The notes below the pieces were generated by a model. That model was not told where the DNA came from. It saw nothing but the letters and a program-made list of their open reading frames with translations, and did no database searches. Positions 1-64,000 of a stretch of 64,000 nucleotides of DNA are shown piece after piece (position 1 is the stretch's first letter; each line of letters begins with the position of its first letter). Position numbers and translations under genes: made by a program. The stretch is from Dehalococcoidia bacterium (GTDB lineage Bacteria > Chloroflexota > Dehalococcoidia > Bin125): contig CAXXSR010000002.1 in the NCBI GenBank assembly GCA_963662615.2, positions 384,001 to 448,000 on the forward strand. The letters run 5' to 3'.

Positions 1-1
1 G

Positions 2-325
2 CGCGCCTACATGAGCGGGCAGCGTCGCGACCAGAGTCCCGCGACCCGCGCCGGCATCCCGGTGGTCCAGCACGACCCCGAATTCTCCTCTGACCCGGCT
101 CAGCCGCTGGTGAAGTTCAACCCCCTGGCGAACTGGACCTCGGCGCAGGTCTGGCGGTACATCCGGGAGCACGAAGTCCCCTACAACCCGCTCCACGACC
201 GTGGCTACACGTCGATTGGCTGCGCCCCCTGCACCCGGCCCACCAACCCCGGCGAACTCGAGCGCGCCGGTCGGTGCCAAAGGTGCGCAGGATCCGGGCC
301 AGCCCGCGGAACATCTCGGGAGTGA
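2..325 (+). pseudogene. cysH: PAPS/APS reductase (CysH) 3' part; N-terminus outside the window, C-terminus disrupted
   Basis: [36 protein letters not shown] and ERAGR motifs; diverges at about 277, so the expected W..ECG(L/I)H end is missing. Confidence 0.85.
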
Positions 326-385
326 GGTCACCCTGCGGCACCTTCACCTCCACGGTGGAGTAGCCCCGCTGCCGTTGCGACCGTC
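262..385 (-). pseudogene. Short inverted fragment resembling a nitrite/sulfite reductase ferredoxin-like half domain
   Basis: Minus strand reads [34 protein letters not shown], typical of Sir/Nir half-domains; no start or remainder of the gene. Confidence 0.6.
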
Positions 386-482
386 CGGGGCGTTGGGGGT
401 CCTTCCTTCCAGGGAGCAGTCGATCCCCGATGGCTGGGCGGGCCCGATCATCGATACGGTGGCCTCGAAGGAGTGTTGTGGA

Positions 483-1328
483 GTGGGCGCACCTGAGGTG
501 CCTCCGGTTTCGAGCCCCGCACCGGCGCCGACGCCGCGCGCGGCGGCCGGCGGCGGCGTGGAACTCTTTGGCGGTCCTCAGTCGGCGGAAACCTTCGCCG
601 CCCTGCTGCGGGCGCAGATGGACAGCATGATGACGTCCGCCACGCTGGGCGGTCTCAGCGGCGGCGGATCAGGCGGTCTGCTGGGGGGCGGCATGGGGGG
701 CCTGTTCGGCGGCGGTGCGGCCGGCGGCCTGCTAGGCGGTGGTATGGGCGGTGGCATGGCCGGCGGCCTATCATCGCTCCTGCTCCTACAAACCTTGCAG
801 CCGCTCACCCTGGCCCTGAACAAGCTCGTGGATCGACTGGAGCGGCTCGAGGGGCCCGGCGGGCCGGGCGGGATTCCCTCCAGCGCTGCGGTCCCGACCC
901 CGGAGTCCCTCCCCTACCGCGACCTGATCGAGCGGCTGGCGCGAGCCTACCAGGTGCCGGCGGCGTTCCTTGGCGCCGTGATGATGGCCGAGAGCAGCGG
1001 GCACCCGGGCGCGGTGGGCGACGACGGCGCCTCTGTGGGCCTCTTCCAACTGCACGACCGGGGCATGGGCACCGGCTTGGGCGACCTGCGCCTGGACCCG
1101 GAGCTGAACGCGGCGATCGGCGCGCGGGGGCTGGCGGAAGGCTGGCATGAGGGGCTGCGGCAGGGCCGCGGCGGCGAGGAGCTGGTGCGCTTCGCCTACG
1201 ACTTCCGCTTCAATCCGGGGGGCGGATTCCGGGAGCAGGGCGACTCGGTGCTCTCCTTCTACCGCTTCTACGAGTCGCTGGCACAACGACGCGGGTTGGC
1301 GGCGGCGCAGGACGGAGCAGCCGCCTAG
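483..1328 (+). CDS. Lytic transglycosylase (SLT-domain) protein with Gly/Met-rich N-terminal region
   Basis: AVMMAESSG (catalytic E), GLFQL and DPELNAAIGA motifs; AAGGAG at 468-473 before GTG 483. Confidence 0.75.
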   Translation: MGAPEVPPVSSPAPAPTPRAAAGGGVELFGGPQSAETFAALLRAQMDSMMTSATLGGLSGGGSGGLLGGGMGGLFGGGAAGGLLGGGMGGGMAGGLSSLLLLQTLQPLTLALNKLVDRLERLEGPGGPGGIPSSAAVPTPESLPYRDLIERLARAYQVPAAFLGAVMMAESSGHPGAVGDDGASVGLFQLHDRGMGTGLGDLRLDPELNAAIGARGLAEGWHEGLRQGRGGEELVRFAYDFRFNPGGGFREQGDSVLSFYRFYESLAQRRGLAAAQDGAAA

Positions 1329-1600
1329 CCTCCCAGGGTCTCGATGAGCGCCGTCCGCAGCGCGCTTGCGTCCAGTGGCGCTGTGGCGTCCAACGGCGCG
1401 GTGGCGATGACGGAGCCGCCCACCGCCACCACGGGCACTGCGAGTCCGTACTGCTCTCGCAGCGCCGGATCCGCGTCCACGTCTACTGCCTCCAGCCTGA
1501 AGTTCATGGTCGCCGCCATTCGGGTGAGCAGGAGCATCGCCTCGTCACAGAGGTGGCAGTCCGAGCGGGTGTAGAGCGTCACGGTGCCGGCAGCAGGCAT
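1325..1600 (-). CDS. Glutaredoxin-like protein (DUF836 type)
   Basis: LYTRSDCHLC, VDVDAD..L..QYG..VPV. Confidence 0.85.
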   Translation of the reverse strand: MPAAGTVTLYTRSDCHLCDEAMLLLTRMAATMNFRLEAVDVDADPALREQYGLAVPVVAVGGSVIATAPLDATAPLDASALRTALIETLGG

Positions 1601-1632
1601 GGGATGTGGGGCCCCAATCGACGGCTGTGCAC

Positions 1633-2640
1633 CTAGCGTCGGGAGCGACCGCCGCGCCGGCGCACCCGGACATCGCGACGACGGGCCGACCTGCCCGAAC
1701 CGATGGTGCTCGGCGGCCGGCGGCGCGCCGCGACCTCGGGCGCCGTGCCCGCCAAAGGGGCGTCCGGCAGCGGCGTCTGTGGCCGTCGCAGCAAATGGAC
1801 GGCGATGATCCCGGCCCCCGCGGCGGTCAAGAGGGCGAGGAACTGGGGCACGGAGAGGCCGCCCGCCAGAATCTGCTCGTCGGTGCGCAAGAGCGCCAGC
1901 AGCCCTCGCACCAGGGCGTAGCTGAGGACGTAGAAGACGAAACCCCAGCCGGGAAGGACGTGGAGCCGCCGCATGAGGAGGAGTCCAGCCAGGATCATGA
2001 GGTCCAACAGCGGCTCGTACCCGCCCGCCACGGGATGGACGGGTACGGGCCCGCCATCGAAGAGGGCGCCGGTATCGCCGCGAACGAACGGCTCCACAGG
2101 CTCGCCATCAACGAAGGACGCCCAGGGAGCCTCCGTGTCCGGATTGGTGTAGCGGAAGGCCCAGGGCAGATCCGTCGCCTTGGCGAAGTGCTCGCCGTTG
2201 ATCAGATCGCCAATGCGGCCCACCGTCTGCCCCAAGATCATCCCGGGGGCGGCGACGTCCAAGGCGACCCATTTGGGGAACTTCCGCTTGAACAGGGAGA
2301 CGTAGAGGAACCCCCCCACCACCCCGCCGATCATGGCGCCGTAGACGGAGATGCCGCCGTCCGTGATCCGGAGGAGATCGCCAACGTTGTCGATCTGGTC
2401 CGTGTGCTCCAAGGCCCAGAGGACGCGCGCGCCGACGATGCCGGAGGGCACGCCGACTAACGCGATGCTCATGCCGTCGTCCGGCGAGAGGCCGGCGCGG
2501 CGGGCGAGCCGCAGCGACAACCACACCCCCAGCGCGATCCCCACGGCCGTGAAAAGGCCGTGCCAGGTCAGCGAGAAGCCGTCTTCGAAAAGCTCTGGGT
2601 CAATATTGATGCCGATCGCCGCGACGAGGTCAGGGATCAT
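1633..2640 (-). CDS. lgt: Prolipoprotein diacylglyceryl transferase
   Basis: WHG, GARV, GGISVYG, GQTVGRIGDLINGE, VHP motifs; multi-TM. Confidence 0.9.
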   Translation of the reverse strand: MIPDLVAAIGINIDPELFEDGFSLTWHGLFTAVGIALGVWLSLRLARRAGLSPDDGMSIALVGVPSGIVGARVLWALEHTDQIDNVGDLLRITDGGISVYGAMIGGVVGGFLYVSLFKRKFPKWVALDVAAPGMILGQTVGRIGDLINGEHFAKATDLPWAFRYTNPDTEAPWASFVDGEPVEPFVRGDTGALFDGGPVPVHPVAGGYEPLLDLMILAGLLLMRRLHVLPGWGFVFYVLSYALVRGLLALLRTDEQILAGGLSVPQFLALLTAAGAGIIAVHLLRRPQTPLPDAPLAGTAPEVAARRRPPSTIGSGRSARRRDVRVRRRGGRSRR

Positions 2641-4796
2641 TCGTAGTCCGGATCGTCGTCGGGCGGCGCGTCGGGGGAGCCGACCTGCCGGGCGAATCGC
2701 TTAAATTCACGGCGGAGGCTGACGCCGTGCCCGACCAGCCCCGCCATGTACGTCCGCTGCGGCGTCACTTTGACCCAGATTCGCCGGCGTGGCGCAAAGA
2801 ACGTCACCAAGAACGCCCCCAGGCCCAGTCCAATTGCGATCCAGAAGATTAGAGCGCCGGGGTCGCGGCGCACGTTGAGGCCGGTGAACTCTCGCGGCCC
2901 CAAGAAGCTGTACTCGAAGTCGCCCAGAACAATGGACTCGCCCTCACTGAGGTCAACACGGGGCCGGCCACCGCCCAATCCCAGGCCGAGGCGCGCGGGA
3001 CGGCTGGCGCCATCGATGAACGTCTCGACGTCGGCCACGGCGAGTTCGACGTTCTCGCCGCCACGAGCGTCGAACTGCTCCGCCGTGCGGGCCCCGCCGA
3101 AACGCTCCAGCAAGATCAGCGCTTCCGCCTCTGCGCCGGGAACGTCTTCCTCAATTCGGTAGAAGACGGACTCCACACCGCCGTAGGTCAGCTCCACGCC
3201 ACCGATGCGCTGACTTTCGCCCGGCTGCAGGACACCATGCTGCGAGCGGTCCGGGGCAGCGCCCACGTACTCCAGCACGAACTCGCCCAGAGCGGCGCGA
3301 CCGCCGGCGGCCAAGAGACCACGCTCCCGGTCGTCTTGGAGATTGAAGTAGAAAAAGCGACGCTCCTCATCCCCGGCGGCGAGGTCCGTCTCGTCGTAGC
3401 CAACCGCAATCTCGCGGCCCGCGCCCAGCGGGAGGAGATCGAAGCGGACGCCGCGGCGGCCCTCCAGCGCGCGATCGTTCGCGGGGATCACGTCATCCAG
3501 GAGCAGCTCACCGCTGGCGGCATCGTAGAGACGGACCTGCGGCGCCAGAAGCGGGGGGACGTGCAGGCGCAACGCCTCCGCGTCAAGCGTCGCGTTGCGA
3601 TCGGAGTCGGCTGCATACGGCAAGAGAGTGTAGGAGAACTCGAATTCGCCGTCGCTTGGGGCCGGGGTCAGCACCAGCGCAATGCTGCTCTCGGCGCCCA
3701 AGGGGACCAGCTCGTAGCCGCTGCCGTCGACGCCGGCGACCTCGCGCGATAGTTTCACCACTTCGTCGGCAAGGAATGCGCCGCGAGCGGCGCTGGCGAT
3801 CTTGATGCGTGGCCCAATGAACTGCTGATCCAGCATCAGGATTTCGGAGTAGAGCAGCTGGCGGCTATCGACGTGGCGAACCTGCAAGGCGGCGCCGTGC
3901 TCCCAGTAGGCGGCCTGATGCACCCGGTAGCCGGCGGCGTGCAAGGGGCCGTTGACGGTGACGTCGCCGGCGGCGATCTGCTCCCCGCCGCGGGTGACGC
4001 GCACCGCGCTGCGGAAGTCCAGCGCTTGGCCCTCGTCGTTGAAGCGAGCGATAGCGTCATCGACGATGACTTGAATCTGCTGGCGGTCGCCCGCTGTGGC
4101 GAAGAGCGGCCGGCTCTGCCCTTCGCCGACCCAGAACTGAAACTCCTCTCCGGCGAACTTGGTGATCAGCGCGCCCAGGACCAGCAGGATCAGCCCCAGA
4201 TGCGAGACGAATGTGGCCAGCTGCGCCCACTGAAAGCGGTCGGCGAAGATGTAGGTCGCGCCATCGCGCTCTTCCGTCCGGACCGAGTAGTGGCGGTGGC
4301 GGAACTCCGCCGCGATCAGGTCCGCGTTCGGGGGCGTCGCGAAGTCGAAGCGGTGCCGCGCCCGCTCGAAGTAGGCGTCGTTCACGCGTCGGGGCGGACG
4401 CCGGACAGTGCGCCAGATGGGAGGGAAGCGGCTGATCGTGCAGGTGGTGATGGCCATGGCCAAGACCGCGATGAGCGCCCACCAGTAGGGCTGGTTGAAG
4501 AGGTTGAAGATGCCGCCGTGGGCGTCATAGAACCAAGGGAACTCCGCCAGGACGTCCGTGAACCAGCCCCACGTCCCGCGCTGGTCTTCAATGTGTTGCC
4601 GCACCGTCTCCGGGTTGTTGAGGAGCTGGGGCGGAACCTGCGGGATGATGACGCCGGCGAGGCCGAAGCTGACGGTGACCAGGATCAGGCCGATCGCGAA
4701 GCGCACGGAGGTGAACCGGCGCCAGACGAAGTAGGCGGGGTCCGGCGCGGCGATGCGTCCTGCCTTGCGCGGAGCGCGCGACTGAACCGTCGCCAT
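2637..4796 (-). CDS. resB: Cytochrome c biogenesis protein ResB/Ccs1-like, long form
   Basis: N-terminal TM with G.IIPQ, conserved His (SHLGLIL), VTVNGPL, C-terminal TGLNVRRDPG-TM-RRIWV. Confidence 0.8.
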   Translation of the reverse strand: MATVQSRAPRKAGRIAAPDPAYFVWRRFTSVRFAIGLILVTVSFGLAGVIIPQVPPQLLNNPETVRQHIEDQRGTWGWFTDVLAEFPWFYDAHGGIFNLFNQPYWWALIAVLAMAITTCTISRFPPIWRTVRRPPRRVNDAYFERARHRFDFATPPNADLIAAEFRHRHYSVRTEERDGATYIFADRFQWAQLATFVSHLGLILLVLGALITKFAGEEFQFWVGEGQSRPLFATAGDRQQIQVIVDDAIARFNDEGQALDFRSAVRVTRGGEQIAAGDVTVNGPLHAAGYRVHQAAYWEHGAALQVRHVDSRQLLYSEILMLDQQFIGPRIKIASAARGAFLADEVVKLSREVAGVDGSGYELVPLGAESSIALVLTPAPSDGEFEFSYTLLPYAADSDRNATLDAEALRLHVPPLLAPQVRLYDAASGELLLDDVIPANDRALEGRRGVRFDLLPLGAGREIAVGYDETDLAAGDEERRFFYFNLQDDRERGLLAAGGRAALGEFVLEYVGAAPDRSQHGVLQPGESQRIGGVELTYGGVESVFYRIEEDVPGAEAEALILLERFGGARTAEQFDARGGENVELAVADVETFIDGASRPARLGLGLGGGRPRVDLSEGESIVLGDFEYSFLGPREFTGLNVRRDPGALIFWIAIGLGLGAFLVTFFAPRRRIWVKVTPQRTYMAGLVGHGVSLRREFKRFARQVGSPDAPPDDDPDYE

Positions 4797-4870
4797 GAAC
4801 CGTTACCTCAGCATCGCCTCACCATCGCGGCGGTTTCCTAGCGTAGCGGATGCCGTCCGCTCGATCCGGC

Positions 4871-5869
4871 CTAGGGGCCGCCGGGCGCGGCGGCGCCGTT
4901 CTGCGCCGTTCCCAAAGCCTTGAGATAGAGCGCCCGCGCCGCGAAGGGGTCGAGGCCGGCGCCGAGATAGGCGCCGTCCACCCGGATTTCGAAGTGCAGG
5001 TGGATGTCCGTGCCCGGGGCCAGCACGCTCTCCGGGGTCCCGGATTCGCCGGCGAAGGCGATCACCTGGCCGGCCCGAACCTCATCCCCCACCTCGATCC
5101 CCGCGGCGACCGCGCCGAGATGCGCGTACCGCGTCACCACACCGCCGCCGTGATCGATCCAGACTTGGCGTCCGCGAAACCTGTCCAGGATTGCTTCGCC
5201 CTGAAAGCCCGCGGCCTCCGCGTCGGCCAACTCCTCAAGAGTGAGATCCGTATAGGCCCGATCGGCGCGCGTCACCGTCCCCGCTTTTGCCGCCAGCACC
5301 GGCGAATCCGCCGTGACCGCGGTACAGCTGGCCCAGCCATACAAGTCCAGCCCTTCATGGATCCCGTTCCGATACGGGCGCGGGGCTCCCGGCAGATGAC
5401 CCTGAAATTCGGTCACGCAGGCGTCCGCGATGGGCAGCACGAAGCCGGACAGGTCCGGCTCGACAATCGGGTCCGGCACGGGCTCCGGCAGGGGCTCCGG
5501 ACTCGCCGCGGGGTCGGGAGCCTGCGCCACCGCCGGGTCCACCGGCGCTGCGGGCTCGGCGGCGGCGGGGGCGGTCGGGGGTCGCGGCGGCGGCGGCGGA
5601 GTGATCGTCGCGGCCGTGACAGGATCGGGCGGCGCGGCCGGCGGGGCGTCGTTGGCTGGAAGCTCGGCGGCGGCCGGCGATGGTTGGTCGTCGCTGCCGT
5701 TCAAGCCGAAGGCGAGGCCGACCGCCAGGGCGAAGACGACGACCGCGCCGGCGACCCAGGCGACCGCGGGTCCCGGCCGCCGCGACGGGCGTCGCGGCGG
5801 CGGCGGAGCCTGGGCCGCTTGGGGCCCATCACCATCGGGAGGTGGCTGCGGGGGGTCAGTTGAGGGGAT
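4871..5869 (-). CDS. Membrane-anchored M23 family metallopeptidase with Pro-rich linker
   Basis: HEGLD, TRYAHL, HLHFE motifs; frame stays open upstream through a TM helix to an ATC codon behind GGAGG (start uncertain). Confidence 0.8.
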   Translation of the reverse strand: MPSTDPPQPPPDGDGPQAAQAPPPPRRPSRRPGPAVAWVAGAVVVFALAVGLAFGLNGSDDQPSPAAAELPANDAPPAAPPDPVTAATITPPPPPRPPTAPAAAEPAAPVDPAVAQAPDPAASPEPLPEPVPDPIVEPDLSGFVLPIADACVTEFQGHLPGAPRPYRNGIHEGLDLYGWASCTAVTADSPVLAAKAGTVTRADRAYTDLTLEELADAEAAGFQGEAILDRFRGRQVWIDHGGGVVTRYAHLGAVAAGIEVGDEVRAGQVIAFAGESGTPESVLAPGTDIHLHFEIRVDGAYLGAGLDPFAARALYLKALGTAQNGAAAPGGP

Positions 5870-5969
5870 AGCTCTCCTCCGACGGAGTGCAAAGCCAGCG
5901 GCTGCCAGGCCCTGTCGCGATCAAGCGCCGGCTCCGGCGGGGCGCTGGGGAGTTCCACGTTGCCACGGT

Positions 5970-6707
5970 CTACCGACTCAGGCCCGTATGCAGCGCTTCA
6001 GCATGAGCCCGCGATTCCCAGACGTCGTCCAGCGGCTCCAACTCGCCCTCACCGTAACGCTGCTGGAGGGCGAGTTGAATCAGCCGATCGGCAAAGCGGG
6101 GGTTCTTGGGCAAGAGCGAGCCGTGCAGATAGGTGCCAAAGGCGTTGCGCACGCGCGCGCCTTCGGTGCCGTCGCCGCCGTTGTTGCCGTAGCCGGCCAC
6201 GACGTGGGCCAACGGCGCCAGGCCTTCGTTGAGGTAGGTGCGGCCGCCGTGGTTCTCGAAGCCCACCAGCGTCTCGCCTTCCCACAACGCCACCACGTTG
6301 CCCACACACCGCTCCGTGCCCGGACCGGGATGAACGGAGACGGCATCGAAGACGCCGGCGCCCGCCATCACCGCGCCGTCGCTGCCCCGGTAGGAGTTGC
6401 CGAAGAGCTGGTAGCCCCCACAGACGGCGAGAATCACGCGCTCCGCATCGCGATAGTCGCGCAACGCGCCCGCCTTCGTCTGGAGATCCTGCTGGATGCG
6501 GCGCTGCTCGCGGTCCTGACCGCCGCCAATCAAGACGATGTCCGTCGCCTCGGCGTCCCAGGCGTCGCCCACGCTCACGGTGCGCACCTCCAGGGCCACG
6601 TTGCGGGCGGCGCAACGCGCCCGCAGTGCCATCACGTTGCCGCGGTCGCCGTAGAGGTTCATCAGAGTGGGGTAGAAGTGCGCCAACCGCAGCGATCGCT
6701 CGGCCAC
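5970..6707 (-). CDS. gatD: Lipid II amidotransferase glutaminase subunit GatD (CobQ-like)
   Basis: MNLYGDRGN, GGGQD, AVCGGYQ, GFENHGG, TYLHGSLLPKNP. Confidence 0.92.
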   Translation of the reverse strand: MAERSLRLAHFYPTLMNLYGDRGNVMALRARCAARNVALEVRTVSVGDAWDAEATDIVLIGGGQDREQRRIQQDLQTKAGALRDYRDAERVILAVCGGYQLFGNSYRGSDGAVMAGAGVFDAVSVHPGPGTERCVGNVVALWEGETLVGFENHGGRTYLNEGLAPLAHVVAGYGNNGGDGTEGARVRNAFGTYLHGSLLPKNPRFADRLIQLALQQRYGEGELEPLDDVWESRAHAEALHTGLSR

Positions 6708-8128
6708 TATGCCACCTCCCAGAAGCCACGCCCGCGCGCCATGCGGCCCAGGCGCGCGCGCACGTCAAGCAGGGCCGTGTAGGTGGGCAGCACGATCAGG
6801 GGCGCATCGCTCGGCAGGGCGGCGAATGCCTGTCGCAAGGCGTGTCCAACGTCATGGTGCAGCGGCTGCGACGGTTCCGGCAGGCCGGCGTAGCGCAGCC
6901 GCAGGGCCATGTCCGCCGCCCGCGCGCCGCCCAGCACCAGCGACTCCACGTACGGCGCCAGATCTTCCCAGTCCGTGTCCCAGATCCAGGAGATGTCCTT
7001 GCCGTCGGCGACGTCATCGTTGAGGAGCACGAGCAAGTGGTGGCGCGCGCGCGGCCGCGCGAGGGTGCGCAGCACCTCATTGAGCCCGGCGGGGTTCTTG
7101 CCCAGGAGAATCGTGACCGAGTGCCCATTGATGGTGAGCTCCTCCTGACGGCCGAACGGTGTGCGCACCGCAGACAGCGCCGGCCCGGCCGCGGCTGCGC
7201 CGATGCCGAGCGCCCTCGCCGCCGCCGCGGCGGCGAGGGCGTTGTAGACGTTGTAGAGGCCCCGCAGGGGCAGGAGGACGCGCTCTGGGGCGCGCTCTGT
7301 GGTGCCGCCGGCGTGGACCAGATCGAACGCCGCGCCGCGTCCGGCGTCGGACTGGGGATCGATGTTGAGGGCGTAGACAGACGGGCGCGGCCGCGTCGCT
7401 CCTCCAGCGGGGCCGCGCCAGTGGCCGAGGTGAGCGAAGAACCTGCGGTCGTACACGTAATCGGCGCCCGTCTCGGGATCCCAGAGAGCATCGGCCGCGT
7501 GATCGGCGGCGCGTTCTCCCGACATGGCCGCCGTTTCGTCCTCCACGCCGAACATCAGCGTTTGTCCGCGCGCGCCCGCCGCCAGCGTCGCCACGGAGGG
7601 GTCGTCGGCGTTGAGGACCAGCGTTGTCGTGTCGGGGAGCGCCGCGATCGTGCGCACCCAGCGCTCGCGCACCGCGTCGATCTCGCCGTATCGATCGAGC
7701 TGATCGCGGAGCAGATTGCCAATGATCAGCACACGCGGCGGGGCGGCCGCCACGGCGGCGGGCAGCGTCGCCTCGTCGATCTCGAAAACGCCCAGGCAGT
7801 GGCGTGGGAGGCGGCCTGAGGGAGCCGCGGCCTCGATCAGCGCCGCCGCCATCCCGCGCATGAGGTTGGAGCCGGCGCGATTGTGCACCAGCGGGTGGCC
7901 GGCGGCCACGACGATGGCCGCCAGCATGCGGGCGGTGGTGGTCTTGCCGTTGGTCCCCGTCACCAGGACCAGATCGTCGAGCTGTCCGGCGAGGCGGCGC
8001 ACGACGTCGGGGTCAATCCGCTCGGCTACGAGGCCGGGGAGAGCGGTGCCGCCGCTGCCCAGGGCGCGGACGGCGCCGCGCGCGACCTTCCCGGCGATCA
8101 CGGCTGCCTGCGTACGGGGTGCGAGCAT
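6707..8128 (-). CDS. murT: Lipid II amidotransferase ligase subunit MurT
   Basis: GTNGKTTT, EIDEA, RDQLDRYGE, KNPAG, DGKDISWIWD; adjacent to gatD. Confidence 0.92.
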   Translation of the reverse strand: MLAPRTQAAVIAGKVARGAVRALGSGGTALPGLVAERIDPDVVRRLAGQLDDLVLVTGTNGKTTTARMLAAIVVAAGHPLVHNRAGSNLMRGMAAALIEAAAPSGRLPRHCLGVFEIDEATLPAAVAAAPPRVLIIGNLLRDQLDRYGEIDAVRERWVRTIAALPDTTTLVLNADDPSVATLAAGARGQTLMFGVEDETAAMSGERAADHAADALWDPETGADYVYDRRFFAHLGHWRGPAGGATRPRPSVYALNIDPQSDAGRGAAFDLVHAGGTTERAPERVLLPLRGLYNVYNALAAAAAARALGIGAAAAGPALSAVRTPFGRQEELTINGHSVTILLGKNPAGLNEVLRTLARPRARHHLLVLLNDDVADGKDISWIWDTDWEDLAPYVESLVLGGARAADMALRLRYAGLPEPSQPLHHDVGHALRQAFAALPSDAPLIVLPTYTALLDVRARLGRMARGRGFWEVA

Positions 8129-8129
8129 G

Positions 8130-9281
8130 CTATCCCGCCGCCGGCGCGCTCCCAGCCTTGCTCAGTGCCTGTATCACCTGGTCCAGCCCAATCAGACCCA
8201 ACAACTTGCCGTTCTCCACTACGGGCAGCACAGCAATCCGCTCACGCTGGAGCCGCTGCAGCGCCTCCTGCCCCGAGGCGCCCGGCGCGATAGGCGAGAT
8301 GGCGTCGGCGGGGACCATGACGTCGCTCATGCGGACGGTGGCGTAGCGCTGCTCGTCCAGCAACACGAGCGCGGCGCCGGAGACGAGGCCCACGACGGTC
8401 TCATCGCGCGTGACGAGAAAGGCGGCGCGGGCGTCAAGGCGGTCGCGCTGGGGCGCGAGCCAGCGCACCTGCGTCTCCGCGTCAACAGAGCGCAGCTGCG
8501 TGGACATGACGTCGCGCACGCGAATGGAGGCCAGGCGCTCTTCCGCTTGCACGCTGCGCAGGCTCTGGGCCGCGGCATTGAACAAGAAGGCGCCAATAAG
8601 AATCGCCCAGATGCCGCCGAAGCGGTCGGAGGCGAAGCCCAGGTCGAAGTTGAGGAGGGTCAGCAGTCCGTAGCCGGCCATCAAGGCGCCGACGCCTTGC
8701 CCCACTCGCGCGGCCCAGCGGGTCGCGCGGAGCCGCGAACCGGTGAGGGCCCACAGCCCCGCGCGGAAGACGCGGCCGCCGTCAAGCGGGAAGCCGGGGA
8801 TCATGTTGAAGGCGGCGAGAAGGAAGTTGATGAAGCCCAAGTATCCCAGCAGCGTGGCGAGCGGCGTCGTGCCTGCCCCGAGCGCCAGGAACAGCCCGAA
8901 GAACAGGAGCCCGAGCAGCGCACTGGTCAGCGGCCCCACGACGGCGATGAGGAACTCCTGCGAGGGACGCTTGGAATCCTCGGTGATCTGAGAGACGCCG
9001 CCCAACAAGAACAACGTGATGCTGGCGACGGACATGCCGTACAGACGCGCCGTGACGCTGTGCGCCAGTTCGTGCAGCAGCAGCGTGACGAAGAAGATGA
9101 CCGCGCCGGCGGCGGCCAGCCCCCACGCCGTCGCGTCGGACGGCTCCGGCTCAATCCTGTCCGCGAAGATGTCGCTAAGAATGAACGTGATCAGCGCCAG
9201 AGAGATGAAGAAGCTGAAATCCAGGATGATGGGGATGCCGAAGATCTTCCCCAGTTGGAAACCGCCCCCGGTTCGCAGCAT
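8130..9281 (-). CDS. Site-2 protease (M50) with CBS pair
   Basis: HELAH, FNMIPGFPLDGGR, C-terminal VRDVMS CBS domains. Confidence 0.92.
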   Translation of the reverse strand: MLRTGGGFQLGKIFGIPIILDFSFFISLALITFILSDIFADRIEPEPSDATAWGLAAAGAVIFFVTLLLHELAHSVTARLYGMSVASITLFLLGGVSQITEDSKRPSQEFLIAVVGPLTSALLGLLFFGLFLALGAGTTPLATLLGYLGFINFLLAAFNMIPGFPLDGGRVFRAGLWALTGSRLRATRWAARVGQGVGALMAGYGLLTLLNFDLGFASDRFGGIWAILIGAFLFNAAAQSLRSVQAEERLASIRVRDVMSTQLRSVDAETQVRWLAPQRDRLDARAAFLVTRDETVVGLVSGAALVLLDEQRYATVRMSDVMVPADAISPIAPGASGQEALQRLQRERIAVLPVVENGKLLGLIGLDQVIQALSKAGSAPAAG

Positions 9282-9374
9282 GGCGAACCCCCTCTCGATC
9301 AATAGTACGACGCTGTGGGGGGGTTTGGGTTCCGTCCCGGCCGGCGGCCGGGCGGGGCCGTGTTGGCCCCCGCC

Positions 9375-10556
9375 CTAGCCCCGTGGCATCAGGTGCAGGA
9401 ACTCCGGTTTCAACTGGACAGCCGGAGTCCGGCGACGGTCCAGGCCCAGGCGGTAGTAGGCGTATGCGGGCAGCTCCAGGCGCAGCGGCGCCGGCGTGGA
9501 CGCCGCGAGCGGCTGCAGCTCCAGCCGCACGGTCTCGCGGCCCATCTCCTGACGCAGCGTGCGGCAGGGAATCACATTGGACCGGCCCTCGCCGCCGGGC
9601 GGCGCCGCGGCCAGCTCGCCCTGCTCCTTCAGAACCATGACCTGCGATGCGGCGATGGCCAGGTCCACGGGCTCGCCTGGGGCCGGCCGCGGCTGCGGAG
9701 GCAGGGCGACTTGAAGAGCGATGGGCCCCCACTCCACGACCATGGAGCCGGGGGGGCCGTCGCCGCGGACGCGGGCGGAGAGAACGTTCTCGATGCCCAC
9801 GAGCTGCGCCACCCGCCGCGAGGCCGGACGCGCGAAGACCTCTTCCCGCGGGCCGATCTGGAGCAGGCGGCCCGCGTCCAGCACGGCGATCCGGTCCGCC
9901 AAGGCGAAGGCTTCGTCGACGTCGTGAGTGACGAGCACCACGGGGAGGCCGCGCTGCTCATGGAGACGGCGCAACTCCGCGCCCAGCGCGCGGCGGGTGG
10001 GCCCGTCCAGCGCCGTGAACGGCTCGTCCAGGAGAAGGAGTCGTGGCGCCACCGCGAGCGCGCGCGCCAGCGCGACCCGCTGCCGCTGCCCACTCGAAAG
10101 TTGCCCCGGCCGGCGATCGCCCAAGTCCCGCAACTGCATCAGGGAGAGGAGACGCCGCGCAACCGACTCACGCTCGCGCCGCGACCGCCCACGCAGCCCG
10201 TAGGTCACGTTCTCGGTGACGGAAAGATGAGAGAACAGGCCGAGCGACTGCGGCACGTAGCCCAGCCGCCGGTCTTGCGGCTTGACGCGGATGCCGCGGC
10301 GGGCGTCAAACAAGACCGTCTCGCGATCCCCATCGACGATGGTGATGCGACCCCCGGCCCCGGAGCGGCCGTGTGACCGGTCGACGCCGGCGAGCGCCTG
10401 CAAGGTGAGGCTCTTGCCGGCGCCGCTGGGGCCGAACAGGACCAGCACTTCCCGGCCCAATGTGAAGCGCACGGCGAGGCTGAAACCGGGCAGAGCGCGC
10501 ACGATGTCGGCGTGGAGCTGGAGGTCTGGTGTCGCGGGAGGAGTCGGGTCAGCCAT
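9375..10556 (-). CDS. modC: Molybdate ABC transporter ATP-binding subunit
   Basis: GPSGAGKS, LSSGQRQR, LLLDEP, C-terminal TOBE-like region; operon with modAB. Confidence 0.85.
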   Translation of the reverse strand: MADPTPPATPDLQLHADIVRALPGFSLAVRFTLGREVLVLFGPSGAGKSLTLQALAGVDRSHGRSGAGGRITIVDGDRETVLFDARRGIRVKPQDRRLGYVPQSLGLFSHLSVTENVTYGLRGRSRRERESVARRLLSLMQLRDLGDRRPGQLSSGQRQRVALARALAVAPRLLLLDEPFTALDGPTRRALGAELRRLHEQRGLPVVLVTHDVDEAFALADRIAVLDAGRLLQIGPREEVFARPASRRVAQLVGIENVLSARVRGDGPPGSMVVEWGPIALQVALPPQPRPAPGEPVDLAIAASQVMVLKEQGELAAAPPGGEGRSNVIPCRTLRQEMGRETVRLELQPLAASTPAPLRLELPAYAYYRLGLDRRRTPAVQLKPEFLHLMPRG

Positions 10557-11412
10557 TGGCGCCCTCCAACCCCACTCCCGCCCGCATGGGGCTGCGGCGC
10601 AAGAGCACCTTCAAGACGAAAAGTACCGCGAAGGACACGATCACCAGGAGAGCGCTGAGCACCAGGGCCGCGTCCAGGTCCGTTTGCAGCGCGTCGTAGA
10701 TCGCCAGGGGCACGGTCTCGGTCACGCCGAGGAGGCTGCCGGCGAACATGATCGTGGCGCCGAACTCCGCGAGCGCGCGCGCCCAGGTCATGACGATGCC
10801 GCCCAGCAGCGCCGGCGCCGCCAGCGGAACGGTGACACGGAAAAACGTGCGCAACTCTCCCTCACCCAGAGTGTGGGAGACGCGCTCGACCTCGGGGTCG
10901 ACGGACTCGAAGCCGGCCTTGGCGGCCTTGATGTAGAAGGGAGAGGCGACGAACAGCTGGGCCAACACGACCGCGGTCGCCGTGAAGGCCACGTTCACGC
11001 CGGCGTCGTCGATGAGCCCGCCCAGGAGGCCGTTGCGTCCGAAGGTGAACAGCAGGGCGATGCCGGCCACGGCGGGCGGCAGGACCAGGGGCAGGTCGAG
11101 CAGCGTGTCCAGCAGGACCGCGCCCCGAAAACGGCGGCGCGCCAGCACGTACGCCAGCGGCGTTCCCAGTGCCAGGGTGATGCCGACGGTGATCGCGGTC
11201 GTGACGAGCGAGAGCCGCAGCGCCTCCGTCACGACGGGATCGTTGATGGTGCGCCAGGCGCCGTCACCCGGGATCACTTCGGCGAAGAGGGCGATGATCG
11301 GCAAGATCAGGAACAGCACCAGCGCCGCCCCGCTGGTCCAGAGGAGTCCGCGACCAATCGGCGCGATCCCGGCTCGGGGCAGAGCCGGGAGGCGGGGCGG
11401 CGCCAGCCTCAT
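10549..11412 (-). CDS. modB: Molybdate ABC transporter permease
   Basis: LPLVLPPAVAG, ARALAEFGAT motifs. Confidence 0.9.
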   Translation of the reverse strand: MRLAPPRLPALPRAGIAPIGRGLLWTSGAALVLFLILPIIALFAEVIPGDGAWRTINDPVVTEALRLSLVTTAITVGITLALGTPLAYVLARRRFRGAVLLDTLLDLPLVLPPAVAGIALLFTFGRNGLLGGLIDDAGVNVAFTATAVVLAQLFVASPFYIKAAKAGFESVDPEVERVSHTLGEGELRTFFRVTVPLAAPALLGGIVMTWARALAEFGATIMFAGSLLGVTETVPLAIYDALQTDLDAALVLSALLVIVSFAVLFVLKVLLRRSPMRAGVGLEGANG

Positions 11413-12245
11413 CCCTCTCCCCCCTCATCCGGCAGCGGCAGGAATCCCGCCTGCGTGAGGATCGCCACGGCCTCATCCGAGCGCACGAAGTCCATGAATG
11501 CCCGTGCCAGAGCAGGGTCGTCCGTCTGGGTCGTGGGCGTCATCTCGTAGCGGTTCACCAGGGCCGGACCCGGCAAGCGGAGCTGCACGACCGCGTCAGC
11601 GGCGGCAAGCGCGTCCGTTCGATAGACGAAGCCGGCATCCGCTTCGCCCGAGATCACCTTCGTCAGCACCGCGCGCACGTTGTCTTCCTCCGAAACCAGG
11701 GAAGCGAGCACGGCCTCCACCATCCCCAGCCGCTCCAGCTCCAGCCGCGTCAACCGGCCCGCAGGGACCGCGGGCGCAGCGATGACAAGGCGTACGCGCC
11801 GCCCGGCGAGATCGTGCACGCTCTGAAGGCCGGCCGGATTCGACGCGGGCGTGACCAAGGTGATGCTAGCGCCGGCGAAGCTGACGGGCGCCGGCAGAAC
11901 GACGCCCGCATCGACGGCGCGATTCATCTGCTGCGAATCCGCCGAGGCGAAGATATCGGCCCTGGCTCCTTGCTCTAATTGGAACCGCAGCCGCTGTGAG
12001 CCACCAAAGTCGAAGCGCACGTCCGTGTCCGGATGTTGCGCCTGGAATCGCGCGCCGATCTCCCCAAACACGTCGGTCAGAGAGGACGCTGCGAAGACGG
12101 TGAGGGTACGCGAGTCGCCTCCGCACGCGGTCAGCAAGAGCGCGACCGCCAACCCCAGCGCCAGCGTTCGCCAAGGCACGGCCGGGAGGCCCGGCGGATT
12201 GACGATGCGCGTCTCCCAGAGAGCGAAGCAGACGGCGCGGAGCAT
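11409..12245 (-). CDS. modA: Molybdate ABC transporter substrate-binding lipoprotein
   Basis: Lipobox LLTAC, VFAASSL, GGSQRL, ADAGFVYRTD; true start may be slightly downstream. Confidence 0.9.
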   Translation of the reverse strand: MLRAVCFALWETRIVNPPGLPAVPWRTLALGLAVALLLTACGGDSRTLTVFAASSLTDVFGEIGARFQAQHPDTDVRFDFGGSQRLRFQLEQGARADIFASADSQQMNRAVDAGVVLPAPVSFAGASITLVTPASNPAGLQSVHDLAGRRVRLVIAAPAVPAGRLTRLELERLGMVEAVLASLVSEEDNVRAVLTKVISGEADAGFVYRTDALAAADAVVQLRLPGPALVNRYEMTPTTQTDDPALARAFMDFVRSDEAVAILTQAGFLPLPDEGGEG

Positions 12246-12287
12246 GTGCCTCAGCTCACGCGCTCAAACGCGGATTGAGAGGGAAGG

Positions 12288-12491
12288 TCAGCTCTTGTCC
12301 TCTGTGGAGTCCTTGCCCGAGGAGGAGGCGGAGCCGGCCTCTTGCTCGCCCTCGTCGATGGGCTTGCGCGTCTCCTGCCGGAACTCCCGAATACTTTGTC
12401 CCAGCGCCTTCCCCACGCCCGAGAGGCGGCCTACGCCAAAGAGAACGAGCACCAGCACCCCGATGATGATCCATTCCGTTGGACCACCCAT
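12288..12491 (-). CDS. tatA: Twin-arginine translocase TatA/E
   Basis: GPTEWIII..LVLFG..RL..GKALGQSIREFR. Confidence 0.92.
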   Translation of the reverse strand: MGGPTEWIIIGVLVLVLFGVGRLSGVGKALGQSIREFRQETRKPIDEGEQEAGSASSSGKDSTEDKS

Positions 12492-12671
12492 CTCGCCTTC
12501 TCCTACGCCAAGTGGCGGAACCGAGGCTCCACGCGCCGTCGAGCGCCCCCGAGCCTACGTTTGTGGGGGGGGTCTCCCCGCTTGGCGCCCCGAGTGTATC
12601 AGCGCCGGGGGTCGCCTGCTAGACACGTTATCGGCACCCAAAGCGCCGCAGGTGTGGGGGGCTGGGTGGGA

Positions 12672-13007
12672 TCAGGCGTCGCCGTCGCTGACCCGCTCCA
12701 CGAAGACACGCATGATGCCGCCGCAGATCTTGTCCTCGCCATCGACGGGCTCGGTCAAGTCCACGCCGACGATACGCGGGCGGCCGTCTTCCAGGGTCGC
12801 CATGGCGTCCTGCCAGACCTCCGCCTCACCGCAGCCACCGCCAATGGTGCCCACGAAGGAGCCGTCTTGCCGGACCACCATCTTGGCGCCGGTCTTGCGG
12901 GGAGTGCTGCCGAGCGTTTGAGCCACCGTCGCCAGGACGACCGCCTCGCCGGAGGCGAGCGCCTTCCCGATCTCCGCGTAGACTTCGTCGCGGGCCACGA
13001 CCGTCAC
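12672..13007 (-). CDS. XdhC/CoxI N-terminal-domain protein (stand-alone)
   Basis: GSTPRKTGAKM, GTIGGGCGE, ICGG. Confidence 0.85.
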   Translation of the reverse strand: MTVVARDEVYAEIGKALASGEAVVLATVAQTLGSTPRKTGAKMVVRQDGSFVGTIGGGCGEAEVWQDAMATLEDGRPRIVGVDLTEPVDGEDKICGGIMRVFVERVSDGDA

Positions 13008-13073
13008 CTCGTCTCGTCGTCAGTATAGGTCGCGTGCGGCGTCTCGCTCTGTAACACCGCTGCCGCCACCGAC

Positions 13074-13931
13074 TCAGCCGCCGGCCAGTTCACGGCCGTG
13101 CCCGGAGAGCGGCCGCCCGCTGCCCCCGCGCCGGACCAACACCATCTCTGCCAGCAGGGACAGCGCGATCTCTTCCGGTGTCTCGGCGCCGATGTCCAGC
13201 CCAATGGGGGTGAAGACGCGCGCCAGGGCGTCCGCAGCCACGCCCTCTTCACGCAGATGCTCCAACACCGTGCGCGTCCGTCGCTTGCTGCCGATCATGC
13301 CCACGTAGGCCGCGCCGCGCTCCACGACATGCTTGAGGCTGAGTTCGTCCACGATGTGCCCGCGCGAGACGAGGACGATGTACGTGTTGGAGGTGATCGG
13401 GAAGCGGGCCAGCTCCTCGGCGAAATCGCCGCAGATGACCGTGTCGGCGAAGGGGAAGCGCTGCGGATTGGCGTAGTCCTCGCGGTCGTCCAGGACGGCG
13501 ACGCTCATGCCCAGGATCGCCCCGATCTCGCCCACGGCGCGGCCGACGTGGCCGCCCCCCACCACCAGCAGCACGGGGGACGGCTCCACCACCTCCAACA
13601 TGACCTCCACCACGGCGGGCGCCGCCTCCACCGCGCGGCGCCCTTCCAGCCGCTCCCCGCGTGGCGTAAAGGCGTATGTCTCCACCGCGTGGTGCGGGAT
13701 GGCCGCGCCTGCGGTTTCGCGGACGGCGGCTTCAAGGGGGCCGCCACCCAACCCGCCCAGGACGCGCCCGTCGGCGTAGACGAGCATCTTCCCGCCGGGG
13801 CGCAGCGCCCCAGCGCCGGCCCCGTCCGGCGCCGCGATCACGGTGCAACTCACGACGGGCGGCCCCTCGCGGCTGGCGCGCAAGATCTCTTGCGCCATCC
13901 GGCTCTGGGGGCTCTGGGCGTCCGTGCTCAT
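13074..13931 (-). CDS. XdhC family molybdoenzyme maturation factor
   Basis: GGGHVG, DDR, YVGMIGSKRR, PIGLDIGAETPEEIA. Confidence 0.9.
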   Translation of the reverse strand: MSTDAQSPQSRMAQEILRASREGPPVVSCTVIAAPDGAGAGALRPGGKMLVYADGRVLGGLGGGPLEAAVRETAGAAIPHHAVETYAFTPRGERLEGRRAVEAAPAVVEVMLEVVEPSPVLLVVGGGHVGRAVGEIGAILGMSVAVLDDREDYANPQRFPFADTVICGDFAEELARFPITSNTYIVLVSRGHIVDELSLKHVVERGAAYVGMIGSKRRTRTVLEHLREEGVAADALARVFTPIGLDIGAETPEEIALSLLAEMVLVRRGGSGRPLSGHGRELAGG

Positions 13932-14011
13932 GGTGACCCGAGCATAGTGGCGGCCCCGTGGGATCGGAAAGGACCGCCGCAGGGGTTTGTCGCAGCGGCA
14001 GGTTCTGCTGG

Positions 14012-15103
14012 TTAGACGTTGAAGAGGATGTGGAGCACGTCGCCGTCCTGCACGACGTAGTCTTTGCCTTCCGTGCGCAGGAGGGCACGCTTGCGCGCCT
14101 CCGCGTCCGTCCCCGCTTCGATGAGGTCTCGCCAATTGATCACGTCCGTGCGAATGAAGCCACGCGCCATGTCGCTGTGGATCCGCCCGGCGGCCTGCTG
14201 GGCATTCGCGCCCTCATCCAGGGTCCAGGCGTGACACTCGCGGGAGCGGGTCGTGAAGAAAGTGATCAGCCCCAAGATCTGGTGCGACAGTCGCACAGCC
14301 AGCTCCAGCGCGCCCTCGGTCGCGCCGACCGATCGGCGGTACTCGGCGGCCTCCCCGGCCGAGAGGGAGCGCAGCTCCATCTCCAGCGACGCGCACACCG
14401 CCGCGATCGCCGTGCCCGGCGGCTCCTGGGCGGGGCGGTAGGCTGCGGCGATCTCTGCGGCGCGAGCGGCGTCGCCCTCGTCGATGTTAAGGAGGGTCAG
14501 CAGGGGACGATCGGTGAGGAAGCGGTACTGGCGAAGCGCTTTGCGCTCGTCCGGGCTGAGCGGTTGGGCGCGCACGGCGACGCCGTCACTCAGCTGGGAT
14601 TCGAGCCGGCGCAGAAGGGCAGCTTCCCGTTCCGGCGCCTCGCGTTCCGACGCCTTCAGGGCTTTCGAGTCCGTGGCGATGCGGCCCAGCCGTTTCTGCG
14701 CCAGTGCGAGATCGGCGAACGTCAACTCCAGCGCCATGGCCTCAATATCGCGCGCCGGGTCGATGTCGCCGTGGGGATGCGGCGCGACTTCATTCTCGAA
14801 GGCGCGCACGACGTGGATGAGGCCGTCCATTCCGCTCAGCCGGCTGAGAAATTCCGCCTCCGGCTCTTGGCCCTCGCGAAAGCCGGCGCCGGGAAAGTCC
14901 ACGTATTCCATCTCCGCGGGGACGCTCTTCTTGGGGCGCAGGTGGGCGCTGAGCTGGTCCAGCCGAGAATCCGGCACTTTGACCACGCCCACGTGCGGCT
15001 TCAGATGCGTGGCGAAGCCCACGGGGTGATCCGATCCCGTGACGGCATTCAGCAGCGATGTCTTGCCGCTGCGCTCGACGCCGATGATTCCGAGTGCTGG
15101 CAC
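14012..15103 (-). CDS. ychF: Ribosome-binding ATPase YchF
   Basis: P-loop, VPDSRL, AGRIHSDMARGFIR, EGKDYVVQDGD. Confidence 0.92.
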   Translation of the reverse strand: MPALGIIGVERSGKTSLLNAVTGSDHPVGFATHLKPHVGVVKVPDSRLDQLSAHLRPKKSVPAEMEYVDFPGAGFREGQEPEAEFLSRLSGMDGLIHVVRAFENEVAPHPHGDIDPARDIEAMALELTFADLALAQKRLGRIATDSKALKASEREAPEREAALLRRLESQLSDGVAVRAQPLSPDERKALRQYRFLTDRPLLTLLNIDEGDAARAAEIAAAYRPAQEPPGTAIAAVCASLEMELRSLSAGEAAEYRRSVGATEGALELAVRLSHQILGLITFFTTRSRECHAWTLDEGANAQQAAGRIHSDMARGFIRTDVINWRDLIEAGTDAEARKRALLRTEGKDYVVQDGDVLHILFNV

Positions 15104-15133
15104 CGCCGGTCCTTGCCGCTGTCGAAGCGCCGG

Positions 15134-15643
15134 TTACCGCTCCCCGCCCGACGACGCCTGGCGGCGTTGCAGAGCGTCCAGGTCCAGCTCCATCAGGCCG
15201 GCGCCGGCGTGGGGCCATTTCTCCGTGGCGACGGTCAGCGCGTCGATGGAGCTGCGCAGCGTCTCCCAGGCGCATTGCGCCCGCGCCTCCGGCAGCAGCC
15301 TCCAGACGTGCGAGCGATGCCCAGGCGAGAGTTCGCACTGCGCCTGCCGGTCCGCCTCCGCCATAAAGGTGGGCACCAGATACACGGTATCGTTCTCCGG
15401 GTTGTAGAAGGTTTCCACCTCAAAGAGGCGGAACCAACGGCGCGGCTGTAGCGCCGTTTCCTCCCGGACCTCGCGCAGCGCCGCCTGCCAGGCCGTCTCG
15501 CCCTCCTCAATGTGCCCGTGGACCGCCTGCCAATCGCCGGGGAAGGTGTAGTCCTGGGGGCGTTGGAGGAGGAGCAGCTCGATCCCGCGCTGGCCCTCGC
15601 GGACGACGTAAACGCTCACCAGATTCGCTTTGAGCTGCGCCAT
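15134..15643 (-). CDS. NUDIX hydrolase (NudB-like)
   Basis: GHIEEGETAWQAALREVREET Nudix box. Confidence 0.85.
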   Translation of the reverse strand: MAQLKANLVSVYVVREGQRGIELLLLQRPQDYTFPGDWQAVHGHIEEGETAWQAALREVREETALQPRRWFRLFEVETFYNPENDTVYLVPTFMAEADRQAQCELSPGHRSHVWRLLPEARAQCAWETLRSSIDALTVATEKWPHAGAGLMELDLDALQRRQASSGGER

Positions 15644-16380
15644 CAGCGATTCCAGTCGGCGGGCCGGCGGCGAGATCGCGGTGAACGCGGGCCGTCCACG
15701 GCCACGAGCCCCGTCTCCGCTTGCCCGGCGGGGCAGAGGTCCAGGAGCGGGCAGGCGGCGCAGAGAGGCCGCTTCTTGCAGCGCTGCTTGGCGTGGACCA
15801 CGAAGAGCGAATGGTACTCGGCGAAGAACGACGGTTCGCCCGGCAGGGCCTCAAGGAACGCCGCGCGCAGCCGCTCGTAGGGGGCGTCCTCTTCAATCAG
15901 CTCCAGGCGACGGAGGATGCGCCGGGTGTAGGCGTCGATGATGAAGGTGCGGCGGCGCCCGGCGTAAAGGCAGACGGCATCGGCGGTCTCCGGCCCAAAG
16001 CCGTGCGTAGCCAGCAGGAGCGGGCGAAGGTCGTGGAGAGGACGGGCGAGCAAGGCGCCCAAGTCACCTTCGGTCTCGGCGGAGAGCATCTCCACGAACG
16101 CCTTCAGCTTGCGCGCCTTGCTGTTGAAGAACCCCGACGGCCGGATCAGCTCCGCGAGGCGCGCCTCCGGCGCCGCCCGAAGCGCCTGGACGTCCAGCAT
16201 GCCGGCGTCGCGCAGGTTGTCCAGCGCCTTGCGGGCCCCGGTCCAGGCCGTGTTCTGCACCAGGATCGCTCCGACGATCATCTCTAGCTCGCTGCCGGCC
16301 GGCCACCAGGACTGGGGCCCGTAGGCATCTTTGAGGCGGGCGTGGAGGTCACGCAGCGCCGACGGGGAGAGGCGCGACAC
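15643..16380 (-). CDS. HhH-GPD (endonuclease III-related) DNA glycosylase with 4Fe-4S motif
   Basis: WWP, GAILVQNTAW, IRPSGFF, GFGPETAD, CKKRPLCAACPLLDLC; start estimated. Confidence 0.88.
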   Translation of the reverse strand: MSRLSPSALRDLHARLKDAYGPQSWWPAGSELEMIVGAILVQNTAWTGARKALDNLRDAGMLDVQALRAAPEARLAELIRPSGFFNSKARKLKAFVEMLSAETEGDLGALLARPLHDLRPLLLATHGFGPETADAVCLYAGRRRTFIIDAYTRRILRRLELIEEDAPYERLRAAFLEALPGEPSFFAEYHSLFVVHAKQRCKKRPLCAACPLLDLCPAGQAETGLVAVDGPRSPRSRRRPADWNR

Positions 16381-16441
16381 GCGACTGCGCTGGTGGCTCC
16401 GAGGCCGCTGTGCGGCCCCCTGCACGCCTACGGCCACGCTC

Positions 16442-16951
16442 TCACTCCGCCCACTTGGGGATGGTGGCGGCAACGGAGTCGTAGAAGGACACGTAGGGCT
16501 TGACGTCCAGCACGGGCGTGCCGTTTACCACGTCCAGCCCCGCGACCGTGACCACATTGCCTTTGATGGCCTCCAGCGGCACAATGCTGACCGCCACGGG
16601 GTTGGGGCGGTGCGCCGTCCGTGTCGCGAAGACCCCCACCTCAGGAGACGTTTCGTCGCCGCTGGGCCGGATGCGCAGGAGGGCGCGCCCACCGTCCTCC
16701 ACGCGGTCGAGCCAGGCCAGCACGAAAATGTGGCTGAAACCGTCCAGCCCGTCCAGAGCGGGGACGAACTCGTCGCGGAAGAGCAGCTCGGAGCGGACCT
16801 GCGCCCACATGCGCCCGCCGGTGTCGTGAACGGCGTTGCGGACCACGGCCACCGGCGTGAGGTCGCCGATCAGATCGGGCAGGGCACGCAGGGCCTCCTC
16901 GCGTGCCTCCTTGACGCTGCGGAGATGGAGCTTCTCGCGCCAGGTGACCAC
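16442..16951 (-). CDS. tsaA: TsaA/TrmO-family SAM-binding tRNA methyltransferase
   Basis: GLDGFSH, GVFATR..HRPNP, GLDVVNGTPVLDVKPY. Confidence 0.85.
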   Translation of the reverse strand: MVTWREKLHLRSVKEAREEALRALPDLIGDLTPVAVVRNAVHDTGGRMWAQVRSELLFRDEFVPALDGLDGFSHIFVLAWLDRVEDGGRALLRIRPSGDETSPEVGVFATRTAHRPNPVAVSIVPLEAIKGNVVTVAGLDVVNGTPVLDVKPYVSFYDSVAATIPKWAE

Positions 16952-16964
16952 CGGACACCGCCTC

Positions 16965-17454
16965 TCAGCCGCGTCCGCCCTTGCGGGAATTGCACGACCG
17001 GCACAGCGTCTGCAGGTTCTCCAGGGTCATTTGGCCACCCTTACACTCCGGCACGATGTGATCGAGGGTCAGATCATCCTGGCTGCCGCAGCGACAACAG
17101 CGGAAGGCGTCCCGCTTAAAGACGCGCCAGCGCAGCTTGTTCGGAATTGCTTGCTTCCTGGCCCCGGGCGCCGGGCGCCGGCCGCCGCCCGCCTTCCCGG
17201 AGCAGGCTGGGGTGCGGCGCGCTGGGGAGCGCCATGCAGCGTAGCACCGCCCGCCCCAGCTCCAGCAGCGGCGGCTCGATCGCGGAGGGCTGCGGCCGCG
17301 AGCGGCCGGCGGCCAAACGGCGCTCATACACCTCGATGGCATTCATGCATGCATACGTCTCTTCGCCGAACTCCTCATAGAGGAGCGCGCGCAGCGTCGC
17401 CAGCGCGGGGCTCGACGAACTGGTTTCGGCGCCAGTGTGGGTCCATGCCGGCAT
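16965..17454 (-). pseudogene. HNH endonuclease, frameshifted by a 7-bp tandem duplication
   Basis: AAGGAG and ATG at 17454; C-terminal RDAFRCCRCG..LTLDHIVP..GG....NLQTLCRSCN is in another frame; CCGGGCG x2 at 17164-17177. Confidence 0.8.
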
Positions 17455-17537
17455 ACAGCCTGTCTCCTTGTCCCTTGGTCCGGACTCGGCTTGCGCGGCA
17501 GAGCGCCCGAAGAGCCGCCGCGGCCGGCCGGCGATAA

Positions 17538-19664
<2,127 letters not shown>

Positions 19665-19689
19665 CCGTCCTTCCGTCCAGGGGAGGACG

Positions 19690-20134
19690 ATGCCCAGCCT
19701 CTTCGTTGAGAGCGACGCCGCCGATCCCGCCCCCTTCCGCTTCAAAGGCGATCCGGTTGACCTCCTGGCGCTGCTCTCCTTCGGCGTGGCGGAGCCGTTC
19801 GGTTCCCACCATCCCCTCACGGAATTGGTGCGGCGGCTGAAACGGGAGCACGGCATTGACGTGGCGCCGCTGTTGACCTTCTACGACCGTGAGGTGGAGG
19901 AGCCGCTGGACGCTACGAACCTGGAGGCGGCCTGGCAGGATGCGACGGCGTTGCGCGACGGCGTTGCGCGACTGCGTCATTGCCGTCCGGTCCGCCCTTG
20001 CCAAGGACCGCGATTGCGTGGCGCTCCTGGCCGACTTCCCCGCGATTCCTGATCTGCTGGCGCAATTGCAGAGCATGGCCGCCGCGGTGGCGGAGCGGCA
20101 GGGGCGGATCCGCATCTCCTTCCGTCTGCGCTAG
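19690..20134 (+). pseudogene. Hypothetical protein (about 143 aa if repaired), frameshifted by a 13-bp tandem duplication
   Basis: GGAGG and ATG at 19690; GCGACGGCGTTGC x2 at 19942-19967 joins two protein-like frames. Confidence 0.7.
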
Positions 20135-20178
20135 GGGCCCGCGGGCGCGGGCCTCGCCGGCTTCGCTACGCTGGGCTC

Positions 20179-20928
20179 ATGCGTGCTACGACACGCCCCA
20201 CGTCGGCGCCACCCCCCTTCTGCCGGGCCAACGCTGTGCCGCCGCGGCTGCGGCGTTGGTGGCTGGGTCTGCCGCGGCTGGCGCTGCAAGAGACCGCTGC
20301 CTTTCTTCTCCCCTCGCTGCTGCCGCTCCGCCCCAGCGACCGCCTCCTCCTGGTGGGCGCCAGCATGCAGGCGCTGCCGGCAGCGCTGCAGTCCCGAATT
20401 CCGCTCGAGACGACGCCTATCGGCTTCGACTGGGAGCCTGGGCCAGCACGACTTGCGGGCACCGGCGGTGTTGCTCTCGCACGCGCGCACCCCTCGGCGC
20501 TCCCATTCCGCGACGCCCACTTCACCATCGTCGTCGTGGGTCATCAGATCCGCGCCTGGGACGATGCGCTGCTGCTGCGCTTCCTCAGCGAGACGTGGCG
20601 CGTGCTGACCCATAACGGCATCGTGGTGCTGTGGGAGGTGGCGCCGTCACGGTCGGCACGCATCAACGCGATCTGGGGGCGGCTCCTCGCGGGCGGCGCC
20701 CATCCCGTGCGCCTGCGCAGCTTCGCTGAGATCGGCGGCCTGGGCCGCGAGGCGGGCTTCGCCTGGCTGCAGACGCTCCGGCTGCGGCCGTTCCTGTGGC
20801 CGCCGGGCCCCCGCATCACGGTCATGATGCGGAAGGAACGCTACGACGCCGAAACCGTGAAGCTGGAACCGGGCGCCACGCCGCTCTATGCGCCGGATCG
20901 GCCCGCCAGAGACGACTCAGCGCCATAG
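20179..20928 (+). CDS. Class I SAM-dependent methyltransferase-like protein (degenerate SAM motif)
   Basis: ALPFRDAHF and E.WRVL..NG motifs; glycine-rich motif I is weak. Confidence 0.55.
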   Translation: MRATTRPTSAPPPFCRANAVPPRLRRWWLGLPRLALQETAAFLLPSLLPLRPSDRLLLVGASMQALPAALQSRIPLETTPIGFDWEPGPARLAGTGGVALARAHPSALPFRDAHFTIVVVGHQIRAWDDALLLRFLSETWRVLTHNGIVVLWEVAPSRSARINAIWGRLLAGGAHPVRLRSFAEIGGLGREAGFAWLQTLRLRPFLWPPGPRITVMMRKERYDAETVKLEPGATPLYAPDRPARDDSAP

Positions 20929-21536
20929 AGGTGGTGGCTGCGGATATAGGCCAGCGCCGCCGCCGGCACGGCGTATCCCACATCCTCTCCCGCGCCGAGC
21001 TGATCCCGGAGCGTGGTGGCGCTGATCCCGATGGGCGCCATCTCCACCCAGTCGATTGCCGCGGCGAGTCCGGGAACGAGTGTGTCGAGCCGCCCGGGCT
21101 CGACGGCGTAGTCGGGCCGCGCGATCACCGCCAGCCGCGCCAGTTGCAGCAGTCGTTGCGGTTCACGCCAGTGGGCGAGGTCGAAGAGAGTATCGCTGCC
21201 CACAATGAGCCAGATCTGCTGCTGCCCATGTTCGTGCAGCGTGGCCAGCGTCTCAACGGTGTAGGAGGGCCCTTCGCGGCGCACCTCCATATCGGAGACG
21301 GCGAAGCCCTCCTCTCCCGCGACCGCCGCTCGCACCATGGCAAGCCGGTGTCGCGCCGGCGTCACGGGGCGCCCCCGCTTGCGCCACGGATCGCCCGCGG
21401 GCACGAACAGCACCAGGTCCAGCGCTTGCGCCGTCCGAGCAGCGCGCGCCATCGCCAGGTGGGCCTGATGGATGGGATCGAACGTGCCCCCCAGCACCCC
21501 CAGCCGCCGCCTGCCCCTCAGCTCTCCCACAGCCAC
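20886..21536 (-). CDS. nadD: Nicotinate-nucleotide adenylyltransferase
   Basis: GGTFDPIHQAH, PSYTVETL, ISAT. Confidence 0.95.
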   Translation of the reverse strand: MAVGELRGRRRLGVLGGTFDPIHQAHLAMARAARTAQALDLVLFVPAGDPWRKRGRPVTPARHRLAMVRAAVAGEEGFAVSDMEVRREGPSYTVETLATLHEHGQQQIWLIVGSDTLFDLAHWREPQRLLQLARLAVIARPDYAVEPGRLDTLVPGLAAAIDWVEMAPIGISATTLRDQLGAGEDVGYAVPAAALAYIRSHHLYGAESSLAGRSGA

Positions 21537-22792
21537 TCCGCCTCACCGACGCGCACCGCGTGGCCGGGCTGAACGCCCGCCTTGCGAAGGGCGGCGCCGA
21601 CGCCACGGCGGTCGAGCCACCGATGGACCTCCTGCCGGGCCTCCACGTCATCCAGATCCATCATCTCCACGAAGGTCTCCAGACGCTCACCGCGTACACG
21701 GAAGATGCCCGTGCCCTCTCGTTCAATGCTGAACCGTCGCCGCTTCGCCGGCGGCCGCAGGACCGACAGCTCACGTGGCTGCGCCGCCTCGCGCGCGCGC
21801 TGATCCCGCAGGTCGCGGAGGCACCGTTTCGCCAGCGCCTCCGCGCCTTCGCCCGACAGGGCCGAGAGAAACAGCGGCGTCACGCCCCGTGCCGCGAATG
21901 CCGCCGCCAACTCATCCTGCCGGGCCGCAACGTCCGCCCGGTCGATTTTGTTGATCACCACGATCTGCGGCTTGCGCGCCATCTCATCCGAATACGCTGC
22001 GAGCTCCCGGTTGATGCTGTCGTGCGCGGCGAGGGGGGCCTCGCCGCTCCCATCGAGGAGGTGGACCACGAGCCGGGTGCGGCTCACGTGGCGCAAGAAC
22101 GCATGCCCCAGGCCTGCGCCCGCCGACGCCCCTTCGGTCAGTCCGGGCAGGTCGGCAAGGACGAACTCCTCCCAGCCCACGGCGGCAACACCCAAGTTCG
22201 GCTCCAGCGTCGTGAAGGGGTAGGCCCCCACGCGCGGCCTGGCGGCGCTCAGCCGCCGCAGCAACGTGGACTTGCCCGCGTTCGGCAGGCCCACCAGGCC
22301 CACGTCGGCAATGAGGCGCAGTTCCAGCAGCGCCCGCATCACGGCGCCGCGGTGCCCCCGCTGCGCGATCCGCGGGGCCCGGTTCGATGCACTCTTGAAG
22401 AAGGTGTTGCCGCAACCACCGCGTCCGCCTTGGGCGATGAGGATGCCGGCGCCGTCTTCGTCCAGATCTGCAAGCTGGCCGTCCGGCTTGCCCCGCTCGC
22501 CCAGGGCCACAACCACGGTGCCGGTGGGCACCTCAAGGATGAGGTCCTCACCGTCCCGGCCGCGCCGCTTCTTGCTCGCTCCGTGCCGGCCGTCCTCCGC
22601 CTGAAAGATCCGCTGGCGCCGGTAGCGGTTCAGCGTGTTGGGTTGCGTCCTCGCAACGACGATGACGTGGCCTCCGCGCCCGCCGGCGCCGCCGTCGGGG
22701 CCACCGAGGGGCACGAACTTTTCCCGCCGGAATGAGACGGCGCCGTTCCCGCCGGCGCCGCCACGCGTCTCAATGGTGACCTGATCGATCAT
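21518..22792 (-). CDS. obgE: GTPase ObgE/CgtA
   Basis: FRREKFVPLGGPDGG, GLPNAGKS, YPFTTL, NKID, C-terminal OCT domain. Confidence 0.97.
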   Translation of the reverse strand: MIDQVTIETRGGAGGNGAVSFRREKFVPLGGPDGGAGGRGGHVIVVARTQPNTLNRYRRQRIFQAEDGRHGASKKRRGRDGEDLILEVPTGTVVVALGERGKPDGQLADLDEDGAGILIAQGGRGGCGNTFFKSASNRAPRIAQRGHRGAVMRALLELRLIADVGLVGLPNAGKSTLLRRLSAARPRVGAYPFTTLEPNLGVAAVGWEEFVLADLPGLTEGASAGAGLGHAFLRHVSRTRLVVHLLDGSGEAPLAAHDSINRELAAYSDEMARKPQIVVINKIDRADVAARQDELAAAFAARGVTPLFLSALSGEGAEALAKRCLRDLRDQRAREAAQPRELSVLRPPAKRRRFSIEREGTGIFRVRGERLETFVEMMDLDDVEARQEVHRWLDRRGVGAALRKAGVQPGHAVRVGEAEWLWES

Positions 22793-22794
22793 GC

Positions 22795-23173
22795 CTTGAG
22801 TATATGTGCGCCCCGAATCCTTGCTCTCCACGAGGCGATGATCAGGTAGAGCGCAAGTATGAGCCTGTAATTAGGGGTCGTAGTCGTCGGGGAGTGGAAA
22901 GCGGGGAGAGCGGGGACAGATAGCTGGTTCCAGAAGGAGCTTGTCGGACTAGTGTGCACCGGAAGAGGGGGGTGGCGCTCGGGTAGTCGGGGAGCCGTGT
23001 GGAGGAACGGACCGCCGCGGCGCAAGGCCGCCGCAAAAGCAACGGGGCCCGCGGTCGCACTGGAAGCTGCACGACCTGCTACCGCGCGAGACAAGTTATC
23101 CCCGTATCGGGGGTGTTCTCCACACGTGAGCGGGTGGTTATCCACAGTTGGGAGTTGGGCGCAGAGGTAGCGG
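22795..23173. other. Probable replication origin (oriC) downstream of dnaA
   Basis: Perfect DnaA box TTATCCACA at 23138-23146; near boxes TTCTCCACA 23116-23124, TTATCCCCG 23096-23104, TGTGGAGGA 22998-23006; gene orientation bias switches around here. Confidence 0.75.
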
Positions 23174-24562
<1,389 letters not shown>

Positions 24563-24860
24563 GGGTGCGCTGGTTCCCTACGAATGCTGACGCGATGCCC
24601 GGCCCTTCGCCCTCGCCCCCGCCACGCAGCGGGCCGGGCTCTTTAAGACAAGGGTGGAAGGGACCGTTTCTTTCTCTGGACGGAGACGGGACCGTGCGAG
24701 AATAGGCACGCCCGTTCGCGGCTGACAAGAGGGTTGTAGACGGGTTACTCGGGCCGCACGCAGATTGGGGCGCGCGCCGAGGGACGCCGAGCGGCCGGTC
24801 CCGGCGCCGGAGCCGTATACTCCGCCCCGCGACGATGGGGTGGGCGGGAGGGCTCGGCAG

Positions 24861-25637
24861 ATGCTGCTGGCGGTGGATATTGGCAACACCACGATCCAGG
24901 CCGGCCTCTTCTCGGATGGAGAGCTCCGCTCCACCTGGCGGCTGGCCACTGACCATGACCGCCTGGCCGACGAATATGGCGTCCTGCTTGCCGCCCTGCT
25001 GCGGGCGGAGGCGCAGCCGGTGGAGGAGGTTGACGGGGCGATTATCAGCTCCGTCGTGCCGCCGCTGGTGCCGGTCCTGCAGGAGGTCTGTCGTCGCTAT
25101 TTTCAGACGGAGCCGCTGGTGGTGGGACGGGGCTTGCGTACCGGGCTGCGCATCCGCTACGAGCCTCCCGACGCGGTGGGAGCGGACCGCATTGCCGACG
25201 CCGTGGCCGCCCTTCAGCGCCACGGCCCGCCGCCCCTCATTGTGGTGGACTTCGGCACGGCCACGGTGTTCGACGCCATTGACGCCAACGGCGACTACGT
25301 GGGTGGCGCCATCAGTCCCGGCGTGGGGGTGGCCGCGCAGGCGCTGTTCGAGCGGGCCTCGCGGCTGGCGCGCGTGGACTTGGTGCGTCCGGCCACGGCG
25401 ATCGGCCGCACCACGGAGGCGGCCGTGCAGTCCGGCATCCTGTTCGGGTATGTGGGGCTGGTGGAGGGCGTCGTGAGCCGCTTCAAGGCGGAGCTGGGAG
25501 GCGGCCGCGTGGTAGCGACGGGCGGCTGGGCCCGGCGCATCGCGGATGAAACGAGCGTGCTGGACGTCGTGGATGCCGACCTCACGCTCCACGGACTGCA
25601 ACTGCTCTACGCCATGAACGCTGAAGGGACGCCATGA
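24861..25637 (+). CDS. coaX: Type III pantothenate kinase
   Basis: DIGNT, GADRI, DFGTAT, GGAISPG. Confidence 0.95.
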   Translation: MLLAVDIGNTTIQAGLFSDGELRSTWRLATDHDRLADEYGVLLAALLRAEAQPVEEVDGAIISSVVPPLVPVLQEVCRRYFQTEPLVVGRGLRTGLRIRYEPPDAVGADRIADAVAALQRHGPPPLIVVDFGTATVFDAIDANGDYVGGAISPGVGVAAQALFERASRLARVDLVRPATAIGRTTEAAVQSGILFGYVGLVEGVVSRFKAELGGGRVVATGGWARRIADETSVLDVVDADLTLHGLQLLYAMNAEGTP

Positions 25638-26863
25638 TGACGGGGGGGGAGAGCGCGGTTCCCCAGCCGGCGCCGCTGCGGGAGCGGCGGATCGTGCTGG
25701 GCGTGACCGGCTCCATTGCGGCGTACCGGGCCTTTGAAGTCGCCCGGCGGCTGGAGGAGGCCGGGGCGACCGTGGACGTGGCCCTGACCCGGAACGGAGC
25801 CCGCTTCGCCCCCGCCTTGACGTTCCGGAACTTGGTGGGTGGCACGGTCACGGACGACATGTGGGAGGACGACGCGGAGGCGGAGTTCCACGTGGAGCTG
25901 GGCCGCAGGGCGGACGCGATGGTGATCGCCCCGGCCAGCGCGACGTCGATCGCCAAACTGGCGTTGGGCATCGGCGATTCACCGGTAACGCTGACGGCGC
26001 TGGCGACCAGCGCGCCCATCGCCGTGGCTCCGGCCATGGACGCGCAGATGTTCGCGCACCCCGCCGTGCGAGCGAACCTGGAGACGCTGCAGGCGCGCGC
26101 GGTGTTGATTGTGGGCCCCGTGGTGGGCCGCTTGGCCAGCGGGCGCGAAGGGCTGGGCCGCCTGGTTGAACCGGAAGAGATCGTGGGCGCGGTTCGGGCG
26201 ATGTTGGGTCGCCGCAACGGCGATCTCCGCAGCCGCCACCTCCTTGTCACGGCGGGCGGCACACGCGAGGCGGTCGATCCGGTGCGCTATGTGGGCAACC
26301 GCTCCAGCGGCAAGATGGGCTTTGCGCTGGCCGCGGCCGCCCGCGATCGCGGCGCCGCCGTCACGCTCATCACCACGCAGCCGCCGCCGCCGCTGTTCGG
26401 TGTGGTCGTGGAGCCCGTGGAGAGCGCGGCGGAGATGAAGGCCGCCGTCGATCAGCGGCTGTCCGGGGCCGACGCCCTCCTCATGGCCGCGGCCGTGGCG
26501 GACTACCGCCCCTCGCAGCCGGCCGATCAGAAGATCAAACGGACGGGCGACGGCGCCGCGCTCACAATCGAGCTGGAGGAGAGCCCAGACATCCTTGGGT
26601 CCGCGCAGGGGCGCGCTCTTCGAGTGGGTTTCGCGGCGGAGACGGAGGACCTCCTGACTCACGCTGCCGCCAAGCTGAAGGCCAAGAAGCTCGATCTCCT
26701 TGTCGCCAACGATGTCAGCGCGTCGGATGCGGGCTTCGGAGCGGAGACCAACCGCGTGGTCCTCATCGACCGCGCGGGCGAGCAGGAAGCGTTGCCGCTC
26801 CTCCACAAGTACGACGTGGCGCAGCGGGTGCTGGACCGCGTGGTGGGCTTGCTGCGCCGCTAG
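25634..26863 (+). CDS. coaBC: Bifunctional phosphopantothenoylcysteine decarboxylase/synthase
   Basis: GVTGSIAAY, APAM, DPVRYVGNRSSGKMG, AAVAD, GFAAET. Confidence 0.96.
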   Translation: MMTGGESAVPQPAPLRERRIVLGVTGSIAAYRAFEVARRLEEAGATVDVALTRNGARFAPALTFRNLVGGTVTDDMWEDDAEAEFHVELGRRADAMVIAPASATSIAKLALGIGDSPVTLTALATSAPIAVAPAMDAQMFAHPAVRANLETLQARAVLIVGPVVGRLASGREGLGRLVEPEEIVGAVRAMLGRRNGDLRSRHLLVTAGGTREAVDPVRYVGNRSSGKMGFALAAAARDRGAAVTLITTQPPPPLFGVVVEPVESAAEMKAAVDQRLSGADALLMAAAVADYRPSQPADQKIKRTGDGAALTIELEESPDILGSAQGRALRVGFAAETEDLLTHAAAKLKAKKLDLLVANDVSASDAGFGAETNRVVLIDRAGEQEALPLLHKYDVAQRVLDRVVGLLRR

Positions 26864-28353
26864 GAAGCGCCGGCCCGCCCCAGCGCGAAACGGATCAGGG
26901 TGCGCACCGGAACGCCCGTGGCGCCCTTGACGGTGGCGCCGCTGTCCTTTTCGGCATCGTCGGTTCCCGCCATATCCAGGTGCACCCAGGGAGTGTCCTC
27001 TACGAACTTGGCTAGGAACTTGGCGGCGGTGATGGCGCCTCCGTAGCGCCCTCCCGTGTTCTTCACGTCCGCCACGCTGCTCTTAATGGCCTCGTCGTAC
27101 TCCTCGAACATGGGCAACGCCCAGATCTTCTCGCCCGCCCGCTTTCCGGCCGTGCGGATCTCGTCGCCCAATTCATCGTCATTGGTCATCAGCCCGGTCG
27201 TGATCGTGCCCAGCGCGACGGCGCAGGCGCCGGTGAGGGTGGCCACGTCGATCAGCGGCGAAAGCTCCAGGCGGTTCGCATAGGCGAGCGCGTCGGCGAG
27301 GATCAGCCGCCCCTCCGCGTCCGTGTTGATCACCTCAATGGTCTTGCCGTTCATGGCGGTGAGCACGTCGCCGGGCTTGATCGCGCCGCCGCCCGGCATG
27401 TTCTCCGTTGCCGGGACGATGGCGGTGACGTTGATCGGTGCGCCCAGGCGCGCCAGCGCGCCCACCGCGGCGATGACGGCCGCACCGCCGCTCATGTCCT
27501 GCTTCATGGCGCCCATGTTGTTGGCGGGCTTAATGGAGATGCCGCCCGAGTCGAAGGTGACCCCCTTGCCAACGAAGCCCAGTGCCGGCGCGGCGCCACC
27601 GCGATGGCGCAGGATGATGAACTTGGCCGGCTCATGCGATCCCTTCGCGACCCCCAGGTAGGCGCCCATCCCCAGCTTCGCGGCGTCCGCCTCCTCCAGG
27701 AGTTCGTACTCCAGACCCGTTTCCTCGGCCAGCGTTTGGGCGCGTCCCGCGAACTCCGTGGGCGTAAGGACGTTGCTGGGCTCGTTGGCGAGGTCGCGGG
27801 CGAAGTTGGTGGCGTCGGCGAGGACGGCGCCCGTGGCGATGCCGCGCTTGAGCTTGGCCGCGTGGGCGCCAAGGACGGTGACGCCGGTCACGTTGCGCGG
27901 CGGCTGCGACGGAGTGAGATGCCGGTCGAAGCGGTACAGCCCCAGGAGGACGCCCTCCGTCACCGCCTCTGCCACCGCCTCCTCGTCGAGTCCGGCGAGG
28001 GGGTCGCCACTCACGGCGATGGCAAGATTCCCGTCCGCGAAGCTGCGAGCGCGCCGCGCCGCGCCGGCGGTGGCGTTGCGGATCGTATCCAGGCTCAAGG
28101 CGGCGGGCTCGCCCAGTCCCGCGATCAGGACCCGCTTCATGGGCGCTTTCCCCAGCGCATGCACCGCGACGATCTCGTCACGCTTGCCGGTTAGTTCGCC
28201 GTCCGCTGCCAGCGCGCTGAAGGCGCCGTCGAAGGCGGCGTCGAGTTCGCCCACCGCGCCGCGCGCGCTTGGCGCGTCGCTGCGGACGGCGAAGATGATG
28301 ACGTTGTCGGCAGTGTTGCTGGCAGGAGAGCCGGTGGCGGCCTCGATCTGCAT
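26860..28353 (-). CDS. pepA: Leucyl aminopeptidase (M17)
   Basis: GKGVTFDSGG, MKQDM, NTDAEGRL, WVHLD. Confidence 0.96.
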   Translation of the reverse strand: MQIEAATGSPASNTADNVIIFAVRSDAPSARGAVGELDAAFDGAFSALAADGELTGKRDEIVAVHALGKAPMKRVLIAGLGEPAALSLDTIRNATAGAARRARSFADGNLAIAVSGDPLAGLDEEAVAEAVTEGVLLGLYRFDRHLTPSQPPRNVTGVTVLGAHAAKLKRGIATGAVLADATNFARDLANEPSNVLTPTEFAGRAQTLAEETGLEYELLEEADAAKLGMGAYLGVAKGSHEPAKFIILRHRGGAAPALGFVGKGVTFDSGGISIKPANNMGAMKQDMSGGAAVIAAVGALARLGAPINVTAIVPATENMPGGGAIKPGDVLTAMNGKTIEVINTDAEGRLILADALAYANRLELSPLIDVATLTGACAVALGTITTGLMTNDDELGDEIRTAGKRAGEKIWALPMFEEYDEAIKSSVADVKNTGGRYGGAITAAKFLAKFVEDTPWVHLDMAGTDDAEKDSGATVKGATGVPVRTLIRFALGRAGAS

Positions 28354-28515
28354 CGCGCCCTCCTCGTCGGCGGGCCGGCCGGACGCTCGCGCGCGCCGCC
28401 CCCGGACAACCCCTGATGGCCGGGGGCGATGGTAGCACGCGCTCCAGCGCGGCCTGCCCGCCATCGCGCCGTTGGGCGCTTGGACCGGCATACCCCCGGC
28501 GGTACCGTGAAAGTG

Positions 28516-29319
28516 ATGTCGCAACTTGAACCGGAGCCCCCCACGCTGGCGCCCGCCGGCGCCGGCCGGCGCGCGCTGGAGCGGCTGCCGCGGCCGCATG
28601 TCGCGGCGTTCGCCGTGGAGGTGGCGGTGGTCGCGGCGGGCGCGCTGATCTATTTCCTCGTCCGCGGTGCGGTGGTCGATCGCGCGGCCGAAGCCGTGGC
28701 GCGGGCGCAGGGCTTGATGGAGATCGAGCGGGCGCTGGGCCTGTTTTGGGAGCCCGCCTTACACGAGTGGGCGCTGTCCTCCCGCTTCCTGACGGAGCTG
28801 ATGAACGGGTTCTACTTTTGGCTGCACATGCCGCTCATCGTCGTCGCAGCCGTGACGCTGTTCTGGCGACGGCGGCCGCTCTACGTGTTCACGCGCAACG
28901 CCTTTCTCGTCTCGGCGCTGGCGGCGCTGGCCATGTACTATGCGTTGCCGTTGGCGCCACCGCGCTTCTTCCCCGAGCTGGGGTTCGTGGACACTCTGGC
29001 CCTCTACGGTGGTGGCTACCAGGCGGAGGAGGCCGGCCCCTTCGTCAACTCGTACGCAGCGCTGCCCAGCCTGCATTTCGGCTGGGCCTTGTTGATCGGA
29101 CTCGCCGTGTGGCGCGCGCGACCCCGTGGGCGCGCCGGCGCGGCGCTGGCGGGCGGGGTGGCGCTGCTGCTGCCGTCGCTGCAGTTCTTCGCGGTGGTAA
29201 TGACGGCCAACCATTTCGTCCTGGACGTCGCGGCGGGGGCGGCGCTTGCGGCGGTGGGGGCGGCCGTGGCTTTCTGGTGGCAGGGGCGCGACCGTCCCTC
29301 ATGGGGCGGGCGGCCGTGA
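28516..29319 (+). CDS. PAP2-superfamily membrane protein (Aur1/PAP2_3-like)
   Basis: PLAPPR, AALPSLHFGW, TANHFVLD; multi-TM. Confidence 0.85.
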   Translation: MSQLEPEPPTLAPAGAGRRALERLPRPHVAAFAVEVAVVAAGALIYFLVRGAVVDRAAEAVARAQGLMEIERALGLFWEPALHEWALSSRFLTELMNGFYFWLHMPLIVVAAVTLFWRRRPLYVFTRNAFLVSALAALAMYYALPLAPPRFFPELGFVDTLALYGGGYQAEEAGPFVNSYAALPSLHFGWALLIGLAVWRARPRGRAGAALAGGVALLLPSLQFFAVVMTANHFVLDVAAGAALAAVGAAVAFWWQGRDRPSWGGRP

Positions 29320-29338
29320 GATTGGGAGAGGAGCAGCG

Positions 29339-29653
29339 ATGATCCTTGCGACGAGCGACACCGTCCCGGGACGGGAGATCGGGGAGACGCTGGGGCTGGT
29401 GACGGCTAACGCCGTCCGCGGTCGGCACATTGGCCACGACGCGCTGGCGGCCCTGAAGACCCTCGTGGGCGGTGAGATCGGCCGCTACCGCCAATTGCTC
29501 ACCGAATCGCGCAGGGAAGCGCTTCAGCGGATGGAGGAGGAGGCCGAGGCAATGGGCGCGGACGCCGTGGTGGCGCTGCGCCTGACGACGTCGCCGGTGA
29601 TAGGGGGAGCGTCCGAGATCCTGGCCTACGGGACCGCTGTCAAATTCCGCTAG
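29339..29653 (+). CDS. YbjQ/UPF0145 family protein
   Basis: GGEI..Y..LL.ESR.EAL.RM, GADAVV, AYGTAV. Confidence 0.92.
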   Translation: MILATSDTVPGREIGETLGLVTANAVRGRHIGHDALAALKTLVGGEIGRYRQLLTESRREALQRMEEEAEAMGADAVVALRLTTSPVIGGASEILAYGTAVKFR

Positions 29654-29758
29654 TTCGCCTGGGCTGCGCGGCGCGGATCGGCGTGGCCGCAACCCGGCTC
29701 CCCGGCGGCAGCTCCTGGGGGCGCGCCTCTCTTCGCGTTGTTCGGCCCCGCGGGCGTG

Positions 29759-29878
29759 TGCTACGATCGCGGCAGGCGTTAGAGAGATGGAGCGCGGGCC
29801 GGCGGCCGTGCAGCGACCGCCCTCTAACCGCGAAGCGGCTGCGATAAGAAGAGAACACGCGGCCCGCCCCAGGACTGA
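29759..29878 (+). promoter_or_regulatory. rpsO promoter (extended -10 TGcTACGAT) and putative S15 autoregulatory leader
   Basis: GTTAGAG (29778-29784) pairs with CTCTAAC (29822-29828), enclosing GC-rich sub-helices; position typical of S15 leaders. Confidence 0.45.
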
Positions 29879-30145
29879 ATGCTCACCCAGGCCGACAAAG
29901 CCGCCATCGCCACGGATTACCGCGTCCACGAGACCGACACGGGCTCGTCCGAGGTGCAGGTGGCGATGCTCACGGAGCGCATCAAGCGGCTCACGGATCA
30001 CCTGCGCGAGCACAAGCACGACTACAGCACACGCCGCGCTCTGATGATGCTGGTCGGTCGCCGTCGCCGCCTCTTGGGGTATTTGAACCGGACCGACGTG
30101 ACGCGCTATCGCACGCTCATCGGCCGACTCGGCCTCCGCAGGTAG
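29879..30145 (+). CDS. rpsO: 30S ribosomal protein S15
   Basis: [25 protein letters not shown]. Confidence 0.98.
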
Positions 30146-30448
30146 CGGGGGCCCGTCCGGTTAATGGGGCCGTCGTGCCCAGGTGGCAACAGGTCGCACA
30201 GAGGCGCTGAAGCGACGGCGGCATGCGTGGCGAAGCGGAGAGCGGAGTCCTCCCCAGCGGGCGGGGTGGCGCGGAGGAGTCGGCACGCGGACAGTGGCCG
30301 GCGCTGCGCCTGGGCGAGTTGCTAGTCGCGGACGCGGCGGCCTCAAGCCTCGGGGCGCTGCCGGCGCTGAGCACCTTTGTGGATTCGTGGCGGCCCGACG
30401 CGAGCACCGGTGTGTGCCCCGGGTGAGCCCAAGGCAGAGAGGGATCTA

Positions 30449-33105
30449 TTGACGCACCGATACGAAGTGGAACTCGCCGGCCGTCCCCTGATCATCGAGA
30501 CGGGGGATCTGGCGCAGCAGGCCGGGGGCGCCGTCACGCTCCGCTACGGCGACAGCATGCTGCTGGGGACCGTGACGGCCAGCACGCCGCGGAAGGGCAT
30601 TGACTTCTTCCCGCTCACGGTCGAATTCGAAGAGCGCCATTACGCCACCGGGCGCATTCCGGGCTCATTCTTCCGCCGTGAAGGGCGCCCAACGACGACC
30701 GCCGTCCTTTCCGCCCGGCTCACGGACCGGCCCCTGCGCCCCCTGTTTCCGAGCGGCTACAAGGACGAGACGCAGATCGTGATCACGATCTTGTCGGTGG
30801 ACATGGAGAACCCCCCGGACACCCTGGGCACGATCGCCGCCAGCGCGGCGCTCACGATCTCCGACGTACCGTTCTTGGGCCCGGTGGCGTCCGTCCGCGT
30901 TGGGCGAGTGAACGACGAGTTGGTGCTGCAACCGACCTTTAGCCAGCTGGCCGAGAGCGACTTGGATCTCGTCGTCTCCGGCACCAAAGACGCCATCATG
31001 ATGGTGGAAGCGGAGGCCCAAGAGGTCCCGGAGCAACTGCTGGTGGATGCCATGGCGCTGGGCCAGGAGGCGATCGCGCAGATTGTGGCGCTGCAAGAGC
31101 AGATGCAGGCGGAGGTGGGACGGGAGAAGCGCTCCTACACGGCCGCCGAGGTCTCCGGCGAGGCGCTGGCCCGCGTGGAGGCGGCGGTGGGCAGCGAGCT
31201 GGCCGCGGTCCTGACCCCTTCGTCCGAGATCAGCAAGGCCGAGCGCGACAACCGGCGCAACGATCTGCAGGCGCGGATCCTGGACGGGCTGGACGACGAG
31301 ACGGAGAGCGGCGAGCTGGCGGAGGCGTTCGCCGAGTTGGAAAAGCGCATCGTGCGGAGCAACATTCTGGAGCGTGGGCAGCGGCCCGACGGCCGTTCGC
31401 TCAAGGATCTCCGCGCGCTCAGGGCCGAGGTGGGGATGGTGCCCCGCACTCACGGCTCCGGCCTCTTTCAGCGAGGCGAGACGCAGGTGCTGTCGCTGAC
31501 CACGCTCGCCGGGACCGGCATGGCGCAGCGCCTGGACGACCTCTCACCGGCGAGCAGCAAGCGCTTCATGCACCACTACAACTTCCCGCCCTACTCGGTG
31601 GGCGAGACCGGGCGCATTGGTTCCACCAACCGGCGCGAGGTCGGGCACGGCATGCTGGGCGAGCGAGCCATGAGCTCGATCCTGCCCGAATTCGACGATT
31701 TCCCCTACACCATCCGCATCGTCTCGGAGGTGCTCTCGTCCAACGGCAGCACCTCCATGGCTAGCGTCTGCGCCGCCATCCTCTCCATGATGGACGCCGG
31801 CGTGCCGATGAAGACGCCGATCGCCGGTGCGGCGATGGGCCTGATCAAGGGCGAGGACAAATACGCCGTCCTGACGGACATCGCCGGCCTCGAGGATCAC
31901 CTGGGCGACATGGATTTCAAGGTCGCCGGGAGCCGCGTCGGCGTCACCGCTCTGCAGATGGACATCAAGGTCAAGGGCATCACCCTGGAGATCATCAGCG
32001 AGGCGCTGGAGCAAGCGACTGAGGCGCGGCTGCAGATCCTGGACGTGATGCAGGAGTGTATTGCAGAGCCGCGTGCGGAGCTGGCCGCCCACGCGCCACG
32101 GATGTCCCGCGTGGAGGTGCCCGCCGACAAGATCGGGGCGATCATCGGCCCCGGTGGAAAGACGATCCGCCAGCTGGAAGAGAACACGGGCGCCAGCATT
32201 GACGTTGAGGACGACGGTGGCATCTTCGTCACGGCGCCGGATGCGGAGTCGGCGCAGAAGGCCGTTGACCTGATCAAGGCGCTCACGAAGGAGATTGAGC
32301 CGGGAGAGATCTACACGGGCAAGGTCGTCCGCACCCTGCCGTTTGGAGCGTTCGTGGAGCTGGTGCCCGGCAAGGATGCGCTGGTGCACATCTCCGAGCT
32401 CGCCGAGGGCCGTGTCGCGACGGTAGAAGATGTGGTGAAGGTCGGTGACGAGCTGAAGGTGGTGGTCACCGAGATCGACCATCTGGGCCGGGTCAACGCC
32501 TCCCGGCGTGCGCTCTTGGTTGGCGAGGACAGGGAGGCTGGCGGCGGAGGCGCCGCGAGCGCCCCCCGCGAGCGTGAGCGCTCGCGAACGTCCCCCCCGC
32601 GAGATCGTGCCTCGCCGGGGATCGTGCCCCCGGGGATCGTGCCCCCGGGGATCGTGCCCCCGGGGATCGTGCCCCCGGGGATCGTGCCCCCGGGGATCGT
32701 GCCCCCGGGGATCGTGCCCCCGGGGATCGTGCCCCCGGGGATCGTGCCCCCAGCGAACACCCCCCTGACAAGGAGCAGTCGCGCCCCGTGGAGCAAACGG
32801 GCGCCGCCGAGGGGGAGCGAGATCGCGCCGAGGGAGCCGGCACCTCGTCGGCGGGCGGAGGAGAGGGCGGAGAAGCGGGCGGTGACGGCCGCCGCCGCCG
32901 CCGTCGGCGCCGGCGGCGAGGCGCCGCCGACGGCGGCGACGAGCGCCCGGAACGGCAGCCGGACAGCAACGCCGGCGGGCGCTCGCCGGCCTGGGGGGGC
33001 TATTCGCGCGGTGCTTCTCGTCGCGGGTCCAGCGGTAGCAGTTCGGATGAGCCGCCGCCGCCGCCGCCGCCGCCGCGCCCGGACTTCGGGGCGCCGGCCC
33101 GCTGA
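30449..33105 (+). CDS. pnp: Polyribonucleotide nucleotidyltransferase; low-complexity C-terminal tail with apparent 1-nt frameshift near 32615
   Basis: DFFPLTV, RTHGS.LF.RGETQ, SNGSTSMASVC, GDMDFK, KH and S1 domains; the uncorrected frame runs to 33196, overlapping dapB. Confidence 0.95.
32615..32749 (+). repeat. 15-bp tandem repeat (CCGGGGATCGTGCCC) x9 in the pnp tail
   Basis: ATCGTGCCCC recurs at 32621, 32636 ... 32741. Confidence 0.97.
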
Positions 33106-33132
33106 GGCGAGCGACGGCGGTGAGGTAGCGCC

Positions 33133-33924
33133 ATGGCGATCCGCGTGGCGGTCAGCGGCATGGGCAACATGGGCCACGCGGTCCTGCAGGCGCTGAGCGC
33201 GGCGGACGGGGTTGAGGTCGCCGCTGTCCTGCGGCGGGTCGCGGAGGGCCAGACGTTCCCGCTGCCGGGAGGAGGCACGGCGCCGCTGGCCGGATCGCCG
33301 CAGGCGCTGAGCGACTACAACGCGGACGTGGTGGTGGACTTCAGCAACGCCGTCTGGACCGAGCAGCTCTTGCCCGCGGCGCTGGCAGCGGGCGTGCGGC
33401 CCGTCATTGGCACCTCCGGTCTCTCCGAGACGTTCGTCCGTGAGGCGGAGCGGCAGTGCGCGGAACAGGCGCTGGGAGGCGTGATCGCCGCCAACTTCGC
33501 CATCGGTGCGGTGCTGATGATGCACCTGGCGCGTGTGGCGGCGCCATTCTTCACGTCGGCGGAGATCATTGAGCAGCACCACGCCGGCAAGATCGACGCG
33601 CCCTCGGGCACCGCCATGGCCACGGCTCGGGAGCTGCGCGCGGCGCGCGGCAGCGACTTCGCCCGCAACGTAGCGGAGCGCGAGACGCTGCCGAACGCTC
33701 GCGGGGCGGAGTTGGGGGGCGTGACGCTGCATTCCGTGCGGCTGCCGGGTCTGGTGGCGCACCAGTCGGTCATCTTCGGCGGGTCGGGAGAGACGCTGAC
33801 GATCCGCCATGACTCCACCAGCCGCGAATCGTTCATGCCCGGCATCCTGCGTGCGGTGCGGGCCGCGGTTGAGCTGGACCACCTCGTCGTGGGGCTGGAT
33901 CGGCTGATGGGGCTGCGGGACTAG
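33133..33924 (+). CDS. dapB: 4-hydroxy-tetrahydrodipicolinate reductase
   Basis: G.MG, VIGTSG, NFAIG, EQHH.GKIDAPSGTA, IRHDS. Confidence 0.96.
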   Translation: MAIRVAVSGMGNMGHAVLQALSAADGVEVAAVLRRVAEGQTFPLPGGGTAPLAGSPQALSDYNADVVVDFSNAVWTEQLLPAALAAGVRPVIGTSGLSETFVREAERQCAEQALGGVIAANFAIGAVLMMHLARVAAPFFTSAEIIEQHHAGKIDAPSGTAMATARELRAARGSDFARNVAERETLPNARGAELGGVTLHSVRLPGLVAHQSVIFGGSGETLTIRHDSTSRESFMPGILRAVRAAVELDHLVVGLDRLMGLRD

Positions 33925-34001
33925 GCGGGATCCACACGGCGACAGGGCGGCGGTGCTCCCCACGGTGATGCCGGGTAGGGGGAAATCCCGTACGGTAAGG
34001 T

Positions 34002-34028
34002 CGTCGCCGAGCGGCGACGTTTTCTTTC
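34002..34028 (+). terminator. Intrinsic terminator-like hairpin between dapB and asd
   Basis: CGTCGCC-GAGC-GGCGACG followed by TTTTCTTT. Confidence 0.65.
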
Positions 34029-34071
34029 GCCGCGGCGCCGGACTGGCGCCAGCGCGGCGGCTGACGGGCCC

Positions 34072-35088
34072 ATGAGCCGAGAACTGACCGTTGCGCTCGT
34101 CGGCGCCACCGGAGTGGTGGGGCTGGAGTTCCTGCGACAGATGGAGGCGCGGGCGTTTCCCGTGGGGGAGTTGCGCCTCCTGGCGACAAGCCGCTCCGCC
34201 GGCAAGACGCTCTCCTTCCGGGGCGAGGCGCTGACGGTCCGCGAGACGACCCCGGAAGCGTTCGCCGGCGCGGACGTCGCCTTTATCTCCGCTACCACGG
34301 CCGCCTCGCGGGAGCTGTGCCCGCTGGCCCGAGACCGCGGCGCCATCGTCTTCGACGACTCGTCGGCGTTCCGCCAAGAGCCGTCGGTGCCGTTGGTGGT
34401 GCCCGAGATCAACGCCGAGGAGCTCCGCCGCCACGAGGGCATCATCGCAACGCCCAATTGCACAACGGTGCCGCTCGTTCTCACGCTCGCCCCGCTGTTG
34501 GGAGCGCGGCGGATCCGGCGGGTCATCGCGGACACGTACCAGGCCGTCTCGGGGGCGGGCGCGGCCGCCATGGAGGAGCTGCGCCGCCAGACCGCGGCCG
34601 CCCTTGGGGAGGGGGCGGAGCGCCTGAACCGCTTCCCGCAGCAGATCGCCTTCAATGCTGTTCCTTGCATCGACAGCTTTCACGCCGACGGCTACACCAA
34701 TGAAGAGCGCAAGATGATGCTGGAGAGTCGCAAGATCCTCCACCTGCCCGACCTGGCGCTGAGCGCGACATGCGTGCGGATTCCCACGCTGATCTCACAC
34801 GCGCTCGCGGTCCACGTGGATCTGGACGCTCCCCTGGAGAGAGAAGAGGCGCGCGCGCTTTGGCGGGCGCAGCCGGGGCTGGTGGTCCAAGACGATCCGC
34901 TTAACAACCGCTATCCCACTCCGCTAGACTGCACTGCCCAGGACGCGGTCTTCGTTGGGCGGGCGCGACAGGACGTTTCCAATCCCAACGGGCTCGCCTA
35001 TTGGTGCGTCACGGATAATCTGCGCAAGGGGGCGGCGCTGAATATCCTGCAGATGGTGGAGTGGATGCAGGCCCACGATTGCCTGTAA
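34072..35088 (+). CDS. asd: Aspartate-semialdehyde dehydrogenase
   Basis: VGATGVVG, VVPEIN, PNCTT, DNLRKGAALN. Confidence 0.97.
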   Translation: MSRELTVALVGATGVVGLEFLRQMEARAFPVGELRLLATSRSAGKTLSFRGEALTVRETTPEAFAGADVAFISATTAASRELCPLARDRGAIVFDDSSAFRQEPSVPLVVPEINAEELRRHEGIIATPNCTTVPLVLTLAPLLGARRIRRVIADTYQAVSGAGAAAMEELRRQTAAALGEGAERLNRFPQQIAFNAVPCIDSFHADGYTNEERKMMLESRKILHLPDLALSATCVRIPTLISHALAVHVDLDAPLEREEARALWRAQPGLVVQDDPLNNRYPTPLDCTAQDAVFVGRARQDVSNPNGLAYWCVTDNLRKGAALNILQMVEWMQAHDCL

Positions 35089-35134
35089 GTCCCGGCGCAT
35101 GACGCGGGAGCAGATGACGGAGCGGAGCTCGGCA

Positions 35135-36037
35135 ATGGCGGAATTCGGACGACTCTTCACGGCCATGGTGACGCCGATGCAAGCGGATGGCTCGGTTGAT
35201 ATGGGGCAGGCCACGCGTCTGGCCGCCGCGCTGCTTGACAACGGCAGCGACGGCTTGGTGGTGTGCGGCACGACGGGAGAGGCGCCCACGCTGGAGTTCG
35301 AAGAAGAGCGGACGCTGTTCCGTGAGCTGCTGCCCATCTGCCGGGAGCAGGGCGCGACGTTGGTCGCGGGCACGGGCTCGAACAGCACGCGCACGGCCAT
35401 CGAGTCGTCGCGGCAGGCGGAGGCGATCGGCGTCGACGCGCTGCTGCTCGTCGTCCCCTACTACAACAAACCGTCGCAGGAAGGGCTCTACCGGCACTTC
35501 CGCGCCGTGGCGGAGGCCGTCTCGCTGCCCTGCATTCTTTACAACGTGCCCAGCCGCACAAGTATCAACATGACAGCCGCGACGCAGCTTCGGCTCGCGC
35601 ACGATGTCTCCAACATCTGCGGCACGAAGGAGGCGAGCGGCGATCTGGCCGCCATCGCCCAGATCATTGAGGGAGCGCCGGACGACTTCCTGATCTGGAG
35701 CGGCAACGACGCGGATACGTTGCCCCTGCTCGCGCTGGGGGGCTACGGGGTGGTCAGCGTGGTCTCGCATCTCGCTGGCCGACAGGTGCGCGCGATGATC
35801 GAGGCGCACCTGCGCGACGACCGCGACGAGGCCGCGCGGATTCATCGCCGCCTCCTGCCGCTGACGGACGCCATGTTCCTGGTGGGCAACCCGGTGCCGG
35901 TGAAGTATGCCCTGAATCTCGTCGGCTTTCGGGTCGGGCCCACGCGGTTGCCGCTGGTGGAGCCGGACGAGAACGTGCAGGCGAAGATCCGCGCCGAAGT
36001 GGAGCGCGCCCAGATCGATCTGCCGCTGCCGGTCTAG
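35135..36037 (+). CDS. dapA: 4-hydroxy-tetrahydrodipicolinate synthase
   Basis: GTTGE, PYYNKP, LYNVPSRT, KEASG, NPVPVK. Confidence 0.96.
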   Translation: MAEFGRLFTAMVTPMQADGSVDMGQATRLAAALLDNGSDGLVVCGTTGEAPTLEFEEERTLFRELLPICREQGATLVAGTGSNSTRTAIESSRQAEAIGVDALLLVVPYYNKPSQEGLYRHFRAVAEAVSLPCILYNVPSRTSINMTAATQLRLAHDVSNICGTKEASGDLAAIAQIIEGAPDDFLIWSGNDADTLPLLALGGYGVVSVVSHLAGRQVRAMIEAHLRDDRDEAARIHRRLLPLTDAMFLVGNPVPVKYALNLVGFRVGPTRLPLVEPDENVQAKIRAEVERAQIDLPLPV

Positions 36038-36123
36038 CCCCTGCTGGTTAGCCGCCGCCGCGCCCTGCCCGACGCTGGTCCGGGGGAAGCGCAGCGTCCC
36101 AGCGCGCTGAATCCAGTCCCTCG

Positions 36124-36678
36124 CTACGGGGTGCCCAGGCCGGGCACGATCTGGTCCGGGAGCGTCAGCGTCTGCAGCCAGGCGTAGATATCGGCGACGT
36201 CCGCGTCGGGGACGGCGTCGGCGCTGAACTGGGGCATGAAGTCGCGCGGACTGCGGTACTGGCCCATGACTTGGTCCAGCGAGAACCCCGTGCTGGCAAT
36301 TGTGGGGTCAATGGCGCCCTGTCCCTGGTCGCCGTGGCAGACGTTGCAGCCGTTGGCGAAGAAGAGCTGCTGACCGCGCGCCGGGTCGGGCTCGCCGGCG
36401 GGGCTGGGTTCGGACGTCGCCGGCTCCAGCTCTCCGTCTGGCTCCGCTGTGGTCGCGTCCTCCTCGAGGAGGGCGAGGGCGGGGTCGCCCTCTTCGGCCT
36501 CGAAGAGGCCGGACCTGATCAGTTCCGCAGCGGCGGCGTTGGCGGCGTCGAGCGCTTCACTCTCGTCTTTGTCCGCGCCCTTGGCCACGGCGAAGCCGGC
36601 CAGAGCGATGACGCCGGCCACCAGCAGGCCGAAGACCATGACGAGCCAGAACGAAGGTGGAATGGATCGAGAAGGCAT
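36124..36678 (-). CDS. Membrane-anchored monoheme c-type cytochrome
   Basis: N-terminal TM, acidic linker, CNVCH, distal MP. Confidence 0.85.
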   Translation of the reverse strand: MPSRSIPPSFWLVMVFGLLVAGVIALAGFAVAKGADKDESEALDAANAAAAELIRSGLFEAEEGDPALALLEEDATTAEPDGELEPATSEPSPAGEPDPARGQQLFFANGCNVCHGDQGQGAIDPTIASTGFSLDQVMGQYRSPRDFMPQFSADAVPDADVADIYAWLQTLTLPDQIVPGLGTP

Positions 36679-36983
36679 GGCGTCCCGTGGGCGTGGGGCG
36701 GGCGCTGCGCACCCCCGGCCGCGCGCCGATCACCGCTCGCATGGTAGCGAACAGGAATGCTTGCGGAAACTCTCACAAAGGCTCCCCGCGTCGGCCCGTG
36801 CCAGGGGCAAGGCCGGTCAGCGGCGGCCCACCTAGGCGGCGACAAAAGAGAAACCGTGATTGGTGAAGAACGCGCCGCAGCAACGGCACCACGGCCACCG
36901 CCGCCTGCACCTGCGCGCCCACTCAGATGGCGAGGAAGATCCAGCGGACGAAGAGCGGGACTGGCGGGCGGTTTCGGACGCGG

Positions 36984-38273
36984 CTAGATGATCGGGTCGA
37001 CGATGATCGCTTGGTGCCGCTCCGGGCCCACGCTGACGAGAGCGGCCGTAGCGCCGATCAGCTTCTCAATGCGGCGCACGTACTCCTGCGCCGCCCGAGG
37101 CAGGTCGTCGAAATTGCGGCAGGCGCTGGTGTCGGTGCGCCAGCCGGGCAGCTCCTCGTAGAGCGGCCGCACTTGCGACAGCTCCACGCGGCGACTGGGG
37201 AACGTCTCCAGTCGCCGTCCGTTGGTCTGGTAGGCCACGCAGACCTTGATCGATTCGAATGAGTCCAGGACGTCAAGGCGGGTCAGGGAGATGCTGTTGC
37301 ATCCGTTGAGGGTGACGGTGTAGCGCGCCGCGACGCTGTCGAACCAGCCGCAGCGGCGGGGCCGGCCGGTGGTGGTGCCGTATTCATTGCCGCAGTCGCG
37401 CAGGCGGTCGCCCACGGCGTCCGTCAGCTCGGTGGGCATGGGTCCGTTGCCCACGCGCGTCTGATAGGCCTTGTAGACACCGACGACGCGGTCGATATCG
37501 CGGGGGCTGATGCCCACGCCCATCGCTGCGCCGGCGGCCATGGACGTGGGGACGGACGAGGTCACGTAGTCGTAGGTGCCGGCGTCAAGGTCGAGCAGGG
37601 CGCCTTGGGCGCCTTCCAGCAGCATGCGCTCGCCGCGGCGCATCGCTTCCTCGCAGATGGCGCTGGTGTCGGCCACGTAGGGCGCCAGCCGGCTCCAATA
37701 TTCCCGGTACGACTCGCGGATGGATTCGAAATCGAGCGGTTCACGCTCGTACAGCTTGGTCAACACCTGGTTCTTGTAGGCCAGGACGAAGCGCAGCCGC
37801 TCGGAGAAGCCGTCCGGATCGGCCAGTTCCGACACGCGGATCCCCAGTCGCGCGACCTTGTCCGTGAAGGCCGGCCCCACCCCCTTGCCGGTGGTGCCGA
37901 CGGCGTTGGGGCCGCGCAGCTTTTCATCCGCGGCATCAATGACGGGGTGCCAGGGCATGACGAGGTGGGCGCGGTCCGAGACCTTCAAGCGCTCCGTGCT
38001 GACGCCGCGCTTCTCCAGGGCGCTGATCTCGGAGATCAGCTCAGCCGGGTCCACCACGACGCCGTTGCCGATCACGCAGCTCTTGTCGGGGTAGAAGATG
38101 CCGGCCGGCACGAGGTGCAGGGCGAACTCACCGAGGTGGTTGACGATGGTGTGGCCGGCGTTGTGGCCGGCCGAGTAGCGCGCCACGATGCTGGCCTTGC
38201 GGGCGAGCAGATCGACGACGCGCCCTTTGCCCTCGTCCCCCCACTGGCCCCCAACGACGACGACCGCCGGCAT
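36984..38273 (-). CDS. purA: Adenylosuccinate synthetase
   Basis: GQWGDEGKG, NAGHT, EGAQG, GTTTGRPRRCGW. Confidence 0.98.
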   Translation of the reverse strand: MPAVVVVGGQWGDEGKGRVVDLLARKASIVARYSAGHNAGHTIVNHLGEFALHLVPAGIFYPDKSCVIGNGVVVDPAELISEISALEKRGVSTERLKVSDRAHLVMPWHPVIDAADEKLRGPNAVGTTGKGVGPAFTDKVARLGIRVSELADPDGFSERLRFVLAYKNQVLTKLYEREPLDFESIRESYREYWSRLAPYVADTSAICEEAMRRGERMLLEGAQGALLDLDAGTYDYVTSSVPTSMAAGAAMGVGISPRDIDRVVGVYKAYQTRVGNGPMPTELTDAVGDRLRDCGNEYGTTTGRPRRCGWFDSVAARYTVTLNGCNSISLTRLDVLDSFESIKVCVAYQTNGRRLETFPSRRVELSQVRPLYEELPGWRTDTSACRNFDDLPRAAQEYVRRIEKLIGATAALVSVGPERHQAIIVDPII

Positions 38274-38392
38274 GCCTGTGATGCTTCCGCGCCGATCCCA
38301 CGGGATCGCCGCTCGCCAAGAAGCCCCGCCGCAGGGGCGAAACTCGGTGCGCATCCTAGCACGAGGGGCAGCGGGCGGCGGCCTGCGACGCG

Positions 38393-39178
38393 TTACCGGC
38401 TCTGAAAGTTTGGCGGGCGCTTTTCCGCGAAGGCGCGCGGTCCTTCTTTGGCATCCTCGGTGAGGTAGATGCGCTCGGCGACGTGATCTTCGAAGGCGAG
38501 GCCGTCCGCGAGCGACATATCGAGGCCGCGCAGCATCGCCTCTTTGGCGGCGCGGACCGCGAGCGGCGCACGCGCCGCGATGGTGTTGGCGATGGCCGTT
38601 GCCGTGGCTTGCAGGTCGTCGGCGGGGACGATACGGCTAATGAGTCCGGCACGGAGGGCGGTCTCCGCATCGATCGGTTCGGCGCTGAAAATCATCTCGC
38701 TCGCCAGGGCCAGGGGGATGGAGCGCGGCAGGCGCTGGGTGCCGCCGGCGCCGGGGATGATGCCCCAGCGCACCTCAGTCAGCCCGAACTTCGCCTCCGG
38801 GACCGCAATACGGACATCGCAGGTGAGCGCGATCTCCAGCCCCCCGGCCAGGCAGTAGCCGTTGATGGCGGCGATGATTGGCTTGTAGATGGGTGCGGCC
38901 TTGGGAATGCCGCCGAACGGGATCTCCCCGAAGATGTCGCGTCCCTCGCCCTGGGCCCGGGCGACGAGATCGGCCCCGGCGGAGAAGGCGCGGTCGCCGG
39001 CGCCGGTGAGGATGGCGACGCGGAGGTCGTCACGGTGGCGGAAGTCGTTGAACGCCTCGAACAGTTCGCGGGAGGTTTGATGGTCGATCGCGTTCATGCG
39101 CTCGGGCCGGTTGATGGTGACGCGGGCGATGGGGCCTTCGGTCTCGTAGCGGACGCGGCTGAACGCGGCGGGCGGCAT
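38393..39178 (-). CDS. Enoyl-CoA hydratase/isomerase
   Basis: FSAGAD, GGGLE-like LAGGLE, EVRWGIIPGAGGTQRL. Confidence 0.92.
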   Translation of the reverse strand: MPPAAFSRVRYETEGPIARVTINRPERMNAIDHQTSRELFEAFNDFRHRDDLRVAILTGAGDRAFSAGADLVARAQGEGRDIFGEIPFGGIPKAAPIYKPIIAAINGYCLAGGLEIALTCDVRIAVPEAKFGLTEVRWGIIPGAGGTQRLPRSIPLALASEMIFSAEPIDAETALRAGLISRIVPADDLQATATAIANTIAARAPLAVRAAKEAMLRGLDMSLADGLAFEDHVAERIYLTEDAKEGPRAFAEKRPPNFQSR

Positions 39179-39318
39179 GGGCGCTCTCCCTGTCGAGTGC
39201 GGGGCGTAGCATAGTCGCTCGGCGCCGGGGAGAGGCGCCGTGGCGCGCCGGCCGCCCTCGCCACTCGCGGTAGACTGAGGCGAGTGCGCCCCCGGTCCGG
39301 CGAGGATGGAAAGGCCGC

Positions 39319-39558
39319 ATGGAATCGGAGATCGATTTCGCGCCGCTCCTCCTCGTGTCGGCGTTGGCGTCGTTGGGCTTCAACACCTTCATGCCACGCG
39401 TCTGGGCAGACGTCATCGGCAGCGCCCTCGTGGTGGGAGCGGGCCGCACCGGGGCCGACCTCACGCCGCGACGGACGGGGTCCCTCGCCGCCGACGGGGA
39501 GCCCGTCGTCACGGAGGCGGGAAGCGTGGCCTCCAGCGCCGAATCGCCGGAGTTCTAG
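39319..39558 (+). pseudogene. Possible internally deleted cation/H+ antiporter-TrkA remnant
   Basis: Antiporter-like first helix (IDFAPLLLVSALA) joined directly to FN..P and a VVGAGRTG Rossmann start. Confidence 0.35.
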
Positions 39559-39562
39559 CCGC

Positions 39563-40114
39563 ATGGGCGCGCTCCCGCCGCCGCCTCAGCGGCGCATCGT
39601 GGAGGTCAAGGAGAAGCTCGACGGCACGGTCATGCGCTTCGATCTGGAGTGCTGGCTGCAGACGCCGGACCTGGCCGTCGGTCGCTGGGTGGCGGAGGCA
39701 GGCAACGCCTTCGGCGCGCCGCCCGGGACGACGTCGTGGGGAGTGTGGTGGCGGAGCCGGCCGTACGGGGCCTACCGGCTGCATGCGCCGGACGGCGCGC
39801 TACGCGCCTACCGGCTCGATGCGCTCGAACGCGTTCGCATCGGCGGGAGCGAGGTTCGCTACCGCGACCTGCTCTTGGACGTGTGGATCGACCGGGACGG
39901 CGTCGCGCGCGTGGAGGATGAAGAGGAGGTGGCAGCGGCGGTCGCGGCGGGGACGATGACGGCGCATCAGCACCGGCGGGTGCGCTGCACGCGGGAGATC
40001 TTCTTGCAGCGGGCAGAGGCCATCGTAGCGCGGGTGGATGAGGCGGTGGAGGCGGCGGTCGCGGCGGTGGGGGCAGGGGGAGGACAGGCGGCGGACAGCG
40101 GCGGGACACGGTGA
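39563..40114 (+). CDS. DUF402-like protein
   Basis: YRDLLLDVWI..DG..RVEDEEE motif. Confidence 0.7.
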   Translation: MGALPPPPQRRIVEVKEKLDGTVMRFDLECWLQTPDLAVGRWVAEAGNAFGAPPGTTSWGVWWRSRPYGAYRLHAPDGALRAYRLDALERVRIGGSEVRYRDLLLDVWIDRDGVARVEDEEEVAAAVAAGTMTAHQHRRVRCTREIFLQRAEAIVARVDEAVEAAVAAVGAGGGQAADSGGTR

Positions 40115-40154
40115 AGGCACGCAAAGGACCGGGAAGCGACAGGCGGCGGACACG

Positions 40155-40619
40155 CTACGCCGGCCGCTTGGGGACGAGGGCGGCGCGGGTGAACTCCAGG
40201 ACGGTGTCGCCGTGCTGGTTGAGGCCCTGCGTCTTTACGGTGACGATGCCGCGGTCGGGCTGGCTCTGCGATTCACGCACCTCCAGCACCTCGGTGCGGG
40301 CGTAGAGGGTGTCACCGTGGTAGACGGGCGCGGTGTGGCGCATGTCGGTGGTGGCGAGGTTGGCGATCGCCTTGCCGCTGACCACCGCGACGGTCATGCC
40401 GAAGACCAGGCTGTAGACCAACGGCCCGGCGACGACGCGGCGGCCGAACTGCGTCTCCGCCGCGTAGTGCGCATCGGAGTGGAGGGGGTGCTGGTTCATG
40501 GTCAGCGAGCAGAAGAGGACGCTGTCCGCCTCCGTCACCGTGCGACCGGGCCAATGCTCGATCACCTCGCCCACCGTGAAGTCCTCCAGGTAGCGGCCGA
40601 AGAGTTCGCGGGTGGGCAT
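40155..40619 (-). CDS. MaoC-family dehydratase (mesaconyl-CoA hydratase-like)
   Basis: HWPGRTVTEAD..FC.LTMNQHPLH, PV..GDTL. Confidence 0.88.
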   Translation of the reverse strand: MPTRELFGRYLEDFTVGEVIEHWPGRTVTEADSVLFCSLTMNQHPLHSDAHYAAETQFGRRVVAGPLVYSLVFGMTVAVVSGKAIANLATTDMRHTAPVYHGDTLYARTEVLEVRESQSQPDRGIVTVKTQGLNQHGDTVLEFTRAALVPKRPA

Positions 40620-40689
40620 AGGGCTTCTCCATGCTTGGCGGGAGTGAAAGGATGGCGGCGTTTCGGGGTACGGAGCGGCAGATGCTGGC

Positions 40690-41580
40690 TCAGCGTGAAT
40701 GACCCACGAGGTTTGCCTTGGGCGGGAACTCAGTAATCAAGTGCGCCCGGCGGCCCACGTCATATCGTTCACCTCCGGCAGGCGTGAGATAAAGGGCGGA
40801 ACGCCACCGAAGGCCCTGCGAATCCCAGTAGTTGGCGTAGAGAGTCACAGGTTCATTCAATCCCTCCCCCGATCCGGGATCCGCCGCCCTGAGGGCACGC
40901 GTGCGCGGACGTGTCGCATAACGGGGATTCTCCTGGTCAGGCGGTGGGAGATCCTCGCCAGGCGAACCGACCTGGAGCGCGGCAGTAGGGTGTTCTGCGC
41001 CGAATTCGACCCGATAGGCCCAGCCCGGTCCGTTATTCGAGTAGACGAAGTGCCACTCGCTCGGCAGCCCTTCGCCGCGAGTGACGCCGCTCCCTGGACG
41101 CAGCACAACTTCAGGATCGGACGGTGCAGGAGATCGGAGATGCATCAAGTTGACTTGTTGATCTGTACGGCCAACGCGACGAAAACACTGCAGCGCGTCC
41201 ATTCCCACAGGCGTGTGCGGGTCAATTGGTGAATCCGACCATAGGTATGCTCCAACGAGCGGCGGTGTGTCGCTGTACGCGTCCACCCGTACGATGTTCG
41301 CACCGTCAAGAGTGCACTCAGTAATGTAGGTCGGAAGTGTGGGATACGTTCGCTGTTTGATTCTGTTGGCCAGGTTCTCAAGGGTGTGCTGGCCGACATC
41401 GACTCCCACTACGGTTCGATCGTCGCGAATGCCGAAAAGGACTCCTCCTCCCTCTGCATTCGCGAAAGCAATGAGTGATCGGATGGCTTCGTCTTGACGA
41501 CTGGTGCCGAGTGACTCCTTGAACTCGCACGTCTGGTTCTCTCCGTCACTGCGGAGCTGTTCGCAGTTGAGGTCAGGCAT
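40690..41580 (-). CDS. Schlafen/AlbA_2-domain protein with uncharacterised beta-rich C-terminal domain
   Basis: GENQTCEFKES, AFANAEGG.VLFGIRDD..VVG, RRVG; visibly lower GC than neighbours. Confidence 0.85.
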   Translation of the reverse strand: MPDLNCEQLRSDGENQTCEFKESLGTSRQDEAIRSLIAFANAEGGGVLFGIRDDRTVVGVDVGQHTLENLANRIKQRTYPTLPTYITECTLDGANIVRVDAYSDTPPLVGAYLWSDSPIDPHTPVGMDALQCFRRVGRTDQQVNLMHLRSPAPSDPEVVLRPGSGVTRGEGLPSEWHFVYSNNGPGWAYRVEFGAEHPTAALQVGSPGEDLPPPDQENPRYATRPRTRALRAADPGSGEGLNEPVTLYANYWDSQGLRWRSALYLTPAGGERYDVGRRAHLITEFPPKANLVGHSR

Positions 41581-41661
41581 TGCGCGCTCCTCGCGGTCTT
41601 GCGGGAATTCGATGACCAGCGTGGGGCGATGATAGCGGGCGCATTGGCGGCCGGTGGGCGG

Positions 41662-42849
41662 TCAGTCCGTGGCGTACAGCTCCAGCAAGCGCCGGGCGAT
41701 GACGAGCCTCTGTATCTCGCTGGTGCCCTCCCCCACCGCCAGCAGGGGCGCGTCGCGGTAGTAGCGCTCCACGGGCAGCTCGGTGGTGTAGCCCACGCCG
41801 CCGTGGATGCGCATGGACTCCAGGGCGCACTCCAGGGCGACCTCCGAGGCGAACAGCTTGGCCATGCCGACGTCCAGGTCGCCGCGCTGGCCGCCGTCCT
41901 TCTTGCGGGCGGCGTCGCGGGTGAGGAGGCGGGCGGCGCGAATGCTGGTGGCCATGTCGGCGAGCTTGAGCTGGATCGCTTGATGCTGGGCGATGGGCCG
42001 CCCGAACGTCTCCCGCTGCTGCGCGTAGGTGATGGCGGCGTCGAAAGCGGCCTGGGCCAGACCGACGGCGCGCGCTGCCACGTTGACGCGACCGATCTCC
42101 AGCGCGCTGAGGACCTGCTTGAAGCCGCGCCCCTCCTCGCCGCCCAAGAGGTTGGCGGCGGGGACGCGCATGTCGTCGAAGAAGAGTTCGGTGGTGGCCG
42201 TCCCCTTGTAGCCGAGCTTGTCGATGGTGCGTGCCACGCTGAAGCCGGGGGCGTCCGGCTCCACCAGCAAGGCGCTGATGCCGCGATGCCGAGGCTGCGC
42301 CGCGGGGTCGGTCTTGACCAGGGTCAGGAAGAGGCCGCCGCGGTCGCCGTTGGTGACGAAGAGCTTGTTGCCGTTGACCACGTAGTCGTCGCCGTCGCGC
42401 ACGGCGGTGGTGCGGATGGCCTGGACGTCGGAGCCGGCGTTGGGCTCCGTCATGCAGAGGCAGCCCTGAATGTCGCCGGCGGCAAGTCCGGCCAGAAAAC
42501 GCTCCTTCTGCTCCTCCGTCCCGTAGGTCTCGACGGCCCAGCCGTTGACGACGGTGGTGTTGATGATGCCGCCCAGGCTCATCCAGCCGCGGGAGACCTC
42601 CTCAATGACGGCGGAATAGGTCTCGAGCGAAAGTTCGAGGCCGCCGTAGCGCTCGGGGAAGGTGATGGCGAAGAGCCCCAACTCCTGCATGTCCTGGTAG
42701 AGCGCCGCGGGGAATTCGTCGGCGTGCTCGAGCGCGTCGGCGCTGGGGACGACCTTGTCGTCCACCCAGCGACGCACGGCGCGCACGATCTCGACGCCGA
42801 CTTCGCCGTCGCCGGCGATGATCTCGTGGGCGACGCTGGTGGGGCTCAT
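41662..42849 (-). CDS. Acyl-CoA dehydrogenase (methylsuccinyl-CoA dehydrogenase-like)
   Basis: TEPNAGSD, GNKLFVTN, HGGVGY..E..VERYYRDA, GEGTSEIQR. Confidence 0.92.
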   Translation of the reverse strand: MSPTSVAHEIIAGDGEVGVEIVRAVRRWVDDKVVPSADALEHADEFPAALYQDMQELGLFAITFPERYGGLELSLETYSAVIEEVSRGWMSLGGIINTTVVNGWAVETYGTEEQKERFLAGLAAGDIQGCLCMTEPNAGSDVQAIRTTAVRDGDDYVVNGNKLFVTNGDRGGLFLTLVKTDPAAQPRHRGISALLVEPDAPGFSVARTIDKLGYKGTATTELFFDDMRVPAANLLGGEEGRGFKQVLSALEIGRVNVAARAVGLAQAAFDAAITYAQQRETFGRPIAQHQAIQLKLADMATSIRAARLLTRDAARKKDGGQRGDLDVGMAKLFASEVALECALESMRIHGGVGYTTELPVERYYRDAPLLAVGEGTSEIQRLVIARRLLELYATD

Positions 42850-43742
42850 GGCTCTGGCTGCGCTTCCCGCTCGGCGATCCGCTCGACCCACTGCAGGAGA
42901 TTGTAGGCGCGCTCGGCGATGGGGTCGTCGATCATGACGCCGTCCAGCGCGACGGCGCCGTGCCCGCGTCGCTTGCCGCCCTCATAGGCGTCCACGACAC
43001 GCTTCGCCCACGCCATCTCCTCCTCGCTGGGAGCGAAGACGCGATTCGCGATCTCGACTTGCGTGGGGTGGATGCAGAACTTGGCGCGATAGCCCAGCTG
43101 CCGCGCCCGGCGCACGTCGTCCTCACACTGGTCGAGGTCGGTGAAGTTGGTGGTGGGGGTGTCGATGGGGACGATGGCGGCGGCGGCGCAGGCGTTGGCC
43201 ACGACGGCGCGGGCGAAGGCGAGCTCGGTCCCTTCCGGCGTGCGCTGGATGCCGAGGTCGGTGGCGTAGTCCTCGCCGCCGATGGCCGCTCCGATCAGGC
43301 GCGGGGAGGCGGTGCAGATCTCGTCCGCCCGCGCGATGGCCTGCGCGCTCTCGATCCAGGGGATCAGCTTGATCTGGCCGGCGGGGATGTCCCGCGTCCG
43401 TTCCAAGAGCGTCAGGTAGGCGTCGATGCGCTCGATGACGGCGGCGTCATGTGACTTGGGCATGTTGATGCCGTGCAGCCAAGGCCCCACCACGGCGTCG
43501 AGGTCCTCTTCGGCGAGACCGCTGTCCAGGGCGTTGATGCGGACGTAGAGGAGCCGCGCCCCAGCTGGGAATTCCGGCAGCGCCTCCGCGACGGTGCGTC
43601 GGGCCGCGGGCTTGTCGTCCCAGGCGACCGAATCTTCCAGGTCGAAGCAGATGATGTCGGCGGGGATCGCGCGCGCCTTGTCAATGAAGCGGGGGCGGAT
43701 GCCGGGGACCGACATCATGCTGCGGATGATGGGGGTGGGCAG
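42846..43742 (-). CDS. CitE/HpcH-family CoA-ester lyase (malyl-CoA/citramalyl-CoA lyase-like)
   Basis: DLEDSV, VRIN, PK, IES, GGEDY, CIHPTQ, MID.P; probable CTG start behind AAGGAGG. Confidence 0.9.
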   Translation of the reverse strand: MPTPIIRSMMSVPGIRPRFIDKARAIPADIICFDLEDSVAWDDKPAARRTVAEALPEFPAGARLLYVRINALDSGLAEEDLDAVVGPWLHGINMPKSHDAAVIERIDAYLTLLERTRDIPAGQIKLIPWIESAQAIARADEICTASPRLIGAAIGGEDYATDLGIQRTPEGTELAFARAVVANACAAAAIVPIDTPTTNFTDLDQCEDDVRRARQLGYRAKFCIHPTQVEIANRVFAPSEEEMAWAKRVVDAYEGGKRRGHGAVALDGVMIDDPIAERAYNLLQWVERIAEREAQPEP

Positions 43743-43867
43743 GGGCGCCTCCTTCGTCCGATCTGCACGCGGCTGCGGTGGGTGCGGGCAGGATACAGGC
43801 CGTTCTGGCGGCACGTCATGAGGGGCGTTCGCCCGGGGCGGAGGTTCGCGGCGCTACCGAGTGCGCG

Positions 43868-44647
43868 TCAATCGGAATCGTGGGCCGGCTCATCCGCGGC
43901 GAGGGGCGCCGGCGCCTCGGGGAAGATACTGCTGAGCCGGCGGCCGACAGCGGGCAGGCGTGTGAGCATGCCGCGCAGGCCCGCTCGGCGGACTTCCTGC
44001 GCGACCGCGATTTCCGATTCCGGATCTGCGTGGGAGGAGGCGCGCGGCGGGAGCAGGCCCTCCACCGCGGGCAGCCCCGCGGCCTGGGCTGCGAAGAGGA
44101 CGGTCGCGCGGGCGTAGGCGATGGCGTCGCCCGCGTCGGGGGCGCCGGCTGCGCGTATGGCGGGGCTTGCCTCGATGCCGAGCTCCGCCGCCAGCGCGGC
44201 CGCGTTCAAGCCGAGCCAGGTGAGGCGGTGCGAGCCCGTGGCGATCTCCGTCGCCAGGGTGAGCGCGCGTGCCGTTTCGATCCAGACGCCGATGGCGGTC
44301 AGGCCCACGGCGATCTCGGCGCGCGCCTCGGCCTCCTCCAGCAGAGAGTCGACGTAGCGCAGCTGCTCGACGCTCACCAACCCCGGCAGAGAGACGCCGT
44401 ATACGCCCTCCACGAGGCCGGTGAGCAGGCCGTCGCGGACGCGTTGTGTTTGCACCGGATGAACGTGGAGGTAGACGCGGTGGCCGGCCCCCAGCAATGC
44501 CGCGACGGCCGTGGCGACGGCGGGGTCATTGTCGCCGTCGGGGCCCGTGGGGTTCGTGCCGGTCAGGTCCAGGAGCGTGGCGTCGGGCCGGAAATCCGGG
44601 ACCGGGGCGGTGGGTGGCAGGAGGAGGAGCGAGCGAACGCTGTCCAT
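43868..44647 (-). CDS. Degenerate CitE-like paralogue (probable pseudoenzyme)
   Basis: RSLL..P, IETA, YAR....AA.A.GL scaffold kept; DLED, RIN and GxED motifs replaced. Confidence 0.7.
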   Translation of the reverse strand: MDSVRSLLLLPPTAPVPDFRPDATLLDLTGTNPTGPDGDNDPAVATAVAALLGAGHRVYLHVHPVQTQRVRDGLLTGLVEGVYGVSLPGLVSVEQLRYVDSLLEEAEARAEIAVGLTAIGVWIETARALTLATEIATGSHRLTWLGLNAAALAAELGIEASPAIRAAGAPDAGDAIAYARATVLFAAQAAGLPAVEGLLPPRASSHADPESEIAVAQEVRRAGLRGMLTRLPAVGRRLSSIFPEAPAPLAADEPAHDSD

Positions 44648-44697
44648 GTCGCGGTCACACCGAGGTGCGGTCGGTGGTTCGGTATCTCACGCCGGGC

Positions 44698-46002
44698 TCA
44701 GGCGGAGAGGAGCGCGGTGAGAGCTGCTTCGTCGTCGTACGACCCGACGACGGCGATGGCGACGTTGTCGCGGCGAATGAAGCGGCGGGCCACGCGCTGC
44801 ACGTCGTCGGCGGTGACGGCGCGGAAGTCGTTGACGACGTCGTCGACGGTGCGGATCTGGCCCTCGGACAGCAGGCTCTCACCAGCCCGATGGCTGTGGG
44901 CGGTGGCTGTCTCCAGGCTGAGGCGGAAGGAGCCGATGGCGTGCTCGCGCGCTTTCTCGAGTTCGGCCGCGCCGACCGCCTCGTCGACGAGGCGGTCGAG
45001 TTCGGCCAGCACGACCTCGACCGTCTCCACCACGTTCTCCGGCGCGACGCCCGCTGCCACGCCGAGATGGCCCGTGTCCTTGAATCGCGCCGCGCCCGAG
45101 CCGACGCTGTAGGCGAGGCCGCGCCGCTCGCGCACCTCCAGGAAGAGCCGGCTGCTCATGCCGCGGCCGAGGACGCCGTTGAGCAGCGCGAGGACGTAGC
45201 GATCCGGGTCCTCACGCGGGAACGTGCGCAGGGCCAGCGCGACGTTGCACTGCTCGATCTCACGAGACTCCAGGACGACGCGCTGCGACCCCATGGCCGG
45301 GGTAGCGAGCGAGGGCGCCGGCGTCTCGGCCTCGGGCAGGTCCTCCCAGTAGCGGCCGGCCAGCTCAAGCACCGCGTCGGCGTCCACGTTGCCCGCCACC
45401 GAGAGGACCATGTTCTCCGGCCGGTACCAGACGTCGATGTGGTTGCGGAGGTGCTCGCGTTCGATCGCGGCGACACTCTCGTGGTCCCCGGCGATCTCCC
45501 ATCCCAGCGGCTGGTCGCCGTAGGCCGCCTCCACGACGAGCTGCTGCGCCCGCTGTCCGGGCTCGTCATTGGCGCGACGGATCTCTTGCTGGATGACGGC
45601 ACGCTCGCGTTCCACCTCCTCGTCCGCCAGCAGCGAGGAGCGCAGGCTGTCGGCGAGGATGTCCATCGCCAGCGCCAGCGTGTCGTAGGGGACGCGATTC
45701 CAGAAGCAGGTCAGCTCCTGGCTGGTAAAGGCGTTGAGCGAGCCGCCCGCGCCCTCAATCGCGGCGCTGATCTCCTGCGCCGTAGGTCGCGATTCGGTGC
45801 CCTTGAAGAGCATGTGCTCCAGGTAGTGCGAGAGGCCGAGCGTGTCGCGGTGTTCGGCCCGGCTGCCCACACCGACGTACGCGGCCAGGGAGGCGGCCTG
45901 GGACTGGGGCAGCGGCGTGATGACCAGGCGTAGCCCGTTGGCAAGTGTGGCGATAGTCCAGGGCGCATTCACGGAAGCCGAAGCGGCGCTCTGCTGCGTC
46001 AC
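44698..46002 (-). CDS. M16 family (pitrilysin-like) zinc peptidase
   Basis: HYLEHMLFKGT, NAFTS, MSSRLF.EVRE.RGLAY. Confidence 0.93.
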   Translation of the reverse strand: MTQQSAASASVNAPWTIATLANGLRLVITPLPQSQAASLAAYVGVGSRAEHRDTLGLSHYLEHMLFKGTESRPTAQEISAAIEGAGGSLNAFTSQELTCFWNRVPYDTLALAMDILADSLRSSLLADEEVERERAVIQQEIRRANDEPGQRAQQLVVEAAYGDQPLGWEIAGDHESVAAIEREHLRNHIDVWYRPENMVLSVAGNVDADAVLELAGRYWEDLPEAETPAPSLATPAMGSQRVVLESREIEQCNVALALRTFPREDPDRYVLALLNGVLGRGMSSRLFLEVRERRGLAYSVGSGAARFKDTGHLGVAAGVAPENVVETVEVVLAELDRLVDEAVGAAELEKAREHAIGSFRLSLETATAHSHRAGESLLSEGQIRTVDDVVNDFRAVTADDVQRVARRFIRRDNVAIAVVGSYDDEAALTALLSA

Positions 46003-46125
46003 GTGTCTCTCCTCATGAGCCGGTGCTCACGCCGTTTCCGGTGCAGTCGGATGAGGGGGACTTCCTCTTCGCAGGCTAGCACGCCAGTTCGCCGGCTCGC
46101 GCGGGCGCGCCGGTAGGCTACCCGC

Positions 46126-47097
46126 ATGAGCCGCCGCTTGGTTGAGGCCCAATACGAGTGGAACTGGAGCTCGCTGGTGGGCAGCGTGCAGGGGCTGCTT
46201 CGCGCCCTGGGCCTCCCCTTTGATGCGGCTCAGGTCAGCGCGGCGCTGGGCGATGCGTTTCGAGTGGATGCAGCCGGCATGGATGAGACGCCGGCGTTCC
46301 GTCGTACCGGCTATCAGGTTCGTCCACTTGCCTCATTGCCGGAGGACCTCGCGGCGTTGGGCCTCGAAGCACAAGTGGAGGTGCGCCATGTGGCCCGCGA
46401 GGGCCCGCCCTCGTTCTGGCGACGGCGCCGGCTGCGGCGACGGATCAAGGGCCGCCTGGACCGGGGGACGGCGGTGGTGGCGTATCGGGCGGGGCTGGCC
46501 GAGTTCGGATTGATCGTGGGCTATGACGACGATCGCGGGAGTTACCGGGTGCAAGGACCGTTCAGCGACGAGGTGGGACCCTGGGTCGCCTACGACGATC
46601 TGTGGACTGCCCGGGGAATCGGCGCGGAGACGGGGGAGGGCGTCGCCGGGTGGCTGGCCGTGGTCCTGGCGGGCGTGATCCCGGCCGACGAGGGGGCGCC
46701 GCGCCCGGAACAGGTCTTGGCGCGCGCTTGCCGGCACGCGCTGTCAGCTCAGGCGCCGGCGCGCCTGGAACGGTGGGCGGCGCTCCTGGAGGGCGATGCC
46801 GACATCGATCCGCCGGGCCATGCCTACTGGGTGCAGGCGCTCGCCTCGGCCCGCGGCGAAGCCGCGCGCTTCTGGCGCGCCGCGGCAGGCGATGACGGGA
46901 GGTTGACGCCGATCGCGGAGGCGGCGCGGCGCGAGGCGCTGACCCTTTCCCGCTTTGCGACGCTCTACCCGTACCCGGCCGGCGGTGACGTGGAGGGAGG
47001 CGGGGCGCGGGCGGTGGGGGCGCGCACCCTCCGCGACGCGATCGGCGACGAGCGCGAAGTCGTTGAGCGGCTGCGCGGCATTGACGTCGGGCCGTGA
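46126..47097 (+). CDS. Hypothetical protein, possibly papain-like/BtrH-like fold
   Basis: 323-aa ORF with host-like codon use; EFGLIVGYDD strand motif. Confidence 0.5.
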   Translation: MSRRLVEAQYEWNWSSLVGSVQGLLRALGLPFDAAQVSAALGDAFRVDAAGMDETPAFRRTGYQVRPLASLPEDLAALGLEAQVEVRHVAREGPPSFWRRRRLRRRIKGRLDRGTAVVAYRAGLAEFGLIVGYDDDRGSYRVQGPFSDEVGPWVAYDDLWTARGIGAETGEGVAGWLAVVLAGVIPADEGAPRPEQVLARACRHALSAQAPARLERWAALLEGDADIDPPGHAYWVQALASARGEAARFWRAAAGDDGRLTPIAEAARREALTLSRFATLYPYPAGGDVEGGGARAVGARTLRDAIGDEREVVERLRGIDVGP

Positions 47098-47137
47098 GAC
47101 TTCGGGCGGTGAGACTTCGAGCCGTGAGCCGCCCTCT

Positions 47138-47249
47138 CCGCACTGACCGCGAGCCACAGTGACCGCGAGCCGCAGTGACCGCGAGCCGCAGTGACCGCGA
47201 GCCGCAGTGCCCGCGAGCCGCAGTGCCCGCGAGCCGCAGTGGCCGCGAG
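47138..47249 (+). repeat. Intergenic 16-bp tandem repeat x7 (consensus CCGCAGTGACCGCGAG)
   Basis: CCGCGAGC recurs every 16 bp from 47147 to 47243; no spacers. Confidence 0.95.
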
Positions 47250-47290
47250 CGGAGCGGCCGCCCGCTTGTTAGACTGCGACGGAGGGCGTG

Positions 47291-47530
47291 ATGGCCGTTG
47301 CGGTGAAGCTCTTCGCGACTCTGGTGGGTCTGTCCAAGACGAAACGGCCGCAGTTCGAGATGGAGTGGTGGGAGGGGATGACCGCGCGGGACCTCCTGAC
47401 GGCGGAGGGCTTCAGCGAGAAGGACGAGGAGACGATCGCGGCCGTGGTCAACGGCGAGCAGGCCGACTGGGACACGGCGCTGCGGAACGGGGATCGCGTG
47501 GAGTTGCTCGTCAGCCTGCAGGGCGGATGA
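47291..47530 (+). CDS. MoaD/ThiS-family sulfur carrier (ubiquitin-like)
   Basis: VKLFATL, VNG, L..GDRV, C-terminal GG. Confidence 0.9.
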   Translation: MAVAVKLFATLVGLSKTKRPQFEMEWWEGMTARDLLTAEGFSEKDEETIAAVVNGEQADWDTALRNGDRVELLVSLQGG

Positions 47531-47639
47531 GCGAGCGGGCCGGAGCCGCCACGCTGCGGGGCCGCCGGGCTGCTGGGCCGCCACGTTGCGGCGCAGCCCT
47601 CTGATACGTCTTATGCGGCCGCGCGTTGATACTCTCGCG

Positions 47640-47669
47640 TTGACACCCTCGCGAGGCGGCCCATAGGAT
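47640..47669 (+). promoter_or_regulatory. Sigma70-type promoter of pyrG
   Basis: TTGACA (47640) - 18 bp - TAGGAT (47664). Confidence 0.6.
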
Positions 47670-47730
47670 GCGGGATAGAACAGACGGTCGGAAATGTTCG
47701 CCTGAGCGCCGCGAGTCTTGGCGCTGATTG

Positions 47731-49389
47731 ATGCCGAAATACATCTTCGTCACCGGCGGCGTCGTGAGTTCAGTCGGCAAGGGCATCACGACCGCTTCTC
47801 TGGCGAGACTCCTCAAGAGCCGCGGCCTCTCCGTCACCGTGCAGAAGCTAGACCCCTACCTGAACGTGGATCCGGGAACGATGTCGCCGTACCAGCACGG
47901 CGAAGTGTTCGTCACGGCCGACGGCGCCGAGACGGACCTGGATCTGGGCCACTACGAGCGCTTTTTGGATCAGGACCTGACGGGCTCTTCTTCCCTGACA
48001 ATGGGCCAGATCAACCAGGCGGTCATCGCCCAAGAGCGCCGGGGCGATCACCTGGGCGGGACCATTCAAACCGTTCCCCACATCACCAACGAGATCAAAG
48101 CGCGGGTGCGGGGGCTGGCCGAGGCTGAGGGCGTGGACGTCCTCATCGTCGAAGTGGGCGGCACGGTGGGCGACATTGAGAGCCAGCCGTTCCTAGAGGC
48201 GATCCGGCAGACGCGGTCGGAAGAGCGCCGCGAGGATGTGCTCTCGATCCACGTGACGATGCTGCCGTACTTGCGGGCGACGCGGGAGTTGAAGACCAAA
48301 CCCACGCAGCATTCGGTACGCGAGCTGCGCTCCATGGGGATTCAGCCGGACGTGATCATCGTGCGGGCGGAGATGCCCGTGGAGTCGGCGATCAAAGAGA
48401 AGATCGCGCTGTTCTGCGACGTGCAGGTGCATGGCGTGATCCCGCTGGAGACGGTGCCAAGCATCTACCAAGTGCCGCAGATTCTTGAGGACGCGGGCCT
48501 CACCGACTTGGTGCTGGAGCGGCTCGCGCTGCCGGCGCAGGAGCGTGACCTGGCGGAGTGGCGGCTCTGGGTGCAACGTCTGCGAAACCCCAGTCGGCAC
48601 GCCACCGTTGCGGTGGTGGGGAAGTACGTGGAGCTGTATGACTCGTACCTCTCCGTCCGGGAGGCGTTGGTCCATGCCGGTGTGGAGTTGGACACGGAGA
48701 TCGACGTCCGCTGGGTGCAGTCGGAAGGGTTGGAGGGGGAGCGGCTGGTGCGCGCGCTGGAGGGCGTGGCGGGCATCGTGGTGCCTGGGGGGTTCGGTTC
48801 CCGGGGCAGCGAGGGGGAGATCAATGCGGCTCAGTACGCCCGGGAACGGGGGGTCGCCTATCTGGGTCTGTGCCGTGGGATGCAGGTGATGGTGATTGAG
48901 TTCGCCCGCCACGTCCTGGGCTTGCCCCAGGCCACCTCCACGGAGTTCGACCCGGAGAGCCCCGACCCCGTGATCTCCCTGCTGGAGGAGCAGGAGGACG
49001 TGGTGGACATGGGCGGCACCATGCGCCTGGGACACTATCCCTGCCGCTTGACGGAGGGCAGCATTGCGCAACGGGCGTACGGCGCTGAGTTGATTCAGGA
49101 ACGGCACCGGCATCGTTGGGAGTTCAACAATCGCTACCGCGAGCCGCTGGCGGCCGCCGGGCTGACCGCCTCCGGGCACTCGCCGGACGGCGCGCTGGTG
49201 GAGATCGCGGAGTTGCGGGATCACCCGTTCATGCTGGGCTCGCAGTTCCATCCGGAGTTACGTTCCCGGCCGGGGCGGCCGCATCCGCTGTTCGCGGCGT
49301 TCATGGCGGCGGCGGCCGGGCTGCCCCCGCCGGCGGTCGCGGGGCCGATGGCGTCAGAGGCCTTGGGGTCGTCGCAGCGCCCGCGGTGA
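47731..49389 (+). CDS. pyrG: CTP synthase
   Basis: TGGVVSSVGKG, DPYLNVDPGTMSP, KTKPTQ, PGGFG, ERHRHR, QFHPE. Confidence 0.98.
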   Translation: MPKYIFVTGGVVSSVGKGITTASLARLLKSRGLSVTVQKLDPYLNVDPGTMSPYQHGEVFVTADGAETDLDLGHYERFLDQDLTGSSSLTMGQINQAVIAQERRGDHLGGTIQTVPHITNEIKARVRGLAEAEGVDVLIVEVGGTVGDIESQPFLEAIRQTRSEERREDVLSIHVTMLPYLRATRELKTKPTQHSVRELRSMGIQPDVIIVRAEMPVESAIKEKIALFCDVQVHGVIPLETVPSIYQVPQILEDAGLTDLVLERLALPAQERDLAEWRLWVQRLRNPSRHATVAVVGKYVELYDSYLSVREALVHAGVELDTEIDVRWVQSEGLEGERLVRALEGVAGIVVPGGFGSRGSEGEINAAQYARERGVAYLGLCRGMQVMVIEFARHVLGLPQATSTEFDPESPDPVISLLEEQEDVVDMGGTMRLGHYPCRLTEGSIAQRAYGAELIQERHRHRWEFNNRYREPLAAAGLTASGHSPDGALVEIAELRDHPFMLGSQFHPELRSRPGRPHPLFAAFMAAAAGLPPPAVAGPMASEALGSSQRPR

Positions 49390-49416
49390 GGGAGGCGCGT
49401 GAGGTATGGACGCCGG

Positions 49417-49896
49417 GTGAGTGAAGACGATGCGTTTCGGCTGGTCCACCTGCTGTCACTGTTCTTTTACCTGGCCGGCCTGGGAGCGACGATGGTGCCG
49501 CTGTACCGGAATTGGAGGAGCGAGGATCTGCAGGCGCAGGTCTATGCCTTTCGCGATGCCGGCCGCAACCAAGCCGGTCTGCTGATCCCCGGAATTGTTT
49601 TGGTGGGAGTGACCGGTCTGATCTGGGGCATTCGCGCCGACCAGGTCGATCCGGTCACGACGGGCTGGCTCGTAGCGGTGGAGATCATTTACCTCGTCAC
49701 CCTGTTCATCTGCCTGCCGGCCATGGCGGCGGGGCTGCGGCGAGCGCGGCTGCTCGCCCTGCAGGCGCAAAAGACGGGGGAGATCAGTGTGGAGCTGCGC
49801 GAGACCCTGGCCGATCGAGGGCCGCTGGTCTTTGGGACGCTGATGGTGTTCCTGGTGGCGCTGATGACGGCGTTCGCGGTGGCGAAGCCGTTCTAG
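49417..49896 (+). CDS. DUF2269-like integral membrane protein
   Basis: 4 TM, N-terminal His, C-terminal KPF. Confidence 0.65.
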   Translation: MSEDDAFRLVHLLSLFFYLAGLGATMVPLYRNWRSEDLQAQVYAFRDAGRNQAGLLIPGIVLVGVTGLIWGIRADQVDPVTTGWLVAVEIIYLVTLFICLPAMAAGLRRARLLALQAQKTGEISVELRETLADRGPLVFGTLMVFLVALMTAFAVAKPF

Positions 49897-49920
49897 CGGA
49901 GCCTGAGCGGAGAAGGAACG

Positions 49921-50592
49921 ATGCGACTCTTTCTGGATACGGCGAACCTGGACGAGATCAGGCAGGGGGTGCGCTGGGGCGCCTGCGACGGCGTGACGAC
50001 GAATCCGTCGCTCTATGCGAAGGAGAGCGGCGACGGCGTCGGATACCGAGAGCGTGTCCTGGAGATCACGGCCATCGTGGACGGCCCCGTCTCCGCGGAG
50101 TGCGTCAGTCGCACGGCCGATGATCTGGTGGCGGAGGCGCGCGAGATCGCGTCGTGGCATCCCAATGTGGTGGTCAAGATCGCCATTGACGGCGCCGGGC
50201 TGGAGGCGATCCGGCGGGTCAGCGCCGAGGGGATCCGCGTCAACACCACGTTGATCTTTTCCACGAATCAGGCGCTGCTGGCCGCGCACGCGGGGGCCGC
50301 GTTCGTGAGCCCGTTCATTGGCCGGCTGGACGACATTGGCCAGGATGGGGTGGGCGTGGTGGAGGAGATCGTGGAGCTGTTGGATCGCTACCACCTTCCC
50401 ACCCAGGTGATCGCCGCGAGCGTGCGCAACACGCCGCACGTGGCGCAGTGCGCCGCTGTGGGGGCGCACATTACGACGATGCCGTTCACGGTGCTTGAGC
50501 AGATGCTGAAGCATCCGCTCACGGATCGCGGCATCGCCACGTTCCTGGCGGATTGGGAACGGGCGCAGGCCCCGGCGCGGCCGCGGTCCTAG
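49921..50592 (+). CDS. Transaldolase / fructose-6-phosphate aldolase (FSA-type)
   Basis: FLDTAN, GVTTNPSL, VVKI, SPFIGRLDD, AASVR, HPLT. Confidence 0.93.
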   Translation: MRLFLDTANLDEIRQGVRWGACDGVTTNPSLYAKESGDGVGYRERVLEITAIVDGPVSAECVSRTADDLVAEAREIASWHPNVVVKIAIDGAGLEAIRRVSAEGIRVNTTLIFSTNQALLAAHAGAAFVSPFIGRLDDIGQDGVGVVEEIVELLDRYHLPTQVIAASVRNTPHVAQCAAVGAHITTMPFTVLEQMLKHPLTDRGIATFLADWERAQAPARPRS

Positions 50593-50771
50593 CGGGGCCG
50601 CGCTGGTTGGTAGCACGAGCGACGTGCGAGTGCGGCCTCAGCGCTTGCGCTCCGGGCGCGGGATCGATACGATTTAATTGAGCAGCGAGTGCAGGACGCG
50701 CTCGCACCACCCCCCAAGTCCCTACCATCGCGCAGGCAGTACCGCGGTCGTTGGGCGCAGAGTCCTACAAC

Positions 50772-52037
50772 GTGAATATTGTTGAACTGGAATCGCAGAC
50801 ACGCGACGAGCTCTTGGTTCAGGCCAAGCGCCTCGAACTCCCGGGCGCCGACGGCCTGAAGAAGCAGGACCTGATCTTCCGCCTGCTGCAGACCCAGAGC
50901 GAGCAGCAAGGCAACATCTTCTCTGGCGGCGTCATTGACCTGGTGGATGACGGCTACGGCTTTTTACGCGGGGAGTCGCTGTTGCCGTCGAACACGGATG
51001 TCTACGTCTCACAATCGCAGGTGCGCCGCTTCGGGCTGCGCACCGGCGACTACGTCACCGGCCAGGTGCGTGCCCCCAAGGACGGCGAAAAGTACTACGG
51101 GCTGCTGCGCGTGGAGCTGGTCAACGGGATGGATCCGGAGGAGGCCAAGCAGCGGCCTTTCTTTGAGAATCTCACGGCCGTCTTTCCTTTCGAGCGCTTC
51201 CACCTGGAGACGGAAGATGCGACGCGCCTATCCGAGCGCCTGATTGACCTGGTGGCGCCGCTGGGGCGGGGCCAGCGGGGGCTGATCGTCTCGCCGCCCA
51301 AGGCCGGCAAAACGATGCTGTTGCAGGCGATAGCGCACGGCATCGCGATGAACCACCCGGAAGCGCATCTGATGGTGGTGTTGATTGGCGAGCGGCCGGA
51401 AGAGGTCACGGAGATGCGCCGCTCGGTGCGGGGCGAGGTGTTCGCCTCCACGTTCGACGATCCGGTGGAGGATCACACCCGCGTGGCGGAGATGGCGCTG
51501 GAGCGCGCCAAGCGCTTGATGGAGTGCGGGCGCGACGTGATCATCCTGGTGGATTCCATCACCCGGCTGGCGCGCGCCTACAACCTGGAGATGCCGACCA
51601 GCGGCCGCACGCTGTCGGGAGGCATTGATCCGGTTGCCCTCTACCCGCCCAAGCGCTTTTTCGGCGCCGCCCGCAAGGCAGAAGGGGGCGGCAGCCTCAC
51701 CATCATCGCCACATGCCTGGTGGACACAGGCAGCCGCCTGGACGACGTGGTCTTCGAGGAGTTCAAGGGCACCGGCAACTGGGAGGTGCGGCTGGACCGA
51801 CGCTTGGCGGAACGGCGGGTCTACCCGTCCATTGACATTGCCGCCAGCAGCACGCGGCGTGAAGAGTTGCTCCTCAACGGCGAAGAGCTGCAAAAGATCT
51901 GGCTGCTGCGGCGGATGATGACCATGCTGAGCAGCAACGGCGGCTCCACGGAGCCCAGCGAGCGGCTGCTCGATCGACTCGCCCGGTCCAAGTCCAACGA
52001 GGAGTTCCTGGAGCAGCTGGCCGTCGGGGAGGGGTAA
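50772..52037 (+). CDS. rho: Transcription termination factor Rho
   Basis: [40 protein letters not shown]. Confidence 0.98.
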
Positions 52038-52062
52038 CCGAGGGGGACAGGCGGCGACGCCG

Positions 52063-52086
52063 ACGGCGCGGGAGCGCCGTTTTTTT
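52063..52086 (+). terminator. Intrinsic terminator after rho
   Basis: ACGGCGC-GGGA-GCGCCGT followed by T-run. Confidence 0.85.
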
Positions 52087-52102
52087 GTGCCCGGGCCAGC
52101 GC

Positions 52103-52759
52103 TCAATCGCCCCGTGGTGCGAGTACGTGCACGCTGGTGTGCTGGGGCAGGCCGCCTCGAGTGACGTTGATATGGTTGTCCTGTTCGGTGGGCATGGCGG
52201 CGCTCATGGTCTTGAGAAACGGCTGGACGGAGTCCAGCTCCTCGCGTTCCGCTCCCACCTTGTAGAGCATGGGAATGACCAGCTTGGGCGCGAGCGTGCT
52301 GACGACGCTGGCGGCCAAGTCTGGATCCATGTGTCCGCCTCCGCCAACCGGGATCAGGAGCACATCGGCGCGGCTGAGTTCGTCCAGTTGCTCAGCGGCG
52401 GGCGGGCCGCGCATGTCCCCGAGGTGCGCCACGATGACGTCGTCGATGGTGAAAATGAAGGCCACGTTGCGGGCGCCCGCATCGCCACCGGGCGTGCCAC
52501 CGGGCGTGCCACCGGGCGTAATGACGCCTGTGATCACGATGTTCTTGACCTCGTATTCGCCCGGCGCGTCCAGCAGGACGGGGTTGCCCGCGACCCCATC
52601 GCTCCAGGAGTGAGCGGGGGCGGACGTGGAGACGGTGACAATGTCGGCCTGGGGACGGTTGAGGCGGAAGCCGGTGCTGGGCGGACAGGGATCGGTGACC
52701 ACAGCGCCGTCGCGGCCGCGAAGGCGAAAGGCTGCGTGTCCGGTCCAGGCGATGTCCAT
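52103..52759 (-). CDS. MBL-fold metallo-hydrolase-like protein
   Basis: W.GHA.F, DP, PGEYEV, HLGD, DVLLIPVGG, IPM; usual His ligands partly absent; 12-bp x3 in-frame repeat at 52484-52519. Confidence 0.8.
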   Translation of the reverse strand: MDIAWTGHAAFRLRGRDGAVVTDPCPPSTGFRLNRPQADIVTVSTSAPAHSWSDGVAGNPVLLDAPGEYEVKNIVITGVITPGGTPGGTPGGDAGARNVAFIFTIDDVIVAHLGDMRGPPAAEQLDELSRADVLLIPVGGGGHMDPDLAASVVSTLAPKLVIPMLYKVGAEREELDSVQPFLKTMSAAMPTEQDNHINVTRGGLPQHTSVHVLAPRGD

Positions 52760-52855
52760 TGGCCGCCGCCGGGTCGCGTTGTGGGAGCGAGCCCGGCCAC
52801 ATTCTCCGGGGCGGTCCTCCTATAGGCCAGACGCTCGATCAGGGGGCCGCCCTGA

Positions 52856-54046
52856 TTAGGCGGGCGGCGCTTCCTGCGCGGTCAGGAGCAGGGCGGCGTT
52901 TTGCCCCATGGTTCCGTAGGCGCAGACCGCAGCGGTGTAGAGGCGGTCGCGCTGCGCCTCTTGCACCACGTTGAGGCCGCATTCGGGATCGGGGTCGTGG
53001 TAGGTGGCGTGGGGTGGGGTCATCCCTTCAGCGAGCGCGAAGGCGGCGGCCGCGGCGGAGAGGGCGCCGGAGGCGCCGGCGGCGTAGCCCAGCGCCGGGC
53101 TGACGGCGGTCACGGGGGTGTTGAGGATGCCTTGACCGAACGCGCGTTCCAGGACATCGGTCTCCCGTTCATCGCCGCGCCTGGTGCCGCCGCCGGCGGC
53201 GAAGAGGAGATCCACTTCCTGGGGACTGCGATTCGCCTCCCGCAGGGCGTGGCCGAGCGCCCGCCGGGCGATATCAACATCGGTGGGAGGTGCGCCGTCC
53301 CCGGGCGGTCCTGACGTCGCCGCCGCGCCGGCCAGCTCCGCGTAGATGCGCGCGCCGCGCTGCTCCGCCAGTTCGCGCTCTTCCAGGAGGAGCATGGCTG
53401 CCCCTTCCCCCAGGACCATGCCGTCGCGGAGCAGGTCGAAGGGGCGCTGCGCGTCGGCGCCGGCCTGCCTGGAGAGGAGGCCGGCCGCCTCATAGGCGCC
53501 CCAGACATCCGGGCGCAGAGGCGCCTCGGCGCCGCCGGCGACGGCCACGCTGATCACCTCAGCGCGGATCAAGGCCGCGGCCTGGCTGATGGCGACGAGG
53601 CCAGAGGCGCCGTCGGCGGCGACCGCGTAGGAGGGGCCGGCGATGTTCAGACCCACCGTGGCGCCGGCGAGCCCGCTGCTGAGCAGAGGCCAGCCGGGTT
53701 CGCCCGGCGCGGCCGCGCCGTGGGCCGTTCCCACGATCGCGCCCACCTGGAAGGCGTTGTCCGCGTCGAAGCGAATGCGGGAGTCAGCGATGGCCTGGAT
53801 GGCAGCGTCGAGGGCCAGTTGGGCCGCTCGACCCAGGCGCGCGGTGAAACTGCTAGGGACTCCGGCCGGGCCGCCATAGTCGAGGATCTGCCCCGCGACA
53901 GCCGGCCGGCCCGGCTCAAAGCGGTCGAGCGCGGTGAGGCAGACGCGGCGATCTAGGAGGGCGCGCCAGAGGTCGGGGGCGGTGGGGCCAGCCGCGCTGA
54001 TGGCGCCCACGCCCGTCACCACAACTCGCCTGGATCCCTGCGGCAT
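52856..54046 (-). CDS. Beta-ketoacyl synthase-like protein lacking the catalytic triad (chain-length-factor-like)
   Basis: RRVVVTGVG, RPFD..RDG.VLGEGA, ARIYAE; Cys site reads ADGASG and both His sites are replaced. Confidence 0.8.
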   Translation of the reverse strand: MPQGSRRVVVTGVGAISAAGPTAPDLWRALLDRRVCLTALDRFEPGRPAVAGQILDYGGPAGVPSSFTARLGRAAQLALDAAIQAIADSRIRFDADNAFQVGAIVGTAHGAAAPGEPGWPLLSSGLAGATVGLNIAGPSYAVAADGASGLVAISQAAALIRAEVISVAVAGGAEAPLRPDVWGAYEAAGLLSRQAGADAQRPFDLLRDGMVLGEGAAMLLLEERELAEQRGARIYAELAGAAATSGPPGDGAPPTDVDIARRALGHALREANRSPQEVDLLFAAGGGTRRGDERETDVLERAFGQGILNTPVTAVSPALGYAAGASGALSAAAAAFALAEGMTPPHATYHDPDPECGLNVVQEAQRDRLYTAAVCAYGTMGQNAALLLTAQEAPPA

Positions 54047-54161
54047 GGGGCTATCTTCCCGGCCGGCGGCAGCCGTGCCAAGGCGGGCGGTAGTGTCCTA
54101 GTTTGAGCCCGAGCCCGCCCGCCGAGACGTAATCCGGCCCTGAATGAAAAGTGCCAGACAG

Positions 54162-54983
54162 TCAGGCTGCCAGGCCCACCAAATCCGCCATCGTCCACTG
54201 CCGCGTTGTCACCCCCGCCGCGATCGCAGGCGTCGTCCGCAGCGTGCGATGGGGGCGGACGAAGTTGTACCACGCGAAGTGCAAGGCGACCGCCGCCTCC
54301 AAGTTCTCCCGCTTCTTGCTGAACGCATTGGTCAATCGGGTGAATCTGCGCTGCTGCATCCGCAGGGTGAGGTGGCTCCGCTCCACCAGCGACGTGGAGG
54401 TCCGGGCGAGATCGGAGTCGCCCACAATGATGTGCTTGTCCGCCGCCACCACGCGCCGGGGCGGGCTGTACCGCCCGCTACTTTGCTCCGACTCGTAGGA
54501 CTTTACGATGGTGGCGAAGTCCACCTGCCCGCCAAAGCTGGCTTCCACGGCGGTGACGTAGTGCGAGAGACCGTCCGCGCTCAACTGGATTCGGTTCGCC
54601 AGTCGCCAGGACAGATCGCGCATGAACCAATCCGCATCCCTGCGCGTGCGCTTGCCGACGTGGAAGGTCGGCACGATATTTGTCTCTGGGTCGAGCGCGA
54701 CCCAACACCAAGAATCGCCGGTTTCGAGGGGATCATCGTCGGGGCGGACCTGCGCCTCCTTCTTGCCGACATAGGTCCAAATCTCATCGACCTCGATGTG
54801 CTCACATTTCAAGTCACGCATGAGCACGTCCATGACCTCGCGGGAGGTCCGGCCTGCGCGCAGCATGAGCCGCGTGATCGTGTCCCGGTGGACGCCCGTC
54901 ATGCGCTCCACGGACCGGATCGACGTGCCCTCCACGAGCGCGCAGAGCACTGATTCTTGCTTTTCGGCCTTGAGTCGGTTCAT
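54162..54983 (-). CDS. IS1-family DDE transposase (HTH + DDE, no Zn finger)
   Basis: EG.SIRSVERMTGV HTH; EVDEIW, ADG..HY, VERSHLTLR..RRFTR.TNAFSKK. Confidence 0.92.
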   Translation of the reverse strand: MNRLKAEKQESVLCALVEGTSIRSVERMTGVHRDTITRLMLRAGRTSREVMDVLMRDLKCEHIEVDEIWTYVGKKEAQVRPDDDPLETGDSWCWVALDPETNIVPTFHVGKRTRRDADWFMRDLSWRLANRIQLSADGLSHYVTAVEASFGGQVDFATIVKSYESEQSSGRYSPPRRVVAADKHIIVGDSDLARTSTSLVERSHLTLRMQQRRFTRLTNAFSKKRENLEAAVALHFAWYNFVRPHRTLRTTPAIAAGVTTRQWTMADLVGLAA

Positions 54984-55003
54984 CAGCCGCCTGCTATCTT
55001 GAG

Positions 55004-55073
55004 TGGAGCGCCGGGGGATCGGACCCCGTGAAGCATGGATGTAAGGCCCAGCCCAGAGACCAACTCGCGCCCC
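55004..55073 (-). ncRNA. tRNA-like / tmRNA-TLD-like structure
   Basis: 7-bp acceptor stem GGGGCGC/GCGCTCC plus discriminator A; perfect 5-bp T-stem CGGGG/CCCCG with 7-nt loop TCCGATC; no D-stem; no encoded CCA. Confidence 0.6.
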
Positions 55074-55078
55074 ATGCA

Positions 55079-55112
55079 GAACGGCGACGCGCGGAGGGGC
55101 GCGTCGCCGTTC
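55079..55112. terminator. Perfect 14-bp hairpin right after the fic stop codon
   Basis: GAACGGCGACGCGC-GGAGGG-GCGCGTCGCCGTTC; no clear U-tract. Confidence 0.6.
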
Positions 55113-55115
55113 GTT

Positions 55116-56225
55116 CTACGTCGTTGCGGAAAGCTCTTTTTCCTCAAGTCCCGCTCCGATGACCTTCCGGAACTCGTCATCGATCGTGTACCTCGTATTC
55201 TTGCCCCGGCCTTTCCGCATCACGATGCCAGCCTCCACCATGTCTTTCAGATCGGAGAAGGCGACTGATTGCGATGCATTAGTCAGTCGGGCATAGGCGG
55301 ATGTCGAGAGCGGGCTCAGGTCAAGCATGAACATAGTTCCGAGCGCTTGTCGCGCGTTGAACGTGCCCTCCAAGTGCTCCACGAACGAGTCCTTCTCCCT
55401 GTTGAATCTGACGACTGCCCTCTCCAGCTGCGCCGATGCCATGCTCAGCATCGTTTGATGAAACTCAACGAATGGCGACGTATCCACCGCCTCGCTGAAA
55501 TTCTCACCCTGGGTATCTCTGAGCGTGTCGTAATACTTCTGCCGTTGATCCCAGATGCTCTGACTCACCGATAACAACCCATCCGCTGACCAGTCGGTGA
55601 GGGTCAAGATCGTGTCGGCCAGCAGACGAGCGGTCCGACCGTTGCCGTCCTCGAATGGGTGGATTGAAATCAGTCCAAAGTGTGCCATTGCTGCGACGAT
55701 GGGCGACGGATAGGTGCCTTCAGCCATCCACTGCTGGATGTCCGCCACAAACGCTTCCATCAGTTCGGGCACGAATGCGGGCGGGGGGGGCCGGTATCGT
55801 ATGTCGCGTGTCTGTGAATCAACGATCAGCGCCGGTCCGACGCGGTATCGCCCACGCCGCTGCGCCTGCTGGCCAGGAAGACCCTTGAGGATCAGCGAGT
55901 TCATCGTGCGGATCAGTCCTTGGTCGATCTTCACGGACTGATCGCCCACTAGCTGATCGACGAGTTCGTACGCCGCTTGCAGGTTCGTAATCTCTATCTC
56001 TTCCGGCTCCGACTCGTCCGCCCCCTCGACCAACACCAGCAGCGCTTGCTGTTCGCCAATCTGGTTCCCCTCAATGGCCGTGGAGGTATGGGCATTGATG
56101 TACCGCGCCTTCTGGCGGAAGTACGCCTCAAAGCCGGGTGGAACGAGCGTCCGGATGACGTACAATCGGTCGCGGAGGAAATCGACGTCCTGGCACTCGT
56201 CGTTGCAGGTCATTGTGAGTTTCAT
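55116..56225 (-). CDS. Fic-family protein with N-terminal inhibitory motif and C-terminal winged helix
   Basis: HPFEDGNGRTAR, STAIEGN, C-terminal DL..MV..G....G.G..TRY; start could be 56255. Confidence 0.92.
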   Translation of the reverse strand: MKLTMTCNDECQDVDFLRDRLYVIRTLVPPGFEAYFRQKARYINAHTSTAIEGNQIGEQQALLVLVEGADESEPEEIEITNLQAAYELVDQLVGDQSVKIDQGLIRTMNSLILKGLPGQQAQRRGRYRVGPALIVDSQTRDIRYRPPPPAFVPELMEAFVADIQQWMAEGTYPSPIVAAMAHFGLISIHPFEDGNGRTARLLADTILTLTDWSADGLLSVSQSIWDQRQKYYDTLRDTQGENFSEAVDTSPFVEFHQTMLSMASAQLERAVVRFNREKDSFVEHLEGTFNARQALGTMFMLDLSPLSTSAYARLTNASQSVAFSDLKDMVEAGIVMRKGRGKNTRYTIDDEFRKVIGAGLEEKELSATT

Positions 56226-56342
56226 CGCCGTGCTCCCGTCTGAATATTCTCTCACGCAACCAGCATATACGTATATTCGTTCCCGTCAATGGTAAATGGA
56301 GGTTCTTAGCCGGAATATGCTGGTAATCGCCGGGCAGGCGGG

Positions 56343-56645
56343 ATGACTGAGACGAACACCGACGCCCTGCACCGCGCCATCCGCGACCTCCACGGCTGCG
56401 AGAGCCGCTGGGTAGAGGCCGTGCCAGTCACCGAGACGTTTGAGGGACAGACCGTCTGGGAAGGCGCTGTCCAGGTCTTTGACCTGATCGACCACCCCAC
56501 GGCCAAGCGCGCCTACGCCTGGTCCCATCCCACAGACGACGAATCGGGGCCGCGGCGCTACGTCGCCGTGCTCCATGAGGGGCCGGTGAACTCACCGCGC
56601 AAGGCGGTCCAAGCGGCGATTGTCCAAGAGCAGCGGGGGGGATAG
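56343..56645 (+). CDS. Small hypothetical protein at the right end of the IS
   Basis: 100-aa ORF with globular-protein composition (LHGC, VWEG.V.VF, AYAW, SP..AV.AAI), ending just inside the TIR. Confidence 0.8.
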   Translation: MTETNTDALHRAIRDLHGCESRWVEAVPVTETFEGQTVWEGAVQVFDLIDHPTAKRAYAWSHPTDDESGPRRYVAVLHEGPVNSPRKAVQAAIVQEQRGG

Positions 56646-56703
56646 CGATGGATTGCCCAAATTGCGCTGCCAAATTAGGACACTACCAAGGCGGGCGTCC
56701 TGA

Positions 56704-56733
56704 TTGACCGGGGAACGGCGAAACTGGTACGCT
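56704..56733 (+). promoter_or_regulatory. Sigma70-type promoter of the hrcA operon
   Basis: TTGACC (56704) - 18 bp - TACGCT (56728), preceded by a TGn extension. Confidence 0.6.
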
Positions 56734-56740
56734 TTTGGCG

Positions 56741-56767
56741 TTGGCACTCTCATGTCGAGAGTGCCAA
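56741..56767. promoter_or_regulatory. CIRCE element (HrcA operator)
   Basis: TTGGCACTC-N9-GAGTGCCAA perfect inverted repeat upstream of hrcA. Confidence 0.95.
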
Positions 56768-56810
56768 TCGCTCTCCGAGCCGGAGTGGCGGTCGGCGGCA
56801 AGGACGCACG

Positions 56811-57830
56811 GTGACTGTCACAGATCGACGTGCGGGGATCTTGGGGCTCGTCGTCCGCGAGTACGTCGAGACGGCGGCGCCGGTCGGCTCCCGGACGATC
56901 CACGAGAAATACAGGGTGCCGGCGTCGCCGGCCACCATCCGCCACGAGATGCAGGCGCTGGAAGAAGAGGGGCTGCTGCGGCAGCCGCATACGTCGGCGG
57001 GGCGCGTGCCTTCAGATGAGGGCTACCGCTTCTTCGTCAGCTCGCTGATGGGGCAGGTGGAGCTGGACCAGACGGAGAAGGCCACGATTCGCCATCAGTT
57101 CTTTCAGGCGCCGCCGGAGCTGGATGAGTGGGTGGACCTGGCGGCGGTGCTCCTGTCGCGGTCGCTCGGGCTTCTGGCCATCGTGGCGCCGCCTCGCGCG
57201 GCGCGGCTGCAAGTGCGGCACCTGGAGCTTATTGCCCTGAACGACCTGCTGGCCCTCTTGGTCGTGGTCATGCGGGAGGCGCGTGTGCTCAAGCAGCTCG
57301 TCGCGCTGGAGTCCGCCTTGGACCAGCCGGAGTTGAGTTCGCTGGCGCAGCGGCTCAACGAACGTGTCAGCGGGATGTCGGCGTCGGACCTGCGGGGCAC
57401 GGCCGACCCGGACGATCCCACGGAATCCGCCGTCCTGCAGACGCTGCGGCGCCTGCTGGAGGAGGAGTCGGCGCGGGAGGTGGAGGCGCGGATTGAGGGC
57501 TGGACCGGCGTCCTGGCGCAGCCGGAGTTTCAGGCGGACTACACGCGCGTGCTCGACATTGTGTCGGTGGTGGACCGCCCCGGCGTGGAGCGGCTGGTGA
57601 CCGCGGGTGCGCGCGACGTGGGCGGCGTCAGTGTCCTGATTGGCGATGAGAATCAAGCGACGGAGCTGCGCGACTGCTCGGTGGTGGTGGCGCCGTACGG
57701 CGATGGGTCTGGGGTGTCCGGCTTCGTGGGCGTGATTGGCCCCACGCGCATGCGCTATGCGCAGGGGGTGGCGTCGGTCCGGTACCTGAGCGGCCTGCTG
57801 CAAGAGATGATGGAGCGCGTCTACGGCTAA
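56811..57830 (+). CDS. hrcA: Heat-inducible transcription repressor HrcA
   Basis: PVGS, SPATIR, PHTSAGRVP, IGPTRM.Y. Confidence 0.97.
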   Translation: MTVTDRRAGILGLVVREYVETAAPVGSRTIHEKYRVPASPATIRHEMQALEEEGLLRQPHTSAGRVPSDEGYRFFVSSLMGQVELDQTEKATIRHQFFQAPPELDEWVDLAAVLLSRSLGLLAIVAPPRAARLQVRHLELIALNDLLALLVVVMREARVLKQLVALESALDQPELSSLAQRLNERVSGMSASDLRGTADPDDPTESAVLQTLRRLLEEESAREVEARIEGWTGVLAQPEFQADYTRVLDIVSVVDRPGVERLVTAGARDVGGVSVLIGDENQATELRDCSVVVAPYGDGSGVSGFVGVIGPTRMRYAQGVASVRYLSGLLQEMMERVYG

Positions 57831-57922
57831 AGGGGGCCGGCGTCGCGGGGCGCCGTGGCTTCGGAGCAGCGGGGCCAGCGGCTCGCTTGCCGGCGCGGCT
57901 GGATTTTCGGGTGAGGAGCCGG

Positions 57923-58609
57923 ATGGACGGAGCGGAGCAGCCGAGCAACGGCGACGACGCCGTGGAGGCGGAGACGACGGGCGATCGCGGGGCGCAGGGG
58001 GATGCGATGGGGGAGGGCTCAAGCGAAGTGGGTGAGCCGGTGGCGGTGAGCGCCGCCGCTCTGGCCGCCGAGATCGCGGAGCTGAAGGCGGAGGTCGCCT
58101 CGCTGAGGGAGCAAGCGGAGAAGCGACTCGTGGCCTGGCAGCGGGCCCAGGCGGACTATCAAAACCTGAAAAGGCGCAGCCGGCAGGAGGTGGGGGAGCG
58201 AGCGACGTACGCCGTCAGCGGCCTTGTCCTGGAGTTACTGCCGGTGGTGGACGACCTCGATCGCGCCTTTGCCGCCGACGACAGCGCGGACGTGCCGCAA
58301 GATTCCGAGGCCTGGGTGGAGGGGATCCGGCTGATCCAGCGGAAGCTGTACGCGCTGCTGGAGCGGGCGGGCGTGCAGCCCATCGCCGCGGTGGGCCAGC
58401 CCTTCGACCCGAACTTTCACGAGGCGGTGGGGCGCGCCCCCGGTCCGGCGAACCAGATCCTCACCCAAGCGCAGAAGGGCTACCTGCTAGGCCAGCGGGT
58501 GCTGCGGCCGTCGCTAGTGATCGTGGGGGAGGGCGCGGACGAAGGGGGAGACGCAGACGCCGGCGCAGCCGAGGGTGAGCAAGCGGGTTCCCCAGCTGAC
58601 GAGGCGTGA
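57923..58609 (+). CDS. grpE: Nucleotide exchange factor GrpE
   Basis: ADYQNLKRR, LLPVVDDLDRA, FDPNFHEA, GY....VLRP. Confidence 0.96.
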   Translation: MDGAEQPSNGDDAVEAETTGDRGAQGDAMGEGSSEVGEPVAVSAAALAAEIAELKAEVASLREQAEKRLVAWQRAQADYQNLKRRSRQEVGERATYAVSGLVLELLPVVDDLDRAFAADDSADVPQDSEAWVEGIRLIQRKLYALLERAGVQPIAAVGQPFDPNFHEAVGRAPGPANQILTQAQKGYLLGQRVLRPSLVIVGEGADEGGDADAGAAEGEQAGSPADEA

Positions 58610-58624
58610 TGGGAGTAGGCGATC

Positions 58625-60553
58625 ATGGCCAAAGTCATTGGCATTGACCTAGGCACCACCAATTCGGTGGTGGCGGTGATGGAGGCGGGCGAGCCGATCG
58701 TCATCCCGAACCAAGAGGGCAACCGCACGACGCCGTCCACGGTCGCCATCTCGCGGGACGGGGAGCGGGTCGTGGGAACCGTCGCCAAGCGACAGGGGAT
58801 CACGAATCCGGACAACACCGTCTTCAGTGTCAAGCGGCTGATGGGGCGCCGGTTCGACGACCCGGTGGTGCAGGCGTCGCTGGGCACGTTGGTCTACGAG
58901 GTGATCAAGGCCGACAACGGCGACGCCTGGGTGAAGATGGGCGGCAAGGCCTACAGCCCGCCGGAGATCTCCGCCATGATCCTGCAGCGGCTCAAGGAGG
59001 ACGCCGAAGCGTACCTGGGCGAGAAGGTGACGGAAGCGGTGATCACGGTTCCCGCCTACTTCAACGACAGCCAGCGCAACGCCACCAAGGACGCCGGCAA
59101 GATCGCCGGGCTGGAGGTGCTGCGTATCATCAACGAGCCCACGGCGGCGGCGCTGGCCTACGGTCTGGACAAGAAGGACGAAGAGTACATCGCCGTCTAC
59201 GACCTCGGCGGCGGCACCTTCGACGTTTCCATCCTTGAGATCGGTGAGGGCACGTTCCAGGTCAAATCCACCAATGGCAACACCTATCTGGGCGGCGACG
59301 ACTTCGACCAGCGGGTGATCGACTTCCTGGTGGCCGAGTTCAAGAAGCAGCAGGGGATCGACCTGAAAGACGACCGGATGGCCCTGCAGCGGCTGAAGGA
59401 GGCCGCGGAACGGGCCAAGGCCGAACTCTCCAGCACACAGTCCACCGACGTGAATCTGCCCTACATCACGGCGGACGCGAGCGGCCCCAAACATTTCAAC
59501 TACGCGCTGACGCGGGCCAAGCTGGAGCAGCTCAGTGAGGAGCTGGTGGAGGCCACCATTGGCCCCTGCCGCAAAGCACTGGAGGACTCCGGCGTCAGCC
59601 GCGACCAGATCGACGAAGTGGTGCTGGTGGGCGGACAGACGCGCATGCCGCTGGTGCAGCGCACCGTGCAGGAGTTTTTTGGCAAGGAGCCGAACCGCTC
59701 GGTAAACCCGGATGAGGTGGTGGCCATTGGCGCCGCCGTTCAGGCGGGCGTGCTCAAAGGGGAGGTCAAGGACGTTCTGCTGTTGGACGTGACACCGCTG
59801 ACCCTGGGCATTGAGACCCTGGGCGGGGTGCGCACGTCCCTGATCGATCGCAACACGACGATTCCCACCAGCAAAAGCCAGGTCTTCTCCACCGCCAGCG
59901 ACAACCAGCCGCAGGTGGAGCTGCATGTGCTGCAGGGTGAGCGCGAGATGGCGGCGGACAACAAGTCGTTGGGCAAGTTCGTGCTGGACGGGATCCTGCC
60001 GGCAGCGCGCGGACTGCCGCAGATTGAGGTGACGTTCGACATTGACGCGAACGGGATCCTCAACGTGGCGGCGGTGGACAAGGGCACCGGCAAGGAGCAG
60101 AAGATCACCATTCAGGCGGCCTCGGGCCTCAAGGAGGAAGAGGTCGAGCAGATGCGCCGCGACGCCGAGCTGCACGCGGAGGAGGATCACAAACGGCGGG
60201 AGGGGGTGGAACTACAGAACCTGGCCGACTCCACCGCCTATCGGGCCGAGAAGCTTCTCCAGGAGCAGGAAGACAAGATCGACGCCGAGCTCAAGGTGGA
60301 GGTGGAGGGGAAGATCCAAGCCGTCCGGGAGGCCGTGGGCGCGGACGAGCGGGATGTGGAACGGATTCGCTCCGCGCTGGACGAGCTCAACGGCTCCCTG
60401 ATGAAAGTGGGCGAGAAGGTCTACGGCGCCGAACAGGCAGCGGCCGCCGCCGCCGCGGCGCCGCCGGACGGAGCGGACGGCAGCGATGGCGGCCCGCCAG
60501 GCGAGGAAGCCGAGGAAGCAGGTACGGTGGAAGGTGAGTTCCGGGAAGTCTAG
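58625..60553 (+). CDS. dnaK: Chaperone DnaK
   Basis: [24 protein letters not shown]. Confidence 0.99.
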
Positions 60554-60620
60554 GGCCGCGGCGGGACGGCGGCCAACGGGGAGCACGCTGGGGCTCTGAC
60601 CGGCGCGACGCGAGGGGAAG

Positions 60621-61739
60621 ATGGCGCCCGCGAGTGAGCGCGACTACTACGAGACGCTTCGCGTCGATCGCTCGGCATCGATCGAAGAGATCAAGAGCGC
60701 CTTCCGCAAGCAGGCCATGCAGTTCCATCCGGACCGCAATCCGGAAGCGGACGCGGCCGAGCGTTTCAAGGAGATCGGCCGGGCCTACGAAGTGCTCTCC
60801 GACCCGGAGAGGCGGGCTCGCTATGACCAGTTCGGGCGCGACGCCGAGATGGCCGGCGCCGCGGGCTTCGAGGGCTTCGACTTCGGCGGGTTCGGCGACA
60901 TCTTCGATGCGTTTTTTGGCGGACGGCGATCGCGACGGGGTCCCACACGGGGCGCGGACCTTCGCCTCACCCTGGAGCTGAGCTTTGCGGAGGCGATCTT
61001 CGGCAAGGAGAAGGAGATCCGGGTCAGCCGCTTGGAACGGTGCAGTGTCTGCGCCGGCGCCGGCGCCGAGCCGGGCACGCAGCGCACCACCTGCAGCCAA
61101 TGCGGCGGCAGCGGTGAGATTCGCCGCGTGCAGCGCAGCGTCTTTGGCCAGTTCGTTAATGTCTCGGTCTGCGACCGCTGCCTAGGCGAGGGTGCTGTGA
61201 TCAGTCAGGCCTGCAAGAATTGCGGCGGTGTGGGCCGTGAGCAGCGCAACCGGCGCCTGACGGTGAAGGTGCCCGCCGGCGTCGATGACCGCTCGCAGAT
61301 GCGGCTGAGCGGCGAAGGGGATGCCGGGATCGGGGGCGGGCCCGCCGGCAACCTCTACGTGCAGCTGCAGGTCAAGCCGCACCGCCACTTTGAGCGCGAG
61401 GGGGAGGACCTCGTCTTGGAGCTGCCCTTGACGGTGGCGCAGGCGGCGCTGGGCACGCACGTGGAGGTGCCCACGCTTGACGGGGAGCCCGAGTCGCTGG
61501 AGGTCCCGCCCGGGTCGCAGCACGGCGCCGTCTTCCGCATCCGCCGGAGGGGGGTGCCGCACCTGCGCGGCCGGGGCCGCGGCGACCTGCTCGTGCGGGC
61601 CGCCGTGCGGGTGCCGTCCAAGCTGACGGATGAGCAGCGGGCGCTCTTTGAGCAGCTGGACGAGGCCTTGGGCGATGCGGGAAGCGAGGACGGGCGCGGA
61701 GGGATCTTTTCACGGTTGAAAGATGCGTTCTCGGCCTAG
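60621..61739 (+). CDS. dnaJ: Chaperone DnaJ
   Basis: HPD J-domain, G/F region, four CxxCxGxG repeats. Confidence 0.98.
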   Translation: MAPASERDYYETLRVDRSASIEEIKSAFRKQAMQFHPDRNPEADAAERFKEIGRAYEVLSDPERRARYDQFGRDAEMAGAAGFEGFDFGGFGDIFDAFFGGRRSRRGPTRGADLRLTLELSFAEAIFGKEKEIRVSRLERCSVCAGAGAEPGTQRTTCSQCGGSGEIRRVQRSVFGQFVNVSVCDRCLGEGAVISQACKNCGGVGREQRNRRLTVKVPAGVDDRSQMRLSGEGDAGIGGGPAGNLYVQLQVKPHRHFEREGEDLVLELPLTVAQAALGTHVEVPTLDGEPESLEVPPGSQHGAVFRIRRRGVPHLRGRGRGDLLVRAAVRVPSKLTDEQRALFEQLDEALGDAGSEDGRGGIFSRLKDAFSA

Positions 61740-62688
61740 CTCGGGGGCGCCCCCGTCCCCATCCGCTCCCGGCGTCGAGGAGTGGATTGAGGTTTCGATC
61801 ACGGTCCCCCCAATCGCGGTGGAACAGGCCACGGCCCTGCTGGAGCGCTGTACGCGCTCCGGCGCCGCGATCACTGTGCCGTTCCAGCAGGGCGAAGAGT
61901 TCGGCGCAGCCACCATTGATCCAGCCGCCGACGCGCGCGTCAGCTGCTATGTGCCCGCTCAGGCGTGGCCGTCGCTGCGGCCGCGGGTCGTGAGCGCGCT
62001 CGCCGAATGCAGCTGGCCCGGCCGGGGCGCCGCCGGGGCGCCGTCGCTGCACACAAAGGCGCTGCGCCGCCGGGACTGGGAAAACGCCTGGCAGCAGTTC
62101 GCCCAGGTGCTGCGCCTGGGCCGGCTGGTCATTCAGCCCACCTGCCGGCGCTACCGTCCCGCGGCTGATGAGGTGGTGGTGCTGGTAGAGCCGGGCTTGG
62201 CCTTCGGCACCGGCCAACACGAGAGCACCCGCATGGCGCTGGTCGCGCTCGCCGCGTTGGTCCGTCGCGGCCAGCGCGTGCTGGATTTCGGCGCCGGCTC
62301 CGGCATCCTGGCCTGCGCGGCGGCGCGGTTGGGCGCGTCGGTGGTGGACGCCGTGGACAGCGACCCGCAGGCGGTGCAGGCCAGCCGCCAAAACGCGGAT
62401 CGCAACGGCGTTGGTGACGTGGTCCGCGTTTGGGAGCAGGACGCCCCCAAGCGGGGAAGCTATGACGTTGTGGTGGCCAACATTGACGCAGCCACGCTTA
62501 GCCGCCACGCCGGGAGCCTCGCCGCCGCGACCTGCCCCGGCGGCGCCTGCATCCTGGGTGGCATCATTGCGGCGCAGGTCGCCCGGATCGAACGGGCCCT
62601 GGCCGCCACGCCCCTACGCGTACAGGAGATCGACAGCGATGGTGAATGGCGAACCATCCGCGCCGCGCGTCCCGCGCATCTTCCTTGA
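61723..62688 (+). CDS. prmA: Ribosomal protein L11 methyltransferase
   Basis: PGLAFGTG.HEST, LDFGAGSGIL, VVANI; start uncertain. Confidence 0.92.
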   Translation: MRSRPSSGAPPSPSAPGVEEWIEVSITVPPIAVEQATALLERCTRSGAAITVPFQQGEEFGAATIDPAADARVSCYVPAQAWPSLRPRVVSALAECSWPGRGAAGAPSLHTKALRRRDWENAWQQFAQVLRLGRLVIQPTCRRYRPAADEVVVLVEPGLAFGTGQHESTRMALVALAALVRRGQRVLDFGAGSGILACAAARLGASVVDAVDSDPQAVQASRQNADRNGVGDVVRVWEQDAPKRGSYDVVVANIDAATLSRHAGSLAAATCPGGACILGGIIAAQVARIERALAATPLRVQEIDSDGEWRTIRAARPAHLP

Positions 62689-63415
62689 TGACCCGGAGGC
62701 GCTGAGCGGCCAAGGGGTGACGATTCGCGGGCCGGCCGTGCGGCGATTGAGCCGCGTGCTGCGGTTGCGCCGCGGTAGCGGCCTGGAGGTCGTCTGGGGG
62801 GACACGCTCTATACGGTGGAGTTGGTGCGAGTGGGCCGCGAGGTGGTGGAGGGGGAGATTCGTCAATCACGCGCGGTACAGCGGGAGTCCGGCCCGGGCA
62901 TTGTGCTCTGCCCCGCCATTATTCGGCCACAGCGCTTCGACGTGCTTCTGGAGAAGGCCACCGAGCTGGGCGTTGCCCGCATCCGCCCCGTCCGTGCGGA
63001 GCGCTCGTACGCGAAGTCGCTGGGCCGCGAGCGCTACGCCCGCTGGCAGCGGCTCGTCACGGAGGCGGCGGAGCAGTGCCGACGCGAGCAGCGACCGCAG
63101 ATCGATCAGCCGATGGGGCTGGGGACACTGGTCGAGGAGACCATCACGGGGAGTGTGGTGGGGCTGCTGGCTTCGGAGCGGGAGCGCGGCCGGCGCGTGG
63201 CGGACGTGCTGGGGCCCGCCCAGGCCGGCGGCCGCCGTCTTGAGCAGGTGCGGATCCTCGTTGGTCCAGAGGGCGGGTTCACAGCGGGGGAGACAGGCAT
63301 GATTATCGACCAGGGCTGGGCGCCGGTGACGCTGGGGCCGCGCCCCCTGCGGTCCGAGACCGCCGCGGTGGTGGCGATGGCCGTGGTGCAGGAGGCGCTG
63401 CTGGCGCGTCCTTAG
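62639..63415 (+). CDS. rsmE: 16S rRNA m3U1498 methyltransferase
   Basis: RVLR, KATELG, EAAEQC.R, VGPEGGF, LG.R.LRSETA. Confidence 0.93.
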   Translation: MVNGEPSAPRVPRIFLDDPEALSGQGVTIRGPAVRRLSRVLRLRRGSGLEVVWGDTLYTVELVRVGREVVEGEIRQSRAVQRESGPGIVLCPAIIRPQRFDVLLEKATELGVARIRPVRAERSYAKSLGRERYARWQRLVTEAAEQCRREQRPQIDQPMGLGTLVEETITGSVVGLLASERERGRRVADVLGPAQAGGRRLEQVRILVGPEGGFTAGETGMIIDQGWAPVTLGPRPLRSETAAVVAMAVVQEALLARP

Positions 63416-64000
63416 CCGGCGCGCTGATTGGGCGACTGCACGGCGTCCGCCGGGTCGAACTCTTCCAGGGGGTTGGGGAACTCGTTGACGCGGATCCACT
63501 GGACGGGGTCGATAGGGACGCCGTGGGCGGCCATCTCCCAGTGCAGATGCGGACCGGTGGCGAGGCCGGTTGCGCCAATGCGGCCGATGAAATCGCCCGT
63601 GCGGACGACGTCACCGGGCGCCACCACCACCTCCGAGAGGTGCCAGTAGCTGCTCAAGAGCCCCACACCGTGGTCGATCAGGAGCCCATTGCCGCGTCGC
63701 TGCGACTGCCCCACCCAGACCACGACGCCCGCGTTGGGGGCAAGGATGGGGTCGCCGTTCTCGCCGGCGAAGTCTAAGCCGGTGTGGTACTCCGAGACCG
63801 GCAGGAAGTTGTAAGAGCGGAGCAGGCCGTAGTTGGCGGTGATGACGCCGTTGGAGGGCGGATCGAAGACTCCGTCCCAATGCCGCTCCTGCGTTTCGCG
63901 GCGCAGCATGACGTCGATCAGTGCGGCGTTGTCCGCCCCGATTTCAGGGTCGAGGAGGGCGGCATTGGATTCGTCCAGCTCCACCACTTCCGTCTGCCAA
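63412..64000 (-). CDS. M23 family peptidase (5' end outside the window)
   Basis: HTGLD, DHG, YWHL, GATGLATGPHLHWE. Confidence 0.9.
   Translation of the reverse strand, partial: WQTEVVELDESNAALLDPEIGADNAALIDVMLRRETQERHWDGVFDPPSNGVITANYGLLRSYNFLPVSEYHTGLDFAGENGDPILAPNAGVVVWVGQSQRRGNGLLIDHGVGLLSSYWHLSEVVVAPGDVVRTGDFIGRIGATGLATGPHLHWEMAAHGVPIDPVQWIRVNEFPNPLEEFDPADAVQSPNQRAG

Follow-up and report, generated by a model that had tools for sequence, protein, structure and literature searches.

The stretch of DNA analysed here (the window: 64,000 nt of Dehalococcoidia bacterium GCA_963662615.2, CAXXSR010000002.1, offset 384001) carries a 2,599-bp element at positions 54089–56687. Its ends are 17-nt terminal inverted repeats (TIRs), the left one at 54089–54105 on the plus strand (GGTAGTGTCCTAGTTTG) and the right one at 56671–56687 on the minus strand (reverse complement GGTAGTGTCCTAATTTG), which start with GGTAGTG and match each other at 16 of 17 positions. 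The element is bordered by an exact 9-bp target-site duplication, AAGGCGGGC, present at 54080–54088 and again at 56688–56696; a repeat-finding tool gives a 12-nt duplication (CCAAGGCGGGCG), its outer positions being supplied by bases of the TIRs. From left to right, the interior contains a transposase gene (54162–54983, minus strand) whose 3′ end lies at the left TIR, a 17-nt spacer separating the transposase ATG from a tRNA-like RNA (spacer, 54984–55000; RNA, hereafter TLS, 55001–55073; both minus strand), a GC-rich hairpin, a Fic gene (55116–56255, minus strand) and a small open reading frame (56343–56645, plus strand) that reads outward to the right end. The repeats, the duplication, a single-ORF transposase at the left end and Fic plus a small ORF inside had been proposed in an initial annotation, and each of them was recovered. 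The insertion point is intergenic, between a ketoacyl-synthase gene and hrcA; the identities of hrcA and grpE are backed by Pfam. A predicted hrcA promoter-like region (56704–56767, plus strand), also conserved in genome G004, lies intact downstream of the element, its −35 box 16 bp from the right end. From the sequence and the consensus, we take TTGACC at 56704 to be this −35 box, TACGCT at 56728 the −10 box and 56741–56767 a CIRCE inverted repeat, all on the plus strand.

The TIR pair is not a chance repeat. When up to two mismatches are allowed, the full 17-nt TIR occurs at five sites in the 2.66-Mb genome, namely the two ends of the window element, the two ends of a 483-bp derivative and one remnant, and GGTAGTG-type ends bound more than 40 related elements. 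This genome search, suggested in the initial annotation, also returned a single copy of the transposase. The element being single-copy in this genome, its activity in this strain stays putative. Target duplications in relatives are mostly 8 bp long as against 9 bp here, so the ninth base in the window could be due to chance; however, the 483-bp derivative of the same genome is also flanked by an exact 9-bp duplication. The GC content of the element (0.613, and 0.581 within the Fic gene) lies below that of the genome (0.683) and of the 2-kb flanks (0.72 and 0.69), as had been noted for its interior from the outset.

The transposase is a 273-aa single-ORF DDE protein that starts at an N-terminal helix-turn-helix and has no zinc finger. 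Its best Pfam match is PF03400 (IS1), a narrow pass at 25.6 bits for a gathering cut-off of 24.1, and NCBIfam transpos_IS1 (NF033558) is by far its best family at 56.9 bits, a score under the equivalog cut-off of 100. A zinc-finger-bearing sister, L042, scores 96.8 bits on the same model. The zinc-domain model NF050000 has no match in the window transposase, whereas L042 matches it, in line with the earlier remark that the ISMhu11 subgroup lacks the finger. The catalytic residues D66, D137 and E201 are invariant in all 45 aligned homologues, and the IS1 assignment made at first sight is supported, with the NCBIfam score below its equivalog cut-off. Two hallmarks of classical IS1 are absent, the N-terminal zinc finger and a coding region split into two ORFs with programmed −1 frameshifting between them. 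IS1 elements have GGnnnTG ends and duplications of 8–9 bp; the ends found here are of this type, and the duplications span 9 bp in the window and 8 bp in relatives. Within IS1, the ISMhu11 subgroup has no zinc finger and carries passenger genes upstream of the transposase. Both traits are present here, the cargo being encoded on the transposase strand and 5′ of that gene, and by these described traits the element is a putative member of the subgroup; the name ISMhu11, in this sense, gave no match in the searchable literature. The DDE enzyme would move the element by cut-and-paste or copy-out.

The Fic gene matches PF02661 at 3e-16 and encodes 379 aa when read from a GTG codon; the likely start is an ATG at 56225, giving 369 aa. 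Class II Fic proteins are defined by the active-site motif HxFx(D/E)GNGRxxR together with an N-terminal (S/T)xxxE(G/N) inhibitory motif. Both are present, the active-site motif HPFEDGNGRTAR at residues 199–210 and the inhibitory-helix motif STAIEG at residues 58–63, so that the predicted protein bears the signature of an AMP-transferase that inhibits itself (class II type). Among solved structures, the best match is 4rgl (E 4e-15), and SoFic is matched at E 3.6e-6. A promoter-like site for Fic (TTGACG, 16-nt spacer, TATGCT; 56262–56289, minus strand) is predicted in the divergent intergenic region by consensus match only, one such site being found for 0.5 expected. A perfect 14-bp GC-rich hairpin (55079–55112, minus strand) separates Fic from the TLS, starting 3 nt past the stop codon and ending 5 nt short of the RNA. 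It has no U tract and was not called a terminator; G004, G070, G176 and G008 have a comparable hairpin ahead of the TLS.

The small ORF encodes a conserved 100-aa protein with 413 homologues, none of them named, and with no match in Pfam or NCBIfam. Its structural model (pLDDT 90) shows a helix, four strands and a helix. Foldseek against the PDB returned no usable match (best E 0.35), and the highest Z in a wide structural comparison (VIA) was 5.2, the entries being generic cystatin/PepSY-like ones. Members of the family are also found in G100 and G359 away from any element of this type, and the small ORF may be a common passenger and not a factor in transposition.

The TLS is 73 nt long and scores 81.8 bits on the R1 model. 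Its acceptor stem has 7 bp, including a G3:U70 pair, and its T stem has 5 bp and closes a 7-nt loop; A73 is present, as is the internal motif CCTTACAT. The 3′ tail is CTC instead of CCA, and CCA is present in only some of the other copies. A canonical cloverleaf tRNA (RF00005) was rejected: over positions 54984–55115, ARAGORN found no gene and Rfam no match to a known RNA family at E up to 1. Among nine aligned sequences 99.1% of cells pair and six of 12 pairs change on both sides, and none of 500 shuffles attains the covariation score, the alignment having been fitted to the model. G3:U70 is found in eight of the nine model hits. This covariation supports the TLS as a conserved minihelix of acceptor and T arm that carries G3:U70. 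In its 3′ half it is similar to the T arm and acceptor of the host tRNA-Ala(tgc). Origin as a tmRNA fragment was also considered and rejected, since ARAGORN finds the host tmRNA elsewhere in the genome and the similarity is limited to a generic acceptor and T arm. A minihelix finder detected a TLS in 11 of 42 elements and default ARAGORN in seven of 42; about two thirds of the related elements have no detected TLS. In an RNA-first search of 151 genomes, the TLS was found in four, and three of these copies adjoin a transposase. It lies 17–31 nt upstream of the start codon and 5–8 nt after the strong hairpin in the window, G004, G070 and G176. In G070 and G176, a promoter-like sequence (TTGACA-17-TATAAT or TAGATC) is seen by eye upstream of the hairpin. 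The window element leaves no space for a promoter from Fic to the TLS, and its transposase would have to share a transcript with Fic. The TLS of L030 comes after a cargo gene encoded on the opposite strand.

Comparison with relatives indicates which parts of the element are constant. At a different locus, G004 has the same element, flanked by an 8-bp duplication (TGGCGGGC); it shows 68% nucleotide identity, its transposase is broken and its Fic protein is 69% identical to that of the window. The elements of G070 (2,818 bp, duplication AACACGTC) and G176 (3,025 bp, duplication CGCGCGGG) can be aligned to that of the window in two regions only, the small ORF (65–69% amino acid identity) and the stretch from the first base of the TLS through the transposase (56–60%), the TIRs also being common. 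Between small ORF and TLS, as compared across the window element and its three closest intact relatives, Fic occupies two elements, a P63C protein one (G070) and a 282-aa protein without a name one (G176). The layout anticipated in the initial annotation, TIR-transposase-tRNA-like RNA-variable cargo-accessory ORF-TIR, is therefore a backbone common to these relatives, and the comparison of copies for swapped cargo that it called for gave different genes in the same slot. Further afield, where more than 40 elements of 1.9 to 6.3 kb were delimited, exact 8-bp duplications accompany TIR pairs at 19 of 36 loci in one survey and 12 of 20 in another. Toxin-antitoxin, restriction-modification and similar genes are the cargo of these distant relatives, and Pfam matches include MazF, SocA/Panacea, HigB-like with HTH, ImmA/IrrE with DUF4411, methylase-Mrr fusions, NYN, DUF4145 and P63C.

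These alignments show a backbone made of two GGTAGTG-type ends, a DDE transposase reading to one end, the tRNA-like RNA directly upstream of it and the 100-aa gene at the other end, with a central segment that forms a cargo slot. Fic fills it here, preceded by a promoter-like site that belongs to it and followed by a strong hairpin. Cargo exchange would occur by recombination within the conserved backbone blocks. Of the earlier suggestion of a gene-capture platform, the pattern of cargo variation stands; 'platform' is a name for that pattern, and any capture mechanism is hypothetical. A unit of fixed content, in which Fic and the small ORF are dedicated to this element and G070 and G176 are simply unrelated elements, would account for the same Fic and the same order of parts in the window and G004, for a 30%-identical Fic adjoining a transposase remnant in G053, and for a Fic gene lying 1 kb from a small-ORF homologue, with no TIRs, in G100. 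We consider it very improbable, given that G070 and G176 have the TIRs, small ORF, TLS and transposase in common with the window element but unrelated slot genes, and that many different cargo sets occur among the 42 delimited relatives. The same Fic in the window and G004 indicates that content can stay fixed over long periods.

The insertion had been described as recent, and an empty site was sought in relatives and in reads. In the orthologous intergenic regions of other genera of the same family (G004, G008, G015, G020 and G023), the flanking genes are adjacent, the flanks lying 134–190 bp apart; the G004 site carries the related sequence CCAAGCCAGGCGG. In metagenome run X17, one of four runs examined, a contig (depth 4.6, shorter side 37 nt, placed at 90% likeness) joins position 54077 to 56686 and skips exactly 2,608 bp, with 12 ambiguous nt; this joint removes the whole unit and is the predicted empty site. 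A second X17 contig crosses the filled junction, and contigs spanning the filled left junction were found in all four runs, from four studies. Together with the exact duplication and the intact ORFs, these sites agree with a recent insertion. Empty and filled alleles in public metagenomes offer a natural system in which to measure the mobility of the element.

Transporter IS (tIS) are IS derivatives with passenger genes, as described in PMC9330008. Taken as one joint explanation, it is highly probable that the locus holds an intact transporter IS of the IS1 family, from the single-ORF branch without zinc finger, whose segment between small ORF and tRNA-like RNA serves as a cargo slot, and which transposed recently into the ketoacyl-synthase/hrcA intergenic region, giving the 9-bp duplication. 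Such a cargo-carrying IS1-family element is of an already known kind. The IS assignment is ordinary; the interesting part is the link between the RNA and a codon of the transposase.

The loop motif of the TLS contains TAC followed by A, invariant in six of six elements (window, L003, L108, L109, L030 and L028), and ARAGORN calls the L028 homologue a tRNA-Val(tac). The complementary codon, GTA, is rare and occurs as codon 160 of the window transposase (54504–54506). GTA is found at the same alignment column in the window, L108, L109, L028, L029 and L030, and also in L003 and L126, whereas GTG stands there in L027, an element with no detected TLS. Among the 67 columns in which six sequences have an identical degenerate amino acid, four keep one codon, and the other three of these use the commonest codon of their amino acid. 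GTA represents only nine of 137 Val codons, and six of the nine are at this column; the sequences are related, so these counts are not independent. In the small ORF, used as a control, GTA is not positionally fixed. Several other pairings were tried and rejected. A suppressor reading of the loop (UUA/CUA) gave no consistent match to the transposase stop codons (TGA, TAG, TGA, TAA, TAA), and a 'tRNA-Stop' case in L053 is, by eye, better read as a frameshifted gene. Extended antisense pairing of the TLS loop to the mRNA at codon 160, inspected by eye, leaves only GUA/UAC common to all six, as the flanking matches vary. A codon match at column 205 in L023 (ACT) and L043 (TGA) is within chance, Ser codons varying widely there. 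Nothing relevant to an IS1-linked tRNA or rare codon was found in the literature searched.

The TLS would be part of the transposase transcript and influence expression of the enzyme in one of two ways, by providing a processing signal for RNase P or by way of its UAC triplet and the GUA codon fixed at position 160. RNase P needs no more of a substrate than an acceptor/T-arm minihelix. If processing or insulation were the only role of the TLS, the leader formed by hairpin and TLS would be cleaved by RNase P and by enzymes that process tRNA 3′ ends. The transposase mRNA would thereby be kept apart from transcripts of the cargo or of read-through origin, with its 5′ end and stability set by the cut, and the UAC/GUA coincidence would have another cause. 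This is possible, if short of probable: it fits the restriction of covariation to the acceptor and T arms, which form just such a substrate, the position of the TLS between hairpin and start codon, the promoter-like site above the hairpin in G070 and G176, and the co-transcription expected in the window from the lack of promoter room. The L030 arrangement likewise fits a 3′-end or processing role better than a transposase leader. Processing leaves the invariant TAC-A, the conserved G3:U70 and the fixed GTA codon unexplained, however, and some two thirds of the related elements show no TLS. A decaying tRNA-Ala-type pseudogene, or the functionless remnant of a former integration site, appears improbable; the tRNA-Ala-like 3′ half, a middle part that is not a cloverleaf and the patchy occurrence of CCA would suit it, but homology starts at the first TLS base in spite of only 56–60% transposase identity, compensatory changes maintain both helices, and three of the four RNA-first hits lie beside a transposase.

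The invariant triplet and the codon find an explanation if the TLS is a private decoding partner, that is, a tRNA of non-canonical form whose anticodon is UAC and whose identity is dual or of alanine type (G3:U70, A73), and which reads the single rare GUA codon fixed at position 160, next to invariant K161, and so gates or recodes transposase synthesis. The call of tRNA-Val(tac) in L028, the retention of a rare codon where the other kept columns use the commonest ones, its absence from L027 and lack of fixation in the control ORF, and the G3:U70 pair all point this way. Nevertheless we regard this reading as unlikely. ARAGORN and Rfam see no tRNA in the window RNA; conservation does not extend to its D arm and anticodon stem, and folding under constraints gives different structures for different homologues. 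The best 7-nt loop of L109 puts TAC at 35–37 instead of 34–36, and U33 would be C in L108 and L030. Moreover, the host has its own tRNA-Val(tac), L029 has GTA with no TLS detected in the stretch examined, the column 205 match of L023 and L043 is within chance, and the counts come from related sequences. The fullest form of the decoding proposal is that of an RNA private to this branch of IS1 cargo elements, a widespread one, tRNA-shaped and with alanine-type G3:U70, whose invariant UAC would read or sense one rare GUA codon kept at a fixed place in the transposase catalytic core; the element would then gate transposase translation, or recode Val to Ala, independently of the host tRNA pool, and the RNA would also mark the edge of the slot. 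As a whole this is quite unlikely. A rare synonymous transposase codon conserved together with a matching RNA triplet nonetheless provides a testable hypothesis of element-encoded translational control of transposition, and the fixed backbone with its exchangeable slot would make a plausible shuttle for genes of toxin-antitoxin, restriction-modification and phage-regulator type across several phyla.

The element resembles single-ORF, ISMhu11-type IS1 in that its transposase best matches IS1 models, in its GGnnnTG ends and 8–9-bp duplications, in the missing N-terminal zinc finger and in passengers placed upstream of the transposase. It differs from the IS1 family at large by a transposase below the NCBIfam IS1 equivalog cut-off, and it has none of the features of classical IS1, namely a length of 768 bp, insA/insB′ joined by −1 frameshifting and a zinc finger. 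Neither a tRNA-shaped RNA nor the very conserved 100-aa protein of the backbone was found described as an IS1 component in the literature searched. The Fic protein is like SoFic-type class II Fic (PDB 3eqx/3zcn; best solved match 4rgl) in both motifs and in its size of about 370 aa; it reaches 46 bits where the SoFic equivalog cut-off is 550 and, unlike these proteins, is transposon cargo with predicted activity only. The TLS has in common with a tRNA-Ala minihelix and the tRNA-like domain of tmRNA an acceptor beginning GGGG, G3:U70, A73, a 5-bp T stem and a 7-nt loop and, with the latter, the lack of a standard anticodon arm. In contrast to tmRNA, it is 73 contiguous nt without tag reading frame or pseudoknots, and the window copy has no encoded CCA. 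Like the tIS of PMC9330008, the element holds its passengers within a single IS, with one pair of ends, one transposase and one target duplication, and the empty-site joint removes the whole unit. It departs from the tIS described there in that the cargo of window-type elements occupies a defined slot between two conserved backbone blocks and, in relatives, consists mostly of toxin-antitoxin, restriction-modification and phage-type regulator genes instead of resistance genes.

The element, a transposon assigned to the IS1 family, spans 2,599 bp at positions 54089-56687 of the window. Its two 17-nt terminal inverted repeats (TIRs), GGTAGTGTCCTAGTTTG on the left and, as reverse complement, GGTAGTGTCCTAATTTG on the right, are identical at 16 of 17 positions. 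A 9-nt target-site duplication (TSD), AAGGCGGGC, is present at both flanks; a repeat tool reported 12 nt because the outer bases are also TIR bases. The transposase ORF (273 aa, 54162-54983, minus strand) stops 56 nt short of the left TIR, and is accompanied by a Fic ORF (379 aa, 55116-56255, minus strand) and a small ORF (100 aa, 56343-56645, plus strand). The TIRs, the exact duplication, the single-ORF transposase at the left end and the two additional genes described in the initial annotation were all found, as was the low GC of the interior: the whole element has 0.613 and Fic 0.581, versus 0.683 for the genome and 0.72 and 0.69 for the 2-kb flanks.

The element separates a ketoacyl-synthase gene on the left from hrcA, then grpE, on the right. 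In five genomes of other genera of the same family (G004, G008, G015, G020 and G023), these flanks lie next to each other with 134-190 bp between them, the site reading CCAAGCCAGGCGG in G004 versus CCAAGGCGGGCG in the window. After the site in G004 come a conserved promoter-like pair, TTGACC...TACGAT, and the CIRCE repeat; in the window, 16 bp separate the element from the downstream -35 box, and the promoter is left intact. The outward-reading small ORF is aimed at the hrcA-grpE promoter and CIRCE (56697-56767), 16 bp past the element end, and read-through from it could change heat-shock operon expression.

The stretch is present in 20 public metagenome runs from 7 studies. Contigs of 4 runs from 4 studies were placed on the window, and the filled left junction was spanned in 4 of 4. 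In run X17, alongside a contig spanning the filled junction, another passes directly from 54077 to 56686 and so omits 2,608 bp (12 nt ambiguous), as predicted for the empty site. This single contig (depth 4.6, shorter side 37 nt, placed at 90% likeness) is good but not conclusive evidence. A contig of run X19 (depth 3.8) lacks 67 nt (54936-55002), namely the transposase start, the spacer and two nucleotides of the tRNA-like RNA.

Searching the genome with the TIR and the transposase recovered a single transposase copy, one derivative, one remnant and, in 2.66 Mb, five occurrences of the 17-nt end sequence, every one in transposon context. The derivative, outside the window at 547904-548386 of the same contig, is 483 bp long and lacks a transposase; its ends match those of the window element exactly (17/17 and 19/19) and it has an exact 9-bp TSD, TTGACGGGC, with only about 60 internal nucleotides in common. 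The remnant (contig C1, about 1649228-1651700; locus L024, 5229-7656) consists of a solo end, GGTAGTGTCCTAGTTTG, and a small-ORF paralogue (74-77% aa). Bordered by two IS3-type (rve) ORFs, one degraded, and with no IS1-type transposase within 12 kb, it is a disrupted second copy. The TSDs of the window element, the derivative and the G004 element, the last being (C)TGGCGGGC, have G-R-C-GGGC in common, which hints at a target preference, judged from three sites in GC-rich genomes.

IS1 was the best family of the 273-aa protein in both Pfam (PF03400, 25.6 bits, just over the 24.1 cut-off) and NCBIfam (transpos_IS1, 56.9 bits, under the 100-bit equivalog cut-off). D66, D137 and E201 do not vary among the 45 homologues aligned. 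The window transposase begins directly with a helix-turn-helix; a sister group (L040-L042, L047-L053 and L075) carries an N-terminal CxxC...CxxC extension, which in L042, the sole sister scanned, matched the IS1/IS1595 zinc-domain model. The element is therefore placed in the IS1 family, among the single-ORF types that lack a zinc finger. In ISfinder this type is presumably the ISMhu11 subgroup, a name that had no match in the literature searched. In the sister locus L053 (6001-6830), the transposase frame stops early at TAA and the family C-terminus carries on in another frame; this gene is either frameshifted or using a programmed shift. The tRNA-like gene upstream is 'tRNA-Stop(tta)' according to ARAGORN.

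In G004 the same element occupies another locus (68% nt identity, 8-bp TSD TGGCGGGC), with the same Fic (69% aa identity) and a broken transposase. The transposase was found in 57 of 401 class genomes searched, the closest being those of G070 (60% aa) and G176 (56% aa). Their elements (2,818 and 3,025 bp) have the same ends and 8-bp TSDs; in each, the tRNA-like RNA immediately precedes the transposase, and the small ORF (65-69% aa) occupies the far end. BLAST of the window element against both produced two aligned blocks only, one being the small ORF and the other running from base 1 or 2 of the tRNA-like RNA through the transposase. The slot between them is filled by Fic in the window and G004, by a P63C-domain protein of 386 aa in G070 and, in G176, by a protein of 282 aa that has no Pfam match. 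The predicted layout, TIR, transposase, tRNA-like RNA, variable cargo, accessory ORF and TIR, is borne out, with different cargo within one backbone. Exchange may proceed by recombination within the conserved backbone blocks.

Relatives are encoded at 54 loci in Acidobacteriota, Verrucomicrobiota, Planctomycetota and others; TIR pairs with exact 8-bp TSDs were found at 19 of 36 loci in one set and 12 of 20 in another, and the elements are 1.9 to 6.3 kb long. Comparison of 111 ORFs from 25 delimited elements with Pfam identified, apart from the transposase itself, P63C (3 elements), an N6_N4 methylase-Mrr fusion (2), SocA/Panacea (2), HTH with peptidase M78 (2, one with DUF4411 alongside), PemK/MazF, Gp49 with HTH, DUF433, NYN, DUF4145, an SDH-type protease, an aspartyl protease, an MtlR-like protein and other transposases; Fic appeared in G004 only. 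At locus L123 (G406:C1:2328000-2342000), which has 3 related transposase genes within 5 kb, inverted flanks and several TIR pairs, elements have inserted into each other to form a nest.

The Fic protein combines the active-site motif HPFEDGNGRTAR with an N-terminal STAIEG, which we take to indicate an auto-inhibited class II Fic; among solved structures, 4rgl (E 4e-15) is the best match. Translation more likely begins at the ATG at 56225, and the gene is closely preceded by a promoter-like site, TTGACG-16-TATGCT. Database homologues of the 100-aa protein number 413, none named (56-76% identity among the matches listed). In its predicted structure (pLDDT 90) four strands stand between two helices, a fold for which structure searches with the model gave no match over background. 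The small ORF is present in 9 of 401 class genomes; it is found without ends or transposase in G100 and G359, and lies directly downstream of the transposase in five Verrucomicrobia loci. In G100 (L129, G100:C4:1054-3426), a homologue (54% aa) sits between two short genes resembling, by eye, RRM-type RNA-binding proteins, with a 30%-identical Fic gene 1 kb downstream and without IS ends, a second co-occurrence of Fic with the small ORF.

The tRNA-like RNA (73 nt, 55001-55073, minus strand) ends 17 nt before the transposase ATG. It starts 5 nt past a perfect 14-bp hairpin (55079-55112, minus strand), itself 3 nt past the Fic stop codon. G3:U70 is part of its 7-bp acceptor-type stem (GGGGCGC/GCGCTCC), and a 5-bp stem bearing a T-type loop of 7 nt is present together with A73. 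ARAGORN and Rfam gave no match at this position; the 3' half is similar to host tRNA-Ala(tgc). A covariance model of both helices, trained on five copies, retrieved 9 copies from 944 kb of loci, 5 of them training sequences. In the model-fitted alignment of these 9, 99.1% of cells pair, both sides have changed in 6 of 12 pairs, as compensatory evidence, and G3:U70 is kept in 8 copies. An RNA-first search of 151 class genomes was positive in four: in the window's genome, G070 and G176 the RNA adjoins a transposase. The fourth, G008 (G008:C1:1112364-1112436; L132, about 1480-1580), has an orphan GC hairpin and tRNA-like minihelix (41.6 bits with the covariance model) with G3:U70 and an ACCA end, no transposase or ends within 3 kb, and the hairpin-bearing sequence repeated ~150 nt downstream. 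In other subgroups, odd tRNA genes detectable by ARAGORN lie upstream of the transposase (anticodons act, tac, tat, tga, tgt and tta). Default ARAGORN matched 7 of 42 delimited elements, with 5 further matches in 362 kb of flanks, and a minihelix finder matched 11 of 42; the RNA is recurrent, not universal.

TAC-A is invariant in the middle of the RNA in the window, G004, G070, G176, L030 and L028, in the forms CCTTACAT, CTTTACAC and CTCTACAC, and ARAGORN reads the L028 homologue as tRNA-Val(tac). The window transposase has 1 GTA among 24 Val codons, at codon 160 (54504-54506), adjoining the invariant K161; G070, G176, L028, L029, L030, G004 and G353 also have GTA in this column, and in L027, for which no RNA of this kind was detected, the codon is GTG. 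Among six transposase sequences, in which GTA represents 9 of 137 Val codons, 67 columns have an identical degenerate residue and only 4 keep one codon, 3 of these being the commonest codon for the residue. GTA is not positionally fixed in the small ORF.

That the RNA serves as a private decoder or gate seems rather unlikely, and several observations speak against decoding. Conservation does not extend to the D and anticodon arms, constrained folds differ among homologues, and position U33 would be C in two copies. Moreover, the host genome has its own tRNA-Val(tac), L029 has GTA yet no RNA was detected in the stretch examined, and the counts are not independent because the sequences are related. 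A processing or insulator role is a possible reading, which we hold tentatively, and an RNA without function appears improbable.

The element is real, and its interpretation as a recent insertion and a possible gene-capture platform is supported. No published description of it was found in the literature searched. IS derivatives with passenger genes are termed transporter IS in PMC9330008. This element is set apart by its exchangeable slot and by an RNA that is conserved in the backbone and linked with a fixed rare codon, and it merits experiment.

Follow-up and report, generated by a model that had tools for sequence, protein, structure and literature searches.

The window, i.e., the 64,000-nt stretch of Dehalococcoidia bacterium DNA analysed here (contig CAXXSR010000002.1, positions 384,001 to 448,000), contains a cargo-carrying insertion sequence (IS) of the IS1 family, with a Fic-domain protein gene as its cargo and a tRNA-like element between this gene and the transposase gene (Table 1). 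The 17-nt terminal repeats begin with GGTAGTG and, together with the 9-bp duplication, agree with the ISfinder description of IS1 ends (GG...TG, duplications of 8–9 bp), which also includes a cargo-carrying subgroup. The repeats and the duplication bound the element at 54089 and 56687, with the site inside an IS1-family element as in the original prediction. A different pair of inverted repeats (I7/I13, 54036–54051 with 55069–55084) was considered for the element ends and dropped, as it is the 54089/56687 pair that has the duplication. The genome of origin holds no second copy of the element or of its transposase, i.e., the element is single-copy.

The transposase scored 25.6 bits against Pfam DDE_Tnp_IS1 (PF03400), only just above the cutoff of 24.1, and 56.9 bits against the NCBIfam equivalog transpos_IS1, below its cutoff of 100. 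Of 8,000 scored candidates, 7,425 were homologues at E ≤ 0.001, and those that carry a name are called IS1 family transposase. The protein collection includes relatives of 70–74% identity, and the genome and metagenome scans yielded only relatives of ≤55% identity. The hairpin between fic and the tRNA-like element begins 3 nt past the fic stop codon (55116–55118) and ends 5 nt before the tRNA-like element; this arrangement, and the transposase ATG 20 nt downstream, are as originally described. No run of T follows the hairpin, and the terminator scan did not call it. The promoter-like match upstream of fic is the sole one in the element, the promoter scan giving none between fic and the transposase gene. 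The small accessory ORF has no Pfam or NCBIfam match and fell only into hypothetical-protein clusters of the protein atlas. A 29-aa stretch of it is 62% identical in an element from a related genus (G004, see below). A visual comparison of translations also gave look-alikes immediately behind the transposase gene in the related loci L014, L016, and possibly L019.

Table 1 Features of the IS1-family element and its borders (positions in the window)
Feature	Position	Strand	Basis
Target-site duplication, transposase end, AAGGCGGGC on the plus strand	54080–54088	.	Identical to 56688–56696
Whole cargo-carrying IS1-family insertion sequence, 2,599 bp	54089–56687	-	Terminal inverted repeats (16/17) and 9-bp direct repeat
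Terminal inverted repeat, transposase end, GGTAGTGTCCTAGTTTG	54089–54105	+	Motif also bounds related elements
Transposase gene, 273 aa, IS1 family, single ORF beginning with a helix-turn-helix region	54162–54983	-	Pfam, NCBIfam, homologues
Spacer of 20 nt from the tRNA-like element to the transposase ATG (54983), with AGGCGG 5 nt before the ATG	54984–55003	-	Direct reading
tRNA-like element, 70 nt	55004–55073	-	Top match of models R1 and R2, covariation, sister copy
Perfect 14-bp hairpin with 6-nt loop, arms 55079–55092/55099–55112	55079–55112	-	Inverted-repeat scan (I6)
Cargo gene, Fic-domain protein, 379 aa	55116–56255	-	Pfam Fic, 3.1e-16
Sigma-70-like promoter match, TTGACG-16-TATGCT, 9/12	56262–56289	-	Consensus match only, just upstream of fic
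Small conserved accessory ORF, 100 aa, antisense to fic and transposase	56343–56645	+	Look-alikes in relatives
Terminal inverted repeat, cargo end, GGTAGTGTCCTAATTTG on the minus strand	56671–56687	-	Direct reading, repeat pairing
Target-site duplication, cargo end	56688–56696	.	Direct reading

Direct reading of the minus strand from 55073 to 55004 gave letters identical to those quoted in the original prediction, and the two helices named there are present. The acceptor stem has 7 bp (GGGGCGC/GCGCTCC), G3.T70 among them, and is followed by a discriminator A; it stacks on a T stem of 5 bp (CGGGG/CCCCG), whose 7-nt loop reads TCCGATC. This is the acceptor-T stack of a tRNA and, by its G3.U70, A73, and T arm, also that of a tmRNA tRNA-like domain (TLD). 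The discriminator is followed by ACTC, not CCA, in line with the claim that no CCA is encoded. The D-loop had been called stemless and GG-containing; it does hold the GG, but is not strictly stemless, because GAG (8–10) can pair with CTC (16–18) around TTGGT and the G004 copy has a 4-bp version of the D stem. The alignment to model R1 (see below) shortens the D arm to 12 nt and marks the anticodon stem as non-pairing, and the central arm is degenerate and contains UUACA. The window copy has neither the anticodon arm (5-bp stem, 7-nt loop) and 3–4-bp D stem of a tRNA nor, within its 70 nt, the mRNA-like domain of a tmRNA with its tag reading frame and pseudoknots. It is of a short type, in which a minihelix of acceptor and T stems carries G3.U70 and A73, the D arm is reduced, and the anticodon arm is degenerate; in shape it resembles mascRNA and the TLD of tmRNA.

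Standard detectors, i.e., the ARAGORN and Infernal runs with tRNA and tmRNA models that had been proposed as a check, gave no call for the window copy. ARAGORN reported 0 tRNA and 0 tmRNA genes in the whole window, and the Rfam tRNA and tmRNA models had no match even at E ≤ 10 in the 1.5 kb from 53900 to 55400, which leaves the copy below the gathering scores of both RF00005 (29 bits) and RF00023 (47 bits). Locus L003 was likewise without an RF00005 match. Two other Rfam matches at E ≤ 10, Mcr7 (21.2 bits) and mir-1323, were set aside as chance matches. The RNAfold z-score was -1.23, with 19 of 200 shuffles folding equally well, and the window has six instances of the bare geometry (a 7-bp acceptor with at most one G.U, a perfect 5-bp stem, and a 7-nt loop), compared with 2.3 ± 2.0 for 30 dinucleotide shuffles. 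Taken alone, the window copy is not beyond chance; comparison with its relatives changes this verdict to significant.

Two covariance models were built without the window copy, R1 from two relatives and R2 from five others. The best R1 match in the 2.8-kb element region was 55004–55073 on the minus strand (16.7 bits, E = 7e-4 in 5.6 kb searched; runner-up 9.8 bits), and R2 ranked the same interval highest in the whole window on both strands (31.4 bits, E = 0.0014; runner-up 14.8 bits), in both cases with ends exactly as originally predicted. R1 run with default filters on the whole window missed the copy and gave only a 12.3-bit match at 4238–4318, and R2 is not specific to the IS class, since ordinary tRNA-Ala-sized genes of relatives also score 36–41 bits. 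The best global alignment of the window copy was to the copy in L085 (19.5, against 10.2 ± 1.8 for shuffles, none of 500 reaching 19.5). In public runs, of which four had their contigs compared with the window, other contigs have only the stretch 55002/3–55074/81 in common with it, in keeping with a discrete module. Elsewhere, R1 found only a tRNA-Arg gene and one 17.5-bit match in the genome of origin, only the known copy and ordinary tRNAs in the genomes of L016, L027, and L015, and, with filters off, no match at E ≤ 1 in 13 loci without a tRNA-like gene (71.5 kb). Recovered by models made from other IS-borne members, and lying inside the element between fic and the transposase gene, the window copy is a member of a tRNA-shaped gene family housed within IS1-family insertion sequences that bear cargo. 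These insertion sequences have GGTAGTGTCCTAA-type ends and 8–9-bp target duplications, and their tRNA-like gene lies between a cargo gene and the transposase module, in many cases with a strong hairpin immediately before it.

The relatives also show that the helices covary. For seven distinct group-A sequences the share of pairing cells is 93.1%; shuffles give 73.8% (none of 500 reaching the observed value) and sliding the partner gives 38–50%, in an alignment that was fitted to the model and so leans towards structure. All cells of the 7-bp acceptor and 5-bp T stems pair in these seven, with four pairs each changed on both sides, and the anticodon helix pairs in 75% of cells. G1-C72, G2-C71, and G3.U70 are present in 7/7, and five of the seven T loops have C at position 55. 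RNAalifold on a plain MAFFT alignment of six short-class sequences returned the same two helices, with G3.U70 in all six. The transposases of the covarying elements are only ~50% identical. The homologous genes of related elements and the covariation of their acceptor and T stems are what the original prediction had named as a check, and they speak in its favor.

The sister element G004 has the gene order of the window element, with a Fic homologue (69% identical) in the equivalent position. The tRNA-like sequences of the two are 81.4% identical; the transposase 5' end, the fic 3' end, and the hairpin region reach 73.1%, 68.0%, and 58.3%, respectively. None of the 13 differences between the two copies falls on any of the 24 stem bases (P = 0.002). 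At the equivalent place G004 has a perfect hairpin of unrelated sequence, and its spacer to the transposase gene is 21 nt long and different in sequence. In five of six pairs compared, the tRNA-like was conserved at 72–78% versus 68–76% for flanking coding DNA; between element pairs the upstream 100 nt are unrelated (54–61%), and the tRNA-like and the core are conserved.

The set of related transposase loci comprised 114 (574,033 nt), of which 98 had >400 nt upstream of the transposase gene. A tRNA-like gene upstream of the transposase gene and on the same strand was found in 30 of these 98. ARAGORN made 23 calls on the 114 loci, 22 of them on the transposase strand and 20 at 143–535 nt upstream of the transposase gene, with none downstream; R1, Rfam, and the geometry scan added five, one, and four loci, respectively. 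The geometry is found at 0.305 per kb upstream of the transposase gene versus 0.0185 per kb elsewhere. Both element ends could be located in 21 of 34 tRNA-like-bearing loci, the tRNA-like being inside in each of these, and 12 had exact 8-bp duplications. The central claim of the original prediction, that of a tRNA mimic encoded by the transposon, stands. The 20-nt spacing to the transposase gene is peculiar to the window lineage, most relatives having 143–535 nt. The intervening sequence, read in three loci, holds a small antisense ORF (L085, L072) and AT-rich repeats (L085, L016). In L085, L016, L076, and L088, the relatives read for this feature, the transposase gene is immediately preceded by AT-rich repeats that include a TTGAC-type motif; a simple promoter scanner run on the transposase strand of L085 and L016 did not call this region.

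The tRNA-like goes with the 3' end of the cargo and not with the transposase start, because in L019 it is on the opposite strand, 5 nt past a cargo ORF; L097 and L100 also have it on the opposite strand, beside the left end. A co-directional ORF ends within 200 nt before the tRNA-like in 16 of 25 distinct bearing loci, and the gap is merely 5–8 nt in L027, L085, L118, L144, and L019. In 13 of 24 relatives, the 60-nt segment preceding the tRNA-like is more stably folded than local controls, of which no more than 5 of 40 reach its stability (exact duplicates and three minus-strand loci were excluded from both counts), and many upstream hairpins of relatives have T-rich tails behind them. No Pfam family is common to ten cargo ORFs adjoining tRNA-likes. 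On a transposase tree of the window and 103 of the 114 loci (11 were dropped for a stop in the span, <230 aa, or a start off the contig), presence of the tRNA-like is patchy. It is detectable in about one-third of related loci and is absent from close sisters of bearers, and is therefore dispensable for transposition. Plasmid homologues in named strains (Mesorhizobium loti, Methylocapsa polymorpha) have no tRNA-like.

The IS-borne tRNA-likes are diverse and fall into ordinary-looking tRNAs (64–67 bits), long-arm types (anticodons tta, tag, tga, and tat), G3.U70 types, and TLD-like types, with tRNA shape as their only common trait. RF00005 scores of the relatives were 67.4 (L005), 64.4 (L031), 43.8 (L016), 43.3 (L021), 32.5 (L027), and 31.8 bits (L023). 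G3.U70 with A73, the identity set of alanyl-tRNA synthetase (AlaRS), had been predicted for the window copy and is there, but among the IS-borne tRNA-likes it is restricted to one class (11 of 28 distinct sequences); the tgt, gct, long-arm, and minus-strand classes are without it, the last having G3-C70. In the 11 sequences G1-C72, G2-C71, G3.U70, and A73 are invariant and positions 4–7/66–69 vary freely. CCA is encoded in the G004 copy, L085, L106, and L015.

Among known RNAs, the TLD of tmRNA (RF00023), which is bound by SmpB, is like these elements in having G3.U70 and A73 at its acceptor stem, in its T arm, and in a D region that is reduced and contains GG. The likeness that had been proposed for the window copy is also borne out by its relatives L079, L027, and L159, which align to the Rfam tmRNA model through both ends only (39.8–41.6 bits, E ~1e-13, below the gathering score); the window copy itself has no RF00023 match. 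Unlike tmRNA, the IS-borne elements are 67–70 nt long, lack an mRNA-like reading frame and pseudoknots, and are carried by transposons; the host has its own normal tmRNA elsewhere in the genome. With tRNA-Ala the window copy has in common the identity set, the GGGG...CUCCA acceptor, and a T arm similar to the one in the host tRNA-Ala(tgc), the differences being compensatory. It differs in its anticodon-like loop UUACA (UAC, which is no Ala anticodon) on a broken stem, in the reduced D arm and C at T-loop position 55, and in being called by neither Rfam tRNA nor ARAGORN.

A further likeness is to vertebrate mascRNA/MEN-beta (RF01684), where a longer transcript likewise has a small tRNA-shaped module at its 3' end and this module combines a mini D arm with a reduced anticodon arm. 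In MALAT1-mascRNA, the upstream RNA gets its 3' end through cleavage by RNase P, a structure just before this end shields it, and the logic proposed below would be the same. The Rfam mascRNA model scored 44.9 bits on L035 (gathering score 42.5), 28.6 on L079, and 27.8 on the G004 copy. The likeness is one of shape and does not imply descent: mascRNA belongs to a nuclear long non-coding RNA, and the RNA described here, with its predicted processing, to a bacterial transposon. tRNA genes also punctuate mitochondrial transcripts and bacterial operons in which they precede a protein gene. The window unit is similarly tRNA-shaped and located between coding regions, where excision by RNase P and RNase Z would separate the messages; it differs in not being a working decoder, in lying within a mobile element, and in that its processing is a prediction. 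IS-encoded structured RNAs are known as the bridge/seek RNAs of IS110/IS1111 and the omega RNAs of IS200/IS605 and IS607, which use base pairing to direct a recombinase or nuclease to DNA. The IS1-borne genes are likewise conserved non-coding RNA genes adjoining a transposase module, but nothing suggests guiding here; the transposase is of the DDE type, and the RNA has the shape of a tRNA and is frequently missing in close relatives.

We conclude that the tRNA-like is, with high probability, a genuine and selected IS-borne RNA. Selection acts on the minihelix at the RNA level, given that the stems covary, the G.U pairs are kept on the tRNA-like strand, and the sister copy keeps the stem bases. 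Its function is most likely that of an RNase P/Z-processed punctuation mark at the 3' end of the cargo transcript, which may also be alanine-chargeable. As the only promoter-like site precedes fic and the hairpin is without a U-tract, fic, the tRNA-like, and the transposase gene are probably transcribed together. RNase P would then cut at the 5' end of the tRNA-like (~55073/55074) and RNase Z or RNase E after A73 (~55004), leaving the fic mRNA with a hairpin-protected 3' end. The downstream transposase mRNA would be uncoupled, and its expression probably limited, with a 20-nt processed leader, and the released minihelix may gain CCA and, in the G3.U70 class, alanine. The processing and punctuation mechanism taken by itself is a possibility rather than a probability, and for the explanation as a whole, an IS-borne family member that punctuates the cargo transcript through RNase P/Z, the balance tips slightly in favor. 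Several findings sit uneasily with it: neither ARAGORN nor Rfam recognises the window copy, which R1 also missed with default filters; the T-rich tails of upstream hairpins suggest termination before the tRNA-like and fit poorly with obligatory co-transcription; should the AT-rich TTGAC-type region serve as a promoter, the window lineage alone would have its transposase mRNA gated; a pure processing role leaves the invariant G3.U70 unexplained; and about two in three related loci, including close sisters of bearers, have no detectable tRNA-like.

The invariant G1-C72, G2-C71, G3.U70, and A73 speak for an RNA acting in trans, i.e., a mimic that would gain CCA, be charged by AlaRS, and be bound by EF-Tu and/or SmpB as a TLD-only mini-tmRNA, or that would serve as a decoy for tRNA-directed nucleases, with processing as mere maturation. 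A neutral G.U would be expected to drift to G-C, and the encoded CCA of four copies and the tmRNA-model matches of L079, L027, and L159 point the same way, as do the degenerate anticodon arms, because of which decoding is not the selected function. We nevertheless hold a trans-acting mimic to be unlikely: G3.U70 is confined to the one class, the tmRNA scores are under the gathering score and that of the window copy is nil, most group-A T loops have C at position 55, and the element gains no evident benefit. The more specific proposal that cargo-carrying IS1-family transposons carry an alanine-chargeable, TLD-only mini-tmRNA or tRNA-Ala mimic with invariant G3.U70/A73, released from the cargo transcript, charged by AlaRS, and acting in trans on SmpB, EF-Tu, or stalled ribosomes is more doubtful again, and if true it would mean that the transposon encodes an RNA that modulates ribosome rescue or tRNA-directed defence. 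Between these two in likelihood, and only just below the former, is a decaying passenger, a tRNA or ssrA-derived gene taken up as cargo by an ancestral element, of which the window copy would be a pseudogene without a role. The failure of tRNA detectors on the window copy, its degenerate D and anticodon arms, C55, and missing CCA would suit such decay, as would the ordinary-looking tRNAs in some relatives and the patchy presence on the tree, but the compensatory changes between elements with such divergent transposases, the absence of any sister difference from the stem positions, and conservation equal to or better than that of flanking coding DNA all argue against it. A source is also not apparent. 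The best host tRNA match to the window copy was tRNA-Gly (18.5, against 12.45 ± 1.9 for shuffles, 1 of 200 reaching it), i.e., no close host tRNA, and blastn of 54984–55112 found no match in 50,697 phage and 72,556 plasmid records. The one-off capture that the original prediction had listed against itself thus has no near-identical host, phage, or plasmid tRNA source in the collections searched.

The tRNA-like, positioned at the border of variable cargo and conserved core, could also be an att- or attC-like site for cargo exchange, working as DNA or as folded single-stranded DNA. tRNA and tmRNA genes are classic integrase targets. A related element in run X10 is without fic (joint 55081>56376), its break lying 8 nt upstream of the tRNA-like; the L072 and L079 transposase genes are 87.6% identical and their tRNA-likes only 72%; and in G008 a hairpin and TLD-like element lie amid three tandem copies of a gene 3' end. 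The G.U pairs are strand-specific, however, as they would be A.C on the other strand, which indicates an RNA. Moreover, no integrase was noticed among the listed cargo ORFs (Pfam on ten of them), the cargo is 5' of the tRNA-like whereas islands integrate 3' of tRNA genes, and the other cargo border has no direct repeat of the tRNA-like 3' half, so that such a site is quite improbable. Least credible by far is a chance resemblance in GC-rich DNA. The geometry counts, the fold z-score, and the silence of the detectors are what chance would give, but two models built without the window copy recovered its exact ends, a homologous copy occupies the equivalent position in G004, and no shuffle reached the similarity to L085.

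Insertion sequences are usually viewed as a transposase gene between two ends, and in recent years RNAs in some IS families have proved central to the workings of these elements. In the literature searched, the scope of which excludes subscription journals and ISfinder, there is no description of a tRNA-like RNA in IS1-family elements. The present results add a widespread IS1 subgroup that repeatedly carries a tRNA-shaped gene at the border of variable cargo and core, with one class keeping the alanine identity pair and looking like the tRNA-like domain of tmRNA. As a processing signal, the RNA would parallel, in bacteria, the way MALAT1-mascRNA makes an mRNA 3' end, and would give the transposon a means of expressing its cargo without over-expressing the transposase. 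As a charged molecule acting in trans, it would represent a novel type of mobile tRNA mimic. At present the genes are annotated as odd tRNAs, with stop, 'Pyl', or four-base anticodons, or not at all, which a dedicated RNA family model would correct.

The tRNA-like element lies inside an insertion sequence whose features are collected in the table. The insertion sequence has 17-nt terminal inverted repeats (GGTAGTGTCCTA[A/G]TTTG) matching at 16 of 17 positions, the two copies of the flanking repeat are identical, and it is present as a single copy in its own genome. On the minus strand, its parts run from the left end through the 100-aa ORF, promoter-like site, fic, hairpin, tRNA-like element and transposase to the right end. 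The transposase barely passes the Pfam DDE_Tnp_IS1 cutoff (25.6 vs 24.1 bits). Among 8,000 candidates scored, 7,425 were homologues at E ≤ 0.001, and the named ones were IS1 family transposases.

Features of the insertion sequence that carries the tRNA-like element
Feature	Coordinates	Strand	Remarks
Insertion sequence	54089-56687		2,599 bp; terminal inverted repeats and flanking 9-bp direct repeat
100-aa ORF, no known family	56343-56645	+	Opposite strand to fic and transposase
Promoter-like site	56289->56262	-	The only one found in the element
fic (Fic-domain gene)	55116-56255	-	Pfam Fic, 3.1e-16
Hairpin, perfect 14 bp	55079-55092/55099-55112		Begins 3 nt past the fic stop, ends 5 nt before the tRNA-like element
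tRNA-like element	55004-55073	-	70 nt
Transposase, 273 aa	54162-54983	-	ATG 20 nt after the tRNA-like element

Re-reading of the minus strand from 55073 to 55004 gave the same letters as the original prediction: a 7-bp acceptor stem (GGGGCGC/GCGCTCC) with G3.U70 and discriminator A, stacked on a 5-bp T stem (CGGGG/CCCCG) with the loop TCCGATC, and no encoded CCA. The D region, described there as stemless, is indeed reduced, but GAG at 8-10 can pair with CTC at 16-18. By itself, the window copy is not beyond chance. ARAGORN made no calls in the window, Rfam searched at E ≤ 10 gave no tRNA or tmRNA match to the window copy, its fold was no better than those of shuffles (z = -1.23), and the acceptor-plus-T geometry alone occurred six times in the window vs 2.3 ± 2.0 expected from 30 dinucleotide shuffles. 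The claim must therefore rest on comparison with relatives.

Related transposase loci were drawn from reference genomes (n = 54) and metagenomes (n = 80), and a few came from genomes related to that of the window. Apart from a broken copy in genome G004, none of their transposases exceeds 55% identity to that of the window. The end motif is kept throughout these loci and bounds elements of about 1.9-4.1 kb, so the subgroup generally carries cargo, which is varied and has no common Pfam family. In the 114 loci where the transposase match is near full length (574,033 nt), ARAGORN made 23 calls, 22 of them on the transposase strand and 20 at 143-535 nt upstream of the transposase, with none downstream. 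The anticodons were often odd, i.e., tta (n = 4; loci L036, L086, L113 and L136), cta (L085), tat, act and a four-base gata (L021). Several relatives are backed as tRNA by Rfam (67.4 down to 31.8 bits), and the L035 element is matched as mascRNA-menRNA (44.9 bits). A covariance model built from the L085 and L016 elements only (R1) added five elements missed by ARAGORN, and a geometry scan added four more; geometry matches numbered 21 in 68.8 kb upstream of the transposase vs 20 in 1,079 kb, a 16-fold excess. Of 98 loci whose sequence upstream of the transposase exceeds 400 nt, 30 have a tRNA-like element there. The one of L086 is 812 nt upstream, and those of L019, L097 and L100 are on the opposite strand, adjoining the left end. 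Both ends were located in 21 of the 34 bearing loci, with the tRNA-like element between them, and 12 of these 21 have exact 8-bp target duplications. The tRNA-like elements are therefore transposon parts, not host tRNA genes beside insertions. When 13 loci lacking a call (71.5 kb) were searched by R1 with filters off, nothing reached E ≤ 1, so the absence from many relatives is real.

Comparison of sequence and structure places the window copy in this IS-borne family. Its best alignment partner among the IS-borne elements was that of L085 (19.5 vs 10.2 ± 1.8 for shuffles, 0/500 of which reached this score). The top match of R1, built like the second model without the window copy, was exactly 55004-55073 on the minus strand (16.7 bits, E = 7e-4; runner-up in the element, 9.8 bits), and was missed with default filters. 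The second model (R2), trained on five short-class elements (L079, L027, L116, L015 and L088), scored the window copy at 31.4 bits (E = 0.0014; runner-up in the whole window, 14.8 bits), on a scale where ordinary tRNA-Ala-sized genes in relatives also reach 36-41 bits. The five other acceptor-plus-T geometries in the window (15187, 27420, 27529, 32961 and 7280) and a further R1 match at 4238-4318 (12.3 bits) are GC-rich and coding-like, and we take them as chance.

The short class (67-70 nt) folds into an acceptor stem, a short GG-containing linker or mini D arm, a single central hairpin and a T arm. Among seven distinct group-A sequences, the window copy included, in an alignment fitted to the model, 93.1% of cells pair, vs 73.8 ± 2.4% with shuffled partners (0/500 reach the observed value) and 38-50% with slid partners. 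All cells of the acceptor and T helices pair, with two-sided changes at four pairs in each, and G1-C72, G2-C71 and G3.U70 each occur in 7/7 sequences; the D (88.9%) and anticodon (75%) helices are weaker. When six short-class sequences were aligned by MAFFT alone, RNAalifold recovered the same acceptor and T helices, with G3.U70 in 6/6, and GGG.../...UCC-A is present in 11 of 28 distinct IS-borne sequences, geometry-scan members included. Judged from these alignments, the structure is kept by compensatory change, and conservation and covariation back the proposal that the transposon encodes a tRNA mimic. On the other strand, the conserved G.U pairs would read as A.C, which points to an RNA with the same orientation as the cargo gene. 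At T-loop position 55, the window copy and L016, L085, L076, L072, L118 and L144 have C (UCCGA, UCCAA) in place of the near-universal U.

G004, from the same family as the window's genome, has the same arrangement: small ORF, fic (69% identity over 366 aa), a perfect hairpin unrelated in sequence to that of the window, 8 nt, tRNA-like element, 21 nt, and a transposase in pieces. The two tRNA-like elements are 81.4% identical, vs 73.1% for the first 186 nt of the transposase, 68.0% for the last 150 nt of fic and 58.3% for the hairpin region; all 24 acceptor and T-stem bases are the same, and the 13 differences lie elsewhere (hypergeometric P = 0.002). After A73, CCA is encoded in the G004 copy, whose mini D stem has 4 bp and whose best match in Rfam, mascRNA-menRNA (27.8 bits, E = 0.018), is under the gathering score. 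The transposase pieces (L006/L010, 1501-2186, minus strand) are in different frames, with 43-65% identity to that of the window, and the fic homologue and tRNA-like element appear intact despite this split. Contigs of four public runs provide independent support: other sequences share with the window only 55002/3-55074/81, and a relative without fic breaks off 8 nt upstream of the tRNA-like element. In the contig that shows this break (public run X10), a relative of the tRNA-like element is joined straight to the small-ORF region (joint 55081-56376) and fic is absent, so fic and its hairpin behave as an insertable or deletable cassette with a border 8 nt from the tRNA-like element.

The tRNA-like element follows the end of a co-directional ORF by no more than 200 nt in 16 of 25 bearing loci, and by as little as 5-8 nt in L027, L085, L118 and L144. 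In L019, where element and transposase are on opposite strands, a cargo ORF of 358 aa ends 5 nt before the element, and the left end is 37 nt away. The preceding 60 nt are unusually stable in 13/24 loci (at most 5/40 local controls as stable; Mann-Whitney P = 9e-4), and the preceding 100 nt are unrelated between elements (54-61%). Five of six pairs show tRNA-like identities (72-78%) that follow those of the transposase DNA (68-76%), the odd one being L072/L079 (72% vs 87.6%). Given this architecture, we conclude that the tRNA-like element goes with the 3' end of the cargo and lies where the cargo borders on the conserved core. The stretch separating the tRNA-like element from the transposase holds, in L085 (520-690, minus strand) and L072 (1492-1701, minus strand), a small ORF that is antisense to the transposase and whose sequence resembles that of a ribbon-helix-helix DNA-binding protein. 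An adjoining AT-rich repeat region, found immediately before the transposase in L085, L016, L076 and L088, has several GTAATAC/TTACG-type motifs along with a TTGAC-type -35 box. Together, these may form a divergent regulator-operator unit. Such a unit is missing from the window element, whose lineage has only 20-21 nt between tRNA-like element and transposase; this nearness is a lineage-specific deletion.

The IS-borne tRNA-like elements include ordinary-looking tRNAs, long-arm forms with nonsense anticodons, the G3.U70 type and forms like the tRNA-like domain (TLD) of tmRNA, and tRNA shape is the sole property common to all. It is by this shape that RNase P, RNase Z and the CCA-adding enzyme recognise their substrates. 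Given that the only promoter-like site precedes fic and that the window hairpin has no U-tract, we propose that fic, the tRNA-like element and the transposase are transcribed together. Excision of the tRNA-like element would yield a fic mRNA with a hairpin-protected 3' end and a transposase message with a short processed leader, uncoupling cargo expression from transposase expression. T-rich tails after several upstream hairpins, the relatives' own possible transposase promoter region and the absence of tRNA-like elements from two thirds of loci count against processing as a general rule. The processing model also leaves the invariant G3.U70/A73 unexplained, which keeps alive the alternative of a trans-acting mimic. 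Because G3.U70/A73 is invariant in its class, the sequences suggest that an RNA excised by processing could also be recognised by AlaRS.

The original comparison with the tmRNA TLD is apt for the class, whereas the defining tests do not class the window copy as tmRNA or tRNA. With the threshold relaxed, the Rfam tmRNA model matched L079 (41.6 bits), L027 (41.5), an element in genome G008 (L159; 39.8) and L035 (27), with E-values of about 1e-13 for the former three and 3.5e-7 for L035. The matches cover both model ends only and are all under the gathering score of 47; these are TLD-like RNAs, from which the messenger part of tmRNA is absent. Rfam has no family dedicated to IS-borne tRNA-like elements, and no literature on such RNAs in IS1-family elements was found in a search that had subscription journals and ISfinder outside its range. 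We rate tRNA-like RNA modules as a kind already known, in an IS1-family setting for which no earlier description was found.

Versions of the ~100-aa ORF, for which no family is known, also occur in L014 (4747-5106), L016 (4791-5123), L019 (3727-4170) and L010 of G004 (3075-3161), with likeness judged by eye from translations for the former three and from a 29-aa tblastn match for G004. The ORF usually directly follows the transposase on the same strand, and the window and G004 have it at the opposite end and in the reverse orientation; it seems to be an accessory gene conserved in the IS subgroup. In L159 (1330-1930), a hairpin is followed after 9 nt by a 70-nt G3.U70 element with CCA (tmRNA E = 2e-13), and neither an IS1 transposase nor fic lies within 1.5 kb. 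Around the element, the 3' end of an aldo/keto-reductase-like ORF occurs three times in tandem and the hairpin has also been duplicated, an arrangement that may be the scar of serial site-specific insertions.
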